Below are positions 1 through 11,868 of a stretch of DNA of 11,868 bases, one piece after another. Under the pieces are notes generated by a model. It did no database searches and had not been told where the DNA came from. It was given only the letters and a program-made list of their open reading frames with translations. The DNA lies in the IMG/VR virus record IMGVR_UViG_2778261165_000018, positions 1 through 11,868 of that record, one strand, 5' to 3'. The number at the start of each line of letters is the position of its first letter. Within the stretch, counting starts at the first letter, position 1. Both the position numbers and the translations under genes were made by a program. This stretch comes from a virus. Taxonomy: Duplodnaviria > Heunggongvirae > Uroviricota > Caudoviricetes.

Positions 1-342
1 ATGATGAAAAAAAGTATTCTGGCGTTTCTGTTACTCACCAGTTCTGCAGCGGCGCTGGCGGCACCGCAGGTGATTACCGTCAGCCGTTTTGAAGTGGGTA
101 AAGACAAATGGGCGTTTAATCGCGAAGAGGTGATGCTGACTTGCCGACCGGGTAATGCTTTGTATGTCATCAACCCAAGTACCCTCGTGCAGTATCCTTT
201 AAACGATATCGCACAAAAGGAAGTTGCCAGTGGGAAGACTAAAGCCCAGCCGATTTCGGTGATTCAGATTGATGATCCTAACAATCCCGGCGAAAAAATG
301 AGTCTGGCACCGTTTATAGAACGAGCTGAAAAACTCTGTTAA
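1..342 (+). CDS. yebY: Host DUF2511-family secreted protein (YebY-like), 113 aa with N-terminal signal peptide
   Basis: ATG at 1, TAA at 340-342. N-terminus [22 protein letters not shown] is a typical Sec signal peptide with an AXA cleavage motif. Sequence matches my recollection of E. coli YebY; not verified by search. Confidence 0.75.
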
Positions 343-370
343 TTACCTAAATAGCCTTTTGATTTCCAAT

Positions 371-412
371 AAAAAAACCGCCTCAGTTCTTTCACCAGAA
401 CGGGCGGTTTTT
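371..412. terminator. Intrinsic terminator downstream of yebY, bidirectional in form
   Basis: A7 run (371-377), GC-rich hairpin CCGCC...GGCGG (378-407) with inner stem GTTCT/AGAAC, then T5 (408-412). A-run before and T-run after allow termination in both directions. Confidence 0.7.
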
Positions 413-486
413 AACATTTAAGCTGATGACTACCGCGCTTTTTATTGACCATTTTGCACGCAAACTGGAAAACCTGGCGTCGTCAT

Positions 487-496
487 CTATTCTTAA
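487..496 (+). promoter_or_regulatory. Sigma-S type -10 element (CTATTCTTAA) for the downstream small RNA
   Basis: CTATTCTTAA is a 9/10 match to the RpoS-type extended -10 (CTATACTTAA) and includes the -13 C. Hexamer TATTCT at 488-493 puts the predicted start near 500. Confidence 0.45.
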
Positions 497-499
497 AGG

Positions 500-603
500 G
501 CAAGGCAACTAAGCCTGCATTAATGCCAACTTTTAGCGCACGGCTCTCTCCCAAGAGCCATTTCCCTGGACCGAATACAGGAATCGTATTCGGTCTTTTT
601 TTA
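500..603 (+). ncRNA. sdsR: Candidate SdsR (RyeB) RpoS-dependent small RNA, about 104 nt
   Basis: Predicted start about 500 (GCAAGGC...). Internal palindrome GCATTAATGC (about 518-527), hairpin GGCTCT/AGAGCC (542-559), and terminal hairpin GACCGAATAC/GTATTCGGTC (569-595) followed by T7 (596-602). No ORF with an RBS. I recall sdsR/ryeA lying next to yebY in E. coli and Salmonella. Confidence 0.55.
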
Positions 604-686
604 ATTGTATTTAAAATCAATCAGTTGCAAACGTCTTCCCGAAATTCCCCGAAATTTACTCGAATTTCTGTATTCCGGTCTTTTTT
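586..686. other. Candidate prophage attL region: two core-like 17-mers, IHF consensus site and tandem 10-bp repeats
   Basis: GTATTCGGTCTTTTTTT (586-602) recurs as GTATTCCGGTCTTTTTT (670-686). IHF consensus WATCAANNNNTTR matched at 615-627 (AATCAATCAGTTG). Three 10-bp-phased repeats CCCGAAATTC / CCCGAAATTT / ACTCGAATTT at 638-667. Integrase stop lies 47 bp further in, at 734. Confidence 0.4.
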
Positions 687-733
687 GGTTATATCACAAC
701 CAAAACACATTTAACAATCCATTTACGTTAAAA

Positions 734-1810
734 TCAGAGCAGTAAGTACGTTTTTTCTCGCTCATCAAGATACATTTTTGTTGTCTTCTCCGATGTGTGA
801 CCAAGTAGGCGCTGGGCAAATTCTTCTCCACATGTTTCTTTGTACAATCGTCCAGCCAGACTTCTGATCTCGTGAAAAGTTGGTGGGTTTTCACTGAACT
901 GGATACCTGTTAATTTTCTGGCTGCGACAAATTTTTTTGTCAGGCCATCCGGGTGAATGCTGCCGTCAGGGCTGTTTTTTCTAATCCCGGCACTGATTAG
1001 ATAATCTCCCCGGCTTACCAGGCGGCACCGTTCAACTACTGTACCAAGCCGTAGACCAGCGACAGGAAGGCTGAGTGACAGGGGGATAGCAATCATCATT
1101 CCTGTCTTAATTTGCCTGATGTGGAGACGATCATCATAAATATCACTGAACCGCATATTCGTTATGTCTTCGCGACGTTGTCCTGTTACAAGGGCTAAAT
1201 CCATAGCTAATGGGAACCATGCCGGCAGTTGATCTGCTGCCTCCCTGATGCAGTTGTATGTCTTTAGTTTCAGTCGTTCTCTTGTAACTACTATTTTCGG
1301 TGCTCTTGTTGGCGTTACTGGATTTTGAGATATACGTCCTTCAACAATGGCCTCGCGAAACATATCAGACAACACAGAACGCATTGATCCTGCCATTGTG
1401 TTTTTCCCTCCTTCAATCCACAAATCAAGAAACTCGGCAATATGGCGAGTTGTTATTTCTGTCAGTAAAATCCCTCCCAATTTTTCTTTTATTGTCTCCA
1501 GTTGATTTACCCGAATTTTATAAGTATTTCTGGACACTTTTCTCCTTATAAGAATCGTTTTGTAACGTTCAATCCAGTCTGCCATAGTAAATGAGTCGAA
1601 CCCTTTAAGCTTTTCAATTAAGGCAGCAGGAGAGTAGTTTTTGTATATATAATGATTTGCTTCAATTGCCTGCGCTACTGCATCTCTTCTTGAAATTTTA
1701 CCTAGTGTAAATTCTTCTTTCGTCAGAGGGTTGCGCCAGTAATATGCTTTGTCCCTCCTTCGATATGTTAAGTTTTTAGGCAAATTGGGATCGTATTTTT
1801 TCCGCTGCAT
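734..1810 (-). CDS. int: Lambda-family tyrosine integrase, 358 aa
   Basis: Collinear with lambda Int as recalled: N-terminal arm-binding region ([15 protein letters not shown]), catalytic-region motifs ([40 protein letters not shown]). RBS GGAGAAG 8 nt upstream of ATG at 1810. Confidence 0.9.
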
Positions 1811-2057
1811 GTTTTAACTTCTCCAGTAACGGACTGTCTCTCCCTTGTCGCCCATTAGGCTGATGGTGTGTTATATCGGTATCAACCTTATTTGGGTTGA
1901 TATAGAAAGCCTCCGGAACCACTCTGTAACTCCTCCCGTGTAGTTCAGGTGCAGGATAAATGTTTCCATTCCTTGCCCATCGTCTCAGCGTTGATATTGA
2001 TGGTGGGTTATCCGGATATCTGAGTTTTCCCCACGTTTTGAGTGTCACAAGATTCAT
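1776..2057 (-). CDS. xis: Excisionase (lambda Xis-like)
   Basis: Motif TLRRWARNGNIYPAPELHGRSYRV resembles lambda Xis (ETVRRWVRECRIFPPPVKDGREYLF). 3' end overlaps the int start by 35 nt as in lambda. Start chosen at the ATG at 2057 (RBS AAGAGG 7 nt upstream); the ATG at 2063 is too close to the RBS. Confidence 0.7.
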   Translation of the reverse strand: MNLVTLKTWGKLRYPDNPPSISTLRRWARNGNIYPAPELHGRSYRVVPEAFYINPNKVDTDITHHQPNGRQGRDSPLLEKLKHAAEKIRSQFA

Positions 2058-2163
2058 TGCCATACCTCTTACGATATGACCGCCAGTAAATATACAGAAT
2101 ACTGGCGGGTGTGGTTGATTTTTAATAATCAGCTATGAAGTTCTAATTTGTATATAATGCAAC

Positions 2164-2352
2164 TCACGAGGACAGAAGCTTCTCGCAATTAAAATTTATC
2201 AGCTTTACTTTCTGCTCTCTGGAAACGCCTGCTTCTTTTTTCCCTGAGAGCATTTTTTCGCATTCTGATTTCGTTAATTTAGATTTTGAATATCTTGTCC
2301 AGTTAGTAGGAGTGCCACCTTCTTTTTCAATAGTGGCAGTTATTTTATACAT
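2164..2352 (-). CDS. ydaC: Small prophage protein, YdaC-like, 62 aa
   Basis: ORF MYKITATIEKEGGTPTNWTRY... with RBS GGAGGTG directly upstream of the ATG at 2352. Overlaps the ralR stop by 8 nt. Position between xis and ralR matches Rac as I recall it. Confidence 0.6.
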   Translation of the reverse strand: MYKITATIEKEGGTPTNWTRYSKSKLTKSECEKMLSGKKEAGVSREQKVKLINFNCEKLLSS

Positions 2353-2539
2353 GAACACCTCCATTATTATTTCCAGTAGTTCGTTTATTCCATCTTTCGA
2401 GTGCTTCTTTTTCACTTCCACCATAGCCAGTTCGGGATTCGCATCCGTTGCATTTTGCCCGGTAATATCCTGAAATTGCTTTCACCGTAACAGATGGACA
2501 ACCACAAAACGGACATGGTTTAACATCGTCATATCTCAT
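2345..2539 (-). CDS. ralR: Restriction alleviation protein RalR/Lar (zinc-ribbon), 64 aa
   Basis: MRYDDVKPCPFCGCPSVTV...AKCNGCESRTGYG has a CxxC...CxxC zinc ribbon and matches my recollection of K-12 RalR. In-frame upstream ATGs at 2551 and 2578 would give 68 or 77 aa. Confidence 0.8.
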   Translation of the reverse strand: MRYDDVKPCPFCGCPSVTVKAISGYYRAKCNGCESRTGYGGSEKEALERWNKRTTGNNNGGVHV

Positions 2540-2595
2540 AATTTTTGTCATAAAAACTGTCTCACGTTGGCGGTGCATTACACCGCCAGGCTGAA

Positions 2596-3405
2596 TTATT
2601 CTTCTGAATTATCGATTACACTGTATTCCCCGGTTAATACAGAGGAGTCTGCCGGATCGATTGTCAGTGGTTCCTTTTCATCCATTGATACTGCACGCTG
2701 GATTTCAATTGAGACTGGCAGGTATTTAAACAGGCGACGAATAGCCGTTTTTTTTGCCATTTCTTCCCAGTGAGTTACCCATGGCCCGTTATTACCAGCC
2801 TTACTCTGGCTGCGCACCAGTTCAATCTGTTTGCGCGTCATAACTTCAAACTGAGTCCCTCCGTCTTTCAGTCTTGCGACAGCATAGACGTGGGTCACTG
2901 GTGCATCTTCGTTTTCTCCCGGGCGGTGTATTAACTTTTCATCAAGGCCAAATTCAAAACTAAACTCGTCACCTTCACGGACAACACGGGCTGACAGGCT
3001 GGCGATTTGACCAGAACGGCGAGCCAGATCAATCATGCCGCGATAACCAATGATTAGCTGAACGTTCTTTTTACCGCTCTTTTCGTTTTTATTACCAAAA
3101 GGCAGTAAATATGCGTGGCCGAGGGCGCTACCTGGCTCAAGGCCGAGCTGTGAACACTGAACGATCGCACTGACAAAACTCATGGTGTCACAGTTTCCTA
3201 GCGCCGGAACCTTACGAATTTCTGTGGTGGCGATACGTATCATTCGTTCAGCCGTCATATGGCGTGGGAGAGCTGCTGCCAGTTGCTCTTTCATTGATGG
3301 CTGATTAATAAAGCTGATCACGTCGTTATTTTTTACTGCTGCTGGTGCACGGTTTCCCTGGGTTTTTTGCAGATCGGCTTTTGCGATAGGTGGTTGCTTA
3401 GTCAT
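2596..3405 (-). CDS. recT: RecT single-strand annealing recombinase, 269 aa
   Basis: [27 protein letters not shown]... matches recalled Rac RecT over its whole length. RBS GGAG 7 nt upstream. Start overlaps the recE stop (3398-3405), indicating translational coupling. Confidence 0.9.
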
Positions 3406-6073
3406 TTGCATACTCCTTAGCCCAGCGGGGCAGTGATAACGTTTTAATAGCTGGCCATTCATCGGTATTCAGGCAGTCAGCCAGGGTCCTCAGATTGCGG
3501 TGATATTCCTGCTGGCCTGCCAGTTTTGCTTCTTCGCCCATCATGAAAATCTCAACCGGGTAACGTCCGCATTCAACAGTTGTGCTGGCAACCAGAAAAA
3601 CGAAAGTTGGCAGCACGCCAAACTGTGCTTCATAACCGTCACTGTAGAATGCATCCTGAACGTGATAGCGGTAGTCGTAATAAGCCGTTTTGAATCGTTG
3701 AATATCCGCTGTGGTTTTCACGTCCATGATCCAGTGAAATTCAGGAATAATTTTGTCCGGACGGCACCGACACAAAATTCCTGTTTCAGGATCTTCCCAG
3801 TAAATTGATGATTCAGCGTGTCCGGCGCTTTCAACAAGCCATTGACCCAGCGGCAAAGCCATAACGCTCTGATACATGAGTTCAATTTTCCGGCCTTCTT
3901 CGGCAGTGATAACCGTTTTTCCTGTGCTTGCGCATTCCATCAGAAACGCTTTCTCCTCTTCTTTTCCGGCGGTTGTACGGCGGTTAAATTCAGGTGCCAC
4001 GATAAAGCGGTTACTGAATTCTTCCGGTTCAAGTACACGGCAGTGGAAAGCGGTTCCTAAATCGAGCGTTTTTGTCTTTGTGGTGTCCACTGGGGCATTT
4101 TTACGCCACAAATACAGAGCCGGAGTATCAGCAATGTCGTCGAGCTGAGACTTACTGACACCGGGACCCGCGTGGTAATTCTCATTCGAAATTCCGTAAT
4201 AAATACCAGGCTCTATGTCTCCTGCGATTACGGGATCTGCGACTTCGCCAGTTTCATCACTGCAATCGCGATGCGGATCGCTGCCAGCATTCTCATTGTG
4301 CGGATGTTCAGGGCCTTCCATTTCCTCCGGATCTTTTTCCTGAGATTCATCCAGATTTTCTTCATTAAAGGTTTCCTGATACGTGGTGTCGCCCATCACC
4401 GCGCCACAATCAGGGCAGTTGCCGCCACCGCTCTGACCGCAGGCGGCACAGACTTTTTCCGGTTCCTGTTGCGCTACTGGTTCAGATTGTTTCGTTTCTG
4501 GCTCGTTTTTCTGTGCATTTGGGCTGTTTTGTTCCGCTTTCTGGTTGTTTTGTTCCGATTCGGGCTGGTTCTGGTTCACAGAATCTCGGGTTTCAATTCC
4601 CTTAACCCATTTCGGATCATTCGGGTCGCTAATCCCTTCAACAAATTCTCCGCGAGAGGCAGCCAGCAATTTGTCGGCATCGACAGGATTTTTGGGCGGA
4701 ATGGTTTTCCGGGCTTCATGGAGTTCTGCCCGCAGTTTCTGATATTTCGCATCAACAGAATTTACCTGTGACTGAGCATCCAGCGGCTGCGTGTCCTGAT
4801 GATGTTCAGTTGCATCCGGTTCCACTGTTTCAGCCGTTGCCTGTTTATCTGCCATTGCGCAAGATGGTTGCGGTTTTTCTTCACCATCGTGTTTTCCTTC
4901 TTCTGTTACACGCTGCGGCATCGGGGCAGAGGAACGACCGCAGGCAATATCCACGATTTCCGGATCAGGGTTGGCATGATCGGTTTCAATCAGCACCTTG
5001 TTCAGATATTCAGTGACATGCGCAGGGATAACCTCGATCCCAATTGGTGCTTCTTTTACGGACGCAACCACGATGGCGCGGGAATAATCCAGCCCGCCAG
5101 GCATGGTGATGAATTTGTCGCGGAAAACAGAAAAGGGCGGTTTATTTTCAGCGATAATTTCCTCGACACGTTTAGCGTGTGCCGGATGAAGGTTATAAAT
5201 GTCCACGTCCATTGAACGAGCCAGTACGCCAGTGGCTACGTCGCGCGCCAGTGACGTCAGATCGTGAACGAAACCTTCGCCGCGATCGGTGAGGTTCCCG
5301 CCGCCAGCATTAGCGCCGGAAGCCGTGCGCGTGATGCGTGAAACACGATTTCCTTTCATCCACTCTTTTGTCAGCAGACCGCGATCGGTGTAGTCTGCGT
5401 CCAGGTATGCTTCGAAAAAAGCAGTCATCAGCCCCAGGCTTGAATTGCCTGGATTAGGGAACACTCTGTCAGTATCACGCACCAGTTTGTGGAGATCGCG
5501 AATTTCCAGCGGGTCGAGCAGGCTGGTTTTGTGGGAAACAGCCAGGGCAGTAACAGCTGGTAGTTCTTCAGCCCGTGCAATGTGTAATGCCTGGAGTTCG
5601 TCGCGTGAAACGTGCGTTACCGGTTTTTCGCTGCCGTGTTGAGCAAGCCAGCGAATGGGCAGCTCCTGACCGGAAATCGGGAGTAGCATATTCTCCTCAA
5701 TCTCCGTCATGTCTTCGCCATTAACATTGGTATTGTCAGTGCTGGCTGGCTTGTCCTGCGCAGAGGATGAGGGCGCGATAAATACCATTGTGATGCCATC
5801 TTCCCCGCCTTTTTCGTAACGGTTGCAGAATTCCGTATCAAATACGCCTTCTGGTGGAAGGTCATCAACAACGGGCAAATTGACGCAAACAGGTTTTTTA
5901 AAGTCATCTTCATCGTAGCCAGCATCGTCAATCGCAACAGCACCACGGGAGATGGCAATGGATAATTTTTTCGCTTCAGCCCAGTAGAAACCGCCTTTAA
6001 TACCGAGACGTTTTCTTACTTTGTCATTTTTTGCTTCGTAATACAGTGGGTAAACTTGTTTATCGGTGCTCAT
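3398..6073 (-). CDS. recE: RecE exonuclease VIII, 891 aa
   Basis: C-terminal two-thirds (from [17 protein letters not shown] to the end ...[11 protein letters not shown]) matches recalled K-12 RecE, including the nuclease domain. The N-terminal roughly 110 residues differ from what I recall. ATG at 6073 with RBS GAGGT. Confidence 0.9.
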
Positions 6074-6143
6074 TGTTTTTTAACCTCAACTCAGATTAAA
6101 ATTAATGCGAGTGATGAATAAATGTCCCAGGTTCTTCACTCAG

Positions 6144-6173
6144 GCCTGCACAGTGTGCAGGCTTTCTTTTTTT
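6144..6173 (+). terminator. Plus-strand intrinsic terminator between racC stop and recE start
   Basis: Stem GCCTGCA (6144-6150), loop CAGTG, stem TGCAGGC (6156-6162), then TTTCTTTTTTT (6163-6173). It has terminator form only on the plus strand, opposite to the flanking genes. Confidence 0.5.
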
Positions 6174-6448
6174 CAGATTTCACCTTTTAATTTCATTGCA
6201 ATCAGAGTTGCCAGAAATTCGGCTTTTTTTTCTGCGGGCAGATTCTTTCCTATGTGCACCAGACACATTTTTTTAACACCATCGTTAAGTGTTTTAACGT
6301 TGCCTGATGGACCGTCGATATCAACCACAGTGAATGGGGTTTCTTTATTTTCTGTCTTAATCACGTAGCCAATACGCTTTCCTTCCAGGGTAACTTCGTG
6401 AACAATGTCATCAGTAGTAACAACAGTGGCTTCATAACTGGTAATCAT
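6173..6448 (-). CDS. racC: RacC, 91 aa prophage protein
   Basis: MITSYEATVVTTDDIVHEV... matches recalled K-12 RacC. RBS AAGGAGAAAAAC precedes the ATG at 6448. The longer track ORF starting at 6496 lacks an RBS. Confidence 0.8.
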   Translation of the reverse strand: MITSYEATVVTTDDIVHEVTLEGKRIGYVIKTENKETPFTVVDIDGPSGNVKTLNDGVKKMCLVHIGKNLPAEKKAEFLATLIAMKLKGEI

Positions 6449-6522
6449 GTTTTTCTCCTTAATTAAGGTTGAGCGAATCCCTGCCATTGCTGGCATAAAT
6501 TCAGTTTCGGATAGTCAGTTAA

Positions 6523-6693
6523 TTAAAGTTCGTGTGCCATCTGGTCTTTTTCGGCACAGATTTCACTACAATATTTTTTCATTTCCGTCGTTGGTATAAC
6601 TCCACGCATGAAATGAAGTGGTCTTGTAATGATTTTGCTTTCTTCAATTTCTTTATTGCAAAGGTGATAAGCACATTTTATTTTCTTAGTCAT
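6523..6693 (-). CDS. ydaE: YdaE-like small zinc-binding protein, 56 aa (absent from the ORF track)
   Basis: My translation of the minus strand: [56 protein letters not shown], with paired cysteines C-x4-C and C-x3-C. Its ATG overlaps the kilR stop (TAATG at 6691-6695). Confidence 0.7.
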   Translation of the reverse strand: MTKKIKCAYHLCNKEIEESKIITRPLHFMRGVIPTTEMKKYCSEICAEKDQMAHEL

Positions 6694-6914
6694 TACCATG
6701 ACTCCGCCTTTACAGGTAAACCATCACGACCGAGGAAGACTCTAATCATGCAGTCAGAAATGCATGTTTTTGTAGTCAGGCTACGAATATAAAGTTTTCG
6801 CTTTTTAATATTGTTTGCCGAGGCGATATATGTCCGACCTTCATGAAGAACATAATCGCCAGGGGTCACACACTGACGTGGTATTTCATCAGTTCCGAAG
6901 TGATGAGCAATCAT
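6693..6914 (-). CDS. kilR: KilR cell-division inhibitor, 73 aa
   Basis: [35 protein letters not shown]... matches recalled K-12 KilR. RBS GGAGAT 6 nt upstream of the ATG at 6914. Confidence 0.8.
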
Positions 6915-7419
6915 AATTATCTCCATTTTTACAAATGAATTTTGTCGATGCGGTGCCTGGTGCCTCCAGGTGACGTTAACCAGTTAACAATTAACGCCGG
7001 ATCGTGATATCACCTAAACAGATACGGGTTGTTTTTAACTGTTCCGCGTGCGCTGAGCCGCATTCACCGCATCACAAAATTCACTTTAAAAAGGACGGAC
7101 ATCAGCCAGCAATGAAACTGATGCCGCCAAAAGGTAATCAACATGGGTTGTTGCAGCGGGGTTGTCACTCAAGCGTATGGTCAACCTGACAACCCGGTGC
7201 TCCACAGGGGGAGGGAGAATAGCACCCCTGCCATACTTACCGCCGCGCCATTTCGCGGATTGCCACAACCGGAAGCGCACGGTCGAAGAAATTTAAAGAC
7301 AAGCCTTCTAAGGGAAAAACACCTCCTCCGTGCGCTTTCGTGTTGTGCGCCTGTCTTTTTACCACTTCAGGCTCGGTGGTATACTGGAGTTCTCACACAA
7401 CCAGTAATAAGGTATTCCG

Positions 7420-7614
7420 ATGGATAATAAAGACAAAGCCTGGCTACTTGCTTTAGCTTTCAGCATCAGATCGCAGCGAGAAACAACTCATCAAGAATTT
7501 TTCTCGGAAATCGAGAATGCTGAGAATGAGTTTTTGTCACTACTCAATGAACGTGATGCTAAAAAAAGCGCCGATTCACTTAAGGCTTGGGCGAAACTAG
7601 GCTCTTCAAAATAA
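7420..7614 (+). CDS. Hypothetical 64 aa protein in the position K-12 Rac gives to sieB
   Basis: ATG at 7420 with RBS AAGGT 6 nt upstream. Candidate promoter TTTTAC (7357-7362), 17 nt spacer, TATACT (7380-7385). No hydrophobic segment, so unlike a SieB membrane protein. Confidence 0.4.
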   Translation: MDNKDKAWLLALAFSIRSQRETTHQEFFSEIENAENEFLSLLNERDAKKSADSLKAWAKLGSSK

Positions 7615-7798
7615 TTGCTTCTGTAGCGGCATGAACAACTGTTTTTGCCGCCTCTTCAACTTCCTTGTCTGGACGACCAGCCTTTACTTTTTCTGCAATG
7701 ACCTCCAGCACAGTTGGAAGAACCTTGCTAATAAGCATGGCTGCCACATCTTTGCTGCACAATTGACCGTTAATAACAACCAGATCTTCACCAACCAT
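7580..7798 (-). CDS. Hypothetical 72 aa protein (possibly the intact form of the short ydaF/ydaG genes of K-12 Rac)
   Basis: ATG at 7798 with strong RBS AAGGGG 7 nt upstream. The track ORF extends to a TTG at 7855 without an RBS. Its 3' end overlaps the convergent 64 aa gene by 35 nt. Confidence 0.5.
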   Translation of the reverse strand: MVGEDLVVINGQLCSKDVAAMLISKVLPTVLEVIAEKVKAGRPDKEVEEAAKTVVHAATEAIILKSLVSPKP

Positions 7799-7977
7799 CT
7801 TTTTTCCCCTTAACGCCGGGTGGCGGAACGTTTTATCTACTGCGCTTTGTATCAATCAACAACTGCCGTCATGTTCGTATGCCTCAGGCTGGCTACTTAG
7901 CCCTGTTCAGTGGCTGGATAACTCGAGGTATTGTCCTGCCGTTCTCTGGTGGGGCGTTGTTTGGATATGACAAATGC

Positions 7978-7990
7978 TCACATATCGTGA
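7978..7990 (-). promoter_or_regulatory. Isolated operator-like site TCACGATATGTGA (read on the minus strand)
   Basis: Exact match to the TCACG-N3-TGTGA motif found three times in the racR/ydaS intergenic region. A perfect TTGACA lies on the minus strand at 8003-7998. Confidence 0.4.
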
Positions 7991-8043
7991 GTGATTTGTC
8001 AACTCAATATGTGAGCAATGTTGTTTTTGGATTTTTGATGGAC

Positions 8044-8076
8044 AAAAAAAGCCCTCGCTAATAGCGAGAGCTTTTT
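8044..8076. terminator. Bidirectional intrinsic terminator downstream of the repressor gene
   Basis: A7 (8044-8050), hairpin GCCCTCGCT/AGCGAGAGC (8051-8071), then TTTTT (8072-8076). Has terminator form in both orientations. Confidence 0.6.
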
Positions 8077-8102
8077 GATTGGAATCGAGGGAGATTAAAG
8101 GT

Positions 8103-8492
8103 TTAGGAGGATTTTTTCTGTTGCCTGCTTCTTAGATATTTTTCCACATACTCATCAAGCTCTTGAAGACGGATTTCGAACAGATCAATCATGCGTGCTT
8201 GTTCTGATCCCGGGAGCTGATTAAACAGCTCTAGCATTTTTTTCTGGTTATCATTTAACCATGAGTACGTGTTTTCCTGTTCACCGAACATTAATTCTGC
8301 GGGGGAAATGCCTAGTACTTGGCCGAGGATGATCGCATCCTCAGCCCCCACACTCCTGGTGCCAGCTTCGTAGTTAGCAATACGAGAAGAACCTGACCAA
8401 CCACATAGTTTTGCCAGGTTTCCCATACTTAATCCTCGATTTAGGCGAGTGGCTTTTAGGCGCTCGCCTATTTGTTCTGCAATCGTTTTCAT
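8103..8492 (-). CDS. racR: Prophage repressor, XRE/Cro-C1 family HTH (RacR-like), 129 aa from the ATG
   Basis: HTH signature LSMGNLAKLCGWSGSSRIANYEAG. Divergent from the cro-like ydaS across an operator-bearing intergenic region. Start taken at MKTIAEQ (8492); the track ORF extends upstream from a TTG. Confidence 0.75.
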   Translation of the reverse strand: MKTIAEQIGERLKATRLNRGLSMGNLAKLCGWSGSSRIANYEAGTRSVGAEDAIILGQVLGISPAELMFGEQENTYSWLNDNQKKMLELFNQLPGSEQARMIDLFEIRLQELDEYVEKYLRSRQQKKSS

Positions 8493-8505
8493 AGTTCCGA
8501 TTTTA

Positions 8506-8567
8506 TCACGATGTGTGAAATTGGCGGTACTCACGTATCTGTAGTTGATCTCACTCACGAAATGTGA
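8506..8567. promoter_or_regulatory. Three-site operator array (OR-like) between racR and ydaS
   Basis: TCACGATGTGTGA (8506-8518), TCACGTATCTGTA (8531-8543), TCACGAAATGTGA (8555-8567). Near-palindromic 13-mers spaced 25 and 24 bp centre to centre. Confidence 0.55.
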
Positions 8568-8572
8568 ATAAT
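8545..8572 (+). promoter_or_regulatory. Candidate rightward promoter for ydaS (pR-like)
   Basis: -35 TTGATC (8545-8550), 16 nt spacer, -10 AATAAT (8567-8572). Operator site 3 overlaps the spacer and -10. Confidence 0.35.
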
Positions 8573-8586
8573 AGAAACAGGAGGTA

Positions 8587-8832
8587 ATGATGAACAAAAT
8601 TTCAACATATCGAAAACAGCTTGGGCTGTCTCAAAGACAACTTGCTGTTCAGTTAGGGTGGATACAAAGCCGACTGGCAAATTACGAAGCAAATTTTCGT
8701 ACCCCTGGGCTAGAGGAGTGCAGAAAAATTGTTTCTACCCTTAATCGGCTTGGTGCTCATTGTGGACTTGACGATGTATTCCCCCCAGACGGTAAGCATA
8801 GCGAAAACAGCATAGGAGCGGTTGATTCATGA
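8587..8832 (+). CDS. ydaS: Cro-like HTH regulator YdaS
   Basis: HTH region LSQRQLAVQLGWIQSRLANYE. RBS GAGG fits the second ATG at 8590 better. Stop overlaps the ydaT start (ATGA at 8829-8832). Confidence 0.8.
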   Translation: MMNKISTYRKQLGLSQRQLAVQLGWIQSRLANYEANFRTPGLEECRKIVSTLNRLGAHCGLDDVFPPDGKHSENSIGAVDS

Positions 8833-9251
8833 AAATCAGGCATGAGCACATCGAATCAGTGTTGTTAGCCCTGGCAGCCGAAAAAGGGCAGGCGTGGGTC
8901 GCTAACGCAATTACTGAAGAATATCTGCGCCAGGGGGGCGGCGAATTGCCCCTTGTACCAGGCAAGGACTGGAACAATCAGCAGAATATCTATCACCGTT
9001 GGTTGAAAGGTGAAACGAAAGCGCAAAGGGAAAAAATTCAGAAACTCATCCCTGCGGTTCTGGCAATTCTTCCGCGCGAGCTGCGTCACCGACTCTGCAT
9101 CTTCGATACCCTGGAACGCCGTGCATTACTGGCGGCGCAGGAAGCGTTGAGTACGGCAATTGATGCGCATGATGATGCAGTACAGGCCGTTTACCGGAAA
9201 GCACATTTCAGCGGTGGTGGGTCGCCCGGCGATTCTGTCGTAGTGCATTGA
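8829..9251 (+). CDS. ydaT: YdaT-like protein (reported toxic partner of YdaS in Rac), 140 aa
   Basis: MKIRHEHIESVLLALAAEKGQAWVANAITEEY... matches recalled K-12 YdaT in length and sequence. Translationally coupled to ydaS. Confidence 0.8.
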   Translation: MKIRHEHIESVLLALAAEKGQAWVANAITEEYLRQGGGELPLVPGKDWNNQQNIYHRWLKGETKAQREKIQKLIPAVLAILPRELRHRLCIFDTLERRALLAAQEALSTAIDAHDDAVQAVYRKAHFSGGGSPGDSVVVH

Positions 9252-9296
9252 TTGAAATTAATCGTGCCGGATTGTTTTGTTCGGTATCAGTTAAAT

Positions 9297-9714
9297 GTAA
9301 CGCTGCGAGCGTTACAAGGTGAAAACAAATGGCTTCAAACTGGATAAAGCTCGAGGTTATTACGCCGGATAAGCCGGAAATATTCAGGCTTGCTGAGATT
9401 CTGAATATTGATCCAGATGCCGCATTAGGGAAGGTTATTCGCTTCTGGGCATGGGCGGATCAACAAATGATAGACGGTAATGCAGATTGTAACGCTCGCG
9501 GCGTTACAAAAAGTGCAATAGATCGCATCACTTTTATGGCTGGTTTTGCTGATGCGTTAATTCAGGTTGGATGGCTGGTCGAAAATGACGTTGGGCTTTC
9601 TCTACCTAACTTTGAACGTCATAACGGAAAAAGCTCTAAAAAACGGGCGGTTACAAACGAGCGAGTTACAAAAATACGCGAACTGAAACGAAAAGGTAAC
9701 GCTGCCAGCGTTAC
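9297..9714. repeat. Iteron-like 19-bp palindromes GTAACGCT-N3-AGCGTTAC (three good copies and one degenerate)
   Basis: GTAACGCTGCGAGCGTTAC (9297-9315, just upstream of the ydaU-like start), GTAACGCTCGCGGCGTTAC (9489-9507), degenerate GTTACAAACGAGCGAGTTACA (9650-9670), GTAACGCTGCCAGCGTTAC (9696-9714). An acidic linker with (GAGGAA)3 and an AT-rich patch follow at 9736-9775. Confidence 0.5.
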
Positions 9715-10117
9715 ACAAACGGATCAAAAAGCGTTACCAGAGGAAGAGGAAGAGGAAGATATAAATACTGATCTCCCCCTAAATCCCCCTCGTCAAAAAC
9801 GAGCGTCTAAAAAATTCGAGCCGGAGGCTATTGAGCTGCCCGATTGGTTGCCGGAAACACTCTGGCATGAGTGGGTCCGGTTCAGACAGGCATTGCGAAA
9901 ACCGATTCGAACGGAGCAGGGCGCTAACGGGGCGATACGGGAACTGGAAAAATTCCGTCAGCAGGGTTTTACACCTGAGCAGGTGATTCGACACAGCATC
10001 GCCAATGAATACCAGGGCCTGTTCGCGCCGAAAGGTGTTCGGCCTGAGACGTTGCTCCGACAGGTTAACACCGTCTCGTTGCCGGACAGTGCGATCCCGC
10101 CAGGCTTCAGGGGGTAA
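9329..10117 (+). CDS. ydaU: Phage replication initiation protein (YdaU-like, lambda O analogue), 262 aa
   Basis: RBS AGGTGA 6 nt upstream of the ATG. Lies immediately upstream of the DnaC-like loader, contains the palindromic repeats and a central acidic linker (EEEEEED). Family assignment is from memory. Confidence 0.7.
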   Translation: MASNWIKLEVITPDKPEIFRLAEILNIDPDAALGKVIRFWAWADQQMIDGNADCNARGVTKSAIDRITFMAGFADALIQVGWLVENDVGLSLPNFERHNGKSSKKRAVTNERVTKIRELKRKGNAASVTQTDQKALPEEEEEEDINTDLPLNPPRQKRASKKFEPEAIELPDWLPETLWHEWVRFRQALRKPIRTEQGANGAIRELEKFRQQGFTPEQVIRHSIANEYQGLFAPKGVRPETLLRQVNTVSLPDSAIPPGFRG

Positions 10118-10123
10118 CGGACC

Positions 10124-10870
10124 ATGAAAAATATTGCGACAGGCGGCGTTCTGGAACGCATCCGCCGACTGACCCCGCCACATGTAACCGCCCCATTCAG
10201 AACGGTAGCGGAGTGGCGCGAGTGGCAACTTGCTGAAGGCCAGAAACGTAGCGAGGAGATCAACCGCCTGAATCGCCAGTTGCGGGTGGAAAAAATTCTG
10301 AATCGCTCAGGCATCCAGCCGTTGCACCGTAAATGCTCGTTTGCGAATTACCAGGTGCAGAACGACGGCCAGCGATACGCGTTAAGCCAGGCGAAATCCA
10401 TCACCGATGAACTGATGACCGGGTGTACAAATTTTGCGTTCAGCGGAAAACCTGGTACCGGGAAGAATCACTTAGCGGCAGCTATCGGGAATCGCCTGCT
10501 GAAAGACGGTCAGACAGTGATTGTGGTTACCGTGGCTGATGTTATGAGCGCCCTGCACGCCAGCTATGACGACGGGCAGTCAGGCGAAAAATTTTTGCGG
10601 GAGCTGTGCGAAGTGGATCTGCTGGTTCTTGATGAAATTGGCATTCAGCGCGAGACAAAAAACGAGCAGGTGGTGCTGCACCAGATTGTTGATCGCCGGA
10701 CAGCGTCGATGCGCAGCGTGGGGATGCTGACAAACCTGAACTATGAGGCCATGAAAACATTGCTCGGCGAGCGGATTATGGATCGCATGACCATGAACGG
10801 CGGGCGATGGGTGAATTTTAACTGGGAGAGCTGGCGTCCGAATGTCGTCCAGCCAGGAATTGCGAAGTGA
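10124..10870 (+). CDS. ydaV: DnaC-like replicative helicase loader (AAA+ ATPase, IstB-like), 248 aa
   Basis: Walker [14 protein letters not shown] and Walker [10 protein letters not shown]. Length and sequence match recalled K-12 YdaV. Confidence 0.9.
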
Positions 10871-10892
10871 TTTTTACCGGGAGGAAATTTTA

Positions 10893-11645
10893 ATGGAAAC
10901 TGTATTTGACGCACTGAAAGCAATGGGAAAAGCCACGTCGGTAGAACTGGCTGCGCGACTTGATATCAGTCGTGAAGAGGCTGTCAACGAGCTGTGGGAA
11001 CTCAAAAGAAATGGCGTTGTTGATAAAACTGGTCACACCTGGTCTCTGGCTGGCGAAGGTGAATCCCGGGTAACCGAAGAGCGGCCAGTAAAATCTGAAG
11101 CACAGGATATGCTGACCGGGGAGGTCGAACAAAAAGTTACCGCAGACATGATGATTGAGTTTATCGGTCAGGATGGGGCTAAAACGTGTGAGGAACTGGC
11201 GGGTAAGTTCGGTGTCAGTACTCGCAAGGTTGCTTCCACGCTGGCGGTGGTAACCGCAACGGGGCGGCTGGCACGCGTTAATCAGAACGGTAAATTTCGT
11301 TACTGCATGCCGGGCGATAATTTACCAGCAGAGCCGAAAGCCGCGCTGGTAACGGAAAGTGATGGTAAGGCCTTTCCTCAACCAGCAGGTGTTGCGTTAC
11401 CGGGACAGGAAGCTGCAACACAGGAAGATATTAAAACAGAAACTGTGGCAGACATTGTGCAGCCGCTTGAGAAGCGAGTGGATAATCTGGTTCTGCCATC
11501 GCTGCGACAGGCAAACCGCGAACTGCGTCGGGCGAAAAGTGATATCCGGAAATGGGAGCGAGTCTGTGTCGCGCTGCGGGAGCTGAATAAATATCGCGAT
11601 ATTGTCGCCCAGCTTTGCCAGGAGGCAACCAGTGAGCAAAATTAA
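10893..11645 (+). CDS. Hypothetical prophage protein with two winged-helix-like segments and a C-terminal helical region (YdaW-like), 250 aa
   Basis: Start chosen at the ATG at 10893 (RBS GGGAGG about 9 nt upstream) rather than the track start at 10842, which overlaps ydaV. Two helix-turn-helix-like stretches (around [26 protein letters not shown] and [21 protein letters not shown]). Confidence 0.6.
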
Positions 11646-11868
11646 CTATCAGGCACTACGTGAGATAGCAAAACAGGCAACACAGGGCGAATGGGTCGCG
11701 TTTATTTCGACGGGTACAGGTACGTATGCTGTGCATACGCCCGGTGATAAACGATGTGAAGATGTTATCAAATGGACCGGCTTTGATGGACTGAAAAACG
11801 CAGAGAACAACGCTCGTTATATTGCCGCATTCAACCCAAAGGTTGCACTGGAGCTACTTGGTGAAATT
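11632..11868 (+). CDS. Hypothetical prophage protein, 5' partial (runs off the window end)
   Basis: GTG at 11632 preceded by GGAGG (11621-11625) at 6 nt. Open frame to the window end ([28 protein letters not shown]...). Overlaps the upstream gene's stop by 14 nt. Confidence 0.5.

Follow-up and report, generated by a model that had tools for sequence, protein, structure and literature searches.

According to Williams 2002, as cited in PMC3603311, tyrosine integrases target tRNA and tmRNA genes. Small-RNA genes serve phages as well, namely ryeE/cyaR in E. coli (PMC3603311) and ryeB, which is listed among the sRNA targets of phages (Bobay et al.), and island names in other genera likewise give "RyeB" as the site of integration (Cfr111.52.RyeB). 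The nearest described case comes from Salmonella, where, to the extent that Balbontin 2008 is relayed in PMC7380047 and PMC3333887, the last 23 bp of ryeB are the att site of PhiW104 and of older islands, so that the ryeA/ryeB hot spot mentioned in a first-pass annotation of the DNA studied here is real. Lysogeny by PhiW104 lowered the expression of ryeA and raised that of ryeB (Balbontin 2008, J Bacteriol 190:4075, via PMC7380047). Furthermore, a 2025 paper on Yersinia describes a prophage beside a YebY family gene and leaves the sRNA unmentioned, and in our literature searches no paper dealt specifically with the sdsR site of E. coli.

The stretch of DNA analysed here (11,868 nucleotides, hereafter the window) resembles the Salmonella hot spot in its yebY-sdsR locus and in a 27-bp core that includes the 23-bp att. 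As with PhiW104, the phage rebuilds the sRNA 3' end, while the 5' portion of ryeA is replaced together with its promoter. The window differs from PhiW104 in its host, which is E. coli, in its rac-like early region and lambda/HK022-type Int, and in converting two E. coli-specific 3'-end bases to the enterobacterial consensus; moreover, expression effects were measured in Salmonella, whereas those in E. coli are predicted from the DNA. Insertion at sdsR/ryeB is thus correctly read, yet known in kind, a further example rather than a discovery. What the present analysis adds is a base-level E. coli crossover at the terminator loop, a lambda/HK022-related integrase clade at sdsR in 29 genera, a second, unrelated P2-like integrase family on the same core, and a conserved extra core-like arm element. 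We regard it as highly probable that the window carries the attL of a ~41.4-kb lambdoid prophage, integrated site-specifically by its Int into the 3' end of sdsR/ryeB.

The window matches E. coli Z1323CEC0001 (NZ_CP148507.1) at 100% identity. It opens with yebY (1-342, + strand), a conserved host gene invariably located ahead of sdsR, whose ORF RefSeq lists as a YebY family protein in that genome. A hairpin read by eye at 371-412 (CCGCC...GGCGG, flanked by an A-run and, opposite, a T-run) acts on both strands, terminating yebY on the + strand, up to about 412, and RyeA on the - strand; the 3' ends of K-12 RyeA at +261 to +270 (PMC6610125) correspond to window positions ~371-380. ARAGORN detected neither tRNA nor tmRNA across the whole 11.9-kb window, in agreement with the earlier view that the junction lies at a small-RNA locus instead of a tRNA.

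This small RNA gene, sdsR/ryeB, occupies 499/500-602 (+), as indicated by Rfam, by the fold and by a four-way alignment of att sites. Its identity, already proposed from the letters of the sequence, is secured by the SdsR_RyeB model RF00111, which matches 503-602 (+) with 118.1 bits against a cut-off of 38 (E = 4e-23, model positions 1-100 of 100). The RNA itself starts at 499/500 and not at 503, where the Rfam model begins: the mapped sdsR start, whose sigma-S dependence has been described, equals window position 500 (PMC6610125). A sigma-S type -10 region, CTATTCTTAA (487-496, +), which had been noticed in the first pass, is the same as in K-12 and fits this start, since counted from it there is a C at -13 and TATTCT at -12 to -7; the -13C of the sdsR promoter is backed by mutagenesis (PMC3333887). 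Folding of the complete RNA clearly surpasses that of shuffles (z = -4.5). Both internal hairpins annotated earlier recur in the Rfam consensus (504-515 and 542-559), and the intrinsic terminator at 568-602 (+) was recovered by the terminator scan (RNAfold -15.8 kcal/mol, z = -3.95). Its stem (568-596) comprises 11 pairs including a closing G-U, that is, the 10 Watson-Crick pairs previously counted; it carries a 7-nt loop, AGGAATC (579-585), and is followed by T7 at 596-602. An 89-aa ORF across sdsR (445-714, +) is without a Pfam match and was taken as spurious.

When aligned to the empty yebY-sdsR/ryeA-pphA region of K-12, whose unoccupied site reads GTGTTCGGTCTC, the window is continuously identical through 587, differs at 588 (A vs G), 597 (T vs C) and 604-605, and has wholly lost similarity from 609. 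Since similarity ends in this way at the sRNA 3' end, host sequence does not run on well past 603; such a continuation had been named beforehand as counting against a junction inside the small-RNA locus. The other prophage end, likewise suggested as a place to look for the core, does contain it: in NZ_CP148507.1, attR lies between pinE and pphA and reads ACAGGAATCGTgTTCGGTCTcTTTTTA (in a longer reading ...ttgacgaaaACAGGAATCGTgTTCGGTCTcTTTTTAtctgttaaaagcc...), followed by the K-12-type ryeA promoter and pphA, and is composed of phage-left sequence, ACAGGAATCGT and the host-type G/C variants. A sequenced phage with a 98% identical Int, PP818812.1, provides the uninterrupted attP, ...ttgacgaaaACAGGAATCGTaTTCGGTCTtTTTTTAattgtatttaaaatc..., which equals attR-left plus attL-right and bears the same A/T variants as attL. 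Hence all four sites could be compared (K-12 attB, window attL, NZ_CP148507.1 attR and PP818812.1 attP), with attL being attB-left plus attP-right, and attR being attP-left plus attB-right.

In this four-way alignment the 11-bp block ACAGGAATCGT at 577-587, with a host/phage mismatch on either side (576 and 588), is the sole block identical in all four sites. It consists of the 7-nt terminator loop AGGAATC and the two uppermost stem pairs, and because no other block is shared, the strands were exchanged in the loop and upper end of the SdsR terminator hairpin; the crossover interval 577-587 is thereby shown. The att core at attL extends over 577-603 (27 bp), is repeated directly at attR with two mismatches (588 and 597), and takes in the last 23 bp of sdsR (580-602). 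By origin, sdsR in the lysogen is therefore host DNA at 499-587 and phage DNA at 588-602.

In our model of the insertion, the phage attP duplicates 27 bp from the 3' end of sdsR, and the strands were exchanged inside ACAGGAATCGT (window 577-587). By analogy with lambda and the tRNA-targeting integrases, the two terminator stem arms would be inverted core-type Int sites, the 7-nt loop AGGAATC would be the 7-bp overlap region, and CGAAAT repeats in the phage arms would be arm-type Int sites. We infer the exact cleavage positions, as well as the roles of the core-type, arm-type and IHF sites, from the same analogy. For other integrases, tRNA anticodon or T-loops fill the role assigned here to the terminator loop. 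The likeness to tRNA and tmRNA targets is considerable, comprising a structured and conserved RNA gene, a crossover in a 7-nt loop and a symmetric stem; in both situations the RNA gene is restored by a phage-borne copy of its 3' part. Unlike those targets, the window's target is the terminator of an Hfq-dependent regulatory sRNA, and as the locus is bidirectional, restoring SdsR necessarily truncates the antisense RNA and separates the downstream co-transcribed gene. The ryeE/cyaR site also offers a stable-hairpin sRNA as attB, but its locus and integrase are other than those of the window.

The integrase ORF (734-1810, - strand) reads toward sdsR, as had been annotated, and ends 131 nt from the sRNA. 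Pfam domains and catalytic residues identify its 358-aa product as a lambda-type heterobivalent tyrosine integrase: it contains Arm-DNA-bind_1 (PF09003), Phage_int_M (PF22022) and Phage_integrase (PF00589), and the clade alignment shows no variation at R212, K235, H313, R316, H338 and Y347. Its nearest characterised relatives are HK022 Int, at 41% identity, and the lambda/HK97-type Ints, at 39%. An excisionase (1776-2063, -; 1776-2057 with the RefSeq start; Pfam Exc, E = 6.5e-14) overlaps the start of int. From core to core the prophage measures 41,447 bp and encodes a full set of lysis, terminase, portal, head, tail and baseplate genes with a contractile-tail late region, besides a rac-like early region (ralR/RalA, recET, kilR and ydaT).

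On the phage side of the core, the P' arm of attL (604-733) has no K-12 similarity and is joined to the core in the attP of PP818812.1. By eye, an IHF-consensus match, AATCAATCAGTTG (consensus WATCAANNNNTTR), was read at 615-627 (+), placed like lambda H'; IHF-like matches similar to it occur in 31 of 95 distinct P' arms. Downstream lie three candidate arm-type Int sites on the + strand, phased by 10-11 bp: CCCGAAAT at 638-645, CCCGAAAT again at 648-655 and CTCGAATT at 659-666. This triple xxCGAAAT layout recurs across the integrase clade, with a similar triple in the P arm; the repeat families D1 and D2 link the two arms, and CCCGAAAT-type repeats occur on both P and P' of an attP of ~250 bp. 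The order of the P' arm is the same clade-wide, that is, the core, ~35 nt of AT-rich sequence, often with an IHF-consensus match, three repeats and, at a fixed offset ~70 bp into the arm, a second core copy that recurs across genera. In the window, this degenerate copy of the core right half plus T-run, GTATTCCGGTCTTTTTT (670-686, +; repeat D3), lies 84 bp inside the phage side of the core as GTATTC(C)GGTCTTTTTT and is also present in the free attP. It was found at the same offset, with at least 10 of 13 positions matched, in 47 of the 95 distinct arms but in none of 95 in each of two controls.

Compared with lambda and HK022, the window thus shares an Int of 39-41% identity with three domains and an arm-binding N-terminus, an overlapping Exc-type excisionase, an attP of similar extent with arm repeats on both sides, and an IHF-consensus match beside the core. 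It differs in its core sequence and chromosomal target, in putative core-type sites that fall on the terminator stem, a perfect inverted repeat of 10-11 bp, and in the extra copy of the right core half past the arm-type repeats. This conserved copy at 670-686 is possibly new. It could be an additional core-type Int site, or a back-up terminator shielding int from sdsR read-through. A strong hairpin or terminator at this copy finds no support, as the folds of 630-690 (+) and 596-700 (-) did not surpass shuffles (z = -0.18 and -0.34, respectively).

Could the prophage simply lie downstream of an untouched sdsR, with its junction at ~603-608 and positions 588 and 597 as mere strain polymorphisms? 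Such a reading draws on the fact that both substitutions leave the hairpin intact at equal predicted stability, and that the Rfam consensus likewise has A and U at these positions. It is, nonetheless, most improbable, given that the attR of the same genome holds a second 27-bp core with the K-12-type G and C, whereas the free phage attP has A and T. Furthermore, among the matches listed from IMG/VR, E. coli-type attR copies have G...C in 10 of 10 cases and window-type attL copies have A...T in all save contig L050, whose mixed A...C core indicates that attP variants exist. The phage left arms, moreover, part from the host precisely at 576: of the 35 distinct phage left arms among the IMG/VR matches listed, 33 have an A here, where the host has T, which marks a common left boundary for all these elements.

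Just as hard to credit is the notion that 603-686 is the scar of an earlier element and 670-686 the real attL of the present prophage. It would account for a second core copy 84 bp inside the phage side and for contig L063, which, among the matches listed, lacks exactly the 84 bp between both copies; but in the attP of PP818812.1 the 84-bp segment joins the core to the second copy without a break, and because the free attP already has this copy we reject the scar. In addition, attR fits the first core and not the second, and the offset is constant in distant clade members from other genera. A decayed, immobile remnant fixed in the lineage, whose att structure would be a matter of history, appears unlikely too. 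Its early region is similar to that of the defective rac prophage, and an IS3 element interrupts the integrase in two sister strains (H1 and H2); against this, int and xis are intact in the window with all catalytic residues conserved, the terminase, portal, head, tail, baseplate and lysis genes are all there, the site is occupied patchily, in 4% of E. coli genomes from diverse hosts, and a phage record exists with a 98% identical Int and a precise attP.

SdsR is a sigma-S-controlled Hfq sRNA with reported targets including ompD, tolC and mutS, and it has been described as toxic without RyeA. In the lysogen, sdsR is complete and keeps its own sigma-S promoter, with the right stem arm and U-tract (588-602) provided by phage DNA. 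The first-pass annotation had suspected that the phage might regenerate or alter the sRNA 3' end; it does the former and, slightly, the latter, as the attP of PP818812.1 carries the same A/T variants as attL. Relative to K-12, the RNA has G->A at 588 and C->U at 597, by which the U576-G588 wobble becomes a U-A pair and the tail UCUUUUU becomes UUUUUUU; at both substituted positions the Rfam family consensus has A and U, as in the phage type. Both alleles have an equal predicted terminator energy (-15.8 kcal/mol each), so any effect of the 588/597 changes would have to come from the U-tract. "Terminator repair" through the stem is accordingly unsupported, with the U-tract alone differing between the alleles.

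The antisense partner ryeA/sraC, in turn, is split at the DNA level, in keeping with the earlier suggestion that it might be disrupted. What remains at attL is a promoterless remnant on the - strand (371-608) corresponding to K-12 RyeA nt 33-272 with 4 substitutions, as judged from Rfam RF00101 and the alignments. The K-12 RyeA is 272 nt long and, by the K-12 annotation, starts 38 nt past the sdsR end; the ryeA start site is described in PMC6610125. At attL, neither RyeA's own sigma-70 promoter nor its 5' end was found: the K-12 promoter (TATGGT) and RyeA nt 1-32 are relocated to attR, 41.4 kb off, where, given the distance of 38 nt, the promoter and RyeA nt 1 to ~64 remain and now face into the prophage. 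The strong SraC_RyeA match at 606-462 (-; 179.1 bits) is no contradiction, because the RF00101 model begins at the att boundary and omits the RyeA 5' part. Likewise, pphA, which in K-12 is transcribed mainly via read-through from the sdsR promoter (PMC6610125), lies 41.4 kb away on the attR side of the lysogen. From this arrangement one would expect RyeA to be lost or reprogrammed in the lysogen, SdsR to accumulate earlier or to a higher level, and pphA to be uncoupled from sigma-S.

Some RyeA-like function may nevertheless be kept, if antisense transcription crosses sdsR by read-through from int or starts at a promoter of the phage. Scanning 330-900 turned up no terminator on the minus strand, so that transcripts of int/xis may continue across sdsR in the antisense direction. 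A promoter scan of the same interval gave one minus-strand site, where 0.9 would be expected by chance: a sigma-70-like match, TTTGCA-16-TACAAT (631-604, -), directed antisense into sdsR. This match is not conserved in other arm types and overlaps the IHF-like site, and as a phage substitute for the ryeA promoter it is a weak candidate. In a speculative extension of our model, the int-xis transcript would meet no terminator before running antisense through sdsR, and SdsR, abundant in stationary phase, could then pair with the int 3' extension, leading to decay by RNase III. If this pairing were true, it would constitute a host-sRNA counterpart of lambda sib retroregulation, with excision tied to the growth phase. 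That the sdsR terminator is in this way more than a passive landing pad, either because the second core copy is functional or because SdsR regulates int, seems to us rather doubtful.

How common is such an occupied locus? Among complete E. coli genomes the empty site is intact in 5189 of 5426, while the window Int lies beside yebY in 228, an occupancy of ~4% that is due practically entirely to this Int type. With sdsR rebuilt, the RyeA promoter taken away and pphA detached, such a prophage could represent a lysogenic conversion in ~4% of E. coli, and such conversion by way of host RNA regulation is an idea raised earlier for Salmonella. In IMG/VR, the core occurs in at least 120 contigs in attL, attR and attP forms, and among the matches listed it is followed by ~37 different phage-arm starts. 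Homologues of the window Int (49-100% identity) make up 62 of 69 candidate ORFs in these listed matches, counting those of at least 250 aa that start no more than 600 nt downstream of the core. Also among the matches listed, a separate group of contigs (e.g. L046) carries an unrelated P2-like integrase with the same core.

Beyond E. coli, the clade-alignment search of species-representative genomes yielded 65 loci with an integrase relative. A convergent yebY-sdsR pair lies 70-240 bp past the Int stop in 51 of these, with Int relatives 47-95% identical. These 51 loci span 29 named genera of Enterobacterales, including Escherichia, Shigella, Salmonella, Citrobacter, Enterobacter, Kluyvera and Serratia as well as Yersinia, Rahnella, Pectobacterium, Brenneria, Erwinia and Pantoea. 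At three further loci the core is located at a phage-phage junction, consistent with tandem prophages, and a few clade members (e.g. L144 and L170-L172) are sited elsewhere.

The P' arm of the window prophage, the phage side of attL, carries at 670-686 a duplicate of the right half of the core and its T-run (GTATTCCGGTCTTTTTT), whose offset is constant among P' arms and is kept across genera. This second core copy was present in 47 of the 95 arms, as against none of the 95 controls. In one IMG/VR contig (L063, 576 nt from its start on the reverse-complemented strand), an attL variant, a deletion has removed precisely the 84 bp that separate the second copy from the true core, taking all three of the arm-type repeats and the IHF-like site with it; L063 is probably an excision-defective prophage. 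The int gene itself appears to be interrupted by an IS3 element in two sister chicken isolates (NZ_CP148483.1 and NZ_CP148498.1), as in both the match to window 1-2100 is split, with an IS3-family transposase lying under the split and an integrase fragment annotated there as "Arm DNA-binding domain-containing". If true, this interruption would immobilise the prophage.

Use of the sdsR core is not confined to the integrase family of the window prophage. A P2-like integrase of 354 aa adjoins the same core in four IMG/VR contigs (L046, L037, L047, and L068), and since it gave zero blastp matches with the window integrase and the two belong to separate specific PHROG families, two integrase families have converged on one site. 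Within the clade of the window integrase, some lineages have apparently switched target, four members (L144, L170, L171, and L172; 47-61 % identity) having neither sdsR, nor yebY, nor the core nearby.

Two pairs of integrase loci look like tandem prophages at sdsR, namely L133 and L142 on one contig of Serratia montpellierensis, separated by 41 kb, and L177 and L187 in Serratia aquatilis, separated by 54 kb. In both pairs, the inner integrase gene is followed by a phage-left, core, and phage-right junction in place of sdsR. In a further IMG/VR contig (L013, 580 nt from its start on the reverse-complemented strand), a host terminator variant is matched by the phage core: the left stem arm CCGAAG comes from the host and the right arm CTTCGG is supplied by the phage, so that, compared with CCGAAT/ATTCGG, the changes in the two arms compensate each other.

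The stated host of the phage record PP818812.1 ("Actinobacillus phage vB_Apl-pPE4"; relevant positions 46262-46300 and 46432-47508) looks doubtful, because its integrase is 98 % identical to that of the window prophage, its attP is a copy of the enterobacterial sdsR terminator, and its early genes are E. coli-like.

An 89-aa ORF with a TTG start (445-714, plus strand), covering sdsR and the junction, matched no Pfam family and can almost certainly be dismissed as spurious. Beyond the integrase, the antitoxin sRNA RalA (2168-2346, plus strand; Rfam, 215.8 bits) overlaps ralR (2345-2539, minus strand) as a type I toxin-antitoxin pair. The remaining window is a rac-like early region comprising recT, recE, kilR, ydaT, and ydaV, despite which the prophage does not occupy the rac site.

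Follow-up and report, generated by a model that had tools for sequence, protein, structure and literature searches.

A prophage attachment site at the end of Escherichia coli sdsR and a conserved core-like element beyond its candidate arm-type repeats

The ryeA/ryeB (sraC/sdsR) locus is a known hot spot of phage integration. As summarised in PMC7380047, Balbontin et al. (2008; J Bacteriol 190:4075) dealt with it in the case of PhiW104 of Salmonella Typhimurium DT104, a phage that integrates in the last ∼23 bp of ryeB/sdsR. According to the same summary, the att segment is internal to ryeA, the 5′ part of which is altered in the lysogen (PMC7380047). Integration of Salmonella phages at the ryeB/sdsR end is also mentioned in PMC3603311.

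A related locus from Escherichia coli is analysed here. The window, i.e. the whole stretch of DNA that was analysed, comprises 11,868 nucleotides of a viral record (IMGVR_UViG_2778261165_000018). Judged by its sequence, it contains the left junction (attL, positions 577–736) of a lambdoid, Rac-like prophage situated in the end of E. coli sdsR. For the most part, the locus exemplifies textbook site-specific recombination at a known hot spot. What is new is the mapping of the exchange to 11 bp in E. coli, the breadth of the integrase (Int) clade across Enterobacterales, and a conserved distal C′-like element; none of these is described in the literature examined. The distal element is the second copy of a 17-mer that the original prediction, made from the window alone, had picked out as repeated 84 bp apart at a prophage end.

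The prophage junction and the crossover

The window is 100% identical to DNA of E. coli Z1323CEC0001 (NZ_CP148507.1), where a prophage of ∼41.4 kb lies between yebY-sdsR and pphA, with its far end between pinE and pphA. Genes that run leftward from 734 encode the tyrosine integrase, the excisionase, ralR/RalA, recT and recE, a Rac-like lambdoid early region (Table 1). Positions 343–603 are matched in all 5,426 of the 5,426 complete E. coli genomes, and the match runs on into the phage arm in 228 of these. The attR junction is found in 228 complete E. coli genomes as well, the same number as the attL continuation. Thus the placing of the repeat at a prophage end was correct: it is the attL of a ∼41-kb prophage. 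The insertion lies in the last ∼23 bp of sdsR, and the common segment is repeated at the other prophage end, as at the described hot spot. The K-12 promoter of ryeA and the first ∼55 nt of this gene are on the attR side of the prophage, as seen from the ryeA −10 mutagenesis primer of PMC6610125 set against locus L002.

Table 1. Features of the attL region and adjoining genes, in window coordinates
Feature	Position	Strand	Sequence, basis or remark
yebY ORF	1–342		First ORF of the window
ryeA (sraC), part only	462–606	−	Antisense to sdsR; Rfam RF00101, 179 bits
sdsR (ryeB) sRNA gene	503–602	+	Rfam RF00111 SdsR_RyeB, 118 bits, full length; 503–587 chromosomal and 588–602 phage-supplied, from the four-way att alignment
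sdsR intrinsic terminator	568–596	+	11-bp stem, 7-nt loop AGGAATC; fold and terminator scan
B core-type half-site	570–578		ACCGAATAC; host-derived, identical in empty-site genomes
Crossover interval	577–587		ACAGGAATCGT; sole block identical in attL, attR, attB and attP
Predicted 7-bp overlap O	579–585		AGGAATC, the terminator loop; centred between the inverted half-sites, register predicted
First 17-mer, C′ core-type half-site (586–596) and T-run	586–602	+	GTATTCGGTCTTTTTTT; phage alleles 588A and 597T, same in PP818812.1 attP
IHF consensus, candidate H′	615–627	+	AATCAATCAGTTG; perfect match to WATCAANNNNTTR
Arm-type repeat P′1, candidate	638–646	+	CCCGAAATT; by sequence and lambda-like offset
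Arm-type repeat P′2, candidate	648–656	+	CCCGAAATT; by sequence
Arm-type repeat P′3, candidate	659–667	+	CTCGAATTT; three repeats kept in every relative
Second 17-mer, distal C′-like attP element	670–686	+	GTATTCCGGTCTTTTTT; conserved part 670–681, GTATTC(C)GGTCT; phage-borne, 84 bp from C′
Inverted repeat	683–705		TTTTGGTT/AACCAAAA around TTATATCACA; repeat search
int, lambda-family heterobivalent tyrosine integrase, 358 aa	734–1810	−	Pfam PF09003, PF22022, PF00589
xis, excisionase	1776–2063	−	Pfam PF07825; RefSeq annotation of the identical record

The crossover was mapped by a four-way alignment of attL (the window), attB (BL21 and K-12), attR (NZ_CP148507.1) and the attP of PP818812.1, a phage genome with an Int 98% identical to that of the window. 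The block common to all four is bounded on the left by T576, where attL equals attB and both attP and attR have A. On the right it is bounded by A588, where attB and attR have G. To the right of the block, attL is the same as attP (588A, 597T, then AATTG...), and attR is the same as attB (G, C, then ATCTG...). The flanking alleles therefore switch partners at 577–587, and the exchange occurred inside this interval. All DNA from 588 to the right is of phage origin. Integrases of the lambda family use a 7-bp overlap. Inverted half-sites, GACCGAATAC and GTATTCGGTC, were found by repeat search to flank AGGAATC, and this loop is the predicted overlap. The attP counterpart of the B half-site is the C half-site GACGAAAAC.

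The crossover interval overlaps just the first two bases of the first copy. Neither copy is therefore the crossover core that one of them had been said probably to be. The other role offered at the time, a phage-borne replacement 3′ end, is correct for the first copy from 588 on (588A and 597T, where the host has G and C); the second is a distal attP element. The stem arms of the sdsR terminator (569–578 and 586–595) are 100% complementary by repeat search, and the terminator fold of −15.8 kcal/mol has a z of −3.9; the phage version is predicted to be as stable as that of the host. The sdsR U-tract changes from UCUCUUUUU to UCUUUUUUU in the lysogen. Phage DNA restores neither the antisense gene ryeA nor pphA, the read-through gene downstream. 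As a consequence of the integration, the last 15 nt of the sigma-S sRNA SdsR are phage DNA in ∼4% of complete E. coli genomes (228/5,426).

In phage genome PP818812.1 the P arm leads into the core and the first copy, followed by the IHF site and the three repeats and then by the second copy and int, all contiguous. Both copies are thus part of a contiguous attP, and the second is neither a scar nor a chromosomal feature. Empty-site genomes match the window just to base 603; they have one copy and lack the 84 bp. A remnant att site would be expected in the chromosome independently of the phage and not in the phage attP, the opposite of what is seen for the second copy. The attR end carries a 15/17 version of the 17-mer. 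The comparisons with attR, with empty sites and with a related phage attP had all been proposed along with the repeat, and neither of the outcomes named there as refuting it is seen. It is highly probable that both copies belong to attP, that the crossover is at 577–587, and that the first copy is a replacement 3′ end.

The P′ arm and the repeated 17-mer

The perfect IHF consensus that had been noted between the two copies is present, and it is the sole match to WATCAANNNNTTR in the window, but 0.73 matches are expected by chance and the match alone is not significant. Its location is +33 to +45 from the centre of O, compared with +30 to +42 for H′ of lambda. Support comes from relatives, which retain a match to the IHF consensus at the corresponding position, in one orientation or the other. 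The three phased repeats start at 638, 648 and 659, a phasing of 10 and 11 bp, and extend from +56 to +85 from the O centre, compared with +52 to +82 for lambda P′1–3. The IHF site and the repeats are thus within 3–4 bp of their lambda positions.

The motif CYCGAAWW has 13 matches in the 49.9-kb locus, which is about the number expected overall. Six of the 13 make up two same-strand triplets, one per prophage end: 638–667 in the window, and 42583–42622 of locus L001, in the P arm at attR. From the counts, two triplets of this kind are estimated to arise by chance with a probability well below 1e-5. Repeats of one attP share a lineage-specific variant, i.e. CCCGAA, CTCGAA, GTCCGAA, ACACGAA or ATCGAA, and the variants displayed across relatives are CCCGAAAT, CCTCGAAAT, ACTCGAATT, GTCCGAAAA, ACACGAAAA and ATCGAAAT. 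Variants common to all repeats of an attP are what co-evolution with one DNA-binding domain would predict. Int has a match to the arm-binding domain PF09003 of 28.1 bits (cut-off 22), and PF22022 (central) and PF00589 (catalytic) also match. It is 38.6% identical to lambda Int (residues 9–355) and 41% to HK022 Int, full length. The locus displays the properties of a lambda-type att site: a three-domain Int, inverted half-sites round the overlap, repeats on both arms, and an adjacent lambda-type xis. Very probably, the IHF site is H′ and the phased repeats are the arm-type sites they had been proposed to be, in view of the lambda-like geometry, the second triplet at attR and the Int arm-binding domain.

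The repetition of the 17-mer is confirmed, with a small difference between the copies. GTATTCGGTCTTTTTT recurs 84 bp downstream (start-to-start) with one extra C inserted, and the second copy has one T fewer. By Markov simulation, a one-edit match of the 16-mer occurs in 10 of 200,000 random 138-nt sequences of local composition (∼5e-5), and in 2 of 3,000 window-sized random sequences when both strands are considered (∼7e-4). It had also been remarked that the second copy lacks the upstream stem arm, and no hairpin partner is found by fold or terminator scan: folds of 640–700 and 640–720 are not significant (z −0.6 and −0.8), and the terminator scan makes no call at the second copy. A terminator or structured RNA was considered for the second copy and rejected. 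Folds of 640–733 on both strands are no better than shuffles, and the same is true of RNA from the int 3′ end to the core, in attL and attP forms, which in addition has no core pairing. The TTATAYCACA block at the inverted repeat (683–705) is retained in those relatives in which a tail of ∼50 nt precedes the int stop.

Positions 573–584 and 664–675 are 92% complementary, and the pair was considered as a whole inverted pseudo-core consisting of P′3 and the second copy. It is treated as coincidental because other lineages do not retain the left-flank similarity, which moreover falls on the arm repeat.

The second copy in relatives and its possible roles

Approximately 260 loci with Int relatives of 47–100% identity were surveyed in species-representative genomes and IMG/VR, together with three phage records. 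The genera are Escherichia, Shigella, Salmonella, Citrobacter, Scandinavium, Buttiauxella, Serratia, Rouxiella, Brenneria, Phytobacter, Kluyvera, Enterobacter, Leclercia, Lelliottia, Huaxiibacter, Siccibacter, Mixta, Pantoea and Erwinia. Nearly all surveyed loci are at the sdsR terminator, and almost all have a C′-like 11-mer directly 3′ of the third repeat. Loci of the E. coli and Salmonella types have GTATTC(C)GGTCT as this 11-mer, and most others have ATATTCGGTCT. It is found after P′3 down to ∼50% Int identity, in Salmonella, Citrobacter, Serratia, Buttiauxella and Rouxiella, and likewise in Brenneria, Kluyvera, Enterobacter and one bat-gut phage. A clade at 47–57% Int identity has the element ATATCCTGTCT, which is well conserved and is 8/11 like C′ (P ∼0.05). 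Two Pantoea loci at another target show a weak 7/11 match at the predicted offset. The int stop is directly after the second copy in most lineages and ∼50 nt away in the E. coli and Salmonella types.

The distance from C′ to the second copy was 82–85 bp, start-to-start, in the first survey. Fifty-three representative lineages were then compared, with spacers less than 75% alike. The best ungapped match is 83–87 bp from C′ in 50 of the 53, or about eight B-DNA turns; the other three have no clear second copy and give a spurious value of 78–79 bp. Among the 53 representatives, mean pairwise identity is highest for C′ (0.98) and lowest for the spacer (0.52), with the second copy in between (0.73). 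Compared with the lineage's own C′, the second copy has P = 0.001–0.006 per lineage with shuffled queries. The second copy is probably a selected, functional element of attP.

Several side observations concern the copies themselves. The extra C in the second copy comes and goes among close relatives. In one IMG/VR locus, L051, exactly the 84 bp that separate the copies are missing; this deletion was not seen among the 25 top-ranked RefSeq E. coli matches listed, all of which are normal two-piece matches. The second copy is far better conserved than the true C site of attP, which would be odd if both were simply Int core sites.

Does the second copy follow the core or the arms? It is independent of the arm variants: TTCGGTC is found with CTCGAA, CACGAA, ATCGAA or TCCGAA arms. 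With respect to the core, the Serratia fonticola-type loci L020, L238 and L256 have GTACTCGGTCT as C′, which matches the host stem variant, and ATACTCGGTCT as second copy; L229, a different phage in the same S. fonticola-type host, has T at both places. Prophage L019 of S. rubidaea has a non-sdsR target, upstream of a katG-like gene. In L019, GATAGGTATACTTTTT stands at the C′ position and GATAGTTACTTTTT follows P′3, 83 bp from the former; the arm repeats and geometry are unchanged, with the first CGAA at +54. Geometry alone suggests the position of the L019 core, with GATAGGTATAC taken as adjoining the crossover. A 14-mer scan of viral contigs for the far end of L019 gave random matches only; the IMG/VR contigs with L019 Int end at the int stop.

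Other lineages show changes in C′ with the second copy unchanged. C′ is GTACTCGG in the E. coli-type loci L065 and L088, and it follows the host stem variant in L044/L140 (GTTTTCGG), in L035/L040/L145/L215 (GTATTGGG) and in L276/L283 (GTATTCAG). As read from these alignments, the second copy is conserved and core-like, and its strict covariation with C′ is seen in just two lineages, one of them non-sdsR. Further IMG/VR scans for non-sdsR lineages found almost all relatives to be sdsR-targeting. The exceptions are L242, L278 and L291, which have cargo genes between int and att, and L146, which is inside a fosA-like gene. A rule by which the first base of the second copy (A/G) tracks the final base of B in the host (T/C) was also considered. 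It looks promising for Serratia versus E. coli, but Citrobacter, Brenneria, Kluyvera, Phytobacter and L303 do not obey it.

A scheme for the locus as a whole can be proposed, and it is moderately likely to be the best explanation. Strand exchange would take place in the terminator loop within 577–587, most likely at AGGAATC (579–585), and the two terminator stem arms would act as the inverted core-type half-sites B and C′. The phage C′ and T-run would restore the terminator 3′ arm and the U-tract of sdsR in the lysogen. The P′ arm would consist of the H′ IHF site followed by P′1–3, and would be matched by the P-arm triplet at attR. Right after P′3, about eight helical turns from C′, the second copy would repeat the C′ half-site in direct orientation. 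There it may be bound by the core-binding and catalytic domains of the protomer whose N-terminal domain sits on P′3. Thus positioned, it may anchor or pre-position the P′3-bound protomer and stabilise Int loading on the P′ arm. It is the P′-arm-bound protomer of lambda that later engages attB.

The core-binding and catalytic domains of Int are the likeliest binder because of the resemblance to C′, the independence from arm variants and the fixed helical phase. The best guess is that the second copy serves as an auxiliary core-type integrase-binding half-site. That it works by binding the core-binding domain of Int is a tentative proposal that falls a little short of probable.

Perhaps the second copy has no function of its own. 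It may be a by-product of attP evolution, originating from C′ by short-tract conversion or template switching and kept by linkage. Such an origin is improbable, although L051, by lacking exactly the 84 bp, indicates that the copies do interact as repeats, and the extra C is gained and lost among close relatives. The fixed distance was kept while the adjacent spacer diverged to ∼52% identity, and a direct repeat able to delete the whole P′ arm should be counter-selected unless it is useful.

At the transcribed RNA level, the complement of the second copy in int mRNA might pair with the SdsR 3′ arm, or with a read-through core hairpin, and provide a sib-like or sRNA-mediated control of int. The int stop is 1–2 nt after the second copy or overlaps it in most short-tail lineages (a few have 9–22 nt), the second copy is complementary to 11–14 nt of SdsR, and the covariation in L019 and L020 would also preserve pairing with the own core. 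This role is nonetheless unlikely. The second copy is ∼50 nt from the int stop in the E. coli and Salmonella types, and minus-strand attL and attP RNAs fold without pairing between the second copy and the core (z −1.8 and −0.4). In addition, the partner strand in SdsR is locked in the −15.8 kcal/mol terminator, and the common variant ATATCCTGTCT would give mismatches, not wobble pairs.

The reverse complement of the second copy, GACCGAATAT, resembles CCCGAAAT, which raises the question of whether the element is an inverted fourth arm-type site. CCGAA is common to the reverse complement and the arm repeats, there is an 8/10 match to the GTCCGAAAAT type, and the second copy pairs with the arm repeats in the RNA fold. 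This assignment is quite unlikely, however, since TTCGGTC remains constant whatever the arm variant (CTCGAA, CACGAA, ATCGAA or TCCGAA), and the L019 element, with arms unchanged, has lost CGAA and resembles the core of the same phage. A back-up half-terminator, or insulator, against read-through from the strong sdsR promoter antisense into int is very unlikely: the T6 run is kept in E. coli-type phages, but there is neither a significant hairpin nor a terminator-scan call, the T-run is down to T4 or absent in other lineages, and the L019 element is without a stem partner. The other possibility raised originally, that a previous or tandem integration left a scar, such as an old attL or attR, is extremely improbable, for although sdsR is mentioned as an insertion hot spot (PMC7380047, PMC3603311) and tandem prophages are found at sdsR in Serratia (L011/L017, L042/L036), both copies are inside a contiguous phage attP (PP818812.1), an empty site has a single copy, the element has kept its sequence and its distance from C′ over 53 diverged lineages, and real tandem junctions consist of a full attP with P arm, core and P′ arm, unlike an 84-bp remnant.

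An auxiliary half-site bound by the core domains of Int would have further implications. The clade may use a sixth Int-binding element that lambda lacks, namely a cis core-type half-site beside P′3, exactly eight turns from C′, that co-evolves with target specificity; this extension is speculative and rather doubtful. If true, the sixth element would hold the catalytic body of the P′3-bound protomer before attB capture, or would lock the attL intasome. It would then serve as an inbuilt dock by which both integration and excision are tuned, and it would have to be re-written at each target change. If Int binds the second copy, the latter would be an extra component of the intasome and a constraint on the retargeting of heterobivalent integrases. 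With many diverged attP sites and one shared target, the phages constitute a clear natural system for comparing the evolution of arm sites with that of core sites.

Comparison with known systems

Properties of the locus are shared in part with three known types of system. The Salmonella relatives found here share a 23–24-bp block with the sRNA end. The summaries of PhiW104 describe a common att segment, without arm architecture or a second copy. The E. coli host and phage segments analysed here differ at two bases, and the crossover is thereby narrowed to 11 bp.

Phages that target gene 3′ ends, such as the tRNA-targeting phages and phage 21/e14 in icd (PMC3603311), also supply the downstream part of the gene, so that the target stays intact. 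The present locus differs in that the target is an sRNA terminator, of which just ∼15 nt are replaced.

The closest likeness in architecture is to lambda and HK022. These have a three-domain Int with xis next door, inverted half-sites round a 7-bp spacer, and arm-type sites in both arms; the candidate IHF site and the three contiguous repeats of the present locus are at nearly equal offsets. The lambda GenBank feature 'int 4' (27814–27854) lies ∼30 bp beyond P′1–3 as read from the sequence. Unlike the lambda core, the core at sdsR is an RNA terminator hairpin, and B and C′ are therefore perfect inverted repeats. Lambda and HK022 also differ in having no C′ copy after P′3, and in these phages the int stop overlaps P′3, whereas nearly all relatives surveyed here have a C′-like 11-mer at this place.

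Separation of sdsR from the ryeA promoter and pphA

In K-12, the -10 motif (TATGGT) of ryeA, the RNA antisense to sdsR, is found some 55 nt rightward of the sdsR terminator, and transcription of pphA comes from the sdsR promoter by read-through (PMC6610125). The prophage therefore puts 41 kb between sdsR on one side and the ryeA promoter and 5′ end together with pphA on the other. In the 228 lysogens, expression of the RyeA antitoxin and the sdsR-driven expression of pphA should thus be lost or altered.

The phage arm has a promoter-like site that overlaps the IHF site and is directed into the antisense strand of sdsR. Its score is 9/12, and chance alone should yield about one site of this quality. 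At the same position, arms of the Salmonella type display a perfect TATAAT. The site could be a phage-supplied replacement start for a RyeA-like RNA.

Coordinates of features and affected sites (window positions unless stated)
Feature	Position	Strand	Details
Sites concerned, sdsR end	577-606		
Sites concerned, attR side	L001 (locus with the attR end) 42740-42900		
Promoter-like site	604-631	minus	TTTGCA, 16-nt spacer, TACAAT
Inverted repeat, 8-bp	683-705		TTTTGGTT/AACCAAAA around TTATATCACA
RalA antitoxin sRNA	2168-2346		Rfam, 215.8 bits

Repeats to the right of the core

All relatives with a tail of about 50 nt from the second copy to the int stop codon keep the TTATAYCACA block of the 683-705 region and a downstream TTTAACA. 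The exact 9-mer TTAAAATCA is found in the region of the IHF site (window 611-619) and, 117 bp apart, across the int stop codon (728-736); in so AT-rich a stretch this recurrence is probably due to chance. In the clade at 47-57% Int identity, L026-L028, L031 and many IMG/VR loci have an extra partial copy, TTCGGTCTC, about +38 from C′ and shortly before the first arm repeat. The attP sites that contain it have the degenerate copy after P′3 as well.

In one E. coli-type prophage, L051 (IMGVR_UViG_2728369554_000022), precisely the 84 bp that separate the copies have been lost (corresponding to window 586-686). A single hybrid copy, GTATTCGGTCTTTTTTGGTTATATC, is left, and the attL has neither the IHF site nor the arm repeats. 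Excision from an attL of this type should be impossible. The deletion could also be an assembly artefact.

Related loci and prophage cargo

Tandem prophages are found at sdsR in Serratia montpellierensis (L011/L017) and Serratia aquatilis (L042/L036). Within each pair the integrases are related and the arm-repeat variants differ, and the tandem junctions are attP-like hybrids, with the P arm of one prophage and the P′ arm of the other. In IMGVR_UViG_3300011215_000014 (L146), the last 150 nt after int show an insertion within a fosA-like glutathione-transferase gene. The C′ is of the Pantoea type, GTATTGGGTCT, and the junction reads GGTCGGATAC-TGAATGC-GTATTGGG; this is apparently a secondary-site integration that disrupted the fosA-like gene. 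PP818812.1, listed as 'Actinobacillus phage vB_Apl-pPE4' (L003), has an int/attP region 96.6% identical to that of the E. coli prophage and an attP core tailored to the sdsR terminator of enterobacteria. Actinobacillus as the stated host looks doubtful.

The prophage of the window also encodes RalA, with ralR on the opposite strand, a type I toxin-antitoxin pair of the Rac type in a prophage at a non-Rac site.

Follow-up and report, generated by a model that had tools for sequence, protein, structure and literature searches.

A probable ralA antitoxin RNA gene antisense to ydaC in a Rac-like prophage

Does the strand opposite ydaC encode a small RNA that restrains the neighboring toxin gene ralR, and if so, through which contacts would it act? 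The question was raised by an 11,868-nt stretch of Caudoviricetes DNA (IMG/VR record IMGVR_UViG_2778261165_000018, positions 1 to 11,868; analyzed whole and called here the window), in which two minus-strand genes, ralR (2345-2539) and a homolog of ydaC (2164-2352), share an 8-nt overlap, ATGTATAA (2345-2352), exactly as a first-pass annotation of the sequence had reported. That annotation had also proposed, tentatively, a RalA-like plus-strand RNA of 150 to 200 nt that would start at about 2165 and run antisense to ydaC.

Identity of the RNA and of its toxin gene

A whole-window Rfam scan returned RF02694 (RalA, “RalR antitoxin”) at 2168-2346 on the plus strand, with a score of 215.8 bits (E 5.6e-52; gathering score, 170 bits) and a complete match that covered all model positions from 1 to 179. 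The RNA envisaged by the first-pass annotation was thus recovered in length, strand, and position, although its end at 2346 falls short of position 2365, to which the annotation had extended it. In the K-12 genome (NC_000913.3), the noncoding RNA gene ralA (b4714) is annotated at 1413556-1413734 (+), inside rcbA/ydaC (1413531-1413740, -) and abutting ralR (1413733-1413927, -). The window aligned with this gene free of gaps and with 171 of 179 positions identical (95.5%), the 8 differences falling at 2174, 2179, 2203, 2242, 2277, 2323, 2338, and 2341, and the ends coincided: 2168 corresponds to the first K-12 ralA base and 2346 to the last. Location and orientation are also those of K-12, with ralA lying antisense within ydaC and convergent with ralR, its 3' end abutting the ralR stop codon in a 2-nt overlap (2345-2346), so that comparison with the published ralA coordinates bore out the proposed homology. 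Judged by sequence and position, the feature is the ortholog of the experimentally characterized K-12 ralA. The likeness to the RalR/RalA system of K-12 Rac (Guo et al. 2014, PMC4041452) extends to the gene order (recT, ralR, and ydaC, with ralA on the strand opposite ydaC), as well as the length and ends of the RNA, the position of its -10 box, and its terminator hairpin.

The feature itself is already known: RalA has been in the literature since 2014, is curated in Rfam, and is annotated in the K-12 reference. Any ydaC gene more than 90% identical would yield a match to RF02694, regardless of whether its antisense RNA is produced, and because the sequence by itself lends little support, the identification draws on homology to the K-12 experiments. 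In K-12, RalA was seen by RNA-seq in all eight conditions (PMC12266141); the literature collection that we searched yielded no usable RIL-seq data on RalA and no usable E. coli dRNA-seq map of transcription start sites. Taken together, it is very probable that 2168-2346 (+) is ralA in a Rac-like lambdoid prophage, with a role in neutralizing RalR that is carried over from the K-12 work.

The toxin/restriction-alleviation protein encoded by ralR (also lar; 2345-2539, -) has 64 aa, of which 63 are identical to those of K-12 RalR (N5D), and it matches Pfam PF14354 (Lar_restr_allev; E 2.3e-14), in agreement with the PGAP annotation; RalR is thereby a member of the Lar proteins of lambdoid phages. 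King and Murray (1995; as cited in PMC4041452) first described the protein as Lar, in connection with restriction alleviation, and it was subsequently reported to be a non-specific DNase toxin with no restriction alleviation (Guo et al., PMC4041452). Some natural ralR alleles (L011-L110) carry premature stops (W50 or G24 to stop) or non-ATG first codons, and these broken forms, together with mismatches in the RalA terminator of 6 of 27 alleles, suggest decay of the module in some prophages. Separately, the spacer between recT and ralR holds a GC-rich hairpin, GGCGGTG-cauua-CACCGCC (2569-2575/2581-2587), some 40 nt before the start codon of ralR, which could influence the expression of ralR or be the end of a transcript.

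Promoter, terminator, and fold

The candidate -10 box of the ralA promoter, TATAAT (2153-2158, +), lies 5 nt beyond the ydaC stop codon (2164-2166), where the first-pass annotation had seen it just outside the gene, and ends 9 nt before the published and Rfam 5' end at 2168. Alone, the hexamer is unremarkable, showing no enrichment in the window (2 copies, versus 4.2 expected from shuffles), and it takes its meaning from its position relative to the known RNA. The lack of a clear -35 element, also remarked upon in the earlier annotation, was reproduced by a promoter consensus scan of 1900-2700, which found no -35 partner. Unlike this allele with its consensus TATAAT, K-12 has TACAAT (L003, 542-547), which falls within the longer K-12 ydaC ORF. 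Of 47 Rac-type loci, 29 have TATAAT at this place, 17 have TACAAT, and 1 has TATGAT, such that one of the first two forms is kept in 46 of 47, in a non-coding stretch. YdaC itself ends after 62 aa here (…EKLLSS; stop, 2164-2166) and after 69 aa in K-12 (…EKLQSSRIALYSN; stop, L003 532-534), which leaves the -10 box of ralA intergenic here and inside the ORF in K-12.

The 5' end of K-12 RalA was placed by primer extension 62 nt upstream of a “16-nt repeat” (Guo et al. 2014, PMC4041452). This published end maps onto position 2168 of the window (RalA nt 1). A spacing of 9 nt from -10 box to start is at the long end of normal, and we infer that a start at A2166 would fit better; capillary primer extension carries an error of 1 to 2 nt. 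Native expression of RalA is low, and its 5' end was mapped from a plasmid (PMC4041452) that stopped at the ydaC stop and so held just 25 nt of native upstream sequence, which would fit a promoter that has no need of a native -35 element.

Where the first-pass annotation had seen no terminator, one of the Rho-independent type can be drawn at 2313-2346 (+) from the Rfam structure, the minimum-free-energy fold, and the published account (PMC4041452), and we grade it as weak. Its stem, UGCCAC/GUGGCA, is made of a 5' arm at 2313-2318 (RalA nt 146-151) and a 3' arm at 2333-2338 (nt 166-171) that enclose a 14-nt loop at 2319-2332 (nt 152-165), followed by the tail GUUAUUUU at 2339-2346 (nt 172-179). 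For K-12, the published prediction was of a GC-rich stem of 5 bp with a loop of 14 nt, followed by four U residues at the end of an RNA of 179 nt (PMC4041452). A generic promoter and terminator scan of 1900-2700 returned neither the ralA promoter nor its terminator; the latter was missed because the loop limit of the scan was 8 nt and the loop here has 14, and with that loop and no -35 element, the scan is uninformative either way. At the sequence level, a promoter and a terminator of its own are thus present for the 179-nt RNA in the form of TATAAT, the hairpin at 2313-2338, and the U-rich tail.

Relative to K-12 ralA, the 5' stem-loop of the Rfam/K-12 model (2169-2206, +, from the Rfam alignment) is weakened in this allele by the loss of three pairs: 3 of the 13 pairs of helix 1 are mismatched (5-36, 7-34, and 12-27), helices 2 to 6 are intact, and the ViennaRNA folds of the two alleles differ. 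The predicted fold, at -37.2 kcal/mol, is close to that of shuffles (-33.9 ± 3.9; z-score, -0.86). Among 27 distinct Rac-type alleles, compensatory changes were found at 0 of the 48 pairs of the Rfam structure, a test that is uninformative because these alleles are at least 92% identical and contain no double changes. Pair 7-34 is broken in 21 of the 27, this allele included, pair 5-36 in 11, and the terminator pair 149-168 in 6 (GTAGC for GTGGC).

Such results would suit a reading in which no RNA function is under selection at all, the transcript being weak pervasive antisense output from a chance -10 box and the similarity to RalA being a consequence of coding conservation in ydaC. The lack of covariation, the natural alleles with broken pairs (the terminator's among them), and a fold that is not unusually stable all favor it, as do a -10-only promoter in AT-rich prophage DNA, low native expression with a plasmid-mapped 5' end (PMC4041452), variation in the RalA region that is nearly all synonymous in the ydaC frame, and distant DUF1187 loci that have neither the promoter nor the structure. 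We nevertheless regard this reading as highly improbable, given that 46 of 47 loci keep the -10 box within non-coding DNA and that K-12 point mutants, matched double mutants, and Hfq binding (PMC4041452) all speak against it. With chance-level pairing (see below), an unexceptional fold, and no covariation, the case for a function of RalA is carried by the K-12 genetics.

Pairing with ralR mRNA and antisense action in cis

In K-12, RalA supplied in trans neutralizes RalR, and it did so when provided from pBAD to cells expressing ralR alone, without ydaC sequence (PMC4041452). The antitoxin loses some of its effect when nt 63 or nt 64 alone is changed and all of it when the repeat carries four changes, and the matched M1/M1 double mutant, with both the ralR and the RalA repeats altered, restores it; Hfq binds RalA and is needed for the effect (PMC4041452), and what RalA lowers is the RalR protein, not the ralR mRNA. 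If the same holds here, RalA would be transcribed from its -10-only promoter, bind Hfq, and pair through nt 63-78 with codons 41-46 of ralR mRNA, upon which RalR protein would fall and the reported non-specific DNase toxin would be neutralized (all by analogy with K-12, PMC4041452). As for the partnership with ralR that the first-pass annotation had suggested for an RNA reaching the ralR 3' end, the identification of the RNA as RalA sustains the partnership itself, but the published pairing is with the ralR coding region and does not run via the 3' overlap.

As in the SymR/symE, Sib/ibs, and Sok/hok systems, a small RNA from the opposite strand, beside or over a small toxin gene, represses synthesis of the toxin, and RalR and SymE are alike in being soluble toxins of the nuclease type and not membrane peptides (PMC4147584). 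Unlike the cis-encoded SymR, Sib, and Sok, however, RalA overlaps the neighboring gene ydaC and not the translation start of the toxin gene, and it pairs inside the toxin coding region over about 12 to 16 nt. RalA is also reported to be Hfq-dependent, which makes it unique among the type I systems of E. coli.

The “16-nt repeat” of this allele is RalA nt 63-78 (2230-2245, +; PMC4041452 and K-12 alignment), with C for A at nt 75 (2242), and its target in the ralR coding region is the mRNA sequence AAGUGAAAAAGAAGCA (2402-2417, -; CDS nt 123-138, codons S-E-K-E-A; PMC4041452). Of 87 Rac-type loci, 72 have an identical target (in 9, it reads …GCG), and RalA nt 63-74 are invariant in 27 distinct natural alleles, forming 11 Watson-Crick pairs and 1 G-U pair here. 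Relative to K-12, A75C is a second mismatch that shortens the duplex, with 12 contiguous pairs here versus 14 in K-12 (13 Watson-Crick and 1 G-U) and 14 of 16 positions paired versus 15 of 16. The duplex is thereby also weaker, at -13.3 kcal/mol versus -17.5 kcal/mol in K-12 or, once opening costs are included, at a predicted net energy of -4.0 to -6.5 kcal/mol versus -8.1 kcal/mol. Pairing was judged by counts of runs relative to shuffles and by site-wise energies with opening costs; these took the place of a whole-molecule RNAduplex calculation, in which RalA and ralR mRNA paired unrealistically from end to end. Of 300 RalA shuffles, 11 (3.7%) contained a Watson-Crick run of 11 nt with ralR mRNA, and when G-U pairs were allowed, runs of at least 12 pairs appeared in 41% of shuffles and runs of at least 14 in 8.7%. 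Runs of this kind are common in shuffles, RalA being U-rich and its target A-rich.

A further feature that sets this allele apart from K-12 ralA is a second complement to ralR. The terminator-loop sequence CUUCUUUUUCA (2319-2329, +; RalA nt 152-162) is predicted to complement the same ralR site perfectly over 11 nt (CDS nt 126-136), a match that is created by C156U at 2323 and missing from K-12, and its net predicted energy is -8.1 kcal/mol here versus -4.0 kcal/mol in K-12. The RalA of this allele might accordingly be thought to contact ralR mRNA mainly through the open terminator loop and not through nt 63-78: the loop is unpaired in the prediction (p 0.48), its net energy is better than that of the nt 63-78 site in the same allele, and the motif occurs three times on the plus strand. 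We consider this very unlikely. C156U is a synonymous change (AAG to AAA) in ydaC that is found in just 26 of 88 loci, about 4% of shuffles contain 11-nt matches, and the proposal is purely computational. Nor do the alleles show any pattern of compensation between the two sites; many carry C75 together with C156, neither of them the pairing-favorable base, and the idea that C156U compensates for A75C was rejected on that ground. As a separate observation, a 14-mer containing CTTCTTTTT is present in three direct plus-strand copies (2227-2240, 2314-2327, and 2399-2412, spaced by 87 and 85 nt) that coincide with the pairing site and the terminator loop of RalA and with its target in ralR and are antisense to Glu and Lys codons.

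The preferred reading, in which RalA would act in trans through nt 63-78, has also to be set against an action in cis. Given their 8-nt overlap, ralR and ydaC probably share a transcript, and RalA would at the same time be perfectly complementary in cis, over its 179 nt, to the distal portion of this operon mRNA; its main natural role might be to control ydaC and the ralR-ydaC transcript, with trans pairing being secondary or specific to K-12. Several lines of evidence lend this weight: ydaC is under purifying selection at the protein level (25 synonymous versus 8 non-synonymous variants), DUF1187 is conserved across genera, also where no Lar/RalR gene adjoins it, and yields a confident AlphaFold model (pLDDT 80.6), the ATGTATAA overlap suggests translational coupling of ydaC with ralR, and the 16-nt duplex is weakened in this and many other alleles and is statistically not above chance; moreover, a review from 2014 states that an interaction at the 3' ends had not been excluded (PMC4147584). 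In K-12, on the other hand, RalA supplied in trans neutralized ralR alone and matched repeat mutations restored the effect (PMC4041452), and ralR/ralA showed no RNase III cleavage site (PMC6212723), although the operon is poorly expressed there. On this evidence, a predominantly cis role seems doubtful. A stronger form, in which the trans pairing is an incidental by-product of the three CTTCTTTTT motifs and RalA chiefly regulates ydaC or ralR-ydaC in cis, we hold to be unlikely. Were it true, the conserved biology of the locus would be an antisense RNA over a genuine and widely conserved phage protein gene, the incidental trans duplex would be strong only in K-12-type alleles, and the “chromosome-break reduction” phenotype of rcbA could belong to the YdaC protein.

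ydaC as a protein gene and the prophage that carries it

The 2014 paper declared ydaC non-coding (PMC4041452), and here the comparative evidence points the other way. The ydaC/rcbA homolog (2164-2352, -), to which ralA is fully antisense, encodes 62 aa from MYKITA, matches PF06688 (DUF1187; E 5.8e-38), and is annotated as a DUF1187 family protein in a genome that is identical over this region (NZ_CP148507). Across 88 Rac-type loci, 25 of its 33 variant types are synonymous and 8 non-synonymous (21% synonymous would be expected at random), and of the 29 sites that vary in the ORF, 20 are third codon positions. All 8 differences between this ralA and that of K-12 fall at ydaC sites that vary among Rac-type loci; 7 of them are synonymous in ydaC, and the eighth is a Leu/Gln polymorphism at codon 60. 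DUF1187 homologs of 46 to 66% identity are found in prophages of Klebsiella, Citrobacter, Izhakiella, Symbiopectobacterium, and Buttiauxella, with M1, Y2, K3, I4, A6, K10, G12, W18, R20, and S22 invariant; several have no Lar/RalR neighbor, one of them (L008) having a D12 methyltransferase upstream instead. The AlphaFold model of YdaC (mean pLDDT 80.6) has a strand-strand-helix-strand fold for which a Foldseek search of the PDB gave no match at an E value below 0.4, the top, non-significant hits being phage p56 uracil-DNA glycosylase inhibitors. On these patterns, and contrary to the 2014 paper, ydaC evolves as a real protein gene. Diversity at third codon positions is lower in ydaC (0.057) than in recT (0.084) or ralR (0.094), which could be held against the absence of any selected RNA function, but the loci were chosen by YdaC similarity; because of this bias, the comparison was set aside and was not used as a sign of constraint at the RNA level.

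Outside the Rac-type elements, RalA fades while the protein gene persists. At the DUF1187 loci of Klebsiella, Citrobacter, Izhakiella, Symbiopectobacterium, and Buttiauxella, the search for RalA found only residual homology of 24 to 36 bits, with many RalA pairs broken and no homologous promoter. Citrobacter-type Lar genes differ from the RalR locus in that they adjoin a DUF1187 gene without a recognizable RalA or complementarity, the complements in these Lar/DUF1187 pairs being just 7 to 8 nt and at chance level. Going by these low scores and chance-level complements, RalA in its described form belongs solely to the Rac-type elements found in Escherichia and Shigella, where it would overlie an older protein gene, ydaC.

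Within E. coli, the ralR-ydaC region was found in 1,922 of 5,426 complete genomes (about a third), with an identity to this allele of at least 99% in 156 genomes and of 90 to 95%, the band of the K-12 strains, in 1,674; the locus is also carried by sequenced inducible phages, e.g., Rac-SA53. The PGAP annotations of NZ_CP148507 and of a K-12 assembly list ralR and DUF1187/rcbA and omit ralA. The value of the present identification is accordingly one of annotation, as PGAP leaves out ralA from a locus present in about one complete E. coli genome in three. The comparative results also qualify the published model, with a protein-like ydaC, no covariation in RalA, and a weaker 16-nt duplex in a common allele; of these, the weakened duplex and the behavior of ydaC as a genuine protein gene are mildly new.

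A 621-nt region of the window is 100% identical to E. coli Z1323CEC0001 (NZ_CP148507), in which the order of the lambdoid prophage is yebY, integrase, excisionase, DUF1187, ralR, recT, recE … kilR. The window is a Rac-like prophage with an attachment site other than that of K-12 Rac, as follows from the onset of K-12 homology only at 2114, 54 nt upstream of ralA, and from the presence of sdsR/ryeA next to the integrase gene. Unlike K-12 Rac, which is inserted at ttcA, it is inserted at yebY-sdsR/ryeA, and it has another integrase/excisionase module, in which the excisionase gene (PF07825; 1776-2063, -) overlaps the tyrosine integrase gene (734-1810, -) by 35 nt (1776-1810). At the prophage edge, the Rfam scan found the pair SraC/RyeA (462-606, -) and SdsR/RyeB (503-602, +). 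An exact second copy of the SdsR terminator end, CGGTCTTTTTT (591-601), closely precedes the integrase gene at 676-686, and this repeat probably marks the core of the attachment site, the prophage being inserted at the sdsR 3' end. Between the excisionase start and ydaC lies a perfect 9-bp inverted repeat, CCGCCAGTA/TACTGGCGG (2080-2088/2100-2108, with an 11-nt spacer), immediately before position 2114, where homology to K-12 Rac sets in.

Follow-up and report, generated by a model that had tools for sequence, protein, structure and literature searches.

A mosaic recE in a Rac-like prophage with a probable old alternative allele of the RecE head domain

The stretch of DNA analysed here, hereafter the window, comprises 11,868 nt (positions 1-11,868 of IMG/VR record IMGVR_UViG_2778261165_000018) and contains the left arm of a Rac-like lambdoid prophage inserted beside yebY, as annotated by way of Escherichia coli K-12 and O157. 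The chromosomal yebY and small-RNA genes are followed by genes for an integrase, an excisionase, and the RalR/RalA toxin-antitoxin pair, after which come, read from the left, recT, recE, racC, ydaE, kil, and then immunity and replication genes (Table 1). The same gene arrangement beside yebY is found in an O157:H7 genome. The genes recT and recE have 8 nt in common at the 3' end of recE, as they do in K-12; a longer recT open reading frame was also listed, which begins upstream of the K-12 start (MTKQPPIAK). The racC homologue upstream of recE is the same in both of the head-allele backgrounds described below.

Table 1. Coordinates, in window positions, of the genes, predicted domains, and mosaic joints considered in this study
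Feature	Position	Strand	Description and basis
yebY	1-342		chromosomal
SraC/RyeA-SdsR/RyeB small-RNA locus	462-606		chromosomal
358-aa integrase and excisionase	right of the small-RNA locus	-	
RalR/RalA toxin-antitoxin pair	between excisionase and recT		
recT	2596..3405	-	ORF translation; K-12 annotation; annotated recT in identical genomes
recE (exodeoxyribonuclease VIII)	3398..6073	-	891 codons and stop; ORF, NF007259, PF06630, PF12684
K-12-type PD-(D/E)XK nuclease domain	3401..4225	-	codons 617-891; PF12684, 3H4R
Second UMNK88-like segment	4406..4585	-	codons 497-556; identity profile, BLASTP gap
Helical module	5324..5737	-	codons 113-250; second half of PF06630
Predicted disordered linker	5723..5764	-	residues 104-117; contains the 3' mosaic joint
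Exchanged cassette	5736..6065	-	330 bp, codons 3-112; gap between blastn HSPs
Folded head domain (predicted)	5765..6073	-	residues 1-103; AlphaFold2 models, family alignment
5' joint	6066..6103	-	38-nt island identical to K-12 (AATTTTAATCTGAGTTGAGGTTAAAAAACAATGAGCAC); three-way print, blastn
racC homologue	6173..6448	-	directly upstream of recE; 25-30/30 per block versus K-12 racC

The recE gene of the window shares its ATG start, and the GAGG ribosome-binding site before it, with K-12 recE. The NCBIfam equivalog model NF007259 (PRK09709) covers residues 1-891 of its product with model positions 1-877 of 877 at 1825.8 bits (cut-off 1269), PF12684 matches residues 640-875 (E 2.7e-27), and the structure PDB 3H4R matches residues 630-891 (E 1.1e-177). 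In a four-way identity profile, the DNA of the nuclease domain is 95-100% identical to that of K-12, and the BLASTP alignment shows an identical RPD...MDVK stretch, which we take to be the active-site motif of the PD-(D/E)XK superfamily. The DNA identity of this domain to its K-12 counterpart suggests that the window RecE would be a 5'-3' dsDNA exonuclease. The pairing of recE with recT is annotated as such in genomes with an identical recE. The 2676-bp recE of the window occurs at 100% identity in seven complete genomes (chickens) and at 95-99.9% identity in many independent, unrelated complete genomes, everywhere annotated as recE, exodeoxyribonuclease VIII, and these occurrences rule out an assembly artefact. 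The window RecE is a known protein and not a new kind, the exact recE being already present, and correctly named, in RefSeq genomes.

For comparison with K-12, we used recE from NC_000913.3 and its product NP_415866.1 (b1350). An initial annotation, made from the sequence alone, had held that the protein tracks K-12 RecE from residue 113 onwards and differs from it over the N-terminus (5738-6073), and it had called for a pairwise alignment of the two proteins. In that alignment (BLASTP), the window and K-12 proteins are 86% identical over residues 48-891, with near-identity starting at N113-T-N-V-N-G-E-D-M; residues 48-112 align weakly and residues 1-47 are unaligned, which bears out the difference that had been supposed for the N-terminus. 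At the nucleotide level (blastn, word 7), identity to K-12 is 92.4% from window position 5735 down to 2400, through recT, and 87% over positions 7082-6066, the last part of the latter segment being ATGAGCAC. No similarity to K-12 DNA was detected by this search between 5735 and 6066. Because the blastn HSPs end at these two positions with no match between them, we delimit the exchanged cassette as 5736-6065, which comes close to the coordinates first proposed.

The cassette encodes an alternative allele of the head domain together with most of the linker that follows it. It begins right after ATGAGCAC and stops at CAATACCAA (Asn-Thr-Asn), and at 330 bp, versus 297 bp in K-12, it is 11 codons longer in the window. 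When a global alignment with K-12 is divided into 30-nt blocks, those within the cassette have 10-15/30 identical positions, except for one 22/30 island (5856-5885, encoding NLPVVDDLP), and the flanking blocks have 26-30/30; the discontinuity in identity is far beyond chance. On the 5' side, the 38-nt island of identity reaches from the ribosome-binding site over the ATG to codon 3 and is a likely crossover substrate; the intergenic DNA just upstream of it (about 6104-6160, roughly 60 nt) diverges again before racC is reached. On the 3' side, the joint lies at codon 112/113 (5735/5736), where homology to K-12 resumes at CAATACCAA.

The head of the window RecE and that of K-12 RecE share 24-26% of their residues. 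The 112 residues of the window head nonetheless pass the PF06630 gathering score on their own (28.5 bits versus 25, E 1.7e-6), in a hit that pairs only residues 51-96 with profile positions 42-86; the K-12 head scores 210.5 bits. Over the full proteins, PF06630 spans residues 2-178 of K-12 RecE but only 52-189 of the window RecE. The window head alone also matches positions 1-111 of NF007259 (187.8 bits, E 2.9e-55), and hhalign aligns the window-class and K-12-class profiles with a probability of 99.1% (E 4.3e-19) over 94 columns at 26% identity, pairing columns 16-110 with columns 10-104. Residues 1-190, searched against 1.84 billion cluster representatives, yielded ninety relatives, among which bridging sequences (P0109, P0123, P0127, P0122, and others) match both heads over residues of about 8-92 (local phmmer). 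When the head was used as query in a protein-homologue search, almost only fragments were returned. The alignment of the relatives forms one domain family with the consensus KAKKKSG...FW..A.....DAG...DF.KPVRTN.PVVDDLP.EGVFD..FC.RY.L..DG.TW., within which the window class is set apart by 5 inserted residues in the basic loop.

On the strength of the PF06630, NF007259, and hhalign matches and the bridging relatives, the N-terminus is a deeply diverged allele of the same domain and not a new module. Of the module swap that had been proposed for this end of the gene, the mosaic itself is upheld, with sharp joints on both sides and a nuclease and recT that are K-12-like, but the incoming segment is a homologous, diverged allele and not an unrelated module. 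Taken jointly with the recombination and the shared function discussed below, it is quite likely that the window and K-12 heads are two old allelic classes of one domain of ~100 residues, which forms the first part of PF06630. The most conserved residues of the family (P61, D71, P73, E75, and D79) are common to both alleles, and C83 is conserved at 90% or more otherwise but is absent from the K-12 clade, K-12 itself having Ser. Residues 1-55, the N-terminal half of the head, are almost wholly different between the alleles. Comparison of the window head with the same class of head from UMNK88 gives a dN/dS of 0.14 with a dS of 0.76, and comparison with the head from ML35 gives a dN/dS of 0.18; to judge by these ratios, the head is under purifying selection.

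Structures were predicted with AlphaFold2, both for a 630-aa model with a 42-sequence alignment and for the head separately. The predicted head consists of a strand (6-14), a helix (17-23), a strand (27-34), and a helix (37-50), followed by an extended segment, PVVDDLPxEG...C.RY, which has short strands and is conserved in the family alignment. Over residues 1-100, the pLDDT of the 630-aa model is 86-97; the head-only model (mean pLDDT 78.8, pTM 0.66) agrees with it. Immediately downstream, pLDDT drops below 50, over residues 104-117 in the longer model and 102-113 in the head-only model. As part of the explanation that we prefer, the head is quite probably a non-catalytic module that folds autonomously. 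Beyond the linker, the longer model predicts helical modules at 118-250 and 260-390 with a glycine-rich stretch between them, helices at 439-473, a small cysteine-rich element near 540-560, and disorder over 391-437, 491-538, and 561-630.

Mosaicism extends over the whole gene. According to the identity profile, codons 2-112 are of a type common to the window and UMNK88, codons 113-260 are common to the window, K-12, and UMNK88, codons 260-398, 439-476, and 617 to the end are K-12-like, and codons 497-556 are UMNK88-like. The helical module of codons 113-250 has 85-98% DNA identity with both K-12 recE and the DnaQ-type exonuclease gene of UMNK88, with a dN/dS of 0.08-0.09. The second UMNK88-like segment is 88-97% identical to the UMNK88-type gene versus 50-58% to K-12 and contains a 14-residue insertion relative to K-12 as well as a CxxC-x7-CxxC motif. 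All of the breakpoints in identity (at about codons 113, 260, 398, 439/476, 497/556, and 617) fall in or at the edges of low-confidence segments, the domain boundaries being predicted ones. The recE of the window thus behaves as a multi-parent mosaic, like a string of beads in which exchange takes place at the gaps.

We searched 5426 complete E. coli genomes with the head DNA as query. The window-type head is present in 834 of them (159 at an identity of at least 90% and 675 at 80-90%) and the K-12-type head in 1690. Among the matches listed, in samples of 30 rows, the window-type heads of at least 90% identity sit on recE, those of 80-90% identity on genes whose annotation reads exonuclease or 3'-5' exonuclease, and the K-12-type heads on recE. 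Both alleles occur in one genome, PEC178, on two recE genes. Other recE genes likewise carry a head of the window type, with 95-100% identity in DNA. Among the representatives, its partners are a K-12-type nuclease, a second PD-(D/E)XK type, a DnaQ-type nuclease, or no nuclease, and those of the K-12-type head are PD-(D/E)XK, DnaQ (P0072), and RecT (P0071) sequences. The head additionally occurs in functional phages, namely the Stx phages 75/02 and POCJ13, mEp237, HK225, and Klebsiella phages. In the representatives, it always lies at the N-terminus of this one protein family and was not seen elsewhere. The family is thus one of hyper-mosaic enterobacterial phage proteins with variable C-terminal ends (two kinds of PD-(D/E)XK nuclease, a DnaQ-like 3'-5' exonuclease, a RecT-like sequence, or no nuclease) and a head that is constant at the N-terminus. 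The single donor lineage that the initial annotation had expected for residues 1-112 does not emerge, the same head being found on different recE genes and on DnaQ-type genes.

Mosaics of lambdoid phages and defective prophages are attributed, from both experiment and genomics, mainly to homology-driven, divergence-tolerant recombination (De Paepe et al., PMC3945230). The head cassette would have been exchanged by homology-driven recombination between lambdoid prophages, with crossovers in conserved DNA, that is, in the 38-nt island around the start codon and its ribosome-binding site on one side and in the sequence from codon 113, within the disordered linker, on the other. An exchange of this sort agrees with the conserved flanks, the reuse of the cassette elsewhere, and the existence of a genome in which both alleles occur; since both alleles lie between the same conserved flanks, neither its direction nor the recombinant lineage can be read from them. 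Cassette exchange of this kind is ordinary, textbook lambdoid module shuffling, and its product had already been sequenced. The explanation that accounts best for the locus as a whole, and which we hold with considerable confidence, combines a mosaic recE, old head alleles, homology-driven cassette exchange, and a function of the head that is shared by the alleles.

As to that function, a 2023 review lists the N-terminal region of RecE as a domain of unknown function and states that the RecE nuclease domain alone substitutes genetically (PMC11611040); a passage of the same review credits full-length RecE with better linear-linear recombination. The ETfinder paper (PMC13490951) has nothing on the RecE N-terminus, and no literature on PF06630 was found by Pfam name or accession. 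No solved structure in the PDB covers the head, 3H4R being the nuclease domain only, and a fold search of the head against solved structures and viral models returned nothing informative. When the K-12, O157, UMNK88, and ML35 loci were compared with the window, no neighbouring gene was found to co-vary with the type of head. The head would serve a shared accessory role, for example as a tether between the enzyme and either DNA or an invariant partner, probably of the host. Since the PVVDDLPxEG..D core is kept in both alleles, the two probably do the same job; if they do, the swap would leave nuclease activity and the pairing with RecT unchanged, and it is most likely functionally near-neutral.

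The almost complete difference of residues 1-55, together with the 5-residue insertion that alters the length of the basic loop, makes a change of specificity possible. The swap could accordingly be read as an adaptive switch, in which each allele recognises its own partner, be it a host factor, a component of defence or anti-defence, or a DNA structure, and both are kept by balancing or diversifying selection, a reading that we consider unlikely. Alleles that are 24-26% identical within flanking DNA that is 87-98% identical would suit it, as would the frequency of both alleles in E. coli, their co-occurrence in PEC178, and the free reassortment of the head with downstream modules. However, no neighbour co-varies with the head, racC, ydaE, kil, ralR, and recT being the same in K-12 and the window, and the window-type head also accompanies a different RecT-family gene (ML35) or no recT at all (UMNK88). 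Moreover, dN/dS within the class is purifying and not diversifying, the conserved core residues are common to both alleles, and sharply bounded, deeply split allelic classes are usual for lambdoid phage genes, where no selection on specificity is needed (PMC3945230). The corresponding view of the domain itself, as an undescribed targeting or anchoring module that would deliver the fused enzyme to a partner or DNA structure, with the alleles as specificity variants, is similarly doubtful.

Two further readings concern the origin of the head and are far less probable than a specificity switch. The first 112 residues might have come from an unrelated gene that was fused by illegitimate recombination, which would account for the unaligned residues 1-47 in BLASTP, the absence of DNA similarity across the 330-bp cassette in blastn, and the restriction of the PF06630 match to residues 52-189; the hhalign probability of 99.1% over 94 columns, the intermediates, whose matches to both heads run over residues of about 8-92, and the 187.8-bit match of the head alone to NF007259 positions 1-111 refute such a foreign fused domain, and a head that is N-terminal in one protein family only, and not seen elsewhere, also speaks against it, so that we give this origin very little credence. 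Least probable of all is that the head changed in place, by locally accelerated evolution within one recE lineage. The divergence does affect a single domain, in a gene that is conserved otherwise, but both joints are sharp to within a few nucleotides; the same allele recurs, 98.5% identical, in another recE, and a DnaQ-type gene carries the other allele; and the rest of the gene contains further, independent mosaic segments. The high dS (0.76) within the head class, together with its low dN/dS, also indicates that the difference reflects age and not positive selection. Hyper-divergence in place is disfavoured by these joints, by the reuse of the allele, and by the other mosaic segments.

Exchange of old head alleles by homologous recombination thus remains our preferred account. 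RecET direct cloning works through full-length RecE, whose N-terminal region has no assigned function (PMC11611040); if the targeting reading were true, the RecE of the window would be guided in another way than the K-12 enzyme on which that method draws. Natural head variants on nearly identical RecE proteins, such as those of the window and K-12, are ready-made material for probing what the head does, and the constant N-terminal head, with mosaic joints that track predicted linkers, maps the domains along which these long proteins can be dissected.

Among known systems, the RecE of the K-12 Rac prophage is like that of the window in the racC-recE-recT-ralR gene order, the start codon, the ribosome-binding site, the 8-nt overlap with recT, the 92% DNA identity from codon 113 on, and the PD-(D/E)XK domain (PF12684, 3H4R). 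It differs in its head allele (24-26% identity, with the window 11 codons longer) and over the second diverged segment, codons 497-556 of the window, where the window has a 14-residue insertion. The sites of integration differ as well, the window prophage lying beside yebY with a 358-aa integrase and K-12 Rac at ttcA with IntR. There is no material difference between the NF007259 model and the window protein; the model already describes such a sequence.

The Rac RecE of ML35 (WP_000102216.1, 1041 aa) is 98-100% identical in DNA to the window from kil through about recE codon 450 and carries the window head allele at 98.5% DNA identity. Past codon ~450 the two part, ML35 having a different and longer C-terminal nuclease region; its recE is then followed by a different, 350-aa RecT-family gene, and its prophage lies at ttcA with IntR/XisR, as in K-12. 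The 813-aa 'exonuclease' of UMNK88 (WP_000102141.1), encoded by a dicB-type lambdoid prophage, has a head of the same class as the window (85% identity in protein and about 83% in DNA) and is collinear with the window RecE over its N-terminal ~620 residues, including modules 113-260 and 477-616. Its residues 260-400 form another module than those of the window RecE, however, and its C-terminus is a DnaQ-like 3'-5' exonuclease (PF16473, Rv2179c-like) and not a PD-(D/E)XK nuclease. The UMNK88 gene adjoins an integrase in a dicB/ydfC context, with no recT after it.

Nuclease-less relatives termed 'RecE-2' and DnaQ-type nucleases have been recorded in lambdoid early-left operons by a 2025 survey, which expressly leaves domain shuffling unanalysed (PMC12315714). 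Nuclease-less proteins with the same head among our representatives (P0069, P0074, P0094-P0099, P0104, and P0124) fit the RecE relatives of that survey, to which they are likened by description; unlike 'RecE-2', the window RecE has an intact K-12-type nuclease. Phage lambda Exo (Red-alpha), which at 226 aa, unlike RecE, lacks both the head and the long N-terminal region, is a functional analogue of the C-terminal nuclease and acts with an annealase in single-strand-annealing recombination (PMC11611040).

The recE gene carried by the window is mosaic beyond its head, the N-terminal domain of about 100 residues that occurs as two deeply diverged alleles (window-type and K-12-type). Codons 497–556 (window 4406–4585), which include a 14-residue insertion (the [14 protein letters not shown] region), are 88–97% identical to the UMNK88 gene, which encodes an 813-residue DnaQ-type exonuclease with a window-type head, and 50–58% identical to K-12 recE; judged by these identities, they are a second mosaic segment. 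The recE of Escherichia coli ML35, which likewise has a window-type head, is K-12-like at the matching segment, and at least three ‘parents’ are therefore indicated for the window gene. Co-resident substrates of the kind that cassette exchange needs are found in E. coli PEC178 (NZ_CM168017.1), which has two recE genes (at approximately 2,099,718 and 2,639,991), one with each head allele.

Features located in the window, with coordinates and strand
Feature	Position	Strand	Remarks
SraC/RyeA and SdsR/RyeB small-RNA genes	462–606	both	between yebY and integrase
Prophage integrase	734–1810	−	
RalA antitoxin small RNA, intact	2168–2346	+	Rfam RF02694, 215.8 bits
RalR toxin ORF	2345–2539	−	adjoins RalA
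CxxC-x7-CxxC motif	4406–4450		RecE 542–556; C542/C545/C553/C556
Short motif [10 protein letters not shown]	4607–4636		RecE 480–489; surroundings poorly conserved, mostly disordered
Alternative-frame ORF, 83 codons	5707–5958	−	in head-coding region; same strand as recE

The head-coding region also holds an open reading frame in an alternative frame, and several database ‘proteins’ (e.g. the RecE relatives P0018, P0019, P0027, and P0039) switch from head sequence to that of the alternative frame (…[19 protein letters not shown]…). Such composites point to frameshifted or pseudogenised copies; the open reading frame is no argument for a second gene. Two further relatives in the representative library join RecE to RecT: P0071 consists of K-12 RecE from residue 1 to approximately 515 followed in frame by the C-terminal part of RecT, without the nuclease domain, and P0136 combines a RecE-type N-terminal region with RecT-like sequence. 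Both may have arisen naturally, by deletion or fusion, or they may be artefacts of assembly.

The motif at RecE residues 480–489 recurs in 21 of the 36 full-length family representatives, irrespective of head or nuclease type, and a second motif, SN[EKQ][GV]EK.E, is present in 15 of the 36 and absent from window RecE; the two resemble short linear interaction motifs. The CxxC-x7-CxxC cysteines, which are kept in K-12 RecE and in the UMNK88 exonuclease and are modelled with moderate confidence, possibly form a small zinc ribbon within the linker that precedes the nuclease domain.

Between racC and recE, a GC-rich hairpin of 10 bp is found at 6142–6164, and 6104–6160 is an additional small mosaic patch. 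The hairpin has its T-run exclusively on the plus strand and so does not stand out as a terminator for transcription running from racC into recE. K-12 has other sequence at this position, also with an inverted repeat.

As in K-12 Rac, RalA lies beside RalR. The insertion site differs: K-12 Rac is inserted at ttcA, whereas the position of the small-RNA genes places the Rac-like prophage of the window beside the ryeA/ryeB locus, and the same arrangement at yebY/ryeA/ryeB is found in an O157:H7 genome (n = 1).

Follow-up and report, generated by a model that had tools for sequence, protein, structure and literature searches.

The 99-nt spacer between the racC and recE homologues of a Rac-type prophage (positions 6074–6172 of the 11,868-nt stretch of DNA analyzed here, hereafter the window) probably constitutes a compact plus-strand cis-antisense RNA unit, which would be composed of a promoter, an RNA of about 61 nt and a terminator, and would act in cis on the surrounding operon; we put the probability of this reading at roughly 60%. 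The strength of the terminator, its conservation and an in vivo 3' end mapped at the homologous spot of Escherichia coli K-12 are observed; the promoter, the 5' end and the function are inferred. A cis-antisense RNA of a temperate phage with an intrinsic terminator of its own is of a known kind; the present instance is unannotated, and the K-12 3' end has gone unremarked in a published table.

The ORF list, annotated relatives and Pfam matches identified the window as a Rac-type prophage, with a leftward early operon encoded entirely on the minus strand:

6693–6926, minus strand: kil
6523–6699, minus strand: ydaE-like gene
6173–6448, minus strand: racC homologue from the ORF list (96% identity to "protein RacC"), the gene upstream of the spacer
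3398–6073, minus strand: recE (exodeoxyribonuclease VIII; Pfam Exonuc_VIII, 5.5e-38, and DUF3799), the gene downstream of the spacer
2596–3462, minus strand: recT
After recT in the operon order, minus strand: ralR, xis and int

Matching genomes annotate 3398–6073 as recE, and label the racC homologue either RacC or hypothetical protein. Several other RNA-related features were observed in the window. The integrase gene of the prophage (734–1810) adjoins the overlapping sRNA genes ryeA (SraC) and sdsR (RyeB), with Rfam matches at 462–606; K-12 Rac differs from the window prophage in its site and adjoins ttcA. The antitoxin sRNA RalA is present at full length at 2168–2346 on the plus strand (Rfam RF02694, 215.8 bits), in the same antisense arrangement with the DUF1187/ralR region that K-12 shows. 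Two full-length sub-threshold Rfam matches lie just ahead of kil at 7093–7143 and 6907–7104 (both on the minus strand, that of the operon), to DicF (28.6 bits against a threshold of 48, E 0.007) and STnc100 (40.5 bits against a threshold of 47, E 4e-6), near which a terminator-like hairpin is found at 7125–7098; this region may hold a DicF-like sRNA in the window prophage. Lastly, a hairpin at 8042–8080 (core CTCGCTAATAGCGAG), flanked by an A-run on one side and a T-run on the other, received terminator scores in either orientation (minus strand, −15.4; plus strand, −9.8); it is located between a plus-strand ORF (7879–8061) and a repressor-like helix-turn-helix gene (8103–8597, minus strand).

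Within and at the borders of the racC–recE spacer, the following elements were delineated:

6073–6078, plus strand: −35-like hexamer TTGTTT (3/6 consensus), overlapping the complement of the recE start codon (6071–6073)
6078–6101, minus strand: recE mRNA leader stem-loop UUUUAAUCU-GAGUUG-AGGUUAAAA, predicted in the window and K-12 folds and enclosing the Shine-Dalgarno GAGG (6084–6087)
6097–6102, plus strand: −10-like hexamer TAAAAT (5/6 consensus), separated from TTGTTT by an 18-nt spacer
6109–6141, plus strand: predicted 5' stem-loop, GAGUGA-U-GAAU, 11-nt loop, GUUC-U-UCACUC
6142–6164, plus strand: terminator hairpin AGGCCTGCAC-AGT-GTGCAGGCTT (arms 6142–6151 and 6155–6164; RNA form AGGCCUGCAC-AGU-GUGCAGGCUU)
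6163–6173, plus strand: T-tract TTTCTTTTTTT (RNA form UUUCUUUUUUU), abutting the racC stop codon (6173–6175)

The terminator is present and is far stronger than chance. Its stem comprises 10 pairs, including six G-C and one G.U, closed by a 3-nt loop, and the final T of the T-tract is the complement of the A in the racC stop codon. A sequence-only reading of this DNA had described a hairpin GCCTGCA/TGCAGGC followed by a T-run and proposed that it has terminator form on the plus strand only. The two arms were confirmed at 6144–6150 and 6156–6162, and the strand assignment was borne out as well: on the minus strand an A-run precedes the hairpin and CUGAGUGAAG follows it, and since no U-run follows the hairpin there, the terminator form exists on the plus strand only. 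A tool scan of the window ranked this hairpin with its T-run first among the terminator-like sites. A second scan of both strands, in which the hairpin free energy was combined with a requirement for at least 7 T in 9, likewise returned 6142–6164 as the strongest site on either strand (−16.0 kcal/mol, 7/9 T), with the genuine terminator of SdsR (~568–605) being slightly weaker at −15.5; among 60 whole-window dinucleotide shuffles scored on both strands, no site reached −16.0. The 3' end of an RNA terminated here is predicted at ~6167–6172. In the opposite direction, racC, recE and recT are derepressed together upon racR silencing (bioRxiv 10.64898/2026.09.06.749655), which indicates that the spacer is part of one mRNA and that the hairpin is no strong stop in the sense direction.

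The Rac prophage of MG1655 carries, at the same spot, a hairpin of a different sequence, ATAGCCTGCG-CCATA-CGCAGGCTAT followed by TTCTTTCA. Term-seq of K-12 located a plus-strand 3' end at position 1417486 of NC_000913.3 (Adams et al., 2021; PMC7815308, Supplementary file 1), where it is classified only as "antisense" to racC (PMC7815308). This end lies 4 nt past the stem, within the tract equivalent to the T-tract of the window (sequence ...AUAGCCUGCGCCAUACGCAGGCUAUUUCU). It is listed in three of three conditions, with mean counts of 185,664 (LB, OD 0.4) and 146,140 (LB, OD 2.0); the same table gives 134,815 for GcvB, 112,316 for CyaR and 92,121 for Spot 42 at LB 0.4 (PMC7815308). By these counts, the K-12 RNA ending at 1417486 is as abundant as major sRNAs. 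The bicyclomycin-sensitive (Rho) table of the same study contains no position beginning 14174, absence from such a list being weak evidence (Adams et al., 2021; PMC7815308). The sequence-only reading had named the lack of any plus-strand transcript end as the result that would speak against it; in the K-12 allele, such an end does exist. The in vivo 3' end comes from the K-12 allele, a different allele from that of the window; the window allele has a longer U-tract than that of K-12, and should terminate at least equally well. Regarding earlier surveys of K-12, no RNA is annotated in the racC–recE spacer in RefSeq NC_000913.3, no transcription start is listed in the spacer by Kim (2012), and no entry near racC or recE is found in the small-RNA sequencing survey of Shinhara (2011). 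The tables of Bar (2021) derived from Hfq RIL-seq contain no racC entry, and therefore give no sign of Hfq-dependent pairing.

To place the spacer in a wider frame, about 280 related prophage loci representing at least six alleles were compared. Approximately 216 of these loci are of the Escherichia type and collapse into 34 distinct spacer variants and three alleles, namely the window type, a type closely similar to it and that of K-12. RacC homologues are confined to Escherichia and Shigella and accompany the same alleles only, and the comparison was widened via RecE homologues and the recE leader. The three alleles share the 33-nt recE leader, which includes both promoter hexamers, and the end of racC, and differ almost completely over 6104–6172, which corresponds to the predicted transcribed segment. 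Throughout this divergence, a hairpin with a T-rich tail on the plus strand only is kept in all 34 variants except for one degraded copy. The loops vary freely and even occur in inverted form (ACT/AGT in one allele, CCATA/TATGG in another), which argues for a purely structural hairpin over a recognized sequence. A protein-recognized hairpin of the nut/boxB type and a DNA operator are both disfavored, because loop sequence and length vary and the stems are wholly different in some alleles. Loop orientation was seen to differ among near-identical alleles (window 6142–6164; L002, L011, L102 and others), and this reversal looks like a DNA-level inversion of the loop of the palindrome.

The substitutions within the stems were also informative as to strand. 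One-sided substitutions in the two stems produced G.U on the plus strand and A.C on the minus strand in six to seven events, the reverse in one event and a break on both strands in another. The asymmetry is modest, with a one-sided binomial value of ~0.04–0.06 and with some of the events coming from related lineages. In one lineage, the hairpin has a stability of only −7.5 kcal/mol on the minus strand versus −14.0 on the plus strand. These substitutions favor the plus-strand RNA as the selected form, a preference consistent with both the U-tract orientation and the 3' end that was measured.

Beyond the Escherichia type, a longer allele was encountered in other enterobacterial prophages, represented by one contig with a RecE homologue named from Salmonella enterica and by 60 viral contigs. 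It possesses the same TTGTTT-18-TAAAAT leader, an equivalent 5' hairpin, ~65 extra nt and a hairpin plus T-run on the antisense strand, the last of which is kept in 57 of the 60 loci. Three further stems were recognized in this set (GCCTGCAT/ATGCAGGC, ATCCTGC/GCAGGAT and GACCGC/GCGGTC), and at the Salmonella locus, too, the long-allele terminator ranks first among the terminator-like sites and lies on the antisense strand of the operon. The upstream genes vary among these loci, and BLASTP found no similarity between RacC and the one that was compared (111 aa); the genes ahead of the first two stem types have similar frame ends, KEKSLH and KEKILH. Since stems and upstream genes vary while the terminator stays, the conserved feature is the position and orientation of a terminator before recE. 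A second Salmonella recE homologue (L218, 1380–1640) starts 14 nt past the upstream stop and has no spacer, hairpin or TAAAAT leader, from which it follows that the antisense unit is common among recE operons without being obligatory. Between the 5' hairpin and the terminator of the long allele we also observed a 16-codon hydrophobic ORF, MSLVVGLVAHLSIAGM (L217, 1336–1500; L220–L279, e.g., L239, ~7353–7560). It occurs in most of the 60 loci, with variants that include an in-frame 3-nt deletion, conservative hydrophobic replacements and, in some, ATG changed to ATT. The prophage in L239 is situated at the same ryeA/sdsR locus as that of the window (L239 457–601).

A weak plus-strand promoter had been proposed in the sequence-only reading. 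Its two hexamers and the 18-nt spacing were found where it had placed them; the match as such amounts to only 8/12, which is at the level of chance. Matches of this grade occur at ~4.7 per kb per strand in the window, so that TTGTTT-18-TAAAAT carries no statistical support of its own. Over the 300 nt upstream of the hairpin it is, in turn, the sole candidate of at least 8/12 that both the window allele and the K-12 allele contain. TTGTTT is kept in most of the 34 Escherichia-type variants (one has TTGCTT) and in all long-allele representatives examined, and TAAAAT is invariant in the 34 variants and in the long alleles, with the exception of a deletion in 2 of the 60 long-allele loci. Spacer type and recE N-terminal type are found in all four combinations, and accordingly a common promoter can lie only in the shared leader. 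The arms of the recE leader stem-loop are identical in all alleles, with the loop being GAGUUG or, in the long allele, UAACUG; conservation of the hexamers is thus inseparable from that of the recE Shine-Dalgarno and stem-loop, because these are the same DNA. Our candidate for the antisense promoter, together with the 5' end that it would set, is TTGTTT-18-TAAAAT over the recE ribosome-binding region.

From this candidate, a start was predicted 7–8 nt past TAAAAT at ~6109 (6107–6110), and the size and fold of the RNA given here rest on that start. The predicted RNA would measure ~61 nt in the window (~6109 to ~6169) and ~64 nt in K-12. The minimum free energy fold of 6107–6170 consists of two hairpins (−26.6 kcal/mol, z −4.2), and the predicted K-12 RNA likewise has a 5' hairpin directly followed by the terminator hairpin (z −4.35); for both the window and the K-12 folds, 0 of 200 shuffles were equally stable. 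The two predicted RNAs are almost entirely different in the sequence of their bodies and share the same two-hairpin fold. Their 5' stems are GAGUGA...UCACUC in the window, CAGUG...CACUG in K-12 and CCAGUGA...UCACUGG in the long allele, and in the latter two the hairpin also follows TAAAAT. Given this fold and the predicted start, a two-hairpin RNA of ~60–65 nt is the most economical reading, in line with the short RNA of ~65 nt that had been suggested from the sequence. In a structure-guided register, the outer pair of the 5' stem flips between G-C and C-G among the alleles. A cross-allele alignment of the 5' hairpin by MAFFT and RNAalifold placed the alleles out of register and predicted no pairs, and as the MAFFT register does not match, the flip is only suggestive. 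The 5' hairpin also contains two one-sided substitutions, each G.U on the plus strand and A.C on the minus strand.

The predicted RNA is complementary to the mRNA from ~−36 to −100 relative to the recE start codon. The earlier proposal of an RNA antisense to the recE translation-initiation region did not hold, since an RNA from ~6109 misses both the Shine-Dalgarno (6084–6087) and the start codon; it is the promoter candidate, rather than the RNA, that overlaps this region, and the RNA would be antisense only to the untranslated racC–recE spacer. Any RNA made here is by construction fully complementary to the operon mRNA. The plus-strand RNA could be longer than predicted, or could be a processed 3' fragment of an antisense transcript begun inside recE. 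Searches of Rfam 15 with the whole window and permissive runs on the spacers found no family near its gathering threshold; the best scores were 21 bits against 40 for OmrA-B (window spacer), 18.9 against 55 for Phe_leader (K-12) and 22.5 against 48.1 for RT-14 (long allele). A full-text literature search that combined racC with sRNA, antisense, terminator or promoter, and that included the hairpin sequences, retrieved no described RNA at this spacer. Potential trans targets within the window were limited to chance complementarities of 9–10 nt. With regard to a type I toxin-antitoxin arrangement, in which a hydrophobic toxin ORF is adjacent, no conserved ORF was found in the window or K-12 alleles.

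How the terminator came to be selected can be explained in other ways, of which the one to be taken most seriously is that it acts as an insulator only. Antisense transcripts would then arise from the AT-rich recE ribosome-binding region, acting as a chance promoter, or from within recE, the terminator would have been selected to guard racC and kil, and the RNA would be a by-product. A promoter match that is weak and inseparable from the translation-initiation region fits this explanation, as do an RNA body that diverges nearly fully beside a terminator conserved in position and orientation, and the lack of a racC signal in the Hfq RIL-seq-derived tables. K-12 3'-end counts equal to those of major regulatory sRNAs, however, imply more than a trace by-product; a pure insulator would have no need of the 5' hairpin stem (G/C)AGUGA...UCACU(C/G), which is kept in all alleles, and the perfect complementarity of any RNA made here to the operon mRNA is a further point against it. 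We therefore hold insulation alone to be possible, although it is not the explanation that we favor. Selection could instead have acted on the hairpin in the mRNA, as a 3' stabilizer or as a processing, pause or attenuation site before recE, with the plus-strand terminator being incidental. The hairpin does form on the minus strand (−14.2 kcal/mol in the window and −18.4 in K-12), directly after the stop codon of the upstream gene. Such a role would leave several observations at odds with it: on the mRNA strand, every allele retains the A-run ahead of the hairpin and none has a U-run behind it, save for a marginal four U's in one long allele; and the one-sided substitutions are mostly A.C mismatches on the mRNA strand, down to the lineage at −7.5 versus −14.0 on the plus strand. 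The K-12 3' end was moreover measured on the plus strand, and racC and recE are co-derepressed, and we consider selection on the mRNA hairpin quite unlikely.

Two further explanations appear very improbable to us. A perfect palindrome placed where conserved sequence meets allele-specific sequence, with loop inversions attesting to DNA-level events at the palindrome, could bind a dimeric protein or, at a mosaic boundary, serve in recombination or form a cruciform. Nevertheless, the loop is of 3, 5 or 6 nt, the stems are wholly different (GACCGC vs. GCCTGCA) with only the shape of a hairpin and T-run being kept, and G.T pairs are tolerated, which is sensible for an RNA and not for a symmetric DNA site. 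A small mRNA, for which the hairpin would serve as the terminator, is equally hard to credit. An ATG at 6105 opens an 87-codon plus-strand ORF (6105–6368), and the long allele offers the 16-codon hydrophobic ORF; the window ORF, though, crosses the terminator with no stop and runs antisense to racC, the sole ORF of the K-12 allele is unrelated and 9 codons long, there is no Shine-Dalgarno, and no ORF is conserved among the Escherichia-type alleles. A coding role of ORF 6105–6368 was rejected on account of its lack of a stop before the terminator and its lack of conservation.

Based on the cis-antisense unit as the preferred reading, we propose the following sequence of events. The promoter over the recE ribosome-binding region would start a plus-strand transcript at ~6109, which would fold into the 5' stem-loop (6109–6141) and be ended by the Rho-independent terminator just before racC. 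This would yield a stable non-coding RNA of ~61 nt, complementary to the untranslated racC–recE junction of the leftward early mRNA. When the operon is transcribed, the pre-existing, abundant antisense RNA and the mRNA would form a duplex of ~60 bp, leading to RNase III processing at the junction; RNase III cuts duplexes of this sort in the pairings of lambda OOP with cII and of GadY with gadXW. Such cleavage would detach recE and recT from racC, leaving the latter with a 3' hairpin, and the expression of RecE and RecT would be uncoupled from, or lowered relative to, that of racC and kil. Alternatively or additionally, polymerase at the convergent promoter might impede leftward transcription or ribosome loading at recE, with the terminator confining antisense transcription to the spacer and out of racC and kil. 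By either route, the antisense RNA may tune RecE expression.

RecET recombineering is built on recE and recT of Rac, which are the classical cryptic recombination genes of E. coli. To our knowledge, the explanation of how they are held down and uncoupled from kil and racC is incomplete. A dedicated antisense RNA at the racC–recE junction would add a post-transcriptional or interference layer to the control of recE and recT, and the K-12 catalog would gain an abundant RNA that is so far unannotated. In its most far-reaching form, which we advance tentatively and consider doubtful, the proposal is that Rac-type prophages of Escherichia and Salmonella carry before recE a constitutive, unnamed antisense RNA gene whose product is among the most abundant small RNAs of K-12 and gates RecE and RecT against racC and kil. 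A retron toxin is reportedly set off by RecE and blocked by RacC (Bobonis, 2022, cited from a review). If the gating proposal is true, the RNA could set the balance between the defense trigger, RecE, and its blocker, RacC; the allelic RNA bodies could provide type-specific control among co-resident prophages, and the long form may also encode a 16-residue hydrophobic peptide. Should the terminator prove to be an insulator only, the spacer would still illustrate clearly how a terminator can be selected to keep antisense transcription out of phage early genes.

Several known systems resemble the proposed unit. The closest in layout is sar of phage P22, a cis-antisense RNA of ~69 nt in a phage operon that spans the arc-ant intercistronic region, with its promoter at the start of the downstream gene and its terminator at the end of the upstream gene; sar covers the ant ribosome-binding site and so blocks translation directly. 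The proposed spacer unit would share with sar a short cis-antisense RNA between two co-transcribed genes and the same arrangement of promoter and terminator. It differs in that the predicted spacer RNA stops short of the recE Shine-Dalgarno and start codon, which only the promoter overlaps; the two have no sequence similarity, and the operon concerned is one of recombination, whereas that of sar is immunity I. The OOP RNA of phage lambda, a constitutively made antisense transcript of 77 nt, is driven by a promoter of its own and stops at an intrinsic terminator; lysogens contain it, and its pairing with the mRNA of an early operon creates an RNase III substrate, whereby expression of the target is lowered. 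OOP and the proposed spacer unit would be alike as lambdoid-phage antisense RNAs directed against an early operon mRNA and ending at an intrinsic terminator. However, OOP covers the 3' coding end of cII in the rightward operon, while the spacer unit faces untranslated sequence in the leftward operon; the two are not related in sequence, and a role of RNase III at the spacer unit would be by analogy. GadY of E. coli is a cis-encoded antisense RNA located between the co-transcribed gadX and gadW, and its pairing directs processing of the bicistronic mRNA; it binds Hfq and raises gadX mRNA levels. Like GadY, the spacer RNA would be a cis-antisense RNA encoded between two genes that are transcribed together, in its case with no Hfq signal in the RIL-seq-derived tables. 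RalA provides a comparison from within the same leftward early operon, where it too is a plus-strand non-coding RNA made in the lysogen. In contrast to the spacer RNA, which matches no Rfam model and has no toxin partner, RalA is 179 nt long, matches its Rfam model in full and is the annotated antitoxin of RalR. Finally, antisense-blocking terminators within operons resemble the spacer unit in being strong, unidirectional stops that guard upstream genes; what sets the spacer unit apart from these is the sRNA-level abundance of the K-12 RNA and the presence of a conserved 5' hairpin, which point to a dedicated transcript rather than to a barrier alone.

Follow-up and report, generated by a model that had tools for sequence, protein, structure and literature searches.

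An untranslated stretch of roughly 490 bp lies just upstream of kil in the leftward operon of a Rac-like prophage, which raises the question of what such a region encodes. In this study, we analyzed the region within a window of 11,868 nucleotides, that is, the whole stretch of DNA under study (positions 1 to 11,868 of IMG/VR virus record IMGVR_UViG_2778261165_000018). A first-pass annotation had described the region as non-coding and strongly structured and had proposed a structured ncRNA, a processed leader of the leftward operon or a dense protein-binding region. On homology and synteny, the region proves to be a conserved cassette for non-coding RNA: a variant of the DicF/KilS locus that is not annotated, with predicted processing duplexes and a leader. 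DicF has been known since 1990 and KilS since 2021; the type of locus (dicF/dicB, KilS) is thus already known, and what is new is an unannotated mosaic allele.

Prophage context

In the RefSeq annotation of an identical E. coli genome, int, xis, ralR, recT, recE, ydaE and kil are located on the minus strand, and nothing is annotated between the kil start and a plus-strand hypothetical ORF at 7420. The following features define the surroundings of the region:

462-606: host sRNA pair SraC/RyeA and SdsR (SdsR/RyeB), found with Rfam, adjoining the integrase gene (734-1810)
2168-2346, plus strand: full-length RalA antitoxin sRNA (Rfam, 215.8 bits), opposite ralR as in K-12 Rac
6693-6914, minus strand: kil coding sequence (RefSeq of the identical genome; phrog_294 Kil, E = 8.5e-36)
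6912-6924, minus strand: kil ribosome binding site GGAG (6924-6921) and ATG (6914-6912), from the RefSeq annotation of the identical genome
7420-7614, plus strand: 64-aa cargo ORF, hypothetical in RefSeq, full-length phrog_22868 match (E = 5e-47)
7580-7798, minus strand: small ORF, full-length phrog_23495 match

The host sRNA pair beside the integrase gene indicates that the prophage is integrated there and not at the K-12 Rac site near ttcA. Since the annotated kil start is at 6914, the non-coding stretch reaches down to 6915 instead of 6927, the boundary given earlier. On the other side, the 64-aa cargo ORF occupies the position of sieB in K-12 Rac. This ORF and the minus-strand ORF at 7580-7798 are convergent and overlap by 35 bp, so that a leftward transcript would have to cross the entire plus-strand cargo gene in antisense on its way to the cassette. 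PADLOC gave no defence match for either of these flanking small ORFs. The 72-aa upstream ORF was also considered as YdfC, which was rejected because BLASTP gave no alignment. Further upstream, a candidate intrinsic terminator of the repressor gene was seen at 8075-8040 on the minus strand (GCTCTCGCTATTAGCGAGGGC followed by T7). By eye, a TTGACA (8002-7997, minus strand) was spotted between the palindromes CTCACATATTGAG and CTCACGATATGTGAG (CTCAC...GTGAG); together, these elements are likely the early-left promoter and its operators.

Coding status, folding and repeats

The first-pass annotation had found no credible protein in the region, and this was borne out: the five internal ORFs are intact in just 0-4 of 75-78 homologues, and Pfam gave no match for any of them. 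It had also held that the ORFs lack an RBS, which does not apply to ORF 7143-7427 with its upstream SD-like AAGG, but this ORF is not conserved either. The PHROG database returned partial matches of about 20 residues each to phrog_8854 and phrog_3651, at 7089-7280 (minus strand) and 7143-7424 (plus strand); both families probably include ORFs that were mis-called over the conserved non-coding cassette. A coding explanation was rejected in view of the missing Pfam matches, of PHROG hits limited to these two partial ones, and of ORFs that are not kept in homologues.

The strong structure claimed for the region was confirmed over 493 nt, with z = −4.6 for the minus strand and z = −4.2 for the plus strand against dinucleotide shuffles, none of 100 of which folded as well as the native sequence. 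The good folding of the plus strand would also suit a functional plus-strand RNA antisense to the leader, just as the neighboring position of sieB in K-12 Rac would suit a decayed gene, for example a sieB-like pseudogene. However, no reading frame is kept in the 75-78 homologues, Pfam is silent and the cassette is intact in viable phages, while the sole plus-strand promoter points away from the region and the wobble asymmetry described below favors the minus strand, which makes a decayed gene or a plus-strand RNA extremely improbable.

All of the repeats listed beforehand were found again at their stated positions. Three TTAAC copies (6976-6995) and CCGCG/CGCGG (7243-7258) were verified by direct reading of the sequence, and the GGGTTGTCA/TGACAACCC stem (7159-7195) by a repeat search. 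The same search extended the long-range repeat AAGCGCACGG/CCGTGCGCTT, described as 10 bp in length, to 7264-7282 and 7328-7347 and gave an additional inverted repeat (7146-7155 with 7261-7270). The 10-bp palindrome GTGATATCAC is present at 7004-7013 on direct reading, but it sits in a segment that is variable among homologues and is thus not a conserved feature. Also, GGTGCT/AGCACC exists at 7197-7226, but the conserved hairpin here is CAGGGG/CCCCUG at 7204-7231. The T-run at 7356-7360, regarded earlier as the end of the long-range repeat, belongs instead to the −35 region of a plus-strand promoter and is no terminator tail.

Homology and distribution

In a three-way alignment, the minus strand proved homologous to two loci, the Qin intergenic region ydfC-dicF-dicB and the KilS region of K-12 Rac; between the terminator T-run and the kil/dicB leader, stretches of the alignment are nearly invariant. 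The K-12 annotation places dicF between ydfC and dicB (Qin) and the ncRNA kilS (b4833) between kilR and sieB (Rac). Identity differs along the cassette: a junction module (7269-7150) has 90% identity to Qin but no counterpart in K-12 Rac, the leader is 83% identical to Rac and 88% to Qin, the terminator hairpin is about 77% identical to both, and the 18 nt directly 5′ of this hairpin match neither DicF nor KilS. By this comparison, the window allele is a mosaic composed of a Qin-type upstream part, a KilS-type terminator, a 5′ segment of its own and kil downstream.

Rfam was searched with relaxed thresholds (gathering scores: DicF 48, STnc100 47), and the minus-strand DicF and STnc100 matches are located at syntenic positions. 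In the K-12 controls, DicF scored 76.7 bits and the KilS region 39.1 bits against the DicF model; the K-12 dicB and kilR leaders gave STnc100 matches that were likewise sub-threshold.

By megablast, similar DNA was found in 4716 of 5426 complete E. coli genomes, at a median of two places per genome and often beside dicB. Matches were also obtained in 74 phage records; in phage Tritos, the match is annotated as 'DicF antisense sRNA'. The 63-nt sRNA segment occurs near full-length in 81-89 of the 5426 E. coli genomes, mostly from animal isolates, and is never annotated. An exact search of species-representative genomes with a 21-mer across the terminator-leader boundary, which says little on divergent relatives, hit Escherichia, Shigella and a few MAG contigs only. 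For a survey of modularity, IMG/VR loci were anchored on a 16-mer of the leader, which resulted in 104 unique loci. About 100 of these share terminator and leader and about 78 share 7350-7146, but only 17 run into kil.

Conserved helices and functional strand

Absence of conserved pairing among related prophages had been named beforehand as a refuting test. The helices are kept in the homologue alignments: in the predicted helices, 95% of cells are paired and double-sided changes exceed those in shuffles and slid controls, in an alignment dominated by close relatives, so that many pairs never vary. On the minus strand, the predicted helices contain 1641 G.U cells versus 153 A.C cells, and the alignment fold is −80.6 for the sense versus −64.0 for the antisense strand. 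Sense-better folding was seen in three of four modules; the sRNA module aligned too poorly to tell. The G.U excess together with sense-strand folding argues for selection on RNA and not on duplex DNA, and these two asymmetries identify the minus strand as the functional RNA.

These results also bear on a role at the DNA level, in which the region would mainly provide clustered binding sites for proteins, for example operators or nut-like elements. Such a role would fit the conserved promoter-like site at 7358-7385, whose spacer contains the inverted repeat ACCAC-N10-GTGGT (7361-7380). However, this signal is confined to the outer ~70 bp, and elsewhere one-sided changes keep pairing only as minus-strand G.U, as reflected in the counts above and in the better folding of the sense strand. 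The dense protein-binding region suggested earlier is therefore restricted to the outer ~70 bp with its plus-strand promoter module and does not extend to the remainder, and a DNA-level function of the region is very improbable.

Plus-strand promoter and cargo slot

The outer part of the region (7350-7419) carries the following plus-strand elements:

7358-7385, plus strand: sigma-70-like promoter TTTACC, 16-nt spacer, TG-extended TATACT (promoter scan)
7383-7405, plus strand: 5′-UTR hairpin ACTGG/CCAGT (direct reading), with SD AAGG and the ATG (7420) downstream

This promoter is predicted to drive the cargo ORF at 7420, outside the minus-strand RNA cassette. A module consisting of GGTGGTAT(A/C)CT, hairpin and SD precedes at least eight unrelated ORFs of 59-106 aa elsewhere (IMG/VR loci L007, L013, L022, L034, L065, L073, L081, L095, L127); the equivalent hairpins have entirely different sequences, with the stem kept. 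Antisense to the early-left operon, the plus-strand module looks like a cargo or moron slot at the sieB position.

The sRNA and its terminator

The proposal of a structured ncRNA proved correct, as the minus strand bears a DicF/KilS-family sRNA with an intrinsic terminator:

7088-7143, minus strand: DicF/KilS-family sRNA (Rfam DicF; terminator scan; alignment to K-12 DicF and KilS)

The DicF model (RF00039) matches 7143->7093 on the minus strand with 28.6 bits (E about 5e-4). Because this is below the Rfam DicF threshold, the allele was missed by standard annotation, and it is unannotated in all ~85 carrier genomes. The RNA begins with a single-stranded 5′ segment at about 7143-7129 (UGUUGAUUACCUUUU; predicted 5′ end 7143-7137), followed by the terminator hairpin at 7128-7094 (GGCGG-CAUCAG ... 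CUGAUG-U-CCGUC) and U5 at 7092-7088, as found by the terminator scan; for the 59-nt RNA, the MFE is −18.3 kcal/mol. Among 41 variants at homologous loci, several unrelated 5′ segments and several terminator hairpins occur, the GGCGG.AUCAGUUU core is kept, and the terminator stems covary with compensatory changes. Compared with the 98-nt KilS, only the 3′ ~49 nt align (38/49 identical), and similarity does not extend over the whole length. The sRNA is located 174 nt upstream of the kil ATG on the kilR-type strand; according to alignment and annotated contexts, its position in the operon is that of DicF, i.e., early-left, between small ORFs and the division-inhibitor gene, with homologous flanks.

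For DicF, targets in trans are proven; it pairs with the ftsZ translation start region, xylR, pykA and manX. Its xylR-pairing 5′ segment is not conserved in the window sRNA. RNAduplex was run against the full ftsZ region and against the start region, with DicF as control, and both runs were uninformative. For −25 to +12 of ftsZ, a duplex of −20.1 kcal/mol was obtained with 24% of shuffles as good, compared to 10% for genuine DicF; the test is powerless, since genuine DicF is not significant either (p about 0.10). As the 5′ segment is unlike that of DicF or KilS, the targets may differ.

The flanking duplexes H5 and H17 and the kil leader

A processed leader of the leftward operon had been proposed as well, and indeed the 3′ part of the region is the kil leader, and two ~20-bp duplexes flank the sRNA:

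7264-7347, minus strand: duplex H5, 5′ arm 7347->7328 and 3′ arm 7282->7264 (inverted repeats I1 and I5)
7087-7065 with 6955-6933, minus strand: duplex H17, 22 bp with one bulge
6933-7087, minus strand: kil leader (5′-UTR), enclosed by the long-range duplex H17

H5 comprises 19 bp with one bulge (7341), one conserved A.C mismatch and a variable 45-nt loop and is paired in 97.2% of cells across 79 homologues. H17 is paired in 97.5% of cells (79 sequences) and shows frequent G-C/G-U alternation; its 3′ arm stops about 10 nt before the kil SD. Each of the two thus provides about 20 bp of near-continuous dsRNA that is kept in homologues, and both are located at known RNase III cleavage positions of the homologous dicBF transcript. 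Inside H17, the leader contains two invariant hairpins, CGUUAA/UUAACG (6998-6972) and CCUGG/CCAGG (6970-6956), and the variable segment with the palindrome mentioned above. The STnc100 model (RF02076) matches 7104->6907 on the minus strand over model positions 1-206 with 40.5 bits (E about 3e-7), below its gathering score. An STnc100-like leader module (window 7071-6949) was also seen in the ban operon of P7 (L005, 2501-2616), directly upstream of terB/tciA and TciB-like division-inhibition genes.

For DicF, the 5′ end of the 53-nt form is made by RNase E and its 3′ end by the terminator, and the 3′ end of the 72-nt form by RNase III. In Qin, RNase III also makes the 5′ end of a 190-nt DicF species, which is lost without RNase III, and primer extension gave no internal promoter (PMC10448788). 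In the window, these published ends fall within H5, the sRNA and H17: for the 190-nt species, length arithmetic places the 5′ end at 7270-7275 in the 3′ arm of H5, and the 3′ end of the 72-nt form maps to 7074 in the 5′ arm of H17. H5 is therefore predicted to be an RNase III site creating the 5′ end of a ~190-nt sRNA precursor, and H17 a second RNase III site. In two IMG/VR deletion variants (L020 and L064), the 5′ arm of H5 is fused to junction hairpin a via a shared CGCGAAA, which removes the RNase III duplex.

Instead of being an RNase III/RNase E product of the operon transcript, the sRNA might be an independent gene with an internal minus-strand promoter. Global TSS data indicate that independent transcription of KilS is possible (Bar et al., PMC8175672), and a conserved GUUAAAUUU motif is located just upstream of the 3′ arm of H5. 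However, the promoter scan gave none on the minus strand in 6600-8700, formation of the 190-nt species in Qin needs RNase III, with primer extension again giving no internal promoter (PMC10448788), and KilS is annotated to begin within the 3′ arm of the H5 homologue, where an RNase III end would be expected. An independent sRNA gene is thus unlikely, and processing from the operon transcript is the preferred reading.

The four-way junction

Between H5 and the sRNA, a compact RNA module was found, which would form the body of the 190-nt precursor:

7150-7269, minus strand: four-way-junction 'middle module', ~120 nt, pseudoknotted
7269-7262 with 7157-7150, minus strand: junction closing helix GUUGUGGC/GCUGCAAC, 99.7% of cells paired
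7258-7243, minus strand: junction hairpin CCGCG
7231-7204, minus strand: junction hairpin b CAGGGG/CCCCUG
7195-7159, minus strand: junction hairpin GGGUUGUCA
7236-7231 with 7180-7175, minus strand: loop-linker pseudoknot GUAUGG with CCAUAC

Sequence variation supports these pairings. The closing helix shows U.G/U-A and G.U/G-C alternation, and in relatives hairpin b occurs as CGGGG/CCCCG, CUGGG/CCCAG or CGAGG/CCUCG. Hairpin c has an almost invariant loop and one pair that switches from U-A (48) to C-G (22); one pair of the pseudoknot is U-A in 56, U.G in 3 and C-G in 14 cases and never unpaired. RNAalifold on the whole region also suggested some long-range pairs (e.g., columns 304-312 with 711-721) and an alternative closing helix; these were set aside in favor of the curated closing helix, which has 99.7% of cells paired and terminates at the boundaries of the module. 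The outer six pairs of H5 are in competition with this closing helix, which could therefore form only after RNase III cleavage.

The ends of the junction coincide with those of its closing helix, and the junction, which is common to lambdoid and P1-like phages, is exchanged between phage types as one unit. Copies with neither H5 nor the leader are present in P1/P7 just past the ban promoter and in cdtI and Stx2c phages after cI; the P1 copy overlaps an annotated 'dicF-like region'. Copies just past early promoters were located in P1 (L130, 440-590), P7 (L005, 1092-1240) and cdtI (L006, 2501-2680), each with an sRNA-like spacer (YCAGUUU) and an intrinsic terminator of its own behind it. The cdtI copy is succeeded by a ~20-bp long-range duplex of another sequence, so that the architecture is conserved with the sequence replaced. 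All 74 unique contexts have a hairpin and a T-run of at least 5 within ~35-80 nt downstream of the junction, even where the sequences are unrelated; a naive terminator test gives 71, the other three being artefacts caused by a T-run in the loop. From one type to another (DicF, KilS, cdtI and P1), the spacers and terminators are entirely different in sequence. No Rfam family covers the junction, and the Rfam search gave no related riboswitch match.

The constant order of junction and terminator raises the possibility of a cis attenuator, in which the pseudoknotted junction and the terminator decide on read-through into kil and the sRNA is a by-product. Besides the order itself, kept in all 74 unique contexts despite unrelated sequences, this would be in line with a junction that is bounded by its closing helix, moves as a unit and sits right after early promoters in P1/P7 and cdtI, and with the covariation of the pseudoknot. 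However, no antiterminator pairing with the terminator arms was found, no ligand or factor is suggested, Rfam lacks a related riboswitch match, K-12 Rac without the junction still keeps the KilS terminator upstream of kilR, and DicF has proven trans targets. Attenuation in cis as the main function is thus quite unlikely. Similarly doubtful is the broader idea that the junction is an autonomous cis-acting RNA domain that controls terminator read-through and thereby gates toxic early genes (kil, dicB); it may act as a riboswitch-like sensor or a put-like RNA polymerase modifier, with DicF/KilS-type sRNAs as the terminated products. Among the phage BLAST matches listed, no similarity to HK022-type put RNA was found.

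Proposed processing of the operon transcript

Taken together, the cassette is likely a mosaic dicF/kilS allele in the centre of the early-left operon that is processed like dicBF of Qin. From the mapped DicF ends and the conserved helices, we infer the following course of events. Transcription probably starts near 7997-8002 at the candidate operator-flanked promoter, and the transcript would run leftward through the 72-aa ORF and the antisense of the plus-strand cargo ORF into the cassette. RNase III would then cut H5 at about 7270-7275, resulting in a ~190-nt precursor that consists of four-way junction and sRNA. The intrinsic terminator (7128-7094 plus U5) would set the 3′ end at 7088-7093, and RNase E would trim the precursor to a ~50-nt Hfq-type sRNA, which would act in trans on host mRNAs. 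Read-through of the terminator would yield the leader, in which H17 joins the post-terminator segment to the segment before the kil SD; here, a cut by RNase III would detach the kil message from the sRNA and leave it with a short 5′-UTR. By these steps, terminator and leader would limit the amount of the toxic FtsZ inhibitor Kil.

Comparison with known systems

The closest known system is DicF in Qin. Both loci have the same order of immunity region, small ORFs, long non-coding stretch and cell-division inhibitor, and they share the upstream duplex, the four-way junction (90% identical), the GGCGG.AUCAGUUU core of the sRNA, the intrinsic terminator, the long-range leader duplex and the leader hairpins. 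In contrast, the window sRNA has a single-stranded 5′ segment unrelated to DicF and a KilS-type terminator loop; the window has kil where Qin has dicB, and the flank carries the plus-strand cargo promoter, whereas in Qin it is the end of ydfC.

KilS (b4833) was confirmed by northern blot in K-12 (Bar et al. 2021, PMC8175672). It is likewise located upstream of kilR and has a homologous terminator hairpin (~77%) and a homologous leader up to the kil start (83%), but K-12 Rac is without the junction module of ~95-120 nt, and the 5′ half differs. With its start in the 3′ arm of H5, the 98-nt KilS thus matches a 190-nt DicF precursor from which the junction is missing. The lengths agree roughly, with 98 nt for KilS (L004, 6906-7003) and ~190 nt minus a ~95-nt junction for the DicF precursor (L003, 3746-3940). 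From these sequence relations, KilS appears to be a DicF paralogue, and both appear to be alleles of one modular cassette in which seeds, terminators and downstream toxins are shuffled. In the literature searched, KilS and DicF were not found named together.

STnc100/PasD is a prophage-associated sRNA family. The kil leader gives a full-length sub-threshold match to it, but in the window this segment is an mRNA leader inside a long duplex and not a demonstrated free-standing sRNA. P1/P7, cdtI and the Stx2c region share with the window the junction hairpins, the invariant loop and the pseudoknot, followed by the YCAGUUU spacer and an intrinsic terminator. They differ in having their own terminator, spacer and downstream genes (in P1: tRNAs, tciA/B, ban) and in the absence of H5, and the lambdoid-type closing helix does not keep its register in P1/P7. 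In the N leader of phage lambda, a duplex cut by RNase III is located between a promoter-proximal RNA element and the RBS of the first regulated gene. As an early-left operon leader, it may be regarded as working alike; no sequence similarity and no nut or N system was found in the window.

Significance of the cassette

With these results, the conspicuous gap without coding sequence in this Rac-like prophage is explained by an element of a known type, of which the window holds an allele that standard annotation missed. Also, the cassette contains a discrete pseudoknotted RNA domain that most E. coli genomes share with P1-like phages. Given that cell division, metabolism and EHEC virulence are all affected by DicF alleles, those with new 5′ segments could have different targets in the host.

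What the first reader, a model, noticed from the sequence alone, without database searches (positions are those of the whole stretch)
7420..7798. Convergent, 3'-overlapping pair of small genes in the slot where K-12 Rac has sieB
A 64 aa gene (+) and a 72 aa gene (-) each have a good RBS, and their 3' ends overlap by 35 nt, forcing antisense pairing between the two mRNAs. The 64 aa product has no hydrophobic segment, unlike a SieB membrane protein. A small accessory module of this shape could be an exclusion, toxin-antitoxin or regulatory pair. The 72 aa gene may be the intact form of the short ydaF/ydaG ORFs that I recall from K-12.
Basis: partly seen in the sequence, partly recalled or inferred. 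Interest (0 to 1): 0.5.

Follow-up and report, generated by a model that had tools for sequence, protein, structure and literature searches.

The report
Conserved overlapping prophage small-gene pair
Two small tail-to-tail overlapping genes of unknown function are real and form a conserved cassette next to the repressor gene of Rac/lambda-like prophages, where K-12 has sieB-ydaF-ydaG; the sequence signals suggest one is on in the dormant prophage and the other switches on when the phage wakes.

Summary
A 64-aa gene (A64, 7420-7614, +) and a 72-aa gene (B72, 7580-7798, -) overlap by 35 nt at their 3' ends, and both have good ribosome-binding sites. Both are real genes. Both orthologues recur as the same convergent overlapping pair in about 50 prophage loci from eight enterobacterial genera, with dN/dS of 0.06-0.4 outside the overlap.

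The cassette exactly replaces sieB-ydaF-ydaG of K-12 Rac, between two conserved non-coding elements. It is neither a sieB remnant nor an intact ydaF/ydaG, since no similarity was found.

B72 is the first gene downstream of the repressor's left operators, or the second after N, so it should be repressed in lysogens. A64 lies antisense to it in the position and orientation of sieB, behind its own promoter-like site with no operator.

Neither protein matches any known family, defence system or fold. AlphaFold predicts small helical proteins.

The best reading is an excludon-like on/off pair: A64 in the lysogen and B72 early in lytic growth. The products may be antagonists, as with SieB/Esc. That function is inferred, not shown. 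The cassette is rare: 29 of 5,426 complete E. coli genomes. Interest is moderate.

The parts
7420..7614 (+). A64: 64-aa acidic, soluble, all-helical protein gene (PHROG 22868, WP_001419881.1). It has the position and orientation of sieB.
   Evidence: dN/dS is 0.06-0.18. AlphaFold2 gives helices 3-19 and 24-62 at pLDDT 79. Orthologues of 56-64 aa occur in eight genera.
7580..7798 (-). B72: 72-aa protein gene (PHROG 23495, WP_000232638.1). It is the first gene of the leftward early operon.
   Evidence: dN/dS is mostly 0.09-0.4. AlphaFold2 gives a beta-hairpin at 6-15 and helices 16-39 and 44-67 at pLDDT 82. Only 15 representative clusters match among 1.84 billion proteins.
7580..7614 (.). The 35-nt stretch coded on both strands at the two 3' ends (B72 ...ILKSLVSPKP*, A64 ...LKAWAKLGSSK*).
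   Evidence: Nucleotide identity between the E. coli type and the Klebsiella type is 84% here, against 67% in B72-only and 56% in A64-only sequence. The overlap is 35 nt in most loci, 32 or 29 nt in some, and 9 nt in one frameshifted locus.
7349..7405 (+). Conserved leader of the antisense slot. It contains the promoter-like site TTTACC-16 nt-TATACT preceded by TG (extended -10) at 7358-7385, followed by a short 5' UTR.
   Evidence: Promoter scan. The element is nearly identical between E. coli and Klebsiella versions although their coding DNA is 56-67% identical. The same element lies upstream of sieB in lambda and in K-12 Rac. No operator motif is present.
7799..7949 (-). Transcribed leader of the leftward operon, including the B72 ribosome-binding site and the conserved block AACGTTCCGCCACCCGGCGTTAAGGGG.
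   Evidence: It is 76% identical to the ydaG leader of K-12. The block is also conserved in Salmonella and Klebsiella loci.
7974..8017 (-). Putative oL/pL: TTGACA (8002-7997), 17 nt, GAGCAT (7979-7974), with the operator palindrome CTCACGATATGTGAG (7991-7977) in the spacer and a second arm at 8007-8017.
   Evidence: Inverted repeats I1, I4 and I8. The motif CTCAC-N5-GTGA is found as palindromic sites only here and twice between the repressor and cro-like genes at 8505-8519 and 8554-8568. The promoter hexamers are my reading, and the -10 is weak.
8046..8076 (.). Palindromic intrinsic terminator after the repressor gene. It separates the repressor transcript from pL.
   Evidence: (I2), and the sequence (GCTCTCGCTATTAGCGAGGGC followed by T7 on the - strand).
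8103..8492 (-). Prophage repressor (129 aa, HTH_3/HTH_31). Its immunity type differs from K-12 RacR.
   Evidence: There is no DNA homology to K-12 over 7950-8822.

Best explanation
A64 and B72 form a two-gene accessory cassette in the antisense ('sieB') slot at the start of the leftward early operon of Rac- and lambda-like prophages.

Shown from sequence:
- B72 lies directly downstream of the repressor's left operators, or right after N where N exists. It should therefore be silent in the lysogen and be one of the first proteins made on induction or infection.
- A64 lies on the opposite strand behind its own sigma-70-type site with an extended -10 and no operator.

Inferred:
- A64 is made in the lysogen.
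- The two transcription units converge and their coding regions overlap. Strong pL transcription should therefore shut A64 off through collision and duplex RNA, and A64 transcription should damp leaky B72 expression. This is an excludon-like switch.
- The two small helical proteins are functional partners. Most likely A64 is a prophage-state effector, for example an exclusion or protection factor. B72 would then be the phage's own early counter-factor, analogous in logic to SieB/Esc.
For: - Anatomy.
- Operators between repressor gene and B72 also occur in other immunity types. L003 has three ACAGTTTTATCTGT copies in oR and three in oL about 100 nt upstream of B72. L047 has ATCGC...GCGAT sites on both sides of the repressor gene.
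- B72 follows an N_peptide gene by 4 nt in L051.
- In K-12, the genes in the B72 position (ydaG, ydaF) and kilR rise 40-70-fold when RacR control is perturbed, and sieB is not on that list (PMC11014345).
- sieB-ydaF is listed as a convergent excludon from RNA-seq (PMC12288877).
- Lambda has the same layout: sieB (+) ends at 35036 and N (-) at 35037.
- The pair stays together with a 29-35 nt overlap in about 50 loci across changing backbones: RacR-type or S24 cI-type repressors, KilR or lambda Kil, RecET or ERF or Rad52, with or without N.
- Both are under purifying selection.
Against: - There are no expression data of any kind. Both promoters are consensus matches, and the pL -10 is weak.
- No homology or fold match gives either protein a function.
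- I could not model a complex, so no protein-protein interaction is shown.
- Remote B72 relatives exist without A64. L056 has a co-directional neighbour instead, and L057 has a 143-aa fusion facing a different 80-aa antisense ORF.
- Single-gene decay occurs both ways. A64 frameshift variants occur with intact B72, and in L053 A64 sits beside a decayed B72.
- The physical overlap alone would keep the two genes linked.
Confidence: 0.35

Rival explanations
1. Two unrelated small accessory genes that happen to share a slot. The convergent layout is a property of this position in lambdoid genomes, and the 3' overlap arose once and now simply locks the genes together. There is no functional interaction beyond generic transcriptional interference.
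For: - The same layout holds for unrelated pairs: N/sieB in lambda and ydaF/sieB in K-12 with a 4-nt overlap.
- The conserved promoter element belongs to the slot, not to A64. It also lies upstream of sieB in lambda and K-12 and upstream of a different ORF in L057.
- B72 relatives occur without A64.
- Either gene can decay alone.
Against: The pair was not found split among about 50 loci, although synonymous sites are saturated between lineages and both flanks have been reassorted repeatedly. The cassette is only 379 nt, so this argument is suggestive rather than strong.
Confidence: 0.3
2. A toxin-antitoxin-like safety device. B72 is a harmful early protein, comparable to Kil. A64 protein and/or the A64 transcript neutralises leaky B72 in the lysogen.
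For: - B72 is the more hydrophobic partner: maximum 19-residue Kyte-Doolittle mean 1.61, GRAVY +0.39.
- B72 sits in an operon of host-targeting early genes (kil and ralR are nearby).
- The antisense overlap is typical of type I systems.
- The two genes co-occur closely.
Against: - There is no hit to any toxin, antitoxin or defence profile.
- The antisense partner is a protein under strong purifying selection, not a non-coding RNA.
- The hydrophobic helix of B72 carries conserved charged residues, and B72 models as a soluble-looking helical hairpin.
- Genomes with a frameshifted A64 keep an intact B72: P0029 occurs on 30 contigs, and 5 of 29 complete genomes carry the 380-nt version.
Confidence: 0.2
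3. One or both ORFs are spurious, and the region is non-coding, a sieB deletion remnant, or the intact form of ydaF/ydaG.
For: Many chance ORFs of this size exist in the window. Neither protein has a Pfam family.
Against: - Both show purifying selection and third-position periodicity.
- Both lengths are conserved across genera.
- There is no similarity to SieB, YdaF or YdaG at DNA, protein or profile level.
Confidence: 0.02

Closest known systems
Lambda N/sieB and K-12 Rac ydaG-ydaF/sieB arrangement
   Same: A rightward gene is embedded antisense in the leftward early operon, tail-to-tail with the first pL gene(s). The gap is 0 nt in lambda and the overlap is 4 nt in K-12. The same conserved element lies upstream of the antisense gene, and the same leader lies upstream of the first pL gene.
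   Different: A64 is a 64-aa soluble helical protein, not a roughly 160-aa membrane protein. B72 is unrelated to N, YdaF or YdaG. The overlap is 29-35 nt of dual-coding sequence, and the two partners travel together.
P22 sieB / esc / sas (Ranade and Poteete 1993, as summarised in PMC12197685, PMC7067206 and PMC3224144)
   Same: This is a prophage-state exclusion gene in the same slot. The phage escapes from it through a second product (Esc) and an antisense RNA. It is the logic I propose for A64 and B72.
   Different: Esc is an in-frame internal product of sieB, and sas is a non-coding RNA. Here the two partners are separate proteins on opposite strands. No exclusion phenotype is known for A64.
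Excludons, meaning convergent transcription units with overlapping transcripts (PMC12288877)
   Same: The genes are convergent, their mRNAs must overlap, and the expected result is transcriptional interference and RNase III cleavage giving either/or expression.
   Different: Typical excludons overlap in untranslated regions. Here the coding regions themselves overlap, in the most constrained phase. No transcript data exist for this pair.
Lambda OOP RNA and the cII 3' end (PMC7067206)
   Same: A convergent transcript overlaps the 3' end of a lambdoid early gene and lowers its expression.
   Different: OOP is a short non-coding RNA in the rightward operon, whereas the A64 transcript encodes a conserved protein.

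Membership tests
SieB superinfection exclusion protein | Sequence similarity to SieB | tested here: not met
   blastp and tblastn give no significant hit. hhalign of the A64 profile against K-12 SieB gives probability 0.1.
SieB superinfection exclusion protein | Membrane protein of about 160-190 aa with hydrophobic segments | tested here: not met
   A64 is 64 aa. Its maximum 19-residue Kyte-Doolittle mean is -0.13, against 2.19 for SieB.
SieB superinfection exclusion protein | Position antisense within the pL operon, tail-to-tail with the first pL gene | tested here: met
   This is a positional resemblance, not membership.
SieB superinfection exclusion protein | Aborts lytic growth of superinfecting phage | not testable with these tools
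   This needs plating assays.
YdaF (DUF1391) / YdaG | Sequence or profile similarity of B72 to YdaF or YdaG | tested here: not met
   There is no Pfam DUF1391 hit. blastp E-values are above 10. hhalign probability is 0.1.
Excludon | Convergent genes whose transcripts necessarily overlap | tested here: met
   The coding regions overlap by 35 nt, and this is conserved at 29-35 nt across loci.
Excludon | Independent promoters on both sides | tested here: inconclusive
   There is a consensus match with an extended -10 for A64. For B72 there is a TTGACA-17-GAGCAT site overlapped by an operator. Both are predictions only.
Excludon | Mutually exclusive expression and RNase III processing | not testable with these tools
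   This needs strand-specific RNA-seq with and without induction and in an rnc mutant.
Type I toxin-antitoxin | Antitoxin is a non-coding antisense RNA | tested here: not met
   The antisense partner encodes a protein with dN/dS of 0.06-0.18 and a conserved length.
Type I toxin-antitoxin | Toxin is a small hydrophobic membrane peptide | tested here: inconclusive
   B72 has a borderline maximum 19-residue Kyte-Doolittle mean of 1.61, but there are conserved K and E residues in that helix. The AlphaFold2 model is a helical hairpin with a beta-hairpin.
Type II toxin-antitoxin / known anti-phage defence systems | Match to a known toxin, antitoxin or defence profile, and a co-directional operon | tested here: not met
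   Pfam, NCBIfam and PADLOC give no hit. The genes are convergent.
Lambda N-type antiterminator | N_peptide or arginine-rich motif in the first pL gene | tested here: not met
   B72 has no Pfam hit. In L051 and L056 a separate N_peptide gene precedes the B72 homologue.

The most novel reading that the evidence does not exclude
A64 and B72 are a previously unrecognised prophage system in which a lysogen-expressed small protein (exclusion, defence or lysogeny-stabilising factor) and a phage-early small protein that neutralises it are encoded on opposite strands. Their 3' ends share dual-coding sequence, so RNA-level either/or expression and protein-level antagonism are built into one 379-nt unit. 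The unit is carried by a promoter-bearing antisense slot common to lambda, Rac and their relatives.
Probability: 0.25. Interest if true: 0.65.

Novelty: new variant of a known kind. Interest (0 to 1): 0.4.

Why it matters
The region just left of the repressor gene in lambdoid prophages is where lysogen-expressed protection genes such as rex, sieB and nun sit.

This cassette is a compact, conserved and completely uncharacterised occupant of that slot. Its two proteins (PHROG 22868 and 23495) have no known relatives or folds.

If the two products are antagonists, it would be a minimal model for how a prophage arms its host and still lets itself escape. It would also be a clean case of overlapping convergent genes as a genetic switch.

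The conserved element that it shares with lambda and Rac sieB suggests a common, still undescribed expression signal for this slot.

If instead the two genes are independent, the finding is an ordinary pair of small prophage accessory genes.

Tried and rejected
- **Homology to K-12 SieB, YdaF and YdaG** at DNA, protein and profile level: none found. The 'intact ydaF/ydaG' and 'sieB remnant' ideas are rejected.
- **Family and defence libraries:** Pfam, NCBIfam and PADLOC give nothing. PHROGs gives only two unknown-function families.
- **Exhaustive HMM search with the B72 profile** over 1.84 billion representatives: only 15 hits, all small unannotated proteins.
- **Fold searches and PDB sequence profiles:**
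  - BFVD gave E-values above 0.1.
  - Foldseek against the PDB for A64 gave E-values above 4.
  - PDB sequence profiles gave nothing. All are uninformative.
- **A64 and B72 related to each other:** no.
- **Scan of GTDB species-representative genomes:** no locus found.
- **Rfam:** nothing at gathering threshold in the cassette. Sub-threshold matches lie only in the kil leader and at the terminator after the repressor gene.
- **RNA folding of the A64 transcript region:** z-score -1.5, not significant. The hairpin GCGGCA...TGCCGC just after the A64 stop coincides with the conserved AAxTVVxAA codons of B72, and I do not count it as a terminator.
- **Hairpin reading of the conserved A64 leader:** set aside in favour of a promoter. 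The Salmonella version (L008) keeps the -35 and extended -10 but has a different spacer.
- **Ranade and Poteete 1993 (PMC204922):** the paper is not held.

Full report
**Observation.**
- A64 runs 7420-7614 on the + strand (64 aa, AAGG 7 nt before the ATG).
- B72 runs 7798-7580 on the - strand (72 aa, AAGGGG 7 nt before the ATG).
- The two coding regions share 7580-7614, which is 35 nt.

The relative phase puts codon position 1 against 1, 2 against 3 and 3 against 2, so every wobble base of one gene is a second position of the other. PGAP annotates both as hypothetical proteins in an identical prophage.

**Are they genes?** ORFs of this size are common by chance: the window has 47 ORFs of 60 aa or more. 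I therefore relied on comparison.
- Homologues of B72 and A64 were found in Escherichia, Shigella, Salmonella, Klebsiella, Raoultella, Citrobacter, Superficieibacter and Edwardsiella.
- On the non-overlapping parts, dN/dS is 0.09-0.64 for B72 (mostly 0.4 or below) and 0.06-0.18 for A64.
- Variable sites pile up at third codon positions in both frames.
- Lengths are conserved: 71-72 aa for B72 and 58-64 aa for A64.

Both are real protein-coding genes.

**Context and the K-12 comparison.** The window is a Rac-like prophage. Its gene order is int, xis, ralR/RalA, recT, recE, kil, then the pair, then an HTH repressor, a cro-like gene, ydaT and ydaV. K-12 Rac has kilR, kilS, sieB (+), ydaF (-), ydaG (-) and racR in the same place.

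Between kil and ydaT, DNA homology between the two is limited to two short blocks:
- window 7331-7380 matches the region upstream of K-12 sieB (81%);
- window 7794-7949 matches the start codon and leader of ydaG (76%).

Everything between these blocks is swapped: 413 nt here against 850 nt in K-12. SieB, YdaF and YdaG have no similarity to A64 or B72 by blastp, tblastn or profile comparison, and the window holds no sieB remnant. The slot assignment is therefore right, but the idea that B72 is an intact ydaF/ydaG is wrong.

**Regulatory anatomy: the B72 side.** The repressor gene (8492-8103) is followed by a palindromic terminator at 8046-8076. Next comes a perfect operator-like palindrome, CTCACGATATGTGAG, at 7977-7991. 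Its motif recurs as palindromic sites only between the repressor and cro-like genes, at 8505-8519 and 8554-8568. The left copy sits between TTGACA (8002-7997) and GAGCAT (7979-7974), which I read as pL. The -10 is weak, and this is an inference.

B72 is the first gene after this site. The same holds in other immunity types:
- In Klebsiella L003, three ACAGTTTTATCTGT sites lie on each side of an S24 cI gene, and the left set is about 100 nt upstream of the B72 homologue.
- In Edwardsiella L047, ATCGC...GCGAT sites flank the repressor gene in the same way.
- Where an N gene exists, B72 follows it by 4 nt (L051; also L056).

In K-12, ydaG, ydaF and kilR rise 40-70-fold when RacR control is disturbed, and sieB is not among the genes listed (PMC11014345).

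**Regulatory anatomy: the A64 side.** A64 has its own promoter-like site, TTTACC-16 nt-TATACT preceded by TG, at 7358-7385. It has no operator motif.

The roughly 55 nt around this site are nearly identical between the E. coli and Klebsiella versions, although their coding DNA is only 56-67% identical. The Salmonella version keeps the -35 and extended -10 but has another spacer, which favours a promoter over a hairpin.

The same element lies upstream of sieB in lambda and in K-12 Rac. In L057 it lies upstream of an unrelated 80-aa antisense ORF. It therefore belongs to the slot rather than to A64.

**Distribution and linkage.**
- Of the 39 loci examined, 38 have a convergent overlapping partner ORF beside the B72 homologue.
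- One search finds an A64-type start in 52 loci, including the window. One of these is L053, described below.
- The overlap is 35 nt in most loci, 32 nt in L005, 29 nt in L045, L047 and L051, and 9 nt in one frameshifted locus.
- The backbones differ: RacR-type or S24 repressors; KilR or lambda Kil; RecET, ERF or Rad52; with or without N.

There are exceptions.
- L053 has a shortened A64 next to a decayed B72.
- L013 has no A64 ORF.
- Frameshifts at the A7 tract (7561-7567) truncate A64 in some E. coli (5 of 29 genomes).
- Remote B72 relatives occur without A64 in L056 and L057.

The cassette is rare.
- It is present in 29 of 5,426 complete E. coli genomes, whereas 2,843 genomes match the 701-nt query that included the flanks, mostly at 80-90% identity.
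- It occurs in 1 of 50,697 phage records and 1 plasmid record.
- It is absent from GTDB species representatives.

**The proteins.** B72 models as a beta-hairpin plus a helical hairpin (pLDDT 82). A64 models as a short helix plus a long helix (pLDDT 79). Both are mildly acidic. B72 is moderately hydrophobic and A64 is hydrophilic. No family, defence-system, PDB-sequence or fold match is meaningful. No paper mentions their accessions or PHROG numbers.

**Mechanism.** The shown facts are:
- both are genes;
- B72 sits downstream of oL;
- A64 is antisense to it, with a conserved promoter-like element that lacks an operator;
- the coding overlap is conserved, and the two genes are linked.

From these I infer that A64 is a prophage-state gene and B72 an early lytic gene. 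Convergent transcription and duplex formation should make their expression either/or, as described for excludons. K-12 sieB-ydaF is already listed as one (PMC12288877).

That the two proteins are antagonistic partners, in the manner of SieB/Esc, is a weaker inference. It rests on co-inheritance and on the precedent of the slot (PMC12197685, PMC3224144).

I give this combined reading 0.35. The rivals are:
- independent accessory genes locked together by their overlap, 0.30;
- a toxin-antitoxin-like safety device with B72 as the harmful partner, 0.20;
- spurious ORFs, a sieB remnant or an intact ydaF/ydaG, about 0.02.

**Comparison and novelty.** The layout is the known lambda N/sieB and Rac ydaF/sieB layout, and it works like an excludon. 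The components are members of none of the families considered; the membership table gives the tests. I class it as a new variant of a known kind. It is a different, two-protein occupant of the sieB slot, with a conserved dual-coding overlap.

**Verdict.** Interest is 0.4. The cassette is well defined, conserved and testable, but it has no demonstrated function, and an ordinary explanation remains quite possible.

Noticed in passing
window 7349-7405; L054 1398-1432 (lambda about 34397-34431); L002 6550-6602; L057 about 3510-3570 (-): A conserved element of about 55 nt (GCCTGTCTTTT.ACCAC.TCAGGCTCGGTGGT...) lies upstream of whatever gene occupies the antisense slot. That gene is A64 here, sieB in lambda and K-12 Rac, and an unrelated 80-aa ORF in L057. 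It is far better conserved than the adjacent coding DNA. I found no description of it in the papers I could search.
   Followed up: partly
window 7354-7379 and 7798-7823: A 26-nt direct repeat (77% identity) brackets the cassette. One copy is in the A64 promoter element and the other covers the B72 start codon (7796-7798) and ribosome-binding site. It could be a trace of how cassettes are exchanged, or it could be chance.
   Followed up: no
window 7093-7143 (-) and 6907-7104 (-): The kil leader gives a sub-threshold DicF-like Rfam match (28.6 bits, gathering score 48) and an STnc100-like match (40.5 bits, gathering score 47), with a terminator at 7125-7098. This is the position of the annotated kilS sRNA in K-12.
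   Followed up: no
window 7561-7567: An A7 tract inside A64 is a frameshift hot spot. Loss of one A gives the 59-aa variant P0029 (30 contigs), and gain of one A gives the 54-aa variant P0030. Five of the 29 complete E. coli genomes with the cassette carry a 380-nt version in which only one gene is annotated.
   Followed up: partly
window 7977-7991, 8505-8519, 8554-8568; terminator 8046-8076: Operator-like palindromes (CTCAC-N5-GTGAG) lie on both sides of the repressor gene, and a bidirectional terminator lies after it. The immunity region 7950-8822 has no DNA homology to K-12 racR-ydaS.
   Followed up: partly
L057 3001-3432 (+) and about 3260-3500 (-); L056 3001-3219: Remote B72 relatives differ in their partners. 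One is a 143-aa fusion overlapped by roughly 170 nt by an uncalled 80-aa antisense ORF that uses the same slot promoter. The other follows N and has a co-directional 132-aa neighbour and no antisense partner.
   Followed up: partly
window 462-606 and 2168-2346: SraC/RyeA and SdsR/RyeB lie next to the integrase end of the prophage, so this Rac-like element is not at the K-12 Rac site. The RalA antitoxin sRNA of the ralR type I system is intact (215.8 bits).
   Followed up: no
L055 (MK416007.1, record 4149-4337): In Klebsiella phage ST405-OXA48phi1.2, the only deposited phage record with the cassette, the A64 homologue is not annotated. Only the B72 homologue is.
   Followed up: no

Follow-up and report, generated by a model that had tools for sequence, protein, structure and literature searches.

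Is the palindromic repeat that lies past the far end of the repressor gene of this prophage a left operator, and does it belong to a leftward promoter? The initial annotation had proposed both, in the form of a second leftward promoter under repressor control with the possibility of OL-OR looping, and had left the promoter assignment open. The stretch of DNA analysed, here called the window, has a length of 11,868 nucleotides, and judged by its sequence it comes from a Rac-like lambdoid prophage of E. coli, of which it covers the left arm and the immunity region. In a sequence search, positions 7400-9300 were 100 % identical to the chromosome of a chicken E. coli strain, the annotation of which lists across this interval recT, recE, ydaE, kil, two hypothetical genes, an HTH repressor, an HTH regulator and ydaT. 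The window is organised as follows:

1-342, DUF2511 gene of the host flank
462-606, SraC/RyeA-SdsR small-RNA pair of the host flank
734-1810, integrase gene, intact
1776-2063, excisionase gene
between the excisionase gene and recT in the gene order, RalA/ralR
2596-3405, recT
3398-6073, recE
6693-6914, kil
7094-7128, minus strand, intrinsic terminator separating the PL-proximal genes from kil, recE, recT, xis and int (-18.3 kcal/mol, z = -3.3, followed by CCUUUUU)
7420-7614, plus strand, open reading frame of 64 aa
7580-7798, minus strand, first gene of the predicted PL operon (72 aa, phrog_23495, function unassigned)
7806-7829, minus strand, 24-nt stretch GUUCCGCCACCCGGCGUUAAGGGG just 5' of the start codon of the first PL gene
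8046-8076, both strands, bidirectional intrinsic terminator between the repressor gene and PL
8103-8492, minus strand (read 8492 to 8103), repressor gene (129 aa, HTH_3/HTH_31)
8587-8832, plus strand, Cro-like HTH gene (product of 81 aa)
8829-9251, ydaT, a cII-type regulator gene, followed by replication genes

The 24-nt stretch GUUCCGCCACCCGGCGUUAAGGGG contains a CGCC/GGCG hairpin and a ribosome-binding site, and it was identical among loci that differ in their first gene. Similarity to other prophages with the same repressor starts at approximately position 7803 (7805 in pPE4), thus OL, the repressor gene, OR, the cro-like gene and ydaT travel as one immunity module. This immunity type is rare: at least 80 % of 7800-8590 was present in 10 of 5426 complete E. 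coli genomes, and literature queries, made without the operator or repressor sequence, returned no published work on it. A plus-strand open reading frame spanning the repeat (7879-8061) was rejected as a gene candidate, its ATG being ACG in Rac.

The repeat is present at 7978-7990 as an exact 13-mer in minus-strand reading and begins 113 bp past the repressor stop codon, in agreement with the approximately 115 bp first given. The bidirectional terminator reported between gene and repeat was also recovered, as a hairpin of -19.4 kcal/mol followed by U7 on the minus strand and of -16.1 kcal/mol followed by U5 on the plus strand. The candidate operators on both sides of the repressor gene are:

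7978-7990, TCACGATATGTGA on the minus strand and TCACATATCGTGA on the plus strand, predicted strong left operator OL1
8002-8014, TCACATATTGAGT on the minus strand, putative weak left operator OL2 with one intact and one degenerate half-site
8506-8518, TCACGATGTGTGA, OR3, adjoining the repressor start codon
8531-8543, TCACGTATCTGTA, OR2, a weak site just upstream of the PR -35 hexamer
8555-8567, TCACGAAATGTGA, OR1, within the PR spacer

Extended by one base on each side, the OL1 13-mer becomes a 15-bp site, CTCACGATATGTGAG (7977-7991), with perfect inverted arms of 5 bp. It differs from OR1 and from OR3 in one of 13 positions each. Exact copies of TCAC-N5-GTGA (TCACNNNNNGTGA) were observed three times in the window (7978, 8506 and 8555) for an expectation of 0.14, a number reached by none of 200 shuffles, and all three are confined to the two intergenic regions that flank the repressor gene. 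The degenerate pattern with one mismatch allowed was not in excess in the window (7 matches versus 3.9 expected), thus the operator signal depends on the exact copies and on their locations.

All four operator copies of the initial annotation are there, while a fifth, degenerate one at 8002-8014 had been missed. By sequence alone OL2 is not significant; it has 3 mismatches, and about 2.5 such matches are expected per window. Its assignment is supported by position, as judged from Rac, KY178, the HK022-type, the DicA-type and other loci, all of which carry a putative operator copy at this place. The centres of OL1 and OL2 are 24 bp apart, the same spacing as between OR1 and OR2 in the window; OR2 and OR3 are spaced by 25 bp. 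A third left site (OL3) was not visible upstream of OL2. Two diverged copies of this immunity region, in phage vB_Apl-pPE4 and in the viral contig L034, carry an unchanged OL1. Eight of the 10 substitutions in their two regulatory regions fell outside all operators and promoter hexamers, the remaining two changed the outermost position of OL2 and a single base of OR2.

Could the palindrome have arisen by chance, or could it terminate transcripts of the repressor gene as a small hairpin? On the minus strand one scan gave CTCACGATATGTGAG plus CATTTGTCAT a terminator-like score, and folding of the 31 nt around it yields -8.7 kcal/mol. However, no U-run follows it, a much stronger terminator (8046-8076, -19.4 kcal/mol, U7) is located upstream, and the failure of all 200 shuffles to yield three exact copies speaks against chance. 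Other immunity types moreover place different palindromes at this position, each of them matching its own OR. We consider this explanation extremely improbable and treat the repeat as a predicted operator.

For the promoter, the following elements were assigned:

7997-8002, minus strand (read 8002 to 7997), TTGACA, predicted -35 hexamer of PL
7974-7979, minus strand (read 7979 to 7974), GAGCAT, predicted -10 hexamer of PL at a 17-bp spacer, with TG at 7982-7981 (extended -10, TGTGAGCAT)
7966-7968, minus strand, predicted PL transcription start at A7968 or A7966, derived from promoter geometry as 6-8 nt after the -10 hexamer
8545-8550 and 8567-8572, TTGATC and AATAAT of PR, with a 16-bp spacer

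In minus-strand reading the region is GCTCACATATTGAG-TTGACA-AATCAC-TCACGATATGTGA-GCAT. The perfect TTGACA, which had been noticed before with coordinates shifted by one position (8003-7998 instead of 8002-7997), is one of only two in the window. Its first T is overlapped by OL2. OL1 occupies the spacer and reaches two bases into the -10 hexamer; the spacer ends in TGT and thereby provides an extended -10 of the form TGnGAGCAT. PR is built alike, in the order TCACGTATCTGTA (OR2), G, TTGATC, TCAC, TCACGAAATGTGA (OR1), with the -10 hexamer AATAAT beginning at the final base of OR1. At both promoters a weak operator abuts the -35 hexamer, the spacer harbours a strong operator that extends into the beginning of the -10 hexamer, and the operator centres are separated by 24 bp.

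The weak part is the -10 hexamer. GAGCAT matches the consensus at 3 of 6 positions, the lowest value among the immunity types compared, and a scan with the promoter consensus did not call PL on account of it. The earlier statement that a convincing -10 is lacking at the right spacing is nevertheless not sustained: GAGCAT stands at 17 bp behind the -35 hexamer, is preceded by TG, and occupies the same alignment column as the -10 hexamers of the relatives, though it is weak. This weakness looks like the price for a GTGAG half-site that covers the first bases of the hexamer; a perfect -35 hexamer together with the TG motif may make up for it.

Support for the operator as well as for the promoter came from comparison with other immunity types. 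Unannotated DNA with about 75 % identity to positions 7803-7973 occurs in approximately 3750 of 5426 complete E. coli genomes, and this similarity to thousands of other prophages sets in at about 7973, close to the predicted transcription start; in K-12 the match is located between racR and ydaG of the Rac prophage. The window, Rac of K-12 and strain KY178 were put into a three-way alignment that runs from the leader back to the repressor stop codon. TTGACA was invariant in it. The -10 column reads GAGCAT in the window, TATAGT in Rac and TTTAAT in KY178; CATTAT also occurs in this column among the relatives. At the two operator positions Rac has the palindromes TAGGCATAGCCTA and TAGGCATTACCTA with the motif TAGGC-N3-GCCTA, and KY178 has ACACATTTCGTGT and AACACATTGTGTT with the motif ACAC-N5-GTGT. 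Each of these motifs recurs in the intergenic region between repressor and cro gene of its own prophage, and the repressor-cro region of Rac likewise has the order operator, TTGACA, operator.

Viral contigs were scanned with 24 nt of the leader, which revealed 120 loci of many immunity types, among them the HK022-type and DicA of Qin (ortholog locus L016). For 8 immunity types the operator of the PL spacer was sought within 2.5 kb on either side. In all 8 the only other matches were situated upstream at a distance of 650-1430 bp, on the other side of the repressor gene, and numbered 2-7 per type for an expectation of 0.04-0.45. A common layout thus holds for at least 8 types: a weak operator, a TTGACA-like -35 hexamer (present in most immunity types), a strong operator in the spacer, a -10 hexamer and a conserved leader. 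The operator sequence changes together with the OR copies of each locus, while the position of the promoter is constant. Computation shows the repeated sequence, where it lies, how the promoter is spaced, and that operators covary with immunity type. This comparative layout supports the original proposal of a second, repressor-controlled leftward promoter, and we regard it as very probable from sequence that 7978-7990 is OL1, the main left operator of the DicA-like repressor, inside the spacer of PL.

The operator could also be real and promoter-free, an auxiliary site such as an anchor for OL-OR looping by which PR or the repressor promoter would be repressed more tightly, with the leftward start elsewhere. 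The poor -10 hexamer GAGCAT, uncalled by the consensus scan, speaks for this reading. Against it stand the perfect TTGACA at the right spacing of 17 bp and the TG in front of the -10 hexamer, as well as the good promoters that occupy the same columns in every related immunity type. The leader conserved in the 3750 E. coli genomes starts a few bases downstream, and an alternative is lacking: between 8100 and 2637 the scan found no other sigma-70-like promoter on the minus strand, so that kil, recE and recT would be left without a minus-strand candidate in front of them. An operator devoid of a promoter is therefore rated as highly unlikely, and PL is retained as the predicted source of the leftward transcript.

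The predicted PL transcript carries at its 5' end an element that is conserved beyond E. coli:

7858-7961, minus strand, conserved structured leader RNA of 104 nt

In the window a closing helix (AACAAC plus GC, pairing with GC-A-GUUGUU) surrounds an inner hairpin with the conserved loop CAAUACCUCGAGUUA, and the hairpin is followed by about 40 nearly invariant bases (AAGUAGCCAGCCUGAGGC...GAACAUGAC). The closing helix varies by genus, with AACAAC/GUUGUU in the window, CCCGCC/GGCGGG in Rac, UCACU/AGUGA in Arsenophonus and CACCCC/GGGGUG in Winslowiella. The inner stems vary as well (GGCAGGA/UCCAGCC, CACGAAG/CUUCGUG, GCUGAG/CUCAGC, CCGGGA/UCCCGG), while the 15-nt loop CAAUACYNCGAGUUA is conserved. 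Homologues were sought with a 17-base leader pattern in one genome per species. This yielded 88 loci, approximately half of them chance matches in unrelated phyla, roughly as many as expected for a pattern of this size. True homologues were present in Arsenophonus, Serratia, Symbiopectobacterium, Pectobacterium, Pantoea, Winslowiella, Superficieibacter, Escherichia and Shigella. By inspection, a -10-like hexamer precedes the element by about 10 nt in every genus, which gives independent support for a transcription start there.

Folded as a single sequence, the leader was not more stable than its shuffles (z = +1.1 for the window, -1.3 for Rac). MAFFT and RNAalifold on 55 leaders retained just three invariant pairs, since the alignment placed the variable stems wrongly; the structure was therefore drawn by hand and examined with a covariance model and with a test based on an anchor. 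The covariance model, built from six sequences of the window type, detected 70 copies, all of them in Enterobacterales loci and none in the chance-match loci. In the model-fitted alignment 86 % of the cells pair versus 60 % after shuffling (0 of 500 shuffles reached the observed value) and 28-43 % with slid 3' partners, and 15 of 17 leader pairs have changed on both sides. Since an alignment fitted by the model leans toward the structure, the inner stem was retested with a structure-blind alignment anchored on the loop. There, 28 distinct stems had 76 % of their positions paired, for a mean of 60 % and a maximum of 67 % among shuffled and 27-43 % among slid stems; the two pairs next to the loop were always paired, alternating between A-U and G-C. 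For the folding strand, the count of G-U versus A-C pairs was 28 versus 42.

Neither Rfam nor the put family accounted for the element. Rfam gave no match at the operator site or the leader, neither at gathering thresholds for the whole window nor at E <= 5 over 7750-8100, where matches were limited to weak terminator look-alikes at 8013-8100. Queries of the literature with the leader sequence returned only unrelated papers. The position resembles that of putL in HK022 and HK639, in which a structured RNA likewise follows PL directly and terminators precede the kil and recombination genes; in the window, the terminator at 7094-7128 lies between the first open reading frames and kil. Membership in the put family was rejected all the same: the leader covariance model R1 had no match at E <= 10 in HK022 or HK639, the put consensus (GAACGGCGCG...AAACCAUGCGUCGG) is absent, and put sequences cannot be aligned to 7858-7961. 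A put RNA consists of two stem-loops (PMC9378689). Unlike these two stem-loops of about 70 nt with conserved bulges, the leader consists of a hairpin and a long invariant strand enclosed by one closing helix. A small open reading frame starting at the conserved AUG in GAACAUGACGGC was rejected too: the triplet is AUA, AUC or GAG in several homologues, and the peptides differ in length and sequence.

A role of the leader as a substitute for N/nut antitermination was considered. The window has no N-like gene after the leader, the 72-aa product of the first PL gene is without a detectable arginine-rich N-type motif, and inspection of 7799-7968 revealed neither a boxA of the CGCUCUUA type nor a boxB, hence no nutL. 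In Arsenophonus a classical boxA, a boxB hairpin (UCGCUGAAAAAGCGA) and an N-like, arginine-rich open reading frame lie downstream of the same element. The leader thus cannot simply replace N/nut, and the substitute hypothesis is weakened. Possible roles are the passage of RNA polymerase through the terminator at 7094-7128 without N, the stability or processing of the early-left mRNA, and the binding of a host factor. Tentatively, and with somewhat less than even confidence, we propose that PL launches an undescribed, widely conserved structured RNA, which would stand at the very 5' end of the early-left mRNA made by lambdoid prophages of E. coli, Serratia, Pectobacterium, Pantoea, Symbiopectobacterium, Arsenophonus and others and would act on it in cis.

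Which protein would bind the left operators? The repressor of 129 aa has an N-terminal HTH of the XRE type and a DicA-like helical C-terminal part. A domain search found no S24 peptidase domain in it; induction by RecA-stimulated autocleavage is thus not possible. The NCBIfam model of DicA (NF007257) scored 52 bits against a cut-off of 101 and covered model positions 4-133 of 135, and the identity to the DicA ortholog was 29 % over the full length. By sequence the repressor is therefore classed as DicA-like, but not as DicA. It shares 62 % identity with the repressor of strain KY178; no similarity to RacR was detectable by sequence comparison.

Cro-type proteins use the operators of the repressor in lambda, CP-933P and Qin (PMC8630535, PMC10448788), and sequence cannot tell which HTH protein reads TCAC-N5-GTGA. 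The site might therefore be bound mainly by the Cro-like protein or by YdaT instead of the 129-aa repressor. This reading and binding by the repressor are not exclusive, shared operators being the rule, and the operator motif covaries with the whole repressor/cro module. The YdaT-type motif TTGATT-N6-AATCAA had 12 matches in the window for 9.9 expected and none in 7960-8020. On balance another protein as the main ligand is unlikely, and the repressor remains the favoured one.

We infer repressor binding and cooperativity at this locus in the following manner, while an OL-OR loop would be hypothetical, the computed evidence speaking neither for nor against it. Bound to OL1, a repressor dimer would overlie both the -10 and the -35 hexamer and exclude RNA polymerase, and a second dimer on OL2, 24 bp away, would probably assist cooperatively. 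In the lysogen the left operon would then be silenced, comprising the leader RNA, the 72-aa open reading frame, kil, ydaE, recE, recT, ralR, xis and int. Binding to these operators is also probable for the Cro-like protein.

In its architecture the operator appears as a further member of the well-known lambda-style OL/PL systems, as far as sequence can tell. The consensus half-site of the lambda operators is TATCAC, and the outer bases TCAC...GTGA of the window have the same geometry. In lambda, as here, the annotated centres of OL1 and OL2 and those of OR1 and OR2 are 24 bp apart, and PL shows the same overlaps, one operator lying in the spacer over the -10 hexamer and a second over the upstream edge of TTGACA. 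Both OL/PL regions are located beyond the repressor gene as seen from OR and transcribe away from it. The differences are two left sites instead of three, a PL without N gene or nutL downstream, and a shorter distance of 577 bp between the centres of OL1 (7984) and OR1 (8561), which is approximately 2.4 kb between the annotated centres in lambda. The leader covariance model found nothing in lambda.

The DicA/dicBp system of Qin in E. coli K-12 shares with the window a short DicA-type repressor, operator repeats at the leftward-equivalent promoter and a kil-type division inhibitor downstream. Ahead of its first gene, the DicA-bearing locus L016 carries the 3' leader element of the window, with an operator of the different TGTTAGCCATGAC type; the Qin-type leader lacks the structured element of 104 nt. 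HK022 has a PL/OL of the same immunity type as several loci that bear the leader element of the window, the PL of this type being nearly the same. CP-933P of E. coli O157:H7 has the switch architecture of the window, with a cI-like repressor, the Cro-like YdaS and the cII-like YdaT; its operator consensus consists of GTTTAGTAA repeats, unlike the window, and its repressor is co-transcribed with a toxin-antitoxin pair. Its repressor PaaR2, which forms octamers, and YdaS repress PL933P, a second promoter beyond the repressor operon that carries OL1-3 (PMC8630535). Deletion of dicA raised dicBp 22-fold, DicA being the repressor of dicBp (PMC10448788), and depletion of RacR increased ydaG, ydaF, kilR, ydaE and racC 40-70-fold (PMC11014345). 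These experiments on the positional equivalents dicBp, PL933P and Rac agree with a PL under repressor control. The PL promoters of lambda and HK022 are further equivalents with experimental work behind them.

For the operator alone little is at stake, as it maps one more lambdoid immunity region. A switch of two plus three sites with a short, non-cleavable DicA-type repressor could be a compact model for OL-OR communication over approximately 580 bp. The comparison has wider use: a leader conserved behind PL in thousands of E. coli prophages makes it possible to locate PL and the operators automatically in each immunity type and to match them with the OR sites. The leader RNA deserves follow-up more than the operator: if functional, it would be a common, unannotated RNA element in cryptic prophages, at the switch between lysogeny and the expression of kil, recET and the excision genes.

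At its extreme 5' end, the predicted transcript of the leftward early promoter PL carries a structured leader RNA of 104 nt. It consists of a hairpin, whose loop CAAUACYNCGAGUUA is conserved, inside a closing helix; about 40 invariant bases follow the hairpin. The covariation support for this structure is strong, and lambdoid prophages throughout the Enterobacterales carry the element, for which Rfam holds no family. An identity with the put RNA, the antiterminator RNA of HK022 and HK639, was rejected. Examples from the compared loci (L-numbers) are listed below the window element.

7858-7961, minus strand, structured leader RNA, 104 nt
L002:2549-2647, homologue
L159:6292-6396, homologue
L133:2907-3011, homologue
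L128:1100-1203, homologue
L141:1396-1502 and 3379-3483, two homologues

The two copies in L141, a locus of Arsenophonus triatominarum, belong to two tandem immunity regions on the same strand (1300-1720 and 3180-3700). Each is ordered as Cro-like gene, repressor, promoter, leader element, boxA (CGCTCTTTAACA), boxB-type hairpin and N-like ORF rich in arginine. The sequence 3' of boxB, UUUUGGGGUGUGUGA, is similar to the lambda N leader.

In the window, the first PL gene (the minus-strand ORF below) is directly preceded by a 24-nt stretch, and a second small ORF and a terminator lie on this arm:

7806-7829, minus strand, 24-nt stretch GUUCCGCCACCCGGCGUUAAGGGG
7580-7798, minus strand, small ORF, phrog_23495
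7420-7614, plus strand, small ORF, phrog_22868
7094-7128, minus strand, stable intrinsic terminator (CCUUUUU 3' of the hairpin; -18.3 kcal/mol, z = -3.3)

Identical copies of the 24-nt stretch occur in 120 viral contigs, among which the following genes vary (products beginning MVHYE, MDTI, MVGEDL or MTFTQ), and it is kept even in some leaders that lack the 104-nt element. It may act as a signal for translation initiation or for processing, or mark a recombination junction at which modules meet. The two small ORFs are convergent with an overlap of 35 bp, the plus-strand ORF having a promoter-like site at 7358-7385 (TTTACC, 16 bp, TATACT, with TG), whereas in Rac of K-12 their place is occupied by sieB, ydaF and ydaG. 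The terminator separates the PL-proximal ORFs from kil, recE and recT, and no N-like antiterminator gene that would explain its passage was visible in the window.

Within 1-734, the prophage end adjoins host genes, listed here with the integrase of the prophage:

1-342, DUF2511 gene (host)
462-606, SraC/RyeA-SdsR small-RNA locus (host)
734-1810, integrase, intact

An IS3 element interrupts the integrase in NZ_CP148483.1, the complete genome closest to the window, thus the window comes from another strain or insertion site. The immunity region of the window, from E. coli, is also present with 96.5 % identity in phage vB_Apl-pPE4 (PP818812.1, L215), which has recE, kil and ydaT genes as well. 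This phage was deposited as infecting Actinobacillus pleuropneumoniae, a host that looks doubtful.

Operator half-sites in reversed, head-to-head order (GTGATATCAC) are included in GGATCGTGATATCACCTAA at 6995-7012, within a 500-bp non-coding gap from kil to a 64-aa ORF; they may be a chance occurrence. The core of the operators, TCAC-N5-GTGA (7978-7990, 8506-8518 and 8555-8567), shares outer bases and spacing with the half-site TATCAC of the lambda consensus operator. The repressor of strain KY178, 62 % identical to that of the window, pairs with ACAC-N5-GTGT, but the sequence at the OR3-equivalent site of this strain (L003:3229-3243) is ATCACGAATCGTGAT. The operators of the window and of KY178 look like a closely related specificity pair differing at the outermost base.

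Follow-up and report, generated by a model that had tools for sequence, protein, structure and literature searches.

Which proteins control the 94-bp gap (positions 8493 to 8586) between a repressor gene and a divergent cro-like gene in this prophage DNA, and does the gap hold a lambda-like switch? The original prediction described three evenly spaced near-palindromes in it, set between racR and ydaS. We analyzed the gap within its window, the whole stretch of 11,868 bp, and compared it with close variants, diverged relatives and characterized immunity regions. The gap probably represents the right operator (OR) of the immunity region of a Rac-like lambdoid prophage, arranged as a lambda-like switch. 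This reading is built at the sequence level from the sites themselves, from how they are spaced and conserved, from where they lie with respect to promoter consensus matches, and from their inheritance together with the repressor gene.

The repressor and Cro-like protein differ from RacR and YdaS

The repressor gene (8103..8492, minus strand) encodes a DicA-type protein of 129 amino acids with an N-terminal Cro/CI-type helix-turn-helix (HTH) and a short helical C-terminal domain. A longer, TTG-started open reading frame of 164 amino acids (8103..8597) was rejected, since every homologue starts at MKT. The Pfam matches of the repressor are to HTH families only (HTH_31, HTH_3, and HTH_19), and an S24 peptidase domain is absent, as judged from the Pfam search of the 129-aa protein and from a structural model with only helices after residue 80. 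Although the original prediction had named this gene racR, BLASTP gave no alignment of its product with K-12 RacR at an E value of ≤100, whereas K-12 DicA aligned at full length with 29% identity (132 columns, E = 6e-15). The AF2 model (37 homologues, pLDDT 90), a monomer that is not directly informative on oligomers, comprises a five-helix HTH (residues 4 to 69), a linker, and helices at residues 81 to 91 and 95 to 128. Its N-terminal domain lies close to C-proteins and to the heads of the P22 c2, 434, and lambda repressors (rmsd of ~1 Å). The best PDB match over most of the length was SinR (1b0n_A, E = 6e-4), a poor fit with a TM of ~0.43 to 0.53 and an rmsd of 7.3 Å, and a sequence search of solved structures returned generic HTH matches only. 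A scan of genome contigs with the repressor included one irrelevant distant locus among the matches listed.

The cro-like gene (8590..8832, plus strand) encodes 80 amino acids from the ATG at 8590, or 81 from position 8587. It had been called ydaS, but its product has no BLASTP similarity to K-12 YdaS and instead matches Pfam HTH_3, together with HTH_19 and HTH_31. Similarity to DicC was likewise not found, and the best solved-structure match by sequence was PDB 28tn_A, a “lambda repressor-like protein” (E = 8e-15). Across the HTH, the repressor and the Cro-like protein are 42% identical (SSRIANYEAG versus QSRLANYEAN). The recognition region of the Cro-like protein, GWIQSRLANYE, is closely similar to the repressor's GWSGSSRIANYE, and the pattern GW..SR[ILV][AGS]NYE is common to both proteins across the family.

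The third gene, ydaT (8829..9251, plus strand), is genuine; it encodes a CII-like regulator (Pfam YdaT_toxin; PHROG CII-like activator) with 95% amino-acid identity to K-12 YdaT. Of the toxic ydaS-ydaT module originally proposed for this locus, ydaT was thus borne out, while the toxic ydaS had been carried over from K-12 without basis. A neighboring ydaT does not make the two divergent genes racR and ydaS, so conclusions on toxicity in K-12 should not transfer, and the present assignments correct a tempting misannotation. A YdaT-box (8822-8839, plus strand, TTGATTCATGAAAATCAG) overlaps the ydaT start codon with one mismatch to TTGATT-N6-AATCAA. In K-12 Rac, ATGATTCATGAAAATCAA was footprinted at the same place, the ydaT start (PMC11879457), and a consensus YdaT-box has been given for CP-933P (PMC9986795).

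The stretch from 7850 to 9300 is 100% identical to a prophage adjoining copD-yebY in Escherichia coli Z1323CEC0011, where the gene order is int, xis, ralR, recT, recE, kil, repressor, HTH gene, ydaT, and replication genes. Within this stretch, DNA-level resemblance to K-12 Rac is limited to the ydaT part. Of 5,426 complete E. coli genomes, 10 carry this cassette type, and ~150 more carry a related one.

The intergenic gap carries two exact and one degenerate operator-like site

Two sites in the gap match TCACG-N3-TGTGA exactly: O-left (8506-8518, plus strand, TCACGATGTGTGA), the analogue of lambda OR3, and O-right (8555-8567, plus strand, TCACGAAATGTGA), the analogue of OR1. The analogue of OR2, O-mid (8531-8544, plus strand, TCACGTATCTGTAG, in which 8531-8543 reads TCACGTATCTGTA), is degenerate. 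With centers at 8512, 8537, and 8561, the sites are spaced by 25 and 24 bp. The predicted start positions and even spacing therefore stand, as do the first and third palindromes, but the second matches the motif at only 6 of 10 specified bases, all in its left half, TCACG. No match is registered there even with two mismatches allowed. The right half reads CTGT at N3 or TGTA at N4 and is degenerate or off-register; taken as N4 (TCACG-TATC-TGTAG), the site matches at 8 of 10.

An exact search of the 11,868-bp window for TCACG-N3-TGTGA returned three matches where 0.01 was expected, and none of 200 shuffles reached three. Besides O-left and O-right, the third match lies at 7978-7990 on the minus strand, ~0.5 kb leftward. 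In Salmonella, a relative whose recognition helix is the same has the variant sites TCACGCTACGTGA, TCACGAATTGTGA, and TCACAATATGTGA, and for this reason the predicted operator motif is a 13-bp pseudo-palindrome, TCACR-N3-YGTGA, of which TCACG...TGTGA is one instance. Searches with this motif at ≤1 mismatch added no site beyond the three exact ones across the window, and no additional site in the 19-kb matching stretch of a complete genome.

Operators of two related systems were rejected as the identity of these sites. The RacR operators of K-12, footprinted as (T/A)TAGGC-n3-GCCTA(T/A) (PMC9638921; also PMC11879457), have no counterpart in the whole window at ≤1 mismatch. A RacR-like TAGGC-GCTC-GCCTA at 8457-8470 was set aside: it has N4 spacing, it lies in the repressor coding sequence (IGERLK), and positions 8460 and 8466 vary among close variants. 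The operators of CP-933P are 18-bp repeats with the consensus GTTTAGTAA (PMC8630535); no such repeat is present in the region, and the sole 1-mismatch match, at 1557, is unrelated.

The outer sites overlap two divergent promoter-like elements

A PR-like promoter on the plus strand (8545-8572) matches consensus at 9 of 12 positions, with a −35 of TTGATC (8545-8550), a 16-nt spacer, and a −10 of AATAAT (8567-8572); it reads toward the cro-like gene, ydaT, and the replication genes. The promoter scan found this 1 site versus 1.8 in shuffles, so the scan carries no weight alone and was used for positions. O-right fills the predicted PR spacer, and O-mid abuts the PR −35.

Leftward, a PRM-like extended −10 (TGATAAAAT, 8500..8508, minus strand) was read from the sequence as a consensus match; the minus strand around it reads ...CGTGATAAAATCGGAACTATG. 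O-left covers the spacer of this predicted promoter. The original prediction, which had the first site on the leftward −10 and the third on the rightward −10, holds in substance: O-left supplies the TG of the extended −10, and O-right shares base 8567 with the rightward −10. At the −35 position of the PRM-like promoter (8523-8528), the sequence ACCGCC is a poor match and differs among close variants.

Because the extended −10 ends 7 nt upstream of the repressor ATG, the repressor mRNA is predicted to be leaderless, its 5′ end falling on or beside the A of the AUG (A8492). Relative to this predicted start, the centers of O-left and O-mid fall at about −20 and −45; in lambda, OR3 and OR2 lie at about −19 and −42. 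A TGnTAnAnT-like element 6 to 7 nt before the repressor ATG is visible in the relatives and in phage mEpX1. Precedents for leaderless repressor transcripts are paaR2, mapped by 5′ RACE, and lambda cI (PMC8630535).

A putative second operator lies at a leftward PL-like promoter

The third exact match, OL1 (7978-7990, minus strand, TCACGATATGTGA), falls in the spacer and extended −10 of a PL-like promoter (7974..8002, minus strand), which consists of a −35 of TTGACA (8002..7997), a 17-nt spacer, and the extended −10 TGT-GAGCAT (7982..7974). By the gene order of the annotated, 100%-identical stretch, this promoter points toward kil and recET; its start point is predicted near 7967. Since the scan lists a promoter only when 4 of the 6 bases of the −10 hexamer match, this one is missing from its list; GAGCAT is poor relative to consensus. 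A degenerate second site, OL2 (8002-8014, minus strand, TCACATATTGAGT), was read from the sequence; it abuts and overlaps the PL −35, lies 25 bp from OL1 center to center, and resembles both O-mid of the window and O-mid of mEpX1, CACGAATTGAGGTTGACT. OL1 and OL2 would be part of the same circuit as the OR sites. The PL operator set had been overlooked in the original prediction.

Between the repressor stop codon and PL lies an intrinsic terminator (8044-8076, minus strand), with the stem GCUCUCGC/GCGAGGGC followed by U7. Its RNA fold has −20.1 kcal/mol and a z-score of −5.3; a plus-strand version is also listed in the scan.

Substitutions in close variants avoid the half-sites

Close variants were compiled from viral contigs, complete E. 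coli genomes, and one deposited phage (13 sequences, 12 of them unique). Among 257 noncoding positions, 42 columns were substituted, and the substitutions were distributed unevenly: within the half-sites of the five sites, 1 of 50 positions varied, versus 41 of the other 207 noncoding positions (one-sided Fisher P = 6e-4), and within the three exact sites none of 30 varied (P = 0.003), in tests that rest on related, non-independent sequences. The sole half-site change in the 12 variants, 8535 G>A in O-mid, keeps TCACR. O-left, OL1, OL2, and the PR hexamers were invariant, as were the half-sites of O-right, whose spacer bases 8561 and 8562 varied. The remaining variable positions cluster in the linkers (8521-8525 and 8552-8554) and past the −10.

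These patterns bear on whether the repeats might be due to chance, or a relic without present function in a decayed cryptic prophage. Defects are common in Rac-like prophages, and the matching strain does have pseudogenes downstream, in the replication region. Against this stand the excess of exact sites over expectation, the avoidance of the sites by substitutions, and the presence of a 97%-identical cassette in a deposited phage genome, and we consider the relic explanation close to refuted.

The three-part layout persists in diverged relatives

We extended the comparison to 80 viral loci with 29 distinct repressors and to named phages and prophages, namely, an O157:H7 prophage, phages pAEv1818 (Aeromonas), Chris1 (Citrobacter), and mEpX1, and prophages of Salmonella, Pectobacterium, and Serratia. 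The three-part layout is common to relatives whose linkers no longer align. A CAC-N5-GTG palindrome is centered 18 to 19 nt from the repressor ATG (30 nt in pAEv1818, which has a longer gap), and a second palindrome lies within the PR spacer in all relatives examined, with 46 to 49 bp from O-left to O-right throughout. All have a TTGAC-type PR −35 at the equivalent place, and in most types a degenerate element beginning with [TA]CAC[GA] is found 6 to 9 nt upstream of it. At PL, the same pair of sites occurs in most relatives examined and a triple in one type; no CAC-N5-GTG was found at PL in four loci that belong to a single type, and in the Serratia locus a different gene occupies that place. 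At nearly every PR and PL site, the half closer to the −10 is TGTG, a constancy that probably arises because these bases also supply the TG of an extended −10. With the layout kept in relatives and the half-sites spared in close variants, the proposed likeness to lambda OR with PRM and PR is supported at the level of sequence anatomy.

The middle site is the part of this layout most open to argument. Only the two exact sites at 8506-8518 and 8555-8567 may be real OR operators, with the middle TCACG kept for promoter reasons or by descent and no lambda-style pairwise cooperativity. This explanation fits the failure of O-mid to match the motif at ≤2 mismatches, the variation of its right half among relatives (TGTA, TGTT, TGAG, CGTA, and ATGT), and the very weak middle element of three types (the O157 type, Chris1, and pAEv1818). 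It fits less well with the persistence of [TA]CAC[GA] upstream of the −35 in most diverged types, whose linkers are unalignable, with the same element upstream of the PL −35, or with a spacing of 24 to 25 bp, which suits a dimer touching its neighbors. Weak middle sites are, moreover, usual where binding is cooperative, lambda OR2 being the established case. We therefore consider an operator of only two sites unlikely. Because most relatives keep the TCACR half and its place just upstream of the PR −35, we regard O-mid as a weak but conserved candidate site rather than noise; part of this conservation may stem from a role in the promoter, as an UP-like or −35-proximal element.

The putative operators are exchanged together with the repressor gene

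Comparison with the O157:H7 prophage delimited the unit to which these sites belong. The window is 98 to 100% identical to this prophage left of 7969 and again rightward from the cro ATG (8590), versus ~45 to 80% identity in between. As delimited by the alignment, the swapped block comprises the predicted PL/OL, the terminator, the repressor gene, and the predicted OR/PR, with cro outside it. Its left edge lies approximately at the predicted PL start point (7969/7970), and its right edge is the cro start codon, ~10 nt past the PR start point, which is predicted near 8579. The Cro-like protein is accordingly 100% identical in the O157:H7 prophage, and the repressors of the two prophages are only 61% identical. 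Since operators and repressor gene both fall within the block and cro does not, the operators travel with the repressor, which argues that the putative sites are the repressor's.

The same comparison weighs against recognition of the sites by only the Cro-like protein, or by a host protein like CRP, to the exclusion of the repressor. The established CRP half-site is TGTGA, and the recognition helix of the Cro-like protein is of the repressor's type. On reading the sequence, though, the TGTGA-N6-TCACA arrangement is absent, and CRP was rejected as the identity of the sites on that ground. For Cro, the sites covary with the repressor cassette, while an identical Cro in the O157 type faces different operators. 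The presence of sites at both PL and PR is, in addition, what would be expected for a maintenance repressor. Exclusive recognition by Cro or a host factor is thus very unlikely, and recognition by the repressor remains our preferred reading.

With Cro identical next to different operators, one may ask how a single protein acts on both sets. The flanks of the PR operator are TCAC..GTGA here versus ACAC..GTGT in the O157 type. Either Cro reads the shared CACR-N3-YGTG core alone, or Cro is not matched to these sites. We tentatively raise a further proposal, which we would not yet favor: the immunity cassette ends before cro, one Cro serves at least two cassettes, and, if these are heteroimmune, Cro is a generalist on the CACR-N3-YGTG core. 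If this is true, Cro from one prophage could flip the switch of a differently immune neighbor, a departure from the classical rule by which cI, operators, and cro move and coevolve as a unit. The clear cassette edges and the common Cro offer a natural experiment on the evolution of repressor/operator specificity.

A model for the switch

In the model that we favor, repressor dimers would recognize TCACR-N3-YGTGA. The Cro-like protein would very probably recognize the same motif, given that its recognition helix is nearly the same as the repressor's. This shared helix and the helical C-terminal tail of the repressor model are indirect pointers to a lambda-type scheme, in which both proteins would occupy the sites in opposite order and the repressor would bind cooperatively. 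Repressor bound at O-right would shut off PR and with it the cro-like gene, ydaT, and the replication genes. Occupancy of O-mid would depend largely on a neighboring dimer, under a presumed cooperativity and order of filling, and could stimulate the repressor promoter, which itself has no −35. At O-left, high levels of repressor, or Cro, would turn the repressor promoter off.

On the leftward side, repressor at OL1 and OL2 would block PL, on the side of kil and recET, and as OL is 0.5 kb from OR, an OL-OR loop may form. YdaT would supply establishment transcription from its box, much as CII does. Because the repressor has no S24 self-cleavage domain, induction would be expected to proceed through an antirepressor and not through RecA-stimulated cleavage. 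No antirepressor was identified within the window; antirepressor control of short repressors is known from Gifsy prophages (PMC3121763). Bistability, which has been demonstrated for paaR2/ydaS-ydaT of CP-933P, is plausible here by analogy (PMC8630535).

Comparison with characterized immunity regions

The design principle has been textbook knowledge since lambda, with experimental demonstrations already available for Rac and CP-933P. Footprints and bistability are on record for the same architecture in Rac (PMC9638921) and CP-933P (PMC8630535). What the sequence points to here is a new immunity specificity within this known kind of switch, different from those of lambda, Rac, and CP-933P. The result is a testable operator map for one Rac-like prophage immunity type, with five candidate sites, three predicted promoters, and one terminator.

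As in lambda, divergent repressor and cro genes lie ~90 bp apart, the sites (three if the degenerate O-mid is counted) follow one another every ~24 bp, the outer two fall on promoters and the weak middle candidate beside the PR −35, a second putative operator is found at the leftward early promoter, and the repressor mRNA is probably leaderless. The sites differ from the 17-bp operators of lambda in being 13 bp long, with a TCACR-N3-YGTGA core. The repressor, at 129 amino acids, also differs in having no S24 self-cleavage domain. OL is 0.5 kb away, with two sites seen, rather than 2.4 kb, and a YdaT protein stands in place of CII.

With K-12 Rac, the locus shares the prophage type, the gene order, a 95%-identical ydaT with the YdaT-box on its ATG, and three operators between divergent genes, the middle one here being a degenerate candidate. 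In contrast, BLASTP relates neither the repressor to RacR nor the Cro-like protein to YdaS, the RacR operator motif is absent, and O-left lies outside coding sequence, whereas RacR O3 overlaps the racR ATG. CP-933P, with a gap of 97 bp, is similar in features that are in part predictions here: a leaderless repressor, operators used by both repressor and Cro-like protein, OL sites at PL, and CII-like action of YdaT. Besides the difference in operator repeats, PaaR2 starts with MQKKE and is a different protein, and a terminator follows the repressor gene here, with no paaA2-parE2.

DicA of prophage Qin is a full-length homologue of the repressor, including the C-terminal LELFNxLPxSEQ helix, and the repressor resembles those of the DicA/Gifsy type in being short and noncleavable (PMC3121763). 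The dicA-dicC gap differs, on reading its sequence, in having TGTTAG/CTAACA-type repeats and no TCACR-N3-YGTGA, and the Cro-like protein, as noted, is dissimilar to DicC.

The exact operator strings were not found in the searchable literature, and a literature search returned nothing relevant on the operators of mEpX1. The CI/Cro region of mEpX1 and of VT1-Sakai has the same OR layout, made up in order of ACACGCAACGTGA, of CACGAATTGAGG, which abuts the −35, and of TCACAAATTGTGT. Compared with our repressor, the N-terminal HTH shows 58% identity and the same recognition motif. CI of these phages differs in carrying a LexA-type S24 domain, and the DNA-binding domain is thus shared while the C-terminal domain has been swapped.

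The repressor and its predicted operators are a swapped cassette

Alignment of the window to an O157:H7 prophage, a relative with a divergent repressor, revealed sharp mosaic joints at 7969/7970 and at 8586-8590. On both sides of the exchanged segment, 98 to 100% identity was kept, covering cro, ydaT and the leader of the predicted PL transcript. By sequence comparison, the repressor gene and its predicted operators are a cassette that has been swapped relative to the O157:H7 prophage.

The DNA-binding domain of the repressor (residues 1 to 74, encoded by 8271-8492) shares 58 to 63% identity with N-terminal domains in LexA-type (S24) CI repressors from mEpX1, VT1-Sakai and many Proteus prophages. 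The N-terminal domain is common to short and S24 repressors, and therefore one operator-reading head is combined with two different C-terminal domains. Within the repressor coding sequence lies the inverted repeat TAGGC-GCTC-GCCTA (8457-8470), which encodes IGERLK. This repeat is similar to a RacR operator, but its halves are separated by 4 nt and close variants differ at two of its positions; we rejected it as a RacR-like operator, and it is probably a coincidence of the coding sequence.

Conserved elements flanking the cassette

Directly downstream of the PL-like promoter, the leader of the predicted PL transcript forms a conserved noncoding stretch (7800-7969, minus strand). Its part from approximately 7830 to 7969 and the O157:H7 prophage are essentially 100% identical, and the stretch can still be recognized in Salmonella and Pectobacterium prophages and in the viral contig L053. 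RNAalifold analysis of four sequences gave 27 base pairs, in 7 of which both partners have changed, and a long-range closing stem. No match to Rfam was detected, even at an E value of ≤1. The stretch may act as a structured leader; an antitermination-type RNA is one example.

A 60-amino-acid open reading frame on the plus strand (7879-8061), which some records list as a hypothetical protein, overlaps the predicted PL promoter with its operators and the terminator. It had no match in Pfam or PHROG and is probably not a gene.

On the other side of the cassette, a YdaT-box, TTGATTCATGAAAATCAG (8822-8839), overlaps the ydaT start codon and differs by one mismatch from the CP-933P consensus (PMC9986795). 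In the K-12 Rac prophage, a footprinted YdaT site occupies the equivalent place, on the ydaT start (PMC11879457).

Prophage context and related genomes

Right beside the integrase gene of the prophage (734..1810 on the minus strand) are two paired host small RNAs, SraC/RyeA on the minus strand (462-606) and SdsR/RyeB on the plus strand (503-602), which places the prophage at the ryeA/ryeB locus. The antitoxin small RNA RalA was found at 2168-2346 on the plus strand, scoring 216 bits where the gathering score is 170, and it overlaps the ralR toxin region of the Rac-like left arm.

Base-for-base alignment to L001, the strain that matches the window at 100% around the cassette, is confined to roughly 7200-9800. 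At the edges of this interval the alignment is only partly lost, with block identities of 0.52 and 0.65. The pattern points to indels, or to another mosaic structure, from about 9500 onward in the replication region and also in the left arm. The replication region contains pseudogenes in L001, whereas the window carries intact open reading frames at 9329..10117 and 10124..10870.

Lastly, a 97.4% identical copy of the E. coli-type cassette is present at 3001-3651 of PP818812.1, deposited as "Actinobacillus phage vB_Apl-pPE4." Its repressor is 100% identical to that of the window, and kil, recE-like and ydaT genes are also present. The deposited host is Actinobacillus pleuropneumoniae, an assignment that looks doubtful.

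Follow-up and report, generated by a model that had tools for sequence, protein, structure and literature searches.

Overlapping genes for Cro-like and CII-like regulators in the likely immunity switch of a Rac-like lambdoid prophage

The two overlapping genes described here most probably (at a probability of about 0.85) encode a Cro-like and a CII-like regulator, and belong to the rightward early operon of the immunity switch in a Rac-like lambdoid prophage. They are carried by a viral DNA stretch of 11,868 nucleotides (positions 1 to 11,868 of IMG/VR record IMGVR_UViG_2778261165_000018), which was analysed over its whole length and is called the window below. In relatives of this system, published work assigns to the repressor, YdaS and YdaT the functions that CI, Cro and CII have in lambda (Jobling 2018, PMC5917428; Jurenas 2021, PMC8630535; PMC9986795; PMC11879457). 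The YdaT protein of the window is probably harmful if derepressed, which is a known side effect of phage regulation rather than a sign of a dedicated addiction or suicide module. Three details are new here: an ATGA that lies within the spacer of a YdaT-box, a box-to-TAnnnT geometry that is kept across junction types, and a second box upstream of xis-int.

The host element is a Rac-like lambdoid E. coli prophage integrated next to yebY. Its genes run from int-xis to recT-recE-kil, followed by the repressor gene and, divergent from it, the cro-like gene, ydaT, an O-like gene and a dnaC-like gene; none of the ORFs in this region is disrupted in the window. The O-like replication initiator (9329-10117, plus strand) matches PHROG 2509, "replication initiation protein", at 2e-89, and the last gene (10124-10870, plus strand) encodes YdaV, a DnaC/IstB-like helicase loader (Pfam IstB_IS21). 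The layout of a lambdoid immunity region is present: divergent repressor and Cro-like genes, spaced operators over both of their promoters and a second, leftward operator set.

The first-pass annotation had placed both genes downstream of an operator array, and this array is real. Indeed, the motif TCACR-N3-YGTGA is found in three exact copies in the window (7978-7990, 8506-8518 and 8555-8567) against 0.04 expected, and none of 200 shuffles reached three copies. Two of these copies, the OR3-like operator TCACGATGTGTGA (8506-8518) and the OR1-like operator TCACGAAATGTGA (8555-8567), lie in the 97-bp intergenic region on either side of a degenerate OR2-like copy recognized by inspection of the sequence (TCACGTATCTGTA, 8531-8543), with centre-to-centre distances of 25 and 24 bp. 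The OR1-like operator lies inside a PR-like promoter (8545-8572, plus strand; -35 TTGATC at 8545-8550, 16-nt spacer, -10 AATAAT at 8567-8572), where it occupies the spacer and the -10. This promoter, a consensus match only, is the single sigma-70 match on the plus strand between 7800 and 9340, and would serve the Cro-like gene, ydaT and the replication genes alike. The OR3-like operator overlaps the putative repressor promoter and abuts its TG-extended -10, TAAAAT (minus strand, 8505-8500); 7 nt separate this element from the ATG of the repressor (8492). By analogy to the PaaR2 and cI mRNAs, which were shown to be leaderless (PMC8630535), the repressor transcript would be leaderless as well.

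The third exact copy belongs to an OL-like pair (7978-8014), formed by TCACGATATGTGA on the minus strand (7990-7978) and the degenerate TCACATATTGAGT (8014-8002) at a spacing of 24 bp (7978 and 8002). The pair is located beyond a bidirectional terminator (8054-8068), upstream of the leftward genes including kil, recE and recT, and flanks a perfect TTGACA -35 (minus strand, 8002-7997); since the accompanying -10 is weak (GAGCAT), we treat the leftward promoter as putative. It is probably under the control of the same repressor, therefore lethality following repressor loss would have several causes.

The repressor itself, the CI analogue of 129 aa (8103-8492, minus strand), combines an XRE-type HTH, matching Pfam HTH_31/HTH_3, with a short helical C-terminal domain. 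Pfam detected no S24 peptidase domain (PF00717) in it, and without this RecA-sensitive domain the protein is probably not directly SOS-inducible; the CI repressors of Proteus, to which its HTH is 61-63% identical, do carry S24 (PF00717). BLASTP returned no alignment between the repressor and RacR, whose Pfam profiles differ as well. Over its full length, the repressor aligns with the NCBIfam model of DicA (NF007257; residues 6-127 to positions 4-133 of 135), at 52 bits where the NCBI cut-off for the DicA family is 101, and it may thus be at best a distant DicA relative. A search of 5.8 billion proteins yielded no named characterised homologue, only generic "helix-turn-helix" names, and none of the solved structures was informative. 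DicA, a repressor of prophage Qin (Kim), is likewise essential, as it keeps a division inhibitor silent. The likeness to it extends to the whole-length alignment and a similar repressor size; the partner genes differ.

Facing the repressor is the gene that the first-pass annotation called ydaS (8590-8832, plus strand), a name that turns out to be a misnomer. The encoded protein gave no BLASTP alignment with K-12 YdaS at E <= 100 and did not match Pfam PF15943 (YdaS), which K-12 YdaS matches at 2.6e-31. Its match is to Pfam HTH_3 (7e-10), and by these comparisons it is a generic XRE/HTH_3 protein, outside the YdaS family and Cro-like in its predicted role. The second ATG (8590) is the most likely translation start, which gives 80 aa instead of the 81 aa counted from 8587: GGAGG (8580-8584) sits 5 nt before this ATG, whose equivalent is the only ATG in 42 of 47 related loci. 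The RefSeq annotations differ, with a length of 80 aa in one genome and 81 aa in a second. The closest solved structure is an uncharacterised 82-aa "lambda repressor-like protein" (28tn, E 8e-15); matches to the HipB and MqsA antitoxins are weak, sub-threshold and confined to the HTH. The HTH of the Cro-like protein is 42% identical to that of the window repressor, with a one-residue gap in the recognition helix. The Cro-like protein may share the repressor's type of recognition helix and presumably competes for the same operators. Neither protein is related to its K-12 counterpart, YdaS or RacR, so that how they behave is predicted from where their genes lie and how the proteins fold.

The overlap between the Cro-like gene and ydaT, given as ATGA at 8829-8832 in the first-pass annotation, is borne out by the window sequence. 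The junction reads GGTTGATTCATGAAAATCAG (A8829, T8830, G8831, A8832); in the ORF list, the 81-codon ORF 8587-8832 terminates with TGA at 8830-8832 and the 140-codon ydaT ORF (8829-9251) begins with ATG at 8829, therefore the 4-nt overlap is real. Among 228 YdaT loci, which fall into 17 junction types, 13 types have the stop of the upstream gene overlapping the start codon of ydaT, by 1, 4 or 17 nt; in the remaining four, the upstream gene stops 3 to 58 nt before this ATG. The K-12 Rac prophage differs from the window in having a 22-nt gap between ydaS and ydaT. ydaT is also equipped with a Shine-Dalgarno sequence of its own, AGGAG (8814-8818, plus strand), 10 nt before the ATG; a GGAG-type motif begins 11-16 nt before the ydaT ATG in all 17 junction types, whose flanks are otherwise unrelated. 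Given both the ATGA overlap and this AGGAG, translation of ydaT would probably be aided by a ribosome terminating at the Cro-like stop without depending on that ribosome, and it is in this form that we infer translational coupling of the two genes. The predicted RNA fold at the junction (8785-8865, -16.6 kcal/mol, z = -0.98) is not more stable than that of shuffled sequence and therefore provides no structural evidence that ydaT translation requires upstream translation. Coupling based on RNA structure is thus unsupported.

The downstream gene, ydaT (8829-9251, plus strand), encodes a CII-like tetrameric transcription activator of 140 aa. The protein matches Pfam PF06254 at 43.3 bits (cut-off 21), PHROG 163, "CII-like transcriptional activator", at 1.5e-36, and PDB entries 3c4r and 8bt1. 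Across its 140 residues it is 95% identical to YdaT of K-12 Rac. The DNA-binding residues H56 and R57 (and W58) are kept in a segment identical to K-12 (NIYHRWLKG), with R57 and W58 invariant in 18 homologues, and the helix-alpha6 region (residues 95-128), the C-terminal tetramerisation helix, is identical to K-12 as well.

What this protein does to the host can be approached through K-12, where loss of RacR is lethal through ydaS/ydaT, as stated in the first-pass annotation: RacR represses ydaST, and racR is not deletable unless ydaS-ydaT is removed (PMC5700373, PMC5700377). The toxic protein in K-12 is YdaT, not YdaS, and filamentation arises partly via rcsA (PMC11014345, PMC11879457). Since K-12 YdaT is toxic, the window protein is 95% identical to it and H56 and R57 are kept, it is plausible, by analogy, that derepression harms the cell here too. 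The claimed sameness of the wiring to that of K-12 is one of analogy and not of homology, given that neither RacR nor YdaS has its homologue in the window's repressor or Cro-like protein. Control by a single repressor, also claimed, is too simple a picture, as the K-12 promoter is held down additionally by YdaS, OxyR and a convergent promoter (PMC11879457).

Toxicity of this kind led the first-pass annotation to propose an addiction or abortive-infection candidate, that is, a dedicated host-killing module in which selection would have favoured the Cro-like gene and ydaT for their toxicity, with one repressor holding them off. This would fit with the essentiality of K-12 racR unless ydaST is deleted, with the death or filamentation of cells that over-express YdaT, with the 95% identity of the window protein to K-12 YdaT and with the Pfam names of the YdaS and YdaT families, which still read "toxin"; moreover, Wons et al. 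remark on the lack of mutations in the toxic locus, which suggests some benefit. We nevertheless regard such a module as very improbable. YdaT is a DNA-binding tetramer with defined operators and an activator role, and the PHROG name and the published CI/Cro/CII roles point the same way. The CP-933P homologue is non-toxic (PMC11014345, PMC8630535), over-produced lambda CII is also toxic (PMC5917428), and earlier tests, as far as they are cited in PMC5917428 and PMC9986795, found no toxin-antitoxin behaviour. The PADLOC defence models gave no match to YdaT, and a heteroimmune superinfecting phage has no evident route to inactivate the repressor. When the repressor is lost in K-12, the prophage excises and the cell is rescued (PMC11014345), which is the opposite of post-segregational killing: prophage loss removes "toxin" and repressor together and excision rescues, therefore the logic of such killing does not apply. 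Finally, at least five unrelated Cro-like types have been swapped freely, and it is the regulatory box geometry that is conserved instead. If the genes are the switch regulators that we propose, host toxicity would be a side effect of an overproduced transcription factor with host targets such as rcsA.

The box in question, TTGATT-CATGAA-AATCAG (TTGATTCATGAAAATCAG, 8822-8839), has one mismatch to TTGATT-N6-AATCAA, and the ATGA that forms the Cro-like stop and the ydaT start (8829-8832) falls within its 6-nt spacer. A YdaT-box spans the ydaT ATG in 17 of the 17 junction types (228 loci). The K-12 equivalent, ATGATTCATGAAAATCAA, is footprinted by YdaT and required for activated leftward transcription into racR (PMC11879457), and the equivalent box of CP-933P was footprinted too (PMC9986795). 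On the minus strand, a candidate -10, TATGCT (8795-8800), is found 21 nt from the box edge, which would place the centre of the box near -42.5. The same arrangement recurs in other loci: TAnnnT is present on the opposite strand 20-21 nt left of the box in 15 of the 16 distinct junction types included in this comparison, while every other offset from 0 to 59 gives one TAnnnT match at most. T1, A2 and T6 are fixed and the inner three bases vary, which is the signature of a -10. These observations suggest a YdaT-dependent leftward promoter, like lambda PRE, that would read toward the repressor gene.

A consensus promoter scan (9 of 12 matches) detected no minus-strand promoter at the junction or in the Cro-like gene. 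A miss of this kind is expected for an activator-dependent promoter, though it is no positive evidence for one. With a relaxed scan, several weak leftward candidates appeared, of which only the one at the fixed distance is supported across loci. In K-12, Wons et al. assigned the YdaT-dependent activity to PracR4, about 190 bp from the box (PMC11879457), and in CP-933P the position of PRE was not precisely mapped (PMC8630535).

The box also marks the limit of conserved sequence. Similarity to K-12 Rac is near-perfect from the box on, and weak and patchy just upstream; in the other cassette types, the flanks upstream of the box are unrelated. For YdaT diversity, we used viral contigs in three scans, as the scan of genome contigs with YdaT alignment gave only 8 loci. 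The first 84 loci contain six kinds of Cro-like gene, of which five show no relation to one another, and all of these join a near-identical ydaT at the box. Over the full set of 228 loci, with its 17 junction types, the genes that run up to the box are again unrelated Cro-like genes. A Shine-Dalgarno sequence and a -10 at fixed distances in otherwise unrelated flanks indicate selection. We advance, tentatively and at somewhat less than even odds, the view that the 18-bp YdaT-box acts as a fixed socket: it would be the recombination boundary for unrelated repressor/Cro-like cassettes, each bringing its own Shine-Dalgarno sequence and a -10 at 20-21 nt, and at the same time a class-II-type activator site (around -41.5 or -42.5) for an adjacent PRE-like promoter rather than one 190 bp away, with the geometry repeated at the xis-int box as a PI analogue.

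This second box, TTGATTTTTAATAATCAG (2115-2132), lies 52-69 nt upstream of the ATG of xis (1776-2063, minus strand), next to which is int (734-1810, minus strand). The two boxes are the only matches with at most one mismatch in the window, against 0.14 expected; searches at 2-3 mismatches found 12 sites against 9.9 expected, and these were discarded because they are at chance level. A -10, TATATT (minus strand, 2094-2089), is located 20 nt from the second box. The same box is present upstream of xisR in K-12, and similarity between the window and K-12 ends directly after it. Both types of downstream module at the xis-side box keep TAnnnT at 20 or 21 nt; only two such types were found, so the proposed PI-like role of the second box is argued from two independent cases. 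In K-12, Rac excision is unaffected by YdaT (PMC11014345), which argues against a strong effect of YdaT on xis-int. The box suggests a missing third phage target of YdaT.

Exchange of cassettes also bears on the repressor side of the switch. In 42 of the 47 loci with this Cro-like gene, the partner is a different repressor, of 139 aa, with a different operator set; the pairing seen in the window is found in the other five, with the joint at the Cro-like Shine-Dalgarno sequence near 8580. Moreover, the HTH of the 139-aa repressor of related prophages is 45% identical to that of the Cro-like protein and aligns gapless in the recognition helix. As judged from these alignments, the Cro-like gene is a better match for the 139-aa repressor than for the repressor encoded in the window, which may thus carry a hybrid switch. 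It could then be argued that the region is a mismatched or decaying remnant, a recombinant cassette stranded in a cryptic prophage whose relics are no longer under selection and whose gene overlap is an accident of the joint. The rarity of the pairing (5/47) and the gapless recognition helix, found with the 139-aa repressor only, would agree with this, as would the IS3 insertion or disrupted O-like gene near the locus in the closest complete genomes. The overlap itself could arise by default: any frame entering the YdaT-box, in all three frames, meets a TGA within 24 nt of the box start, so any ORF that enters it ends near the ATG. We consider such a remnant very unlikely, as the ORFs of the region are all intact in the window, the operator arrays are intact and correctly placed, and the distances of the Shine-Dalgarno sequence and of the -10 are kept in unrelated flanks. 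Furthermore, 10 complete E. coli genomes have the window's pairing at 98-100% identity. The same immunity region is also found, at 98% identity, in the record of a 47.5-kb phage genome, therefore the cassette belongs to complete phages.

The prophage switch that we favour can be set against known systems. K-12 Rac shares the backbone of the window (ralR, recT, recE, kil, ydaT, ydaV), the YdaT-box on the ydaT start codon and the box upstream of xis, as well as a divergent repressor without S24 and operators over a strong rightward promoter. It differs in RacR and YdaS, unrelated to the window repressor and Cro-like protein, in its operator motif, in integrase, xis and attachment site (ttcA in K-12, the yebY side here), and in PracR4, which lies in ydaS sequence absent here. 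The paaR2/ydaS/ydaT region of CP-933P (E. coli O157:H7), shown by experiment to be a CI/Cro/CII-like bistable switch (PMC9986795, PMC8630535), likewise has a 97-bp divergent intergenic region and a repressor without S24; its leaderless repressor mRNA is established, in line with the one proposed here. The YdaT of CP-933P recognises TTGATT-N6-AATCAA where ydaS meets ydaT, and turns on a PRE-like promoter (PMC9986795, PMC8630535), but it shares only some 30% identity with YdaT of the Rac type and is not toxic (PMC11879457, PMC11014345). CP-933P also has a paaA2-parE2 toxin-antitoxin pair after its repressor, whereas none follows the repressor here.

With lambda, the likeness is one of layout, without sequence similarity: divergent genes separated by three operators at intervals of about 24 bp, a second operator set at a leftward promoter, cII straight after cro and ahead of the replication genes, an activator site at the cro/cII junction for antisense transcription into the repressor gene (predicted here), and an activator site in front of int (a candidate here). 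Lambda CII recognises direct TTGC repeats, whereas the YdaT site is an inverted repeat; CII flanks the -35, and the box here would centre near -41.5 or -42.5. The candidate site is upstream of xis, not inside it. The window repressor further differs from that of lambda by the absence of the RecA-sensitive S24 domain, as do RacR and PaaR2 (PMC8630535).

All together, these data are consistent with the following scenario. The repressor would bind its 13-bp TCACR-N3-YGTGA operators, three in the divergent region and two leftward, and shut the PR-like promoter. Upon failure of repression, or infection, this promoter would produce a single mRNA for the Cro-like protein, YdaT and the replication genes. 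YdaT, bound to the box over its own start codon at about -42, would turn on the weak leftward promoter (-10 TATGCT, 8800-8795), from which, as from lambda PRE, transcription would run antisense across the Cro-like gene and on into that of the repressor; YdaT would probably also activate xis-int from the box at 2115-2132, as at lambda PI. Of this scenario, the gene identities, the overlap, the operator and box sequences and the conserved geometry are seen directly in the sequences analysed. The bicistronic mRNA, binding to the YdaT-box, leftward activation and toxicity via rcsA have been demonstrated for K-12 and CP-933P (PMC11879457, PMC9986795, PMC8630535, PMC11014345).

The region would thus be one more lambdoid lysis-lysogeny switch like those of K-12 Rac and CP-933P, which have been worked out before, and its "toxin" label would be a relic of annotation. 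The toxic, Rac-type YdaT sits under several unrelated repressor/Cro cassettes, so that statements about RacR and YdaS are not transferable to most ydaT-carrying E. coli. The combination of box, 20-21 nt and TAnnnT offers a precise and inexpensive way of testing the position of the YdaT-dependent establishment promoter, which current papers place differently. If true, the socket model, including the previously unreported xis-int box, would complete the parallel with lambda CII.

The window covers the left arm of a lambdoid prophage of Rac type, integrated beside yebY. The integrase (734-1810), the excisionase xis (1776-2063), a RalR-like gene, recT, recE, kil and a 129-aa HTH repressor (8103-8492) are read leftward; an HTH (Cro-like) protein of 80 or 81 aa (8587 or 8590 to 8832), ydaT (8829-9251), an O-like replication initiator (9329-10117), a DnaC-like loader (10124-10870) and a DUF1627 protein gene are read rightward. 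The O-like gene is intact in the window; its counterpart in L001 (13330-14460), a near-identical locus from the complete genome that comes closest among those with this immunity region, is broken and entered as a pair of partial pseudogenes, and other close genomes carry an IS3 insertion in the region.

YdaT is 95% identical to YdaT of K-12 Rac over all 140 residues, H56, R57 and W58 included, scores above the Pfam PF06254 threshold and falls in PHROG 163, "CII-like transcriptional activator". The gene preceding it had been called ydaS in the first-pass annotation, a name that had to be given up: the protein gave no BLASTP alignment to YdaS and no match to PF15943, which K-12 YdaS matches at 2.6e-31, and belongs to the XRE/HTH_3 proteins. 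RacR was likewise rejected as an identity for the repressor when the two were compared. Across its full length the repressor aligns with the DicA model, below threshold (52 bits vs 101), and its HTH domain is 61-63% identical to that of S24-bearing CI repressors of Proteus prophages; unlike these relatives, no S24 domain was found in it. Since the Cro-like protein is not YdaS and the repressor is not RacR, the window carries a Rac-type YdaT joined to a different immunity cassette.

The motif TCACR-N3-YGTGA has exactly three copies in the 11.9-kb window (7978-7990, 8506-8518 and 8555-8567) against 0.04 expected, a number reached in none of 200 shuffles; the operator array previously proposed upstream of both rightward genes is thus real. 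A degenerate copy at 8531-8543 brings the number of sites in the 97-bp divergent region to three, with spacings of 25 and 24 bp. Past the repressor's terminator stands another pair, at 24-bp spacing (7978-7990 and 8002-8014), which brackets a perfect leftward TTGACA. This arrangement matches the OR/OL layout of lambda, and the divergent region of CP-933P is also 97 bp long. Operator 8555-8567 overlaps the only plus-strand consensus promoter (TTGATC 8545-8550, 16 nt, AATAAT 8567-8572). On the minus strand, a TG-extended -10 element (TAAAAT, 8505-8500) ends 7 nt ahead of the repressor ATG, which suggests a leaderless repressor mRNA by analogy to lambda cI and PaaR2 of CP-933P, for which leaderless mRNAs were shown (PMC8630535). 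The same repressor probably also governs a leftward promoter in front of kil. The same immunity region, at 98% identity, is found in a 47.5-kb phage record, PP818812.1 ("Actinobacillus phage vB_Apl-pPE4"); this record is attributed to Actinobacillus pleuropneumoniae, and its recT, recE and kil are of the E. coli type. The host assignment looks doubtful; the record may represent an E. coli prophage that was induced.

The pairing of the 129-aa repressor with this Cro-like gene is a minority arrangement (5/47 loci): in the other 42, an identical Cro-like gene stands with a 139-aa repressor, 64% identical to that of the window, and with other intergenic sequence. The joint in similarity lies at the Cro-like Shine-Dalgarno, near 8580 (window 8493-8589 vs 5916-6010 of L002, a locus with the 139-aa repressor). 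A CAC-N5-GTG core is common to the two operator sets. The Cro recognition helix, GWIQSRLANYEA, aligns gap-free with that of the 139-aa repressor, GWTQSRIGNYEA, and the helix of the window repressor, GWSGSSRIANYEA, has one extra residue relative to Cro. The immunity region of the window appears to be a hybrid.

The Cro-like gene most probably starts at 8590, because GGAGG lies 5 nt ahead of this ATG, the sole ATG in most related loci. Its stop codon (TGA, 8830-8832) overlaps the start of ydaT (ATG, 8829-8831) in the sequence GGTTGATTCATGAAAATCAG, and the ATGA overlap was therefore correctly called at first pass. Among 228 loci comprising 17 junction types, the stop overlaps the ydaT ATG in 13 types and falls 3 to 58 nt short of it in the remaining four, with gaps of 22 nt in K-12 Rac and of 13 nt in a variant, known from one locus, of the junction type that the window has. 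Tight packing or overlap is therefore the norm across junction types. Translational coupling of the two genes is plausible. It is probably an aid to ydaT translation and not a requirement, because ydaT always has its own ribosome-binding site, a GGAG-type Shine-Dalgarno beginning 11-16 nt ahead of its ATG in 17/17 types, and the RNA around the junction folds with no unusual stability (z = -0.98).

The ATGA is also the centre of the 6-nt spacer of a YdaT-box, TTGATT-CATGAA-AATCAG (8822-8839, one mismatch to TTGATT-N6-AATCAA), a site published together with the YdaT structure (PMC9986795). Identity between the window and K-12 is near-perfect from the box onward and weak or patchy just upstream. 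A first survey took in 84 loci: 80 viral contigs encoding a YdaT of at least 98% identity, the window itself, and three loci from E. coli genomes, one of them K-12 Rac. In these, one and the same ydaT follows six kinds of Cro-like gene, of which five are unrelated to each other, and, patchy K-12 similarity aside, the cassette types resemble one another only from base 1 of the box onward. Each of the three forward frames meets a TGA (tTGAtt, caTGAa, gcaTGAgc; 8822-8845) no more than 24 nt after the box begins; a Cro-like ORF brought in upstream by recombination, whichever it is, therefore terminates at the start of ydaT or just within it. Cro-like ORFs run into the box and end at the first in-frame TGA (...VDS and ...IHENQA; ...ESD in other subfamilies). 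The right half-site, AATCAx, codes for conserved YdaT residues 2-4 (x-I-K/R).

When the survey was extended to the 228 loci, including Klebsiella- and Enterobacter-type YdaTs down to ~56% identity, the box spanned the ydaT ATG in all 17 junction types. A YdaT with 95% identity to that of E. coli is also encoded on JARKOR010000130.1, a contig of 5.2 kb assigned to the bin "Candidatus Nanosynbacter", where it is probably a binning contaminant. On the repressor-directed strand, TAnnnT stands 20 or 21 nt to the left of the box in 15/16 distinct junction types, and every other offset from 0 to 59 has at most one match. The hexamers (among them TATGCT, TAGCCT, TAATTT, TATGAT, TAGTTT and TACGAT) keep T1, A2 and T6 and vary in the inner bases. 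The background is ~0.01 per offset; by our own calculation, chance cannot yield this pattern, even with only about seven independent flanks (~0.02^7). In the window, the candidate -10 at this distance is TATGCT (8800-8795, minus strand), which would place the box centre near -42.5, the geometry of a class II activator acting with a poor -35. YdaT would thus activate a PRE-like promoter reading antisense via the Cro-like gene into the repressor gene. A PRE-like promoter is activated by YdaT of CP-933P (PMC8630535), and in K-12, Wons et al. found that YdaT footprints ATGATTCATGAAAATCAA, on its own start codon, and that the YdaT-box is required for up to 29-fold activation of leftward transcription into racR (PMC11014345, PMC11879457). 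They place the YdaT-dependent promoter ~190 bp away (PMC11879457), whereas the candidate promoter of the window adjoins the box.

Only one other window sequence matches the box with at most one mismatch: TTGATTTTTAATAATCAG (2115-2132), 52-69 nt upstream of the xis ATG (two found vs 0.14 expected). A -10 candidate, TATATT (2089-2094, minus, the xis strand), lies 20 nt away. In K-12 Rac, this box recurs ahead of xisR (3504-3521 of its locus, L003), with TAACAT 21 nt away; similarity between the two prophages stops right after the box, and the xis-int modules differ. By analogy, the second box is possibly a counterpart of the CII-activated PI of lambda, a reading based on two independent module types. 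YdaT was without effect on Rac excision in K-12 (PMC11014345), and neither this box nor xisR, integrase or excisionase is mentioned in a 2025 paper on the targets of YdaT. An inverted repeat, GCCAGTA...TACTGGC (2081-2106, minus), found in no xis module but that of the window type, brackets TATATT; another regulator could bind there, or the repeat could form an RNA hairpin.

The first-pass annotation had read the Cro-like gene and ydaT as a host-lethal module held off by a single repressor, a candidate for addiction or abortive infection. Part of this stands: RacR is essential in K-12 because ydaS-ydaT are derepressed in its absence (PMC5700373, PMC5700377), and Wons et al. found there a single ydaS-ydaT mRNA and toxicity from YdaT only, partly via rcsA activation (PMC11014345, PMC11879457). 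Since the window YdaT is of this toxic Rac type, host harm upon derepression is plausible. Kil, an FtsZ inhibitor (6693-6926, minus), and the RalR-like type I toxin (2345-2578, minus), both named via the annotation of L001, are further host-damaging genes of the leftward operon and would add to any lethality of repressor loss. An addiction or abortive-infection function, however, lacks support: YdaT matches no defence or toxin-antitoxin model, its CP-933P homologue is not toxic (PMC8630535), prophage excision in K-12 rescues cells instead of killing them (PMC11014345, PMC11879457), and what is conserved across lineages is the regulatory geometry, not a toxin-antidote pairing. The names "Bacterial toxin YdaT/YdaS" (Pfam PF06254, PF15943) persist despite experiments showing transcription factors, as does the RefSeq product "toxin YdaT family protein" in L001 and L002; K-12 YdaT has already been corrected in RefSeq to "DNA binding transcriptional activator". 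Jobling made the case for Cro and CII equivalents, not toxins (PMC5917428), and Jurenas et al. showed PaaR2, YdaS and YdaT of CP-933P to be a bistable switch like CI/Cro/CII (PMC8630535). All together, the locus is best explained as an ordinary lysis-lysogeny switch, and in a complete prophage its repressor would control the entire lytic programme.

Follow-up and report, generated by a model that had tools for sequence, protein, structure and literature searches.

Conserved palindromes and a polypurine tract mark a candidate replication origin within a prophage initiator gene

In lambdoid phages the origin of replication lies within the initiator gene, at the very place considered here, and for unwinding in lambda the AT-rich region together with two iterons is enough (PMC7466680). 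In iteron plasmids the binding sites adjoin the unwinding element, and the initiator may contact its single strand (PMC10602881, PMC4081077). The Rac prophage is reported to carry an origin, oriJ, that is active (PMC3945230; Potrykus et al. 2000, cited via PMC11014345). A literature search found no sequence-level description of oriJ or of the origin type that we propose for the window, by which we mean the whole 11,868-nt stretch of viral DNA analyzed.

The window resembles K-12 Rac in prophage type and position (racR, ydaS, ydaT, initiator, ydaV), and annotation gives the source genome the same gene context here as MG1655. Its gene order follows the pattern of lambdoid replication regions, running from a CII-like gene through the initiator to a DnaC-like loader, with HTH regulators directly 5' (Table 1). 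The initiator matches phrog_2509 'replication initiation protein' (E 2e-89). Its C-terminal part matches DnaT (PDB 2ru8, E 9e-5), the sole match in a PDB sequence search, and the C-terminal half is related to the O proteins of Gifsy-1 and mEpX1 and to phrog_678 'O-like'; the YdaV-like loader is likely the partner that this domain recruits. Pfam gave no hit to the N-terminal domain (N-domain) at E values up to 1, nor to the matching part of 25 homologues, and since fold comparison returned only weak winged-helix matches, the fold assignment is not decisive. The basic segment has low pLDDT in the structure model. The protein had been described as YdaU-like, which holds for its C-terminal half: alignment with K-12 YdaU covers aa 139-262 only, at 81% identity, and does not extend into the K-12 ydaU origin region. 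The N-terminal half is unrelated to that of K-12 YdaU (DUF1376), whose gene lacks GTAACGC sites and carries its own array, CAGATGTTCAAACA repeated five times at L002:9472-9580, just 5' of the same junction. Because both the N-terminal half and the repeats differ, the window would represent a different origin specificity at the position of oriJ.

Table 1. Features of the initiator gene region, in window coordinates
Feature	Position	Strand	Context
P0, upstream palindrome GTAACGCTGCGAGCGTTAC	9297..9315	no strand	between ydaT-like stop codon (9249-9251) and Shine-Dalgarno
Replication initiator gene, 262 aa	9329..10117	+	N-terminal origin-binding domain (predicted), basic segment, acidic linker, DnaT-like C-terminal domain
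Half site GTAATGC, 1 mismatch	9477..9483	+	12 bp 5' of site A, in a sub-branch-specific 4-codon insertion
Site A, palindrome GTAACGCTCGCGGCGTTAC	9489..9507	no strand	N-domain coding region, codons 54-60, C N A R G V T
Basic segment KSSKKRAVTNERVTKIRE, codons 101-118	9629..9682	+	proposed base-reading element; includes the 'degenerate copy' of the initial annotation
Site B, palindrome GTAACGCTGCCAGCGTTAC	9696..9714	no strand	codons 123-129
Half site, GCGTTAC on + strand, exact	9731..9737	-	abuts purine run
Polypurine tract AGAGGAAGAGGAAGAGGAAGA, encodes EEEEEED	9739..9759	+	proposed unwinding element, part 1
AT patch TATAAATACTGATCT, short	9760..9774	no strand	proposed unwinding element, part 2
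ydaV-like DnaC-type helicase loader	10124..10870	+	NCBIfam PRK12377 E 8e-153, DnaC E 6e-91, phrog_50 'DnaC-like helicase loader'

The repeats in and before the initiator gene had initially been given as GTAACGCT-N3-AGCGTTAC, and this pattern is present without mismatch at P0 and site B and with one mismatch at site A. The pattern GTAACGC-N5-GCGTTAC matches perfectly at all three places, compared with 0.01 matches expected, and three or more were seen in none of 200 shuffles of the window. The full sites are spaced by 192 and 207 bp, placing site A at +160 and site B at +367 of the open reading frame, and seven of the window's ten exact half sites fall in 9297-9737. The single half sites on either side of sites A and B (Table 1) had both been overlooked; at the first of them, relatives L091-L093 carry an exact GTAACGC. 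A further degenerate copy, claimed at 9650, shows no match to the palindrome at up to three mismatches and consists of two direct-orientation GTTAC pentamers arising from Val-Thr codons. Its position drifts in close relatives (9650, 9662, 9664, or 9667), and it is missing from diverged homologues; we therefore reject it as a site.

Comparative evidence supports calling these repeats iteron-like in the sense that they would bind the initiator, but they are not usual iterons, since what is conserved is a pair of dispersed palindromes separated by about 200 bp, accompanied by half sites, rather than a tandem array. The window yielded no tandem direct repeats, only palindromes and half sites of 7 bp. 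It contains neither a lambda-type array (three or more iterons of ~19 bp at ~20-25 bp spacing) nor direct iterons of 17-22 bp upstream of the rep gene. To our knowledge, every characterized lambdoid origin has three to six sites in tandem, unlike this arrangement. DnaA boxes were not enriched in the window (37 matches versus 33 expected), and none was found at one mismatch or fewer in 9200-9900.

The genome-wide search suggested in the initial annotation placed a palindrome-bearing 30-mer in 688 of 5426 complete E. coli genomes, at a median of two and a maximum of four places per genome. Of the same genomes, 678 contain 80% or more of the 2.1-kb replication region, and the near agreement of these counts indicates that the palindrome is not a dispersed host repeat, a result that the initial annotation had named as refuting its proposal.

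Conservation was examined in approximately 200 related loci from many phyla (191 unique), and in particular in a diverse set of 83 drawn from Enterobacterales, Pseudomonas, Burkholderiales, Xanthomonadales, Verrucomicrobiota, Planctomycetota, and others; a second viral scan with the alignment as query returned mostly the same close relatives. The site A palindrome, with up to one mismatch allowed, is found in 69 of the 83 diverse loci, and a site B palindrome lies 189-265 bp 3' of site A in 57. Both positions are occupied in 50, with a common arm 5-mer in 45 of those, and some Verrucomicrobiota members keep no more than a half site at position A. When viral contigs were selected solely by a two-palindrome DNA pattern, all 120 encoded the N-domain, and the first palindrome lay at +148 to +160 of the open reading frame (start +148, +151, or +160) in 105 of them. 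The window has the layout of this N-domain family (relatives of phrog_2509, phrog_9474, and phrog_3926), with palindromes at ~+148 and ~200 bp further 3' and the same arms. The family comprises at least 6600 clusters at 50% identity, and its N-domain is joined to at least 18 unrelated clusters of C-terminal parts and followed by at least 21 of downstream genes, so that across related loci the N-domain is the only constant part. In a 41-kb Pusillimonas episome, which is a whole phage genome, the initiator gene contains the one full palindrome of the genome and also its longest run of purines. The N-domain occurred in just two records of a plasmid collection, one of them clearly a whole phage genome, and these therefore lend no independent plasmid-replicon support. 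Spacings between A and B cluster at 198, 207-212, 219-221, and 228-231, from which we claim no helical phasing, because of the relatedness among the loci and the confounding effect of in-frame indels.

Codon choice at site A was compared in 61 loci picked by amino acid motif alone. The Val codon is GTT in 59 (32% elsewhere in the same genes), the Ala codon is GCT in 55 (22% elsewhere), and the Asn codon is AAC in every one. Site B is read in all three frames among the diverse loci (35/12/3), and its central base, 9705, is hypervariable in 68 unique close relatives. As judged from these comparisons, sites A and B are under selection at the DNA level, beyond the constraint on the protein. That the recurrence is a by-product of an amino acid motif (N-A-x-x-V-T) required by the protein has next to no probability. 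Sites A and B of the window do share a frame and both encode N A.. V T; the idea is contradicted by the use of three frames at site B, which yields unrelated peptides, and by the frozen synonymous positions, and in addition P0 is non-coding and site A maps to a low-confidence loop of the structure model, where the sub-branch of the window has a 4-residue insertion.

The arms of sites A and B and of the flanking half sites change in step, and only four arm types were seen across phyla, the sequence being otherwise nearly invariant. Besides the window's type, these are GTCACGC..GCGTGAC (L088, L109, L145, L157, and L165), GTTGCGC..GCGCAAC (L110), and GTCCGC-N7-GCGGAC (epsilon15 and BUCT711). The arm type covaries with two residues of the initiator's basic segment, at +9 and +13 after an RHNG anchor, which are T/V in 66 of 70 loci with GTAAC sites, x/K or Q in 6 of 6 with GTCAC sites, and A/M in the single GTTGC locus. 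The core domains of the GTCAC-type proteins are nearer to those of GTAAC-type proteins than to one another. Shared ancestry, or exchange of the basic segment and the sites as one module, could partly account for this covariation.

Following site B, the motif GCGTTACC (9731-9738 in the window) and then a polypurine tract are kept in nearly all diverse loci, and the half-site motif tracks the arm type (GCGTGACC, GCGCAACC, GCGGACC). A (GAGGAA)3 repeat had been noted here as an acidic linker. It is present at 9740-9757 and encodes acidic residues, but it is more than a linker: it is the local form of a polypurine tract conserved as DNA and lies inside an uninterrupted 21-nt purine run, the longest purine or pyrimidine run of the window. 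In 47 of 53 loci the second palindrome is likewise followed by a half site that runs up to a polypurine tract, and in the same number the purine-richest 30-mer of the locus is found 3' of site B at a distance of 0-90 nt. Where the host is high in GC, AGA and ATA codons, otherwise rare, make up the tract; near-identical tracts occur in hosts as distant as Planctomycetota and Enterobacterales, and the repeat copy number is polymorphic among close relatives. The AT-rich patch of the initial annotation extends for only ~15 nt. The 30-mers starting at 9743-9757 nevertheless have the lowest duplex stability in 9200-10150 and stand at the 96th-98th percentile of the window, whose tract is only moderately AT-rich (~45-50% GC) and is neither the lowest-GC nor the purine-richest 30-mer window-wide. 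In 38 of 53 loci the 30-mer with the lowest GC content lies no more than 110 nt beyond site B. Directly oriented half sites in a 12-bp register are likewise conserved, though unable to form hairpins.

The upstream copy differs from A and B. As the initial annotation had it, P0 lies just upstream of the ribosome binding site: its final base immediately precedes the Shine-Dalgarno AAGGTG (9316-9321) that serves the ATG at 9329. Its arms are invariant among the 68 unique close relatives and its spacer (9305-9307) is hypervariable, while a P0-type copy, at -32/-33 or -42 to -44, was found in 33 of 191 unique related loci with differing intergenic contexts. Being lineage-specific, P0 falls outside the conserved core; it appears to be an accessory box limited to one enterobacterial sub-branch, possibly with a role in autoregulation. 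No promoter-like or plus-strand terminator-like site was found at P0, and no sigma-70-like promoter over P0, A, or B, the only promoter-like site being at 8545-8572. Site B scored as terminator-like on the minus strand, with a count at chance level.

Could the palindromes be operators only, by which the initiator or another regulator controls the replication operon through a block at P0 by the ribosome binding site or a roadblock at A and B, with the origin elsewhere? Initiators of iteron plasmids, bound as dimers to inverted repeats, repress their own genes, and the lineage specificity of P0 and its place next to the Shine-Dalgarno would suit such a function. We nevertheless consider it unlikely, as no promoter overlaps the sites, the conserved copies are the intragenic ones, site B is always paired with a half site and a polypurine or low-GC tract that an operator would not need, and lambdoid origins sit exactly here in the initiator gene (PMC7466680). 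P0 may well provide autoregulation on top of origin function. It is very unlikely that the sites act as hairpins, in the operon mRNA or in single-stranded DNA, with effects on translation, stability, or priming. Each palindrome could fold into a stem of 8-9 bp closed by a 3-nt loop, the P0 hairpin is present in the predicted RNA fold, and compensatory changes in the arms preserve pairing. Pairing alone would not explain arms that are near-invariant in sequence across phyla, arm variants that follow amino acids of the initiator, or conserved lone half sites and direct half-site arrays that are unable to pair; moreover, an Rfam search matched no family, the fold has a z-score of only -1.2, and the Shine-Dalgarno is not sequestered.

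The polypurine tract marks the exact junction at which the unrelated C-terminal parts join the N-domain and at which the window gene and K-12 ydaU diverge, and together with its variable copy number this raises the question of whether the conserved DNA serves as a linker for recombination, helping phages to exchange initiator modules, and is no origin element at all. We regard this as quite unlikely, since it leaves unexplained the palindromes, the covariation with the protein, and a site in the middle of the N-domain coding region, and the near-identical tracts from Planctomycetota to Enterobacterales, with their rare codons, suggest a function in each genome. A linker and an origin element are compatible and not mutually exclusive. 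Binding by a different protein, such as a host factor, the CII-like YdaT, or a repressor, has a very low probability as well. It draws on the HTH regulators encoded just upstream and on the fact that initiator binding is deduced from sequence. Neighboring genes vary among the loci, however, and the N-domain alone is constant; a host factor would have to operate in at least six phyla with shifts in specificity that match the basic segment of the initiator, and DnaA boxes are not enriched.

The reading we prefer is that the palindromes are very probably binding sites of the initiator whose gene holds two of them. Together with the unwinding element, these boxes probably constitute an origin embedded in the initiator gene, similar to lambda ori but with another protein family and layout. 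The initial proposal of an origin in an O-like gene thereby gains strong comparative support from the DNA-level conservation, the covariation of sites and initiator, and the adjacent polypurine/AT tract, and it changes in several details. We infer protein binding, unwinding of the tract, and origin activity as follows. Dimers of the N-terminal part would bind GTAACGC-N5-GCGTTAC at P0, A, and B through a winged-helix-like core (aa ~16-95) and the basic segment (aa ~101-118), with the single half sites at 9477 and 9731 offering extra contacts. The duplex would open at 9739-9774, beside site B and the 9731 half site, and the DnaT-like C-terminal domain would hold single-stranded DNA, recruit the YdaV (DnaC-like) loader with host DnaB, or both. 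Under this model 9477-9774 would be the conserved origin core, a functional analogue of lambda ori in gene O, and P0 would be either a third evenly spaced (~200 bp) anchor or a means for the initiator to damp its own expression.

As with lambda ori in gene O and the Stx-phage origins, the candidate origin would be embedded in the initiator gene where the DNA-binding domain connects to the loader-recruiting one; the candidate sites and tract span codons 50-149 and end at the linker. Also shared with lambda are dyad-symmetric sites of 19 bp, a readily melted tract beside them in which purines and pyrimidines are unevenly divided between the strands (here the 21-nt purine run and 15-nt AT patch, starting one base after the last half site), the swapping of N-domain and sites as one module, and a helicase-loader gene that follows. 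The differences are that the N-domain is of another family, without Phage_rep_O or any Pfam hit; that lambda has 4-6 tandem iterons, whereas the window has full sites A and B ~200 bp apart plus half sites, one full site lying midway in the coding sequence of the DNA-binding domain itself; that the 40-bp AT block of lambda is replaced in the window's family by a (GAGAA)n/(GAGGAA)n polypurine run; and that the loader is DnaC-like rather than lambda P. The predicted winged-helix-like DNA binding is also seen in the iteron plasmid initiators pPS10 RepA, F RepE, and RK2 TrfA, and as in those systems the sites adjoin an unwinding element, here a proposed one. The combination of full palindromes with single half sites recalls the way those initiators bind, as dimers at inverted repeats when autorepressing and as monomers at iterons when initiating. 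No sequence relationship to these Rep proteins was detected, sites A and B are intragenic rather than upstream and without a tandem direct iteron array, and the module for single-strand binding, if used, would be the DnaT-like domain.

A comparable known case is Salmonella phage epsilon15, whose gp42 'DNA replication protein' is an N-domain homologue (32% identity over aa 1-176). It likewise carries a pair of palindromes where the N-domain is encoded, along with half sites, and GCGGACC followed by AGAGAAGAGAAGAGAAGAGAAGA and then an AT patch. It differs in its putative recognition sequence, GTCCGC-N7-GCGGAC, and in the position of the first palindrome (+65 versus +148). No rep_origin is annotated in 30000-39672 of the epsilon15 record, although protein-binding sites and stem-loops are listed there.

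A more elaborate version of the model, which we put forward tentatively and consider doubtful as a whole, would make the locus a portable, phylum-spanning cassette of origin plus origin-reader. The pair of sites ~200 bp apart would be bridged as a loop rather than packed in a tandem O-some, the tract would be opened by a transcription-dependent RNA-DNA hybrid formed by the initiator's own purine-rich mRNA, and residues of the basic helix would follow a code (T/V for GTAAC, x/K for GTCAC, A/M for GTTGC).

These results provide a testable sequence-level origin prediction for a prophage replication module that is very common, being present in ~680 of 5426 complete E. coli genomes. They also describe a case of dual coding, in which a putative binding site constrains the codons of the same protein's DNA-binding domain across phyla. 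The four natural arm types, with their matched residue changes, offer material for dissecting or re-engineering origin recognition, and the predicted layout may help in annotating prophage origins and in explaining replication incompatibility and module exchange among Rac-like prophages.

The initial annotation described 19-bp repeats, GTAACGCT-N3-AGCGTTAC, in and just upstream of the replication initiator gene. This pattern was confirmed at the upstream copy, P0, and within the gene at sites A (with one mismatch) and B, where 0.01 matches would be expected from shuffles, and the form GTAACGC-N5-GCGTTAC fits all three perfectly (3/3). P0 lies 192 bp from site A, which lies 207 bp from site B. 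A degenerate copy claimed at 9650 was not retrieved with up to 3 mismatches, is variable in close relatives, and is missing from diverged homologues; two half sites (single 7-bp arms) had been overlooked. The (GAGGAA)3 repeat was found as described, inside the longest purine or pyrimidine run of the window. Across 68 unique close relatives, P0, A, and B have almost invariant arms and hypervariable central spacer bases (9305-9307, 9499, and 9705), the pattern expected of a dimer-bound site. The genome-wide search proposed with that annotation placed a 30-mer containing the first palindrome in 688 of 5,426 complete E. coli genomes, at a median of 2 and a maximum of 4 places per genome. Because the places are so few and a similar number of genomes (678) carry 80% or more of the 2.1-kb replication region, the palindrome is not a dispersed host repeat. 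On the - strand, site B followed by CTTTTCGTTT was flagged as intrinsic-terminator-like, at chance level (1 such site found vs 2.0 expected). The initiator gene has five GATC sites (9410, 9458, 9521, 9722, and 9770) in its first 445 nt, vs about 1.7 for random sequence, and the GATC count of the whole window, 41, is close to expectation.

Features of the window and their positions
Feature	Position	Strand	Remark
int	about 1-1810		split by IS3-family element; annotated as two pseudogene pieces; L001:1-2011
xis, ralR, recT, recE, kil			
racR-like repressor gene	8103-8597	-	
ydaS-like HTH gene	8587-8832		
ydaT/CII-like gene	8829-9251		
P0	9297-9315		palindrome
Initiator, 262-aa ORF	9329-10117	+	phrog_2509 "replication initiation protein", E 2e-89
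Half site	9477-9483		one mismatch
Site A	9489-9507		palindrome
Site B	9696-9714		palindrome
Half site	9731-9737		exact
Purine run	9739-9759		21 nt
(GAGGAA)3	9740-9757		
CCCCC-TAAAT-CCCCC	9775-9789		after AT patch; codes for PLNPP
ydaV, DnaC-like	10124-10870		
DUF1627 gene			after ydaV

With its integrase gene interrupted, this prophage copy is probably unable to excise itself. The initiator protein gave no Pfam match. E. coli K-12 YdaU aligns with aa 139-262 only (81% identity), and the N-half is unrelated to YdaU. The C-half resembles DnaT (PDB 2ru8, E 9e-5) as well as the C-halves of the Gifsy-1 and mEpX1 O proteins. The N-half recurs by itself in phages of Escherichia, Klebsiella, Xanthomonas, Pseudomonas, Ralstonia, and Vibrio and in prophages of Verrucomicrobiota, Planctomycetota, Burkholderiales, and others; its family of 6,620 representatives (50% identity clusters, E ≤ 1e-3) has no Pfam model. 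In an AlphaFold2 model built with 26 sequences (pLDDT 66), residues 16-95 form a well-modelled core and the basic segment is poorly ordered. The modelled order of two helices, a loop containing the site A codons, a helix-turn-helix, and a beta hairpin is compatible with a winged-helix DNA binder, without proving one.

The palindromes are a real and strongly conserved feature. Scored as a 7+5+7 palindrome with at most one mismatch, site A was present in 69 and site B in 57 of 83 diverse loci. Site A lies at about +148 of the ORF (+160 in the sub-branch that includes the window and has a 4-codon insertion), and site B follows 189-265 bp downstream. The peptide coded by site A is G-N-A-x-x-V-T, and in 61 loci picked by this peptide alone, Val was GTT in 59 (vs 32% in the rest of these genes), Ala was GCT in 55 (vs 22%), and Asn was AAC in all 61 (vs 71%). 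Site B occupies a poorly conserved protein stretch and is found in each of the three frames (35/12/3), as in GGT AAC GCT of the window vs GTA ACG Cxx of TL-2011b and the Klebsiella phage.

Changes in the arms are concerted, extending to both arms, both sites, and neighbouring half sites. GTCACGC..GCGTGAC was found in loci L088, L109, L145, L157, and L165; GTTGCGC..GCGCAAC in L110, at both sites and three flanking half sites; and GTCCGC-N7-GCGGAC in phages epsilon15 and BUCT711, at +65 and +344 or +353. Arm type tracks the basic segment of the initiator, downstream of a conserved RHNG motif: residues +9/+13 after RHNG are T/V in 66/70 loci with GTAAC arms, x/K or Q in 6/6 with GTCAC arms, and A/M in the 1 locus with GTTGC arms. 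Since GTCAC-type proteins are nearer in the core domain to GTAAC types than to one another (L109 shares 71% identity with L104 and at most 53% with other GTCAC types), the sequences argue for several specificity switches or for exchange of segment and sites as a unit. When viral contigs were scanned with the two-palindrome DNA pattern alone, at least 120 were returned; 120/120 encode the N-domain (E ≤ 1e-36), and the first palindrome falls at +148 to +160 of the ORF in 105. Beyond the linker, the proteins sort into at least 18 unrelated clusters; the downstream genes form at least 21, among them P-like, DnaC-like, DnaB-like, and primase-like proteins. The N-domain is the sole constant candidate reader of the sites.

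In almost every locus, palindrome B, optionally preceded by a half site, is separated by N4-5 from a half site whose last base is C (GCGTTACC); next come a polypurine tract, usually AGAGAAGAGAAGAGAAGAGAAGA, and an AT-rich stretch. The 30-mer that is richest in purines across the roughly 3.4-kb locus as a whole lies at most 90 nt after site B in 47/53 loci, and the lowest-GC 30-mer at most 110 nt after it in 38/53. Phages of Xanthomonas (65% GC) and Pseudomonas (about 60%) build the tract from AGA and ATA codons, which tend to be uncommon at such GC contents. The window's own tract reads AGAGGAAGAGGAAGAGGAAGA, then TATAAATACTGATCT, and the least stable 30-mers within 9200-10150 begin at 9743-9757. 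The number of GAGGAA units differs among close relatives (deletions of 6 nt, insertions of up to 24 nt), so the acidic linker and purine tract change length by slippage. A C5-N3-7-C5 element resembling the window's was seen at the same place in only 6/85 loci (E. coli, Klebsiella, Samsonia, Pseudohongiella, and Ralstonia). The Pusillimonas sp. T7-7 episome, a complete 41-kb phage genome, has just one full palindrome, and both this and its longest purine run (29 nt) fall in the initiator gene. Although deposited as a "plasmid" (NC_015459.1, 41205 bp; MOB-suite replicon rep_cluster_1580), the record contains the whole genome of a temperate phage, including genes for capsid, portal, terminase, tail, integrase, and a CII-like protein, and has the same initiator module.

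P0 is present in 33/191 unique loci, all within a sub-branch 71-100% identical to the window's N-domain, at -32/-33 or -42 to -44 and in several unrelated intergenic contexts, sometimes with extra half sites 12 bp away. The P0 and site A segments of a Pantoea locus (L092) are identical, which points to duplication as the source of P0. Neither a promoter-like site nor a + strand terminator-like site was found to overlap P0, and P0 RNA forms a hairpin that leaves the Shine-Dalgarno sequence exposed. Autoregulation via P0 may exist in addition to an origin role; pure autoregulation is less consistent with the observations as a whole, as are the readings of the palindromes as RNA hairpins, a by-product of coding, recombination linkers, or targets of a foreign binding factor. 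The best explanation is that the initiator itself binds the palindromes and that 9477-9774 is the core of an origin lying within its gene, an origin function that we infer from the conserved sites, their covariation with the protein, and the adjacent tract.

The proposed likeness to an O-like gene held in part. The middle of lambda gene O holds 19-bp inverted-repeat iterons and an AT-rich tract, and unwinding needs no more than two of the iterons together with the tract (PMC7466680); region 9477-9774 would work similarly, with sites and tract inside the initiator gene. However, the initiator is not a member of the O family, its N-domain is unrelated, and its sites form no tandem array. K-12 oriJ is in the same place as the window's region but different by sequence. 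K-12 ydaU has no GTAACGC sites and carries its own array of CAGATGTTCAAACA x5 just 5' of the junction where homology to the window's protein starts (strain MG1655, L002:9472-9580; record 1421471-1421579), with CAGATGTTCAAACA-like repeats spaced 33, 33, and 12 plus an inverted copy; these are candidate iterons of oriJ. Because ydaU combines a different N-half with its own array and lacks these sites, N-domain and repeats are exchanged together. Epsilon15 gp42 (L296:1266-1284, 1545-1620) and Klebsiella phage BUCT711 share the window's origin-like arrangement, with a recognition sequence that is the fourth type seen: their GTCCGC-N7-GCGGAC palindromes and half sites of the form GCGGAC are accompanied by the same AGAGAAGAGAAG tract plus an AT patch. 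The epsilon15 record is well annotated, and the part examined (30000-39672) lists no rep_origin feature. In the accessible literature, no account of this type of origin was found, and an older one in a subscription journal is possible. An origin inside a phage initiator gene is a known kind of element; this putative one has an unusual site layout, striking dual coding, and a recognition sequence that covaries with the protein.
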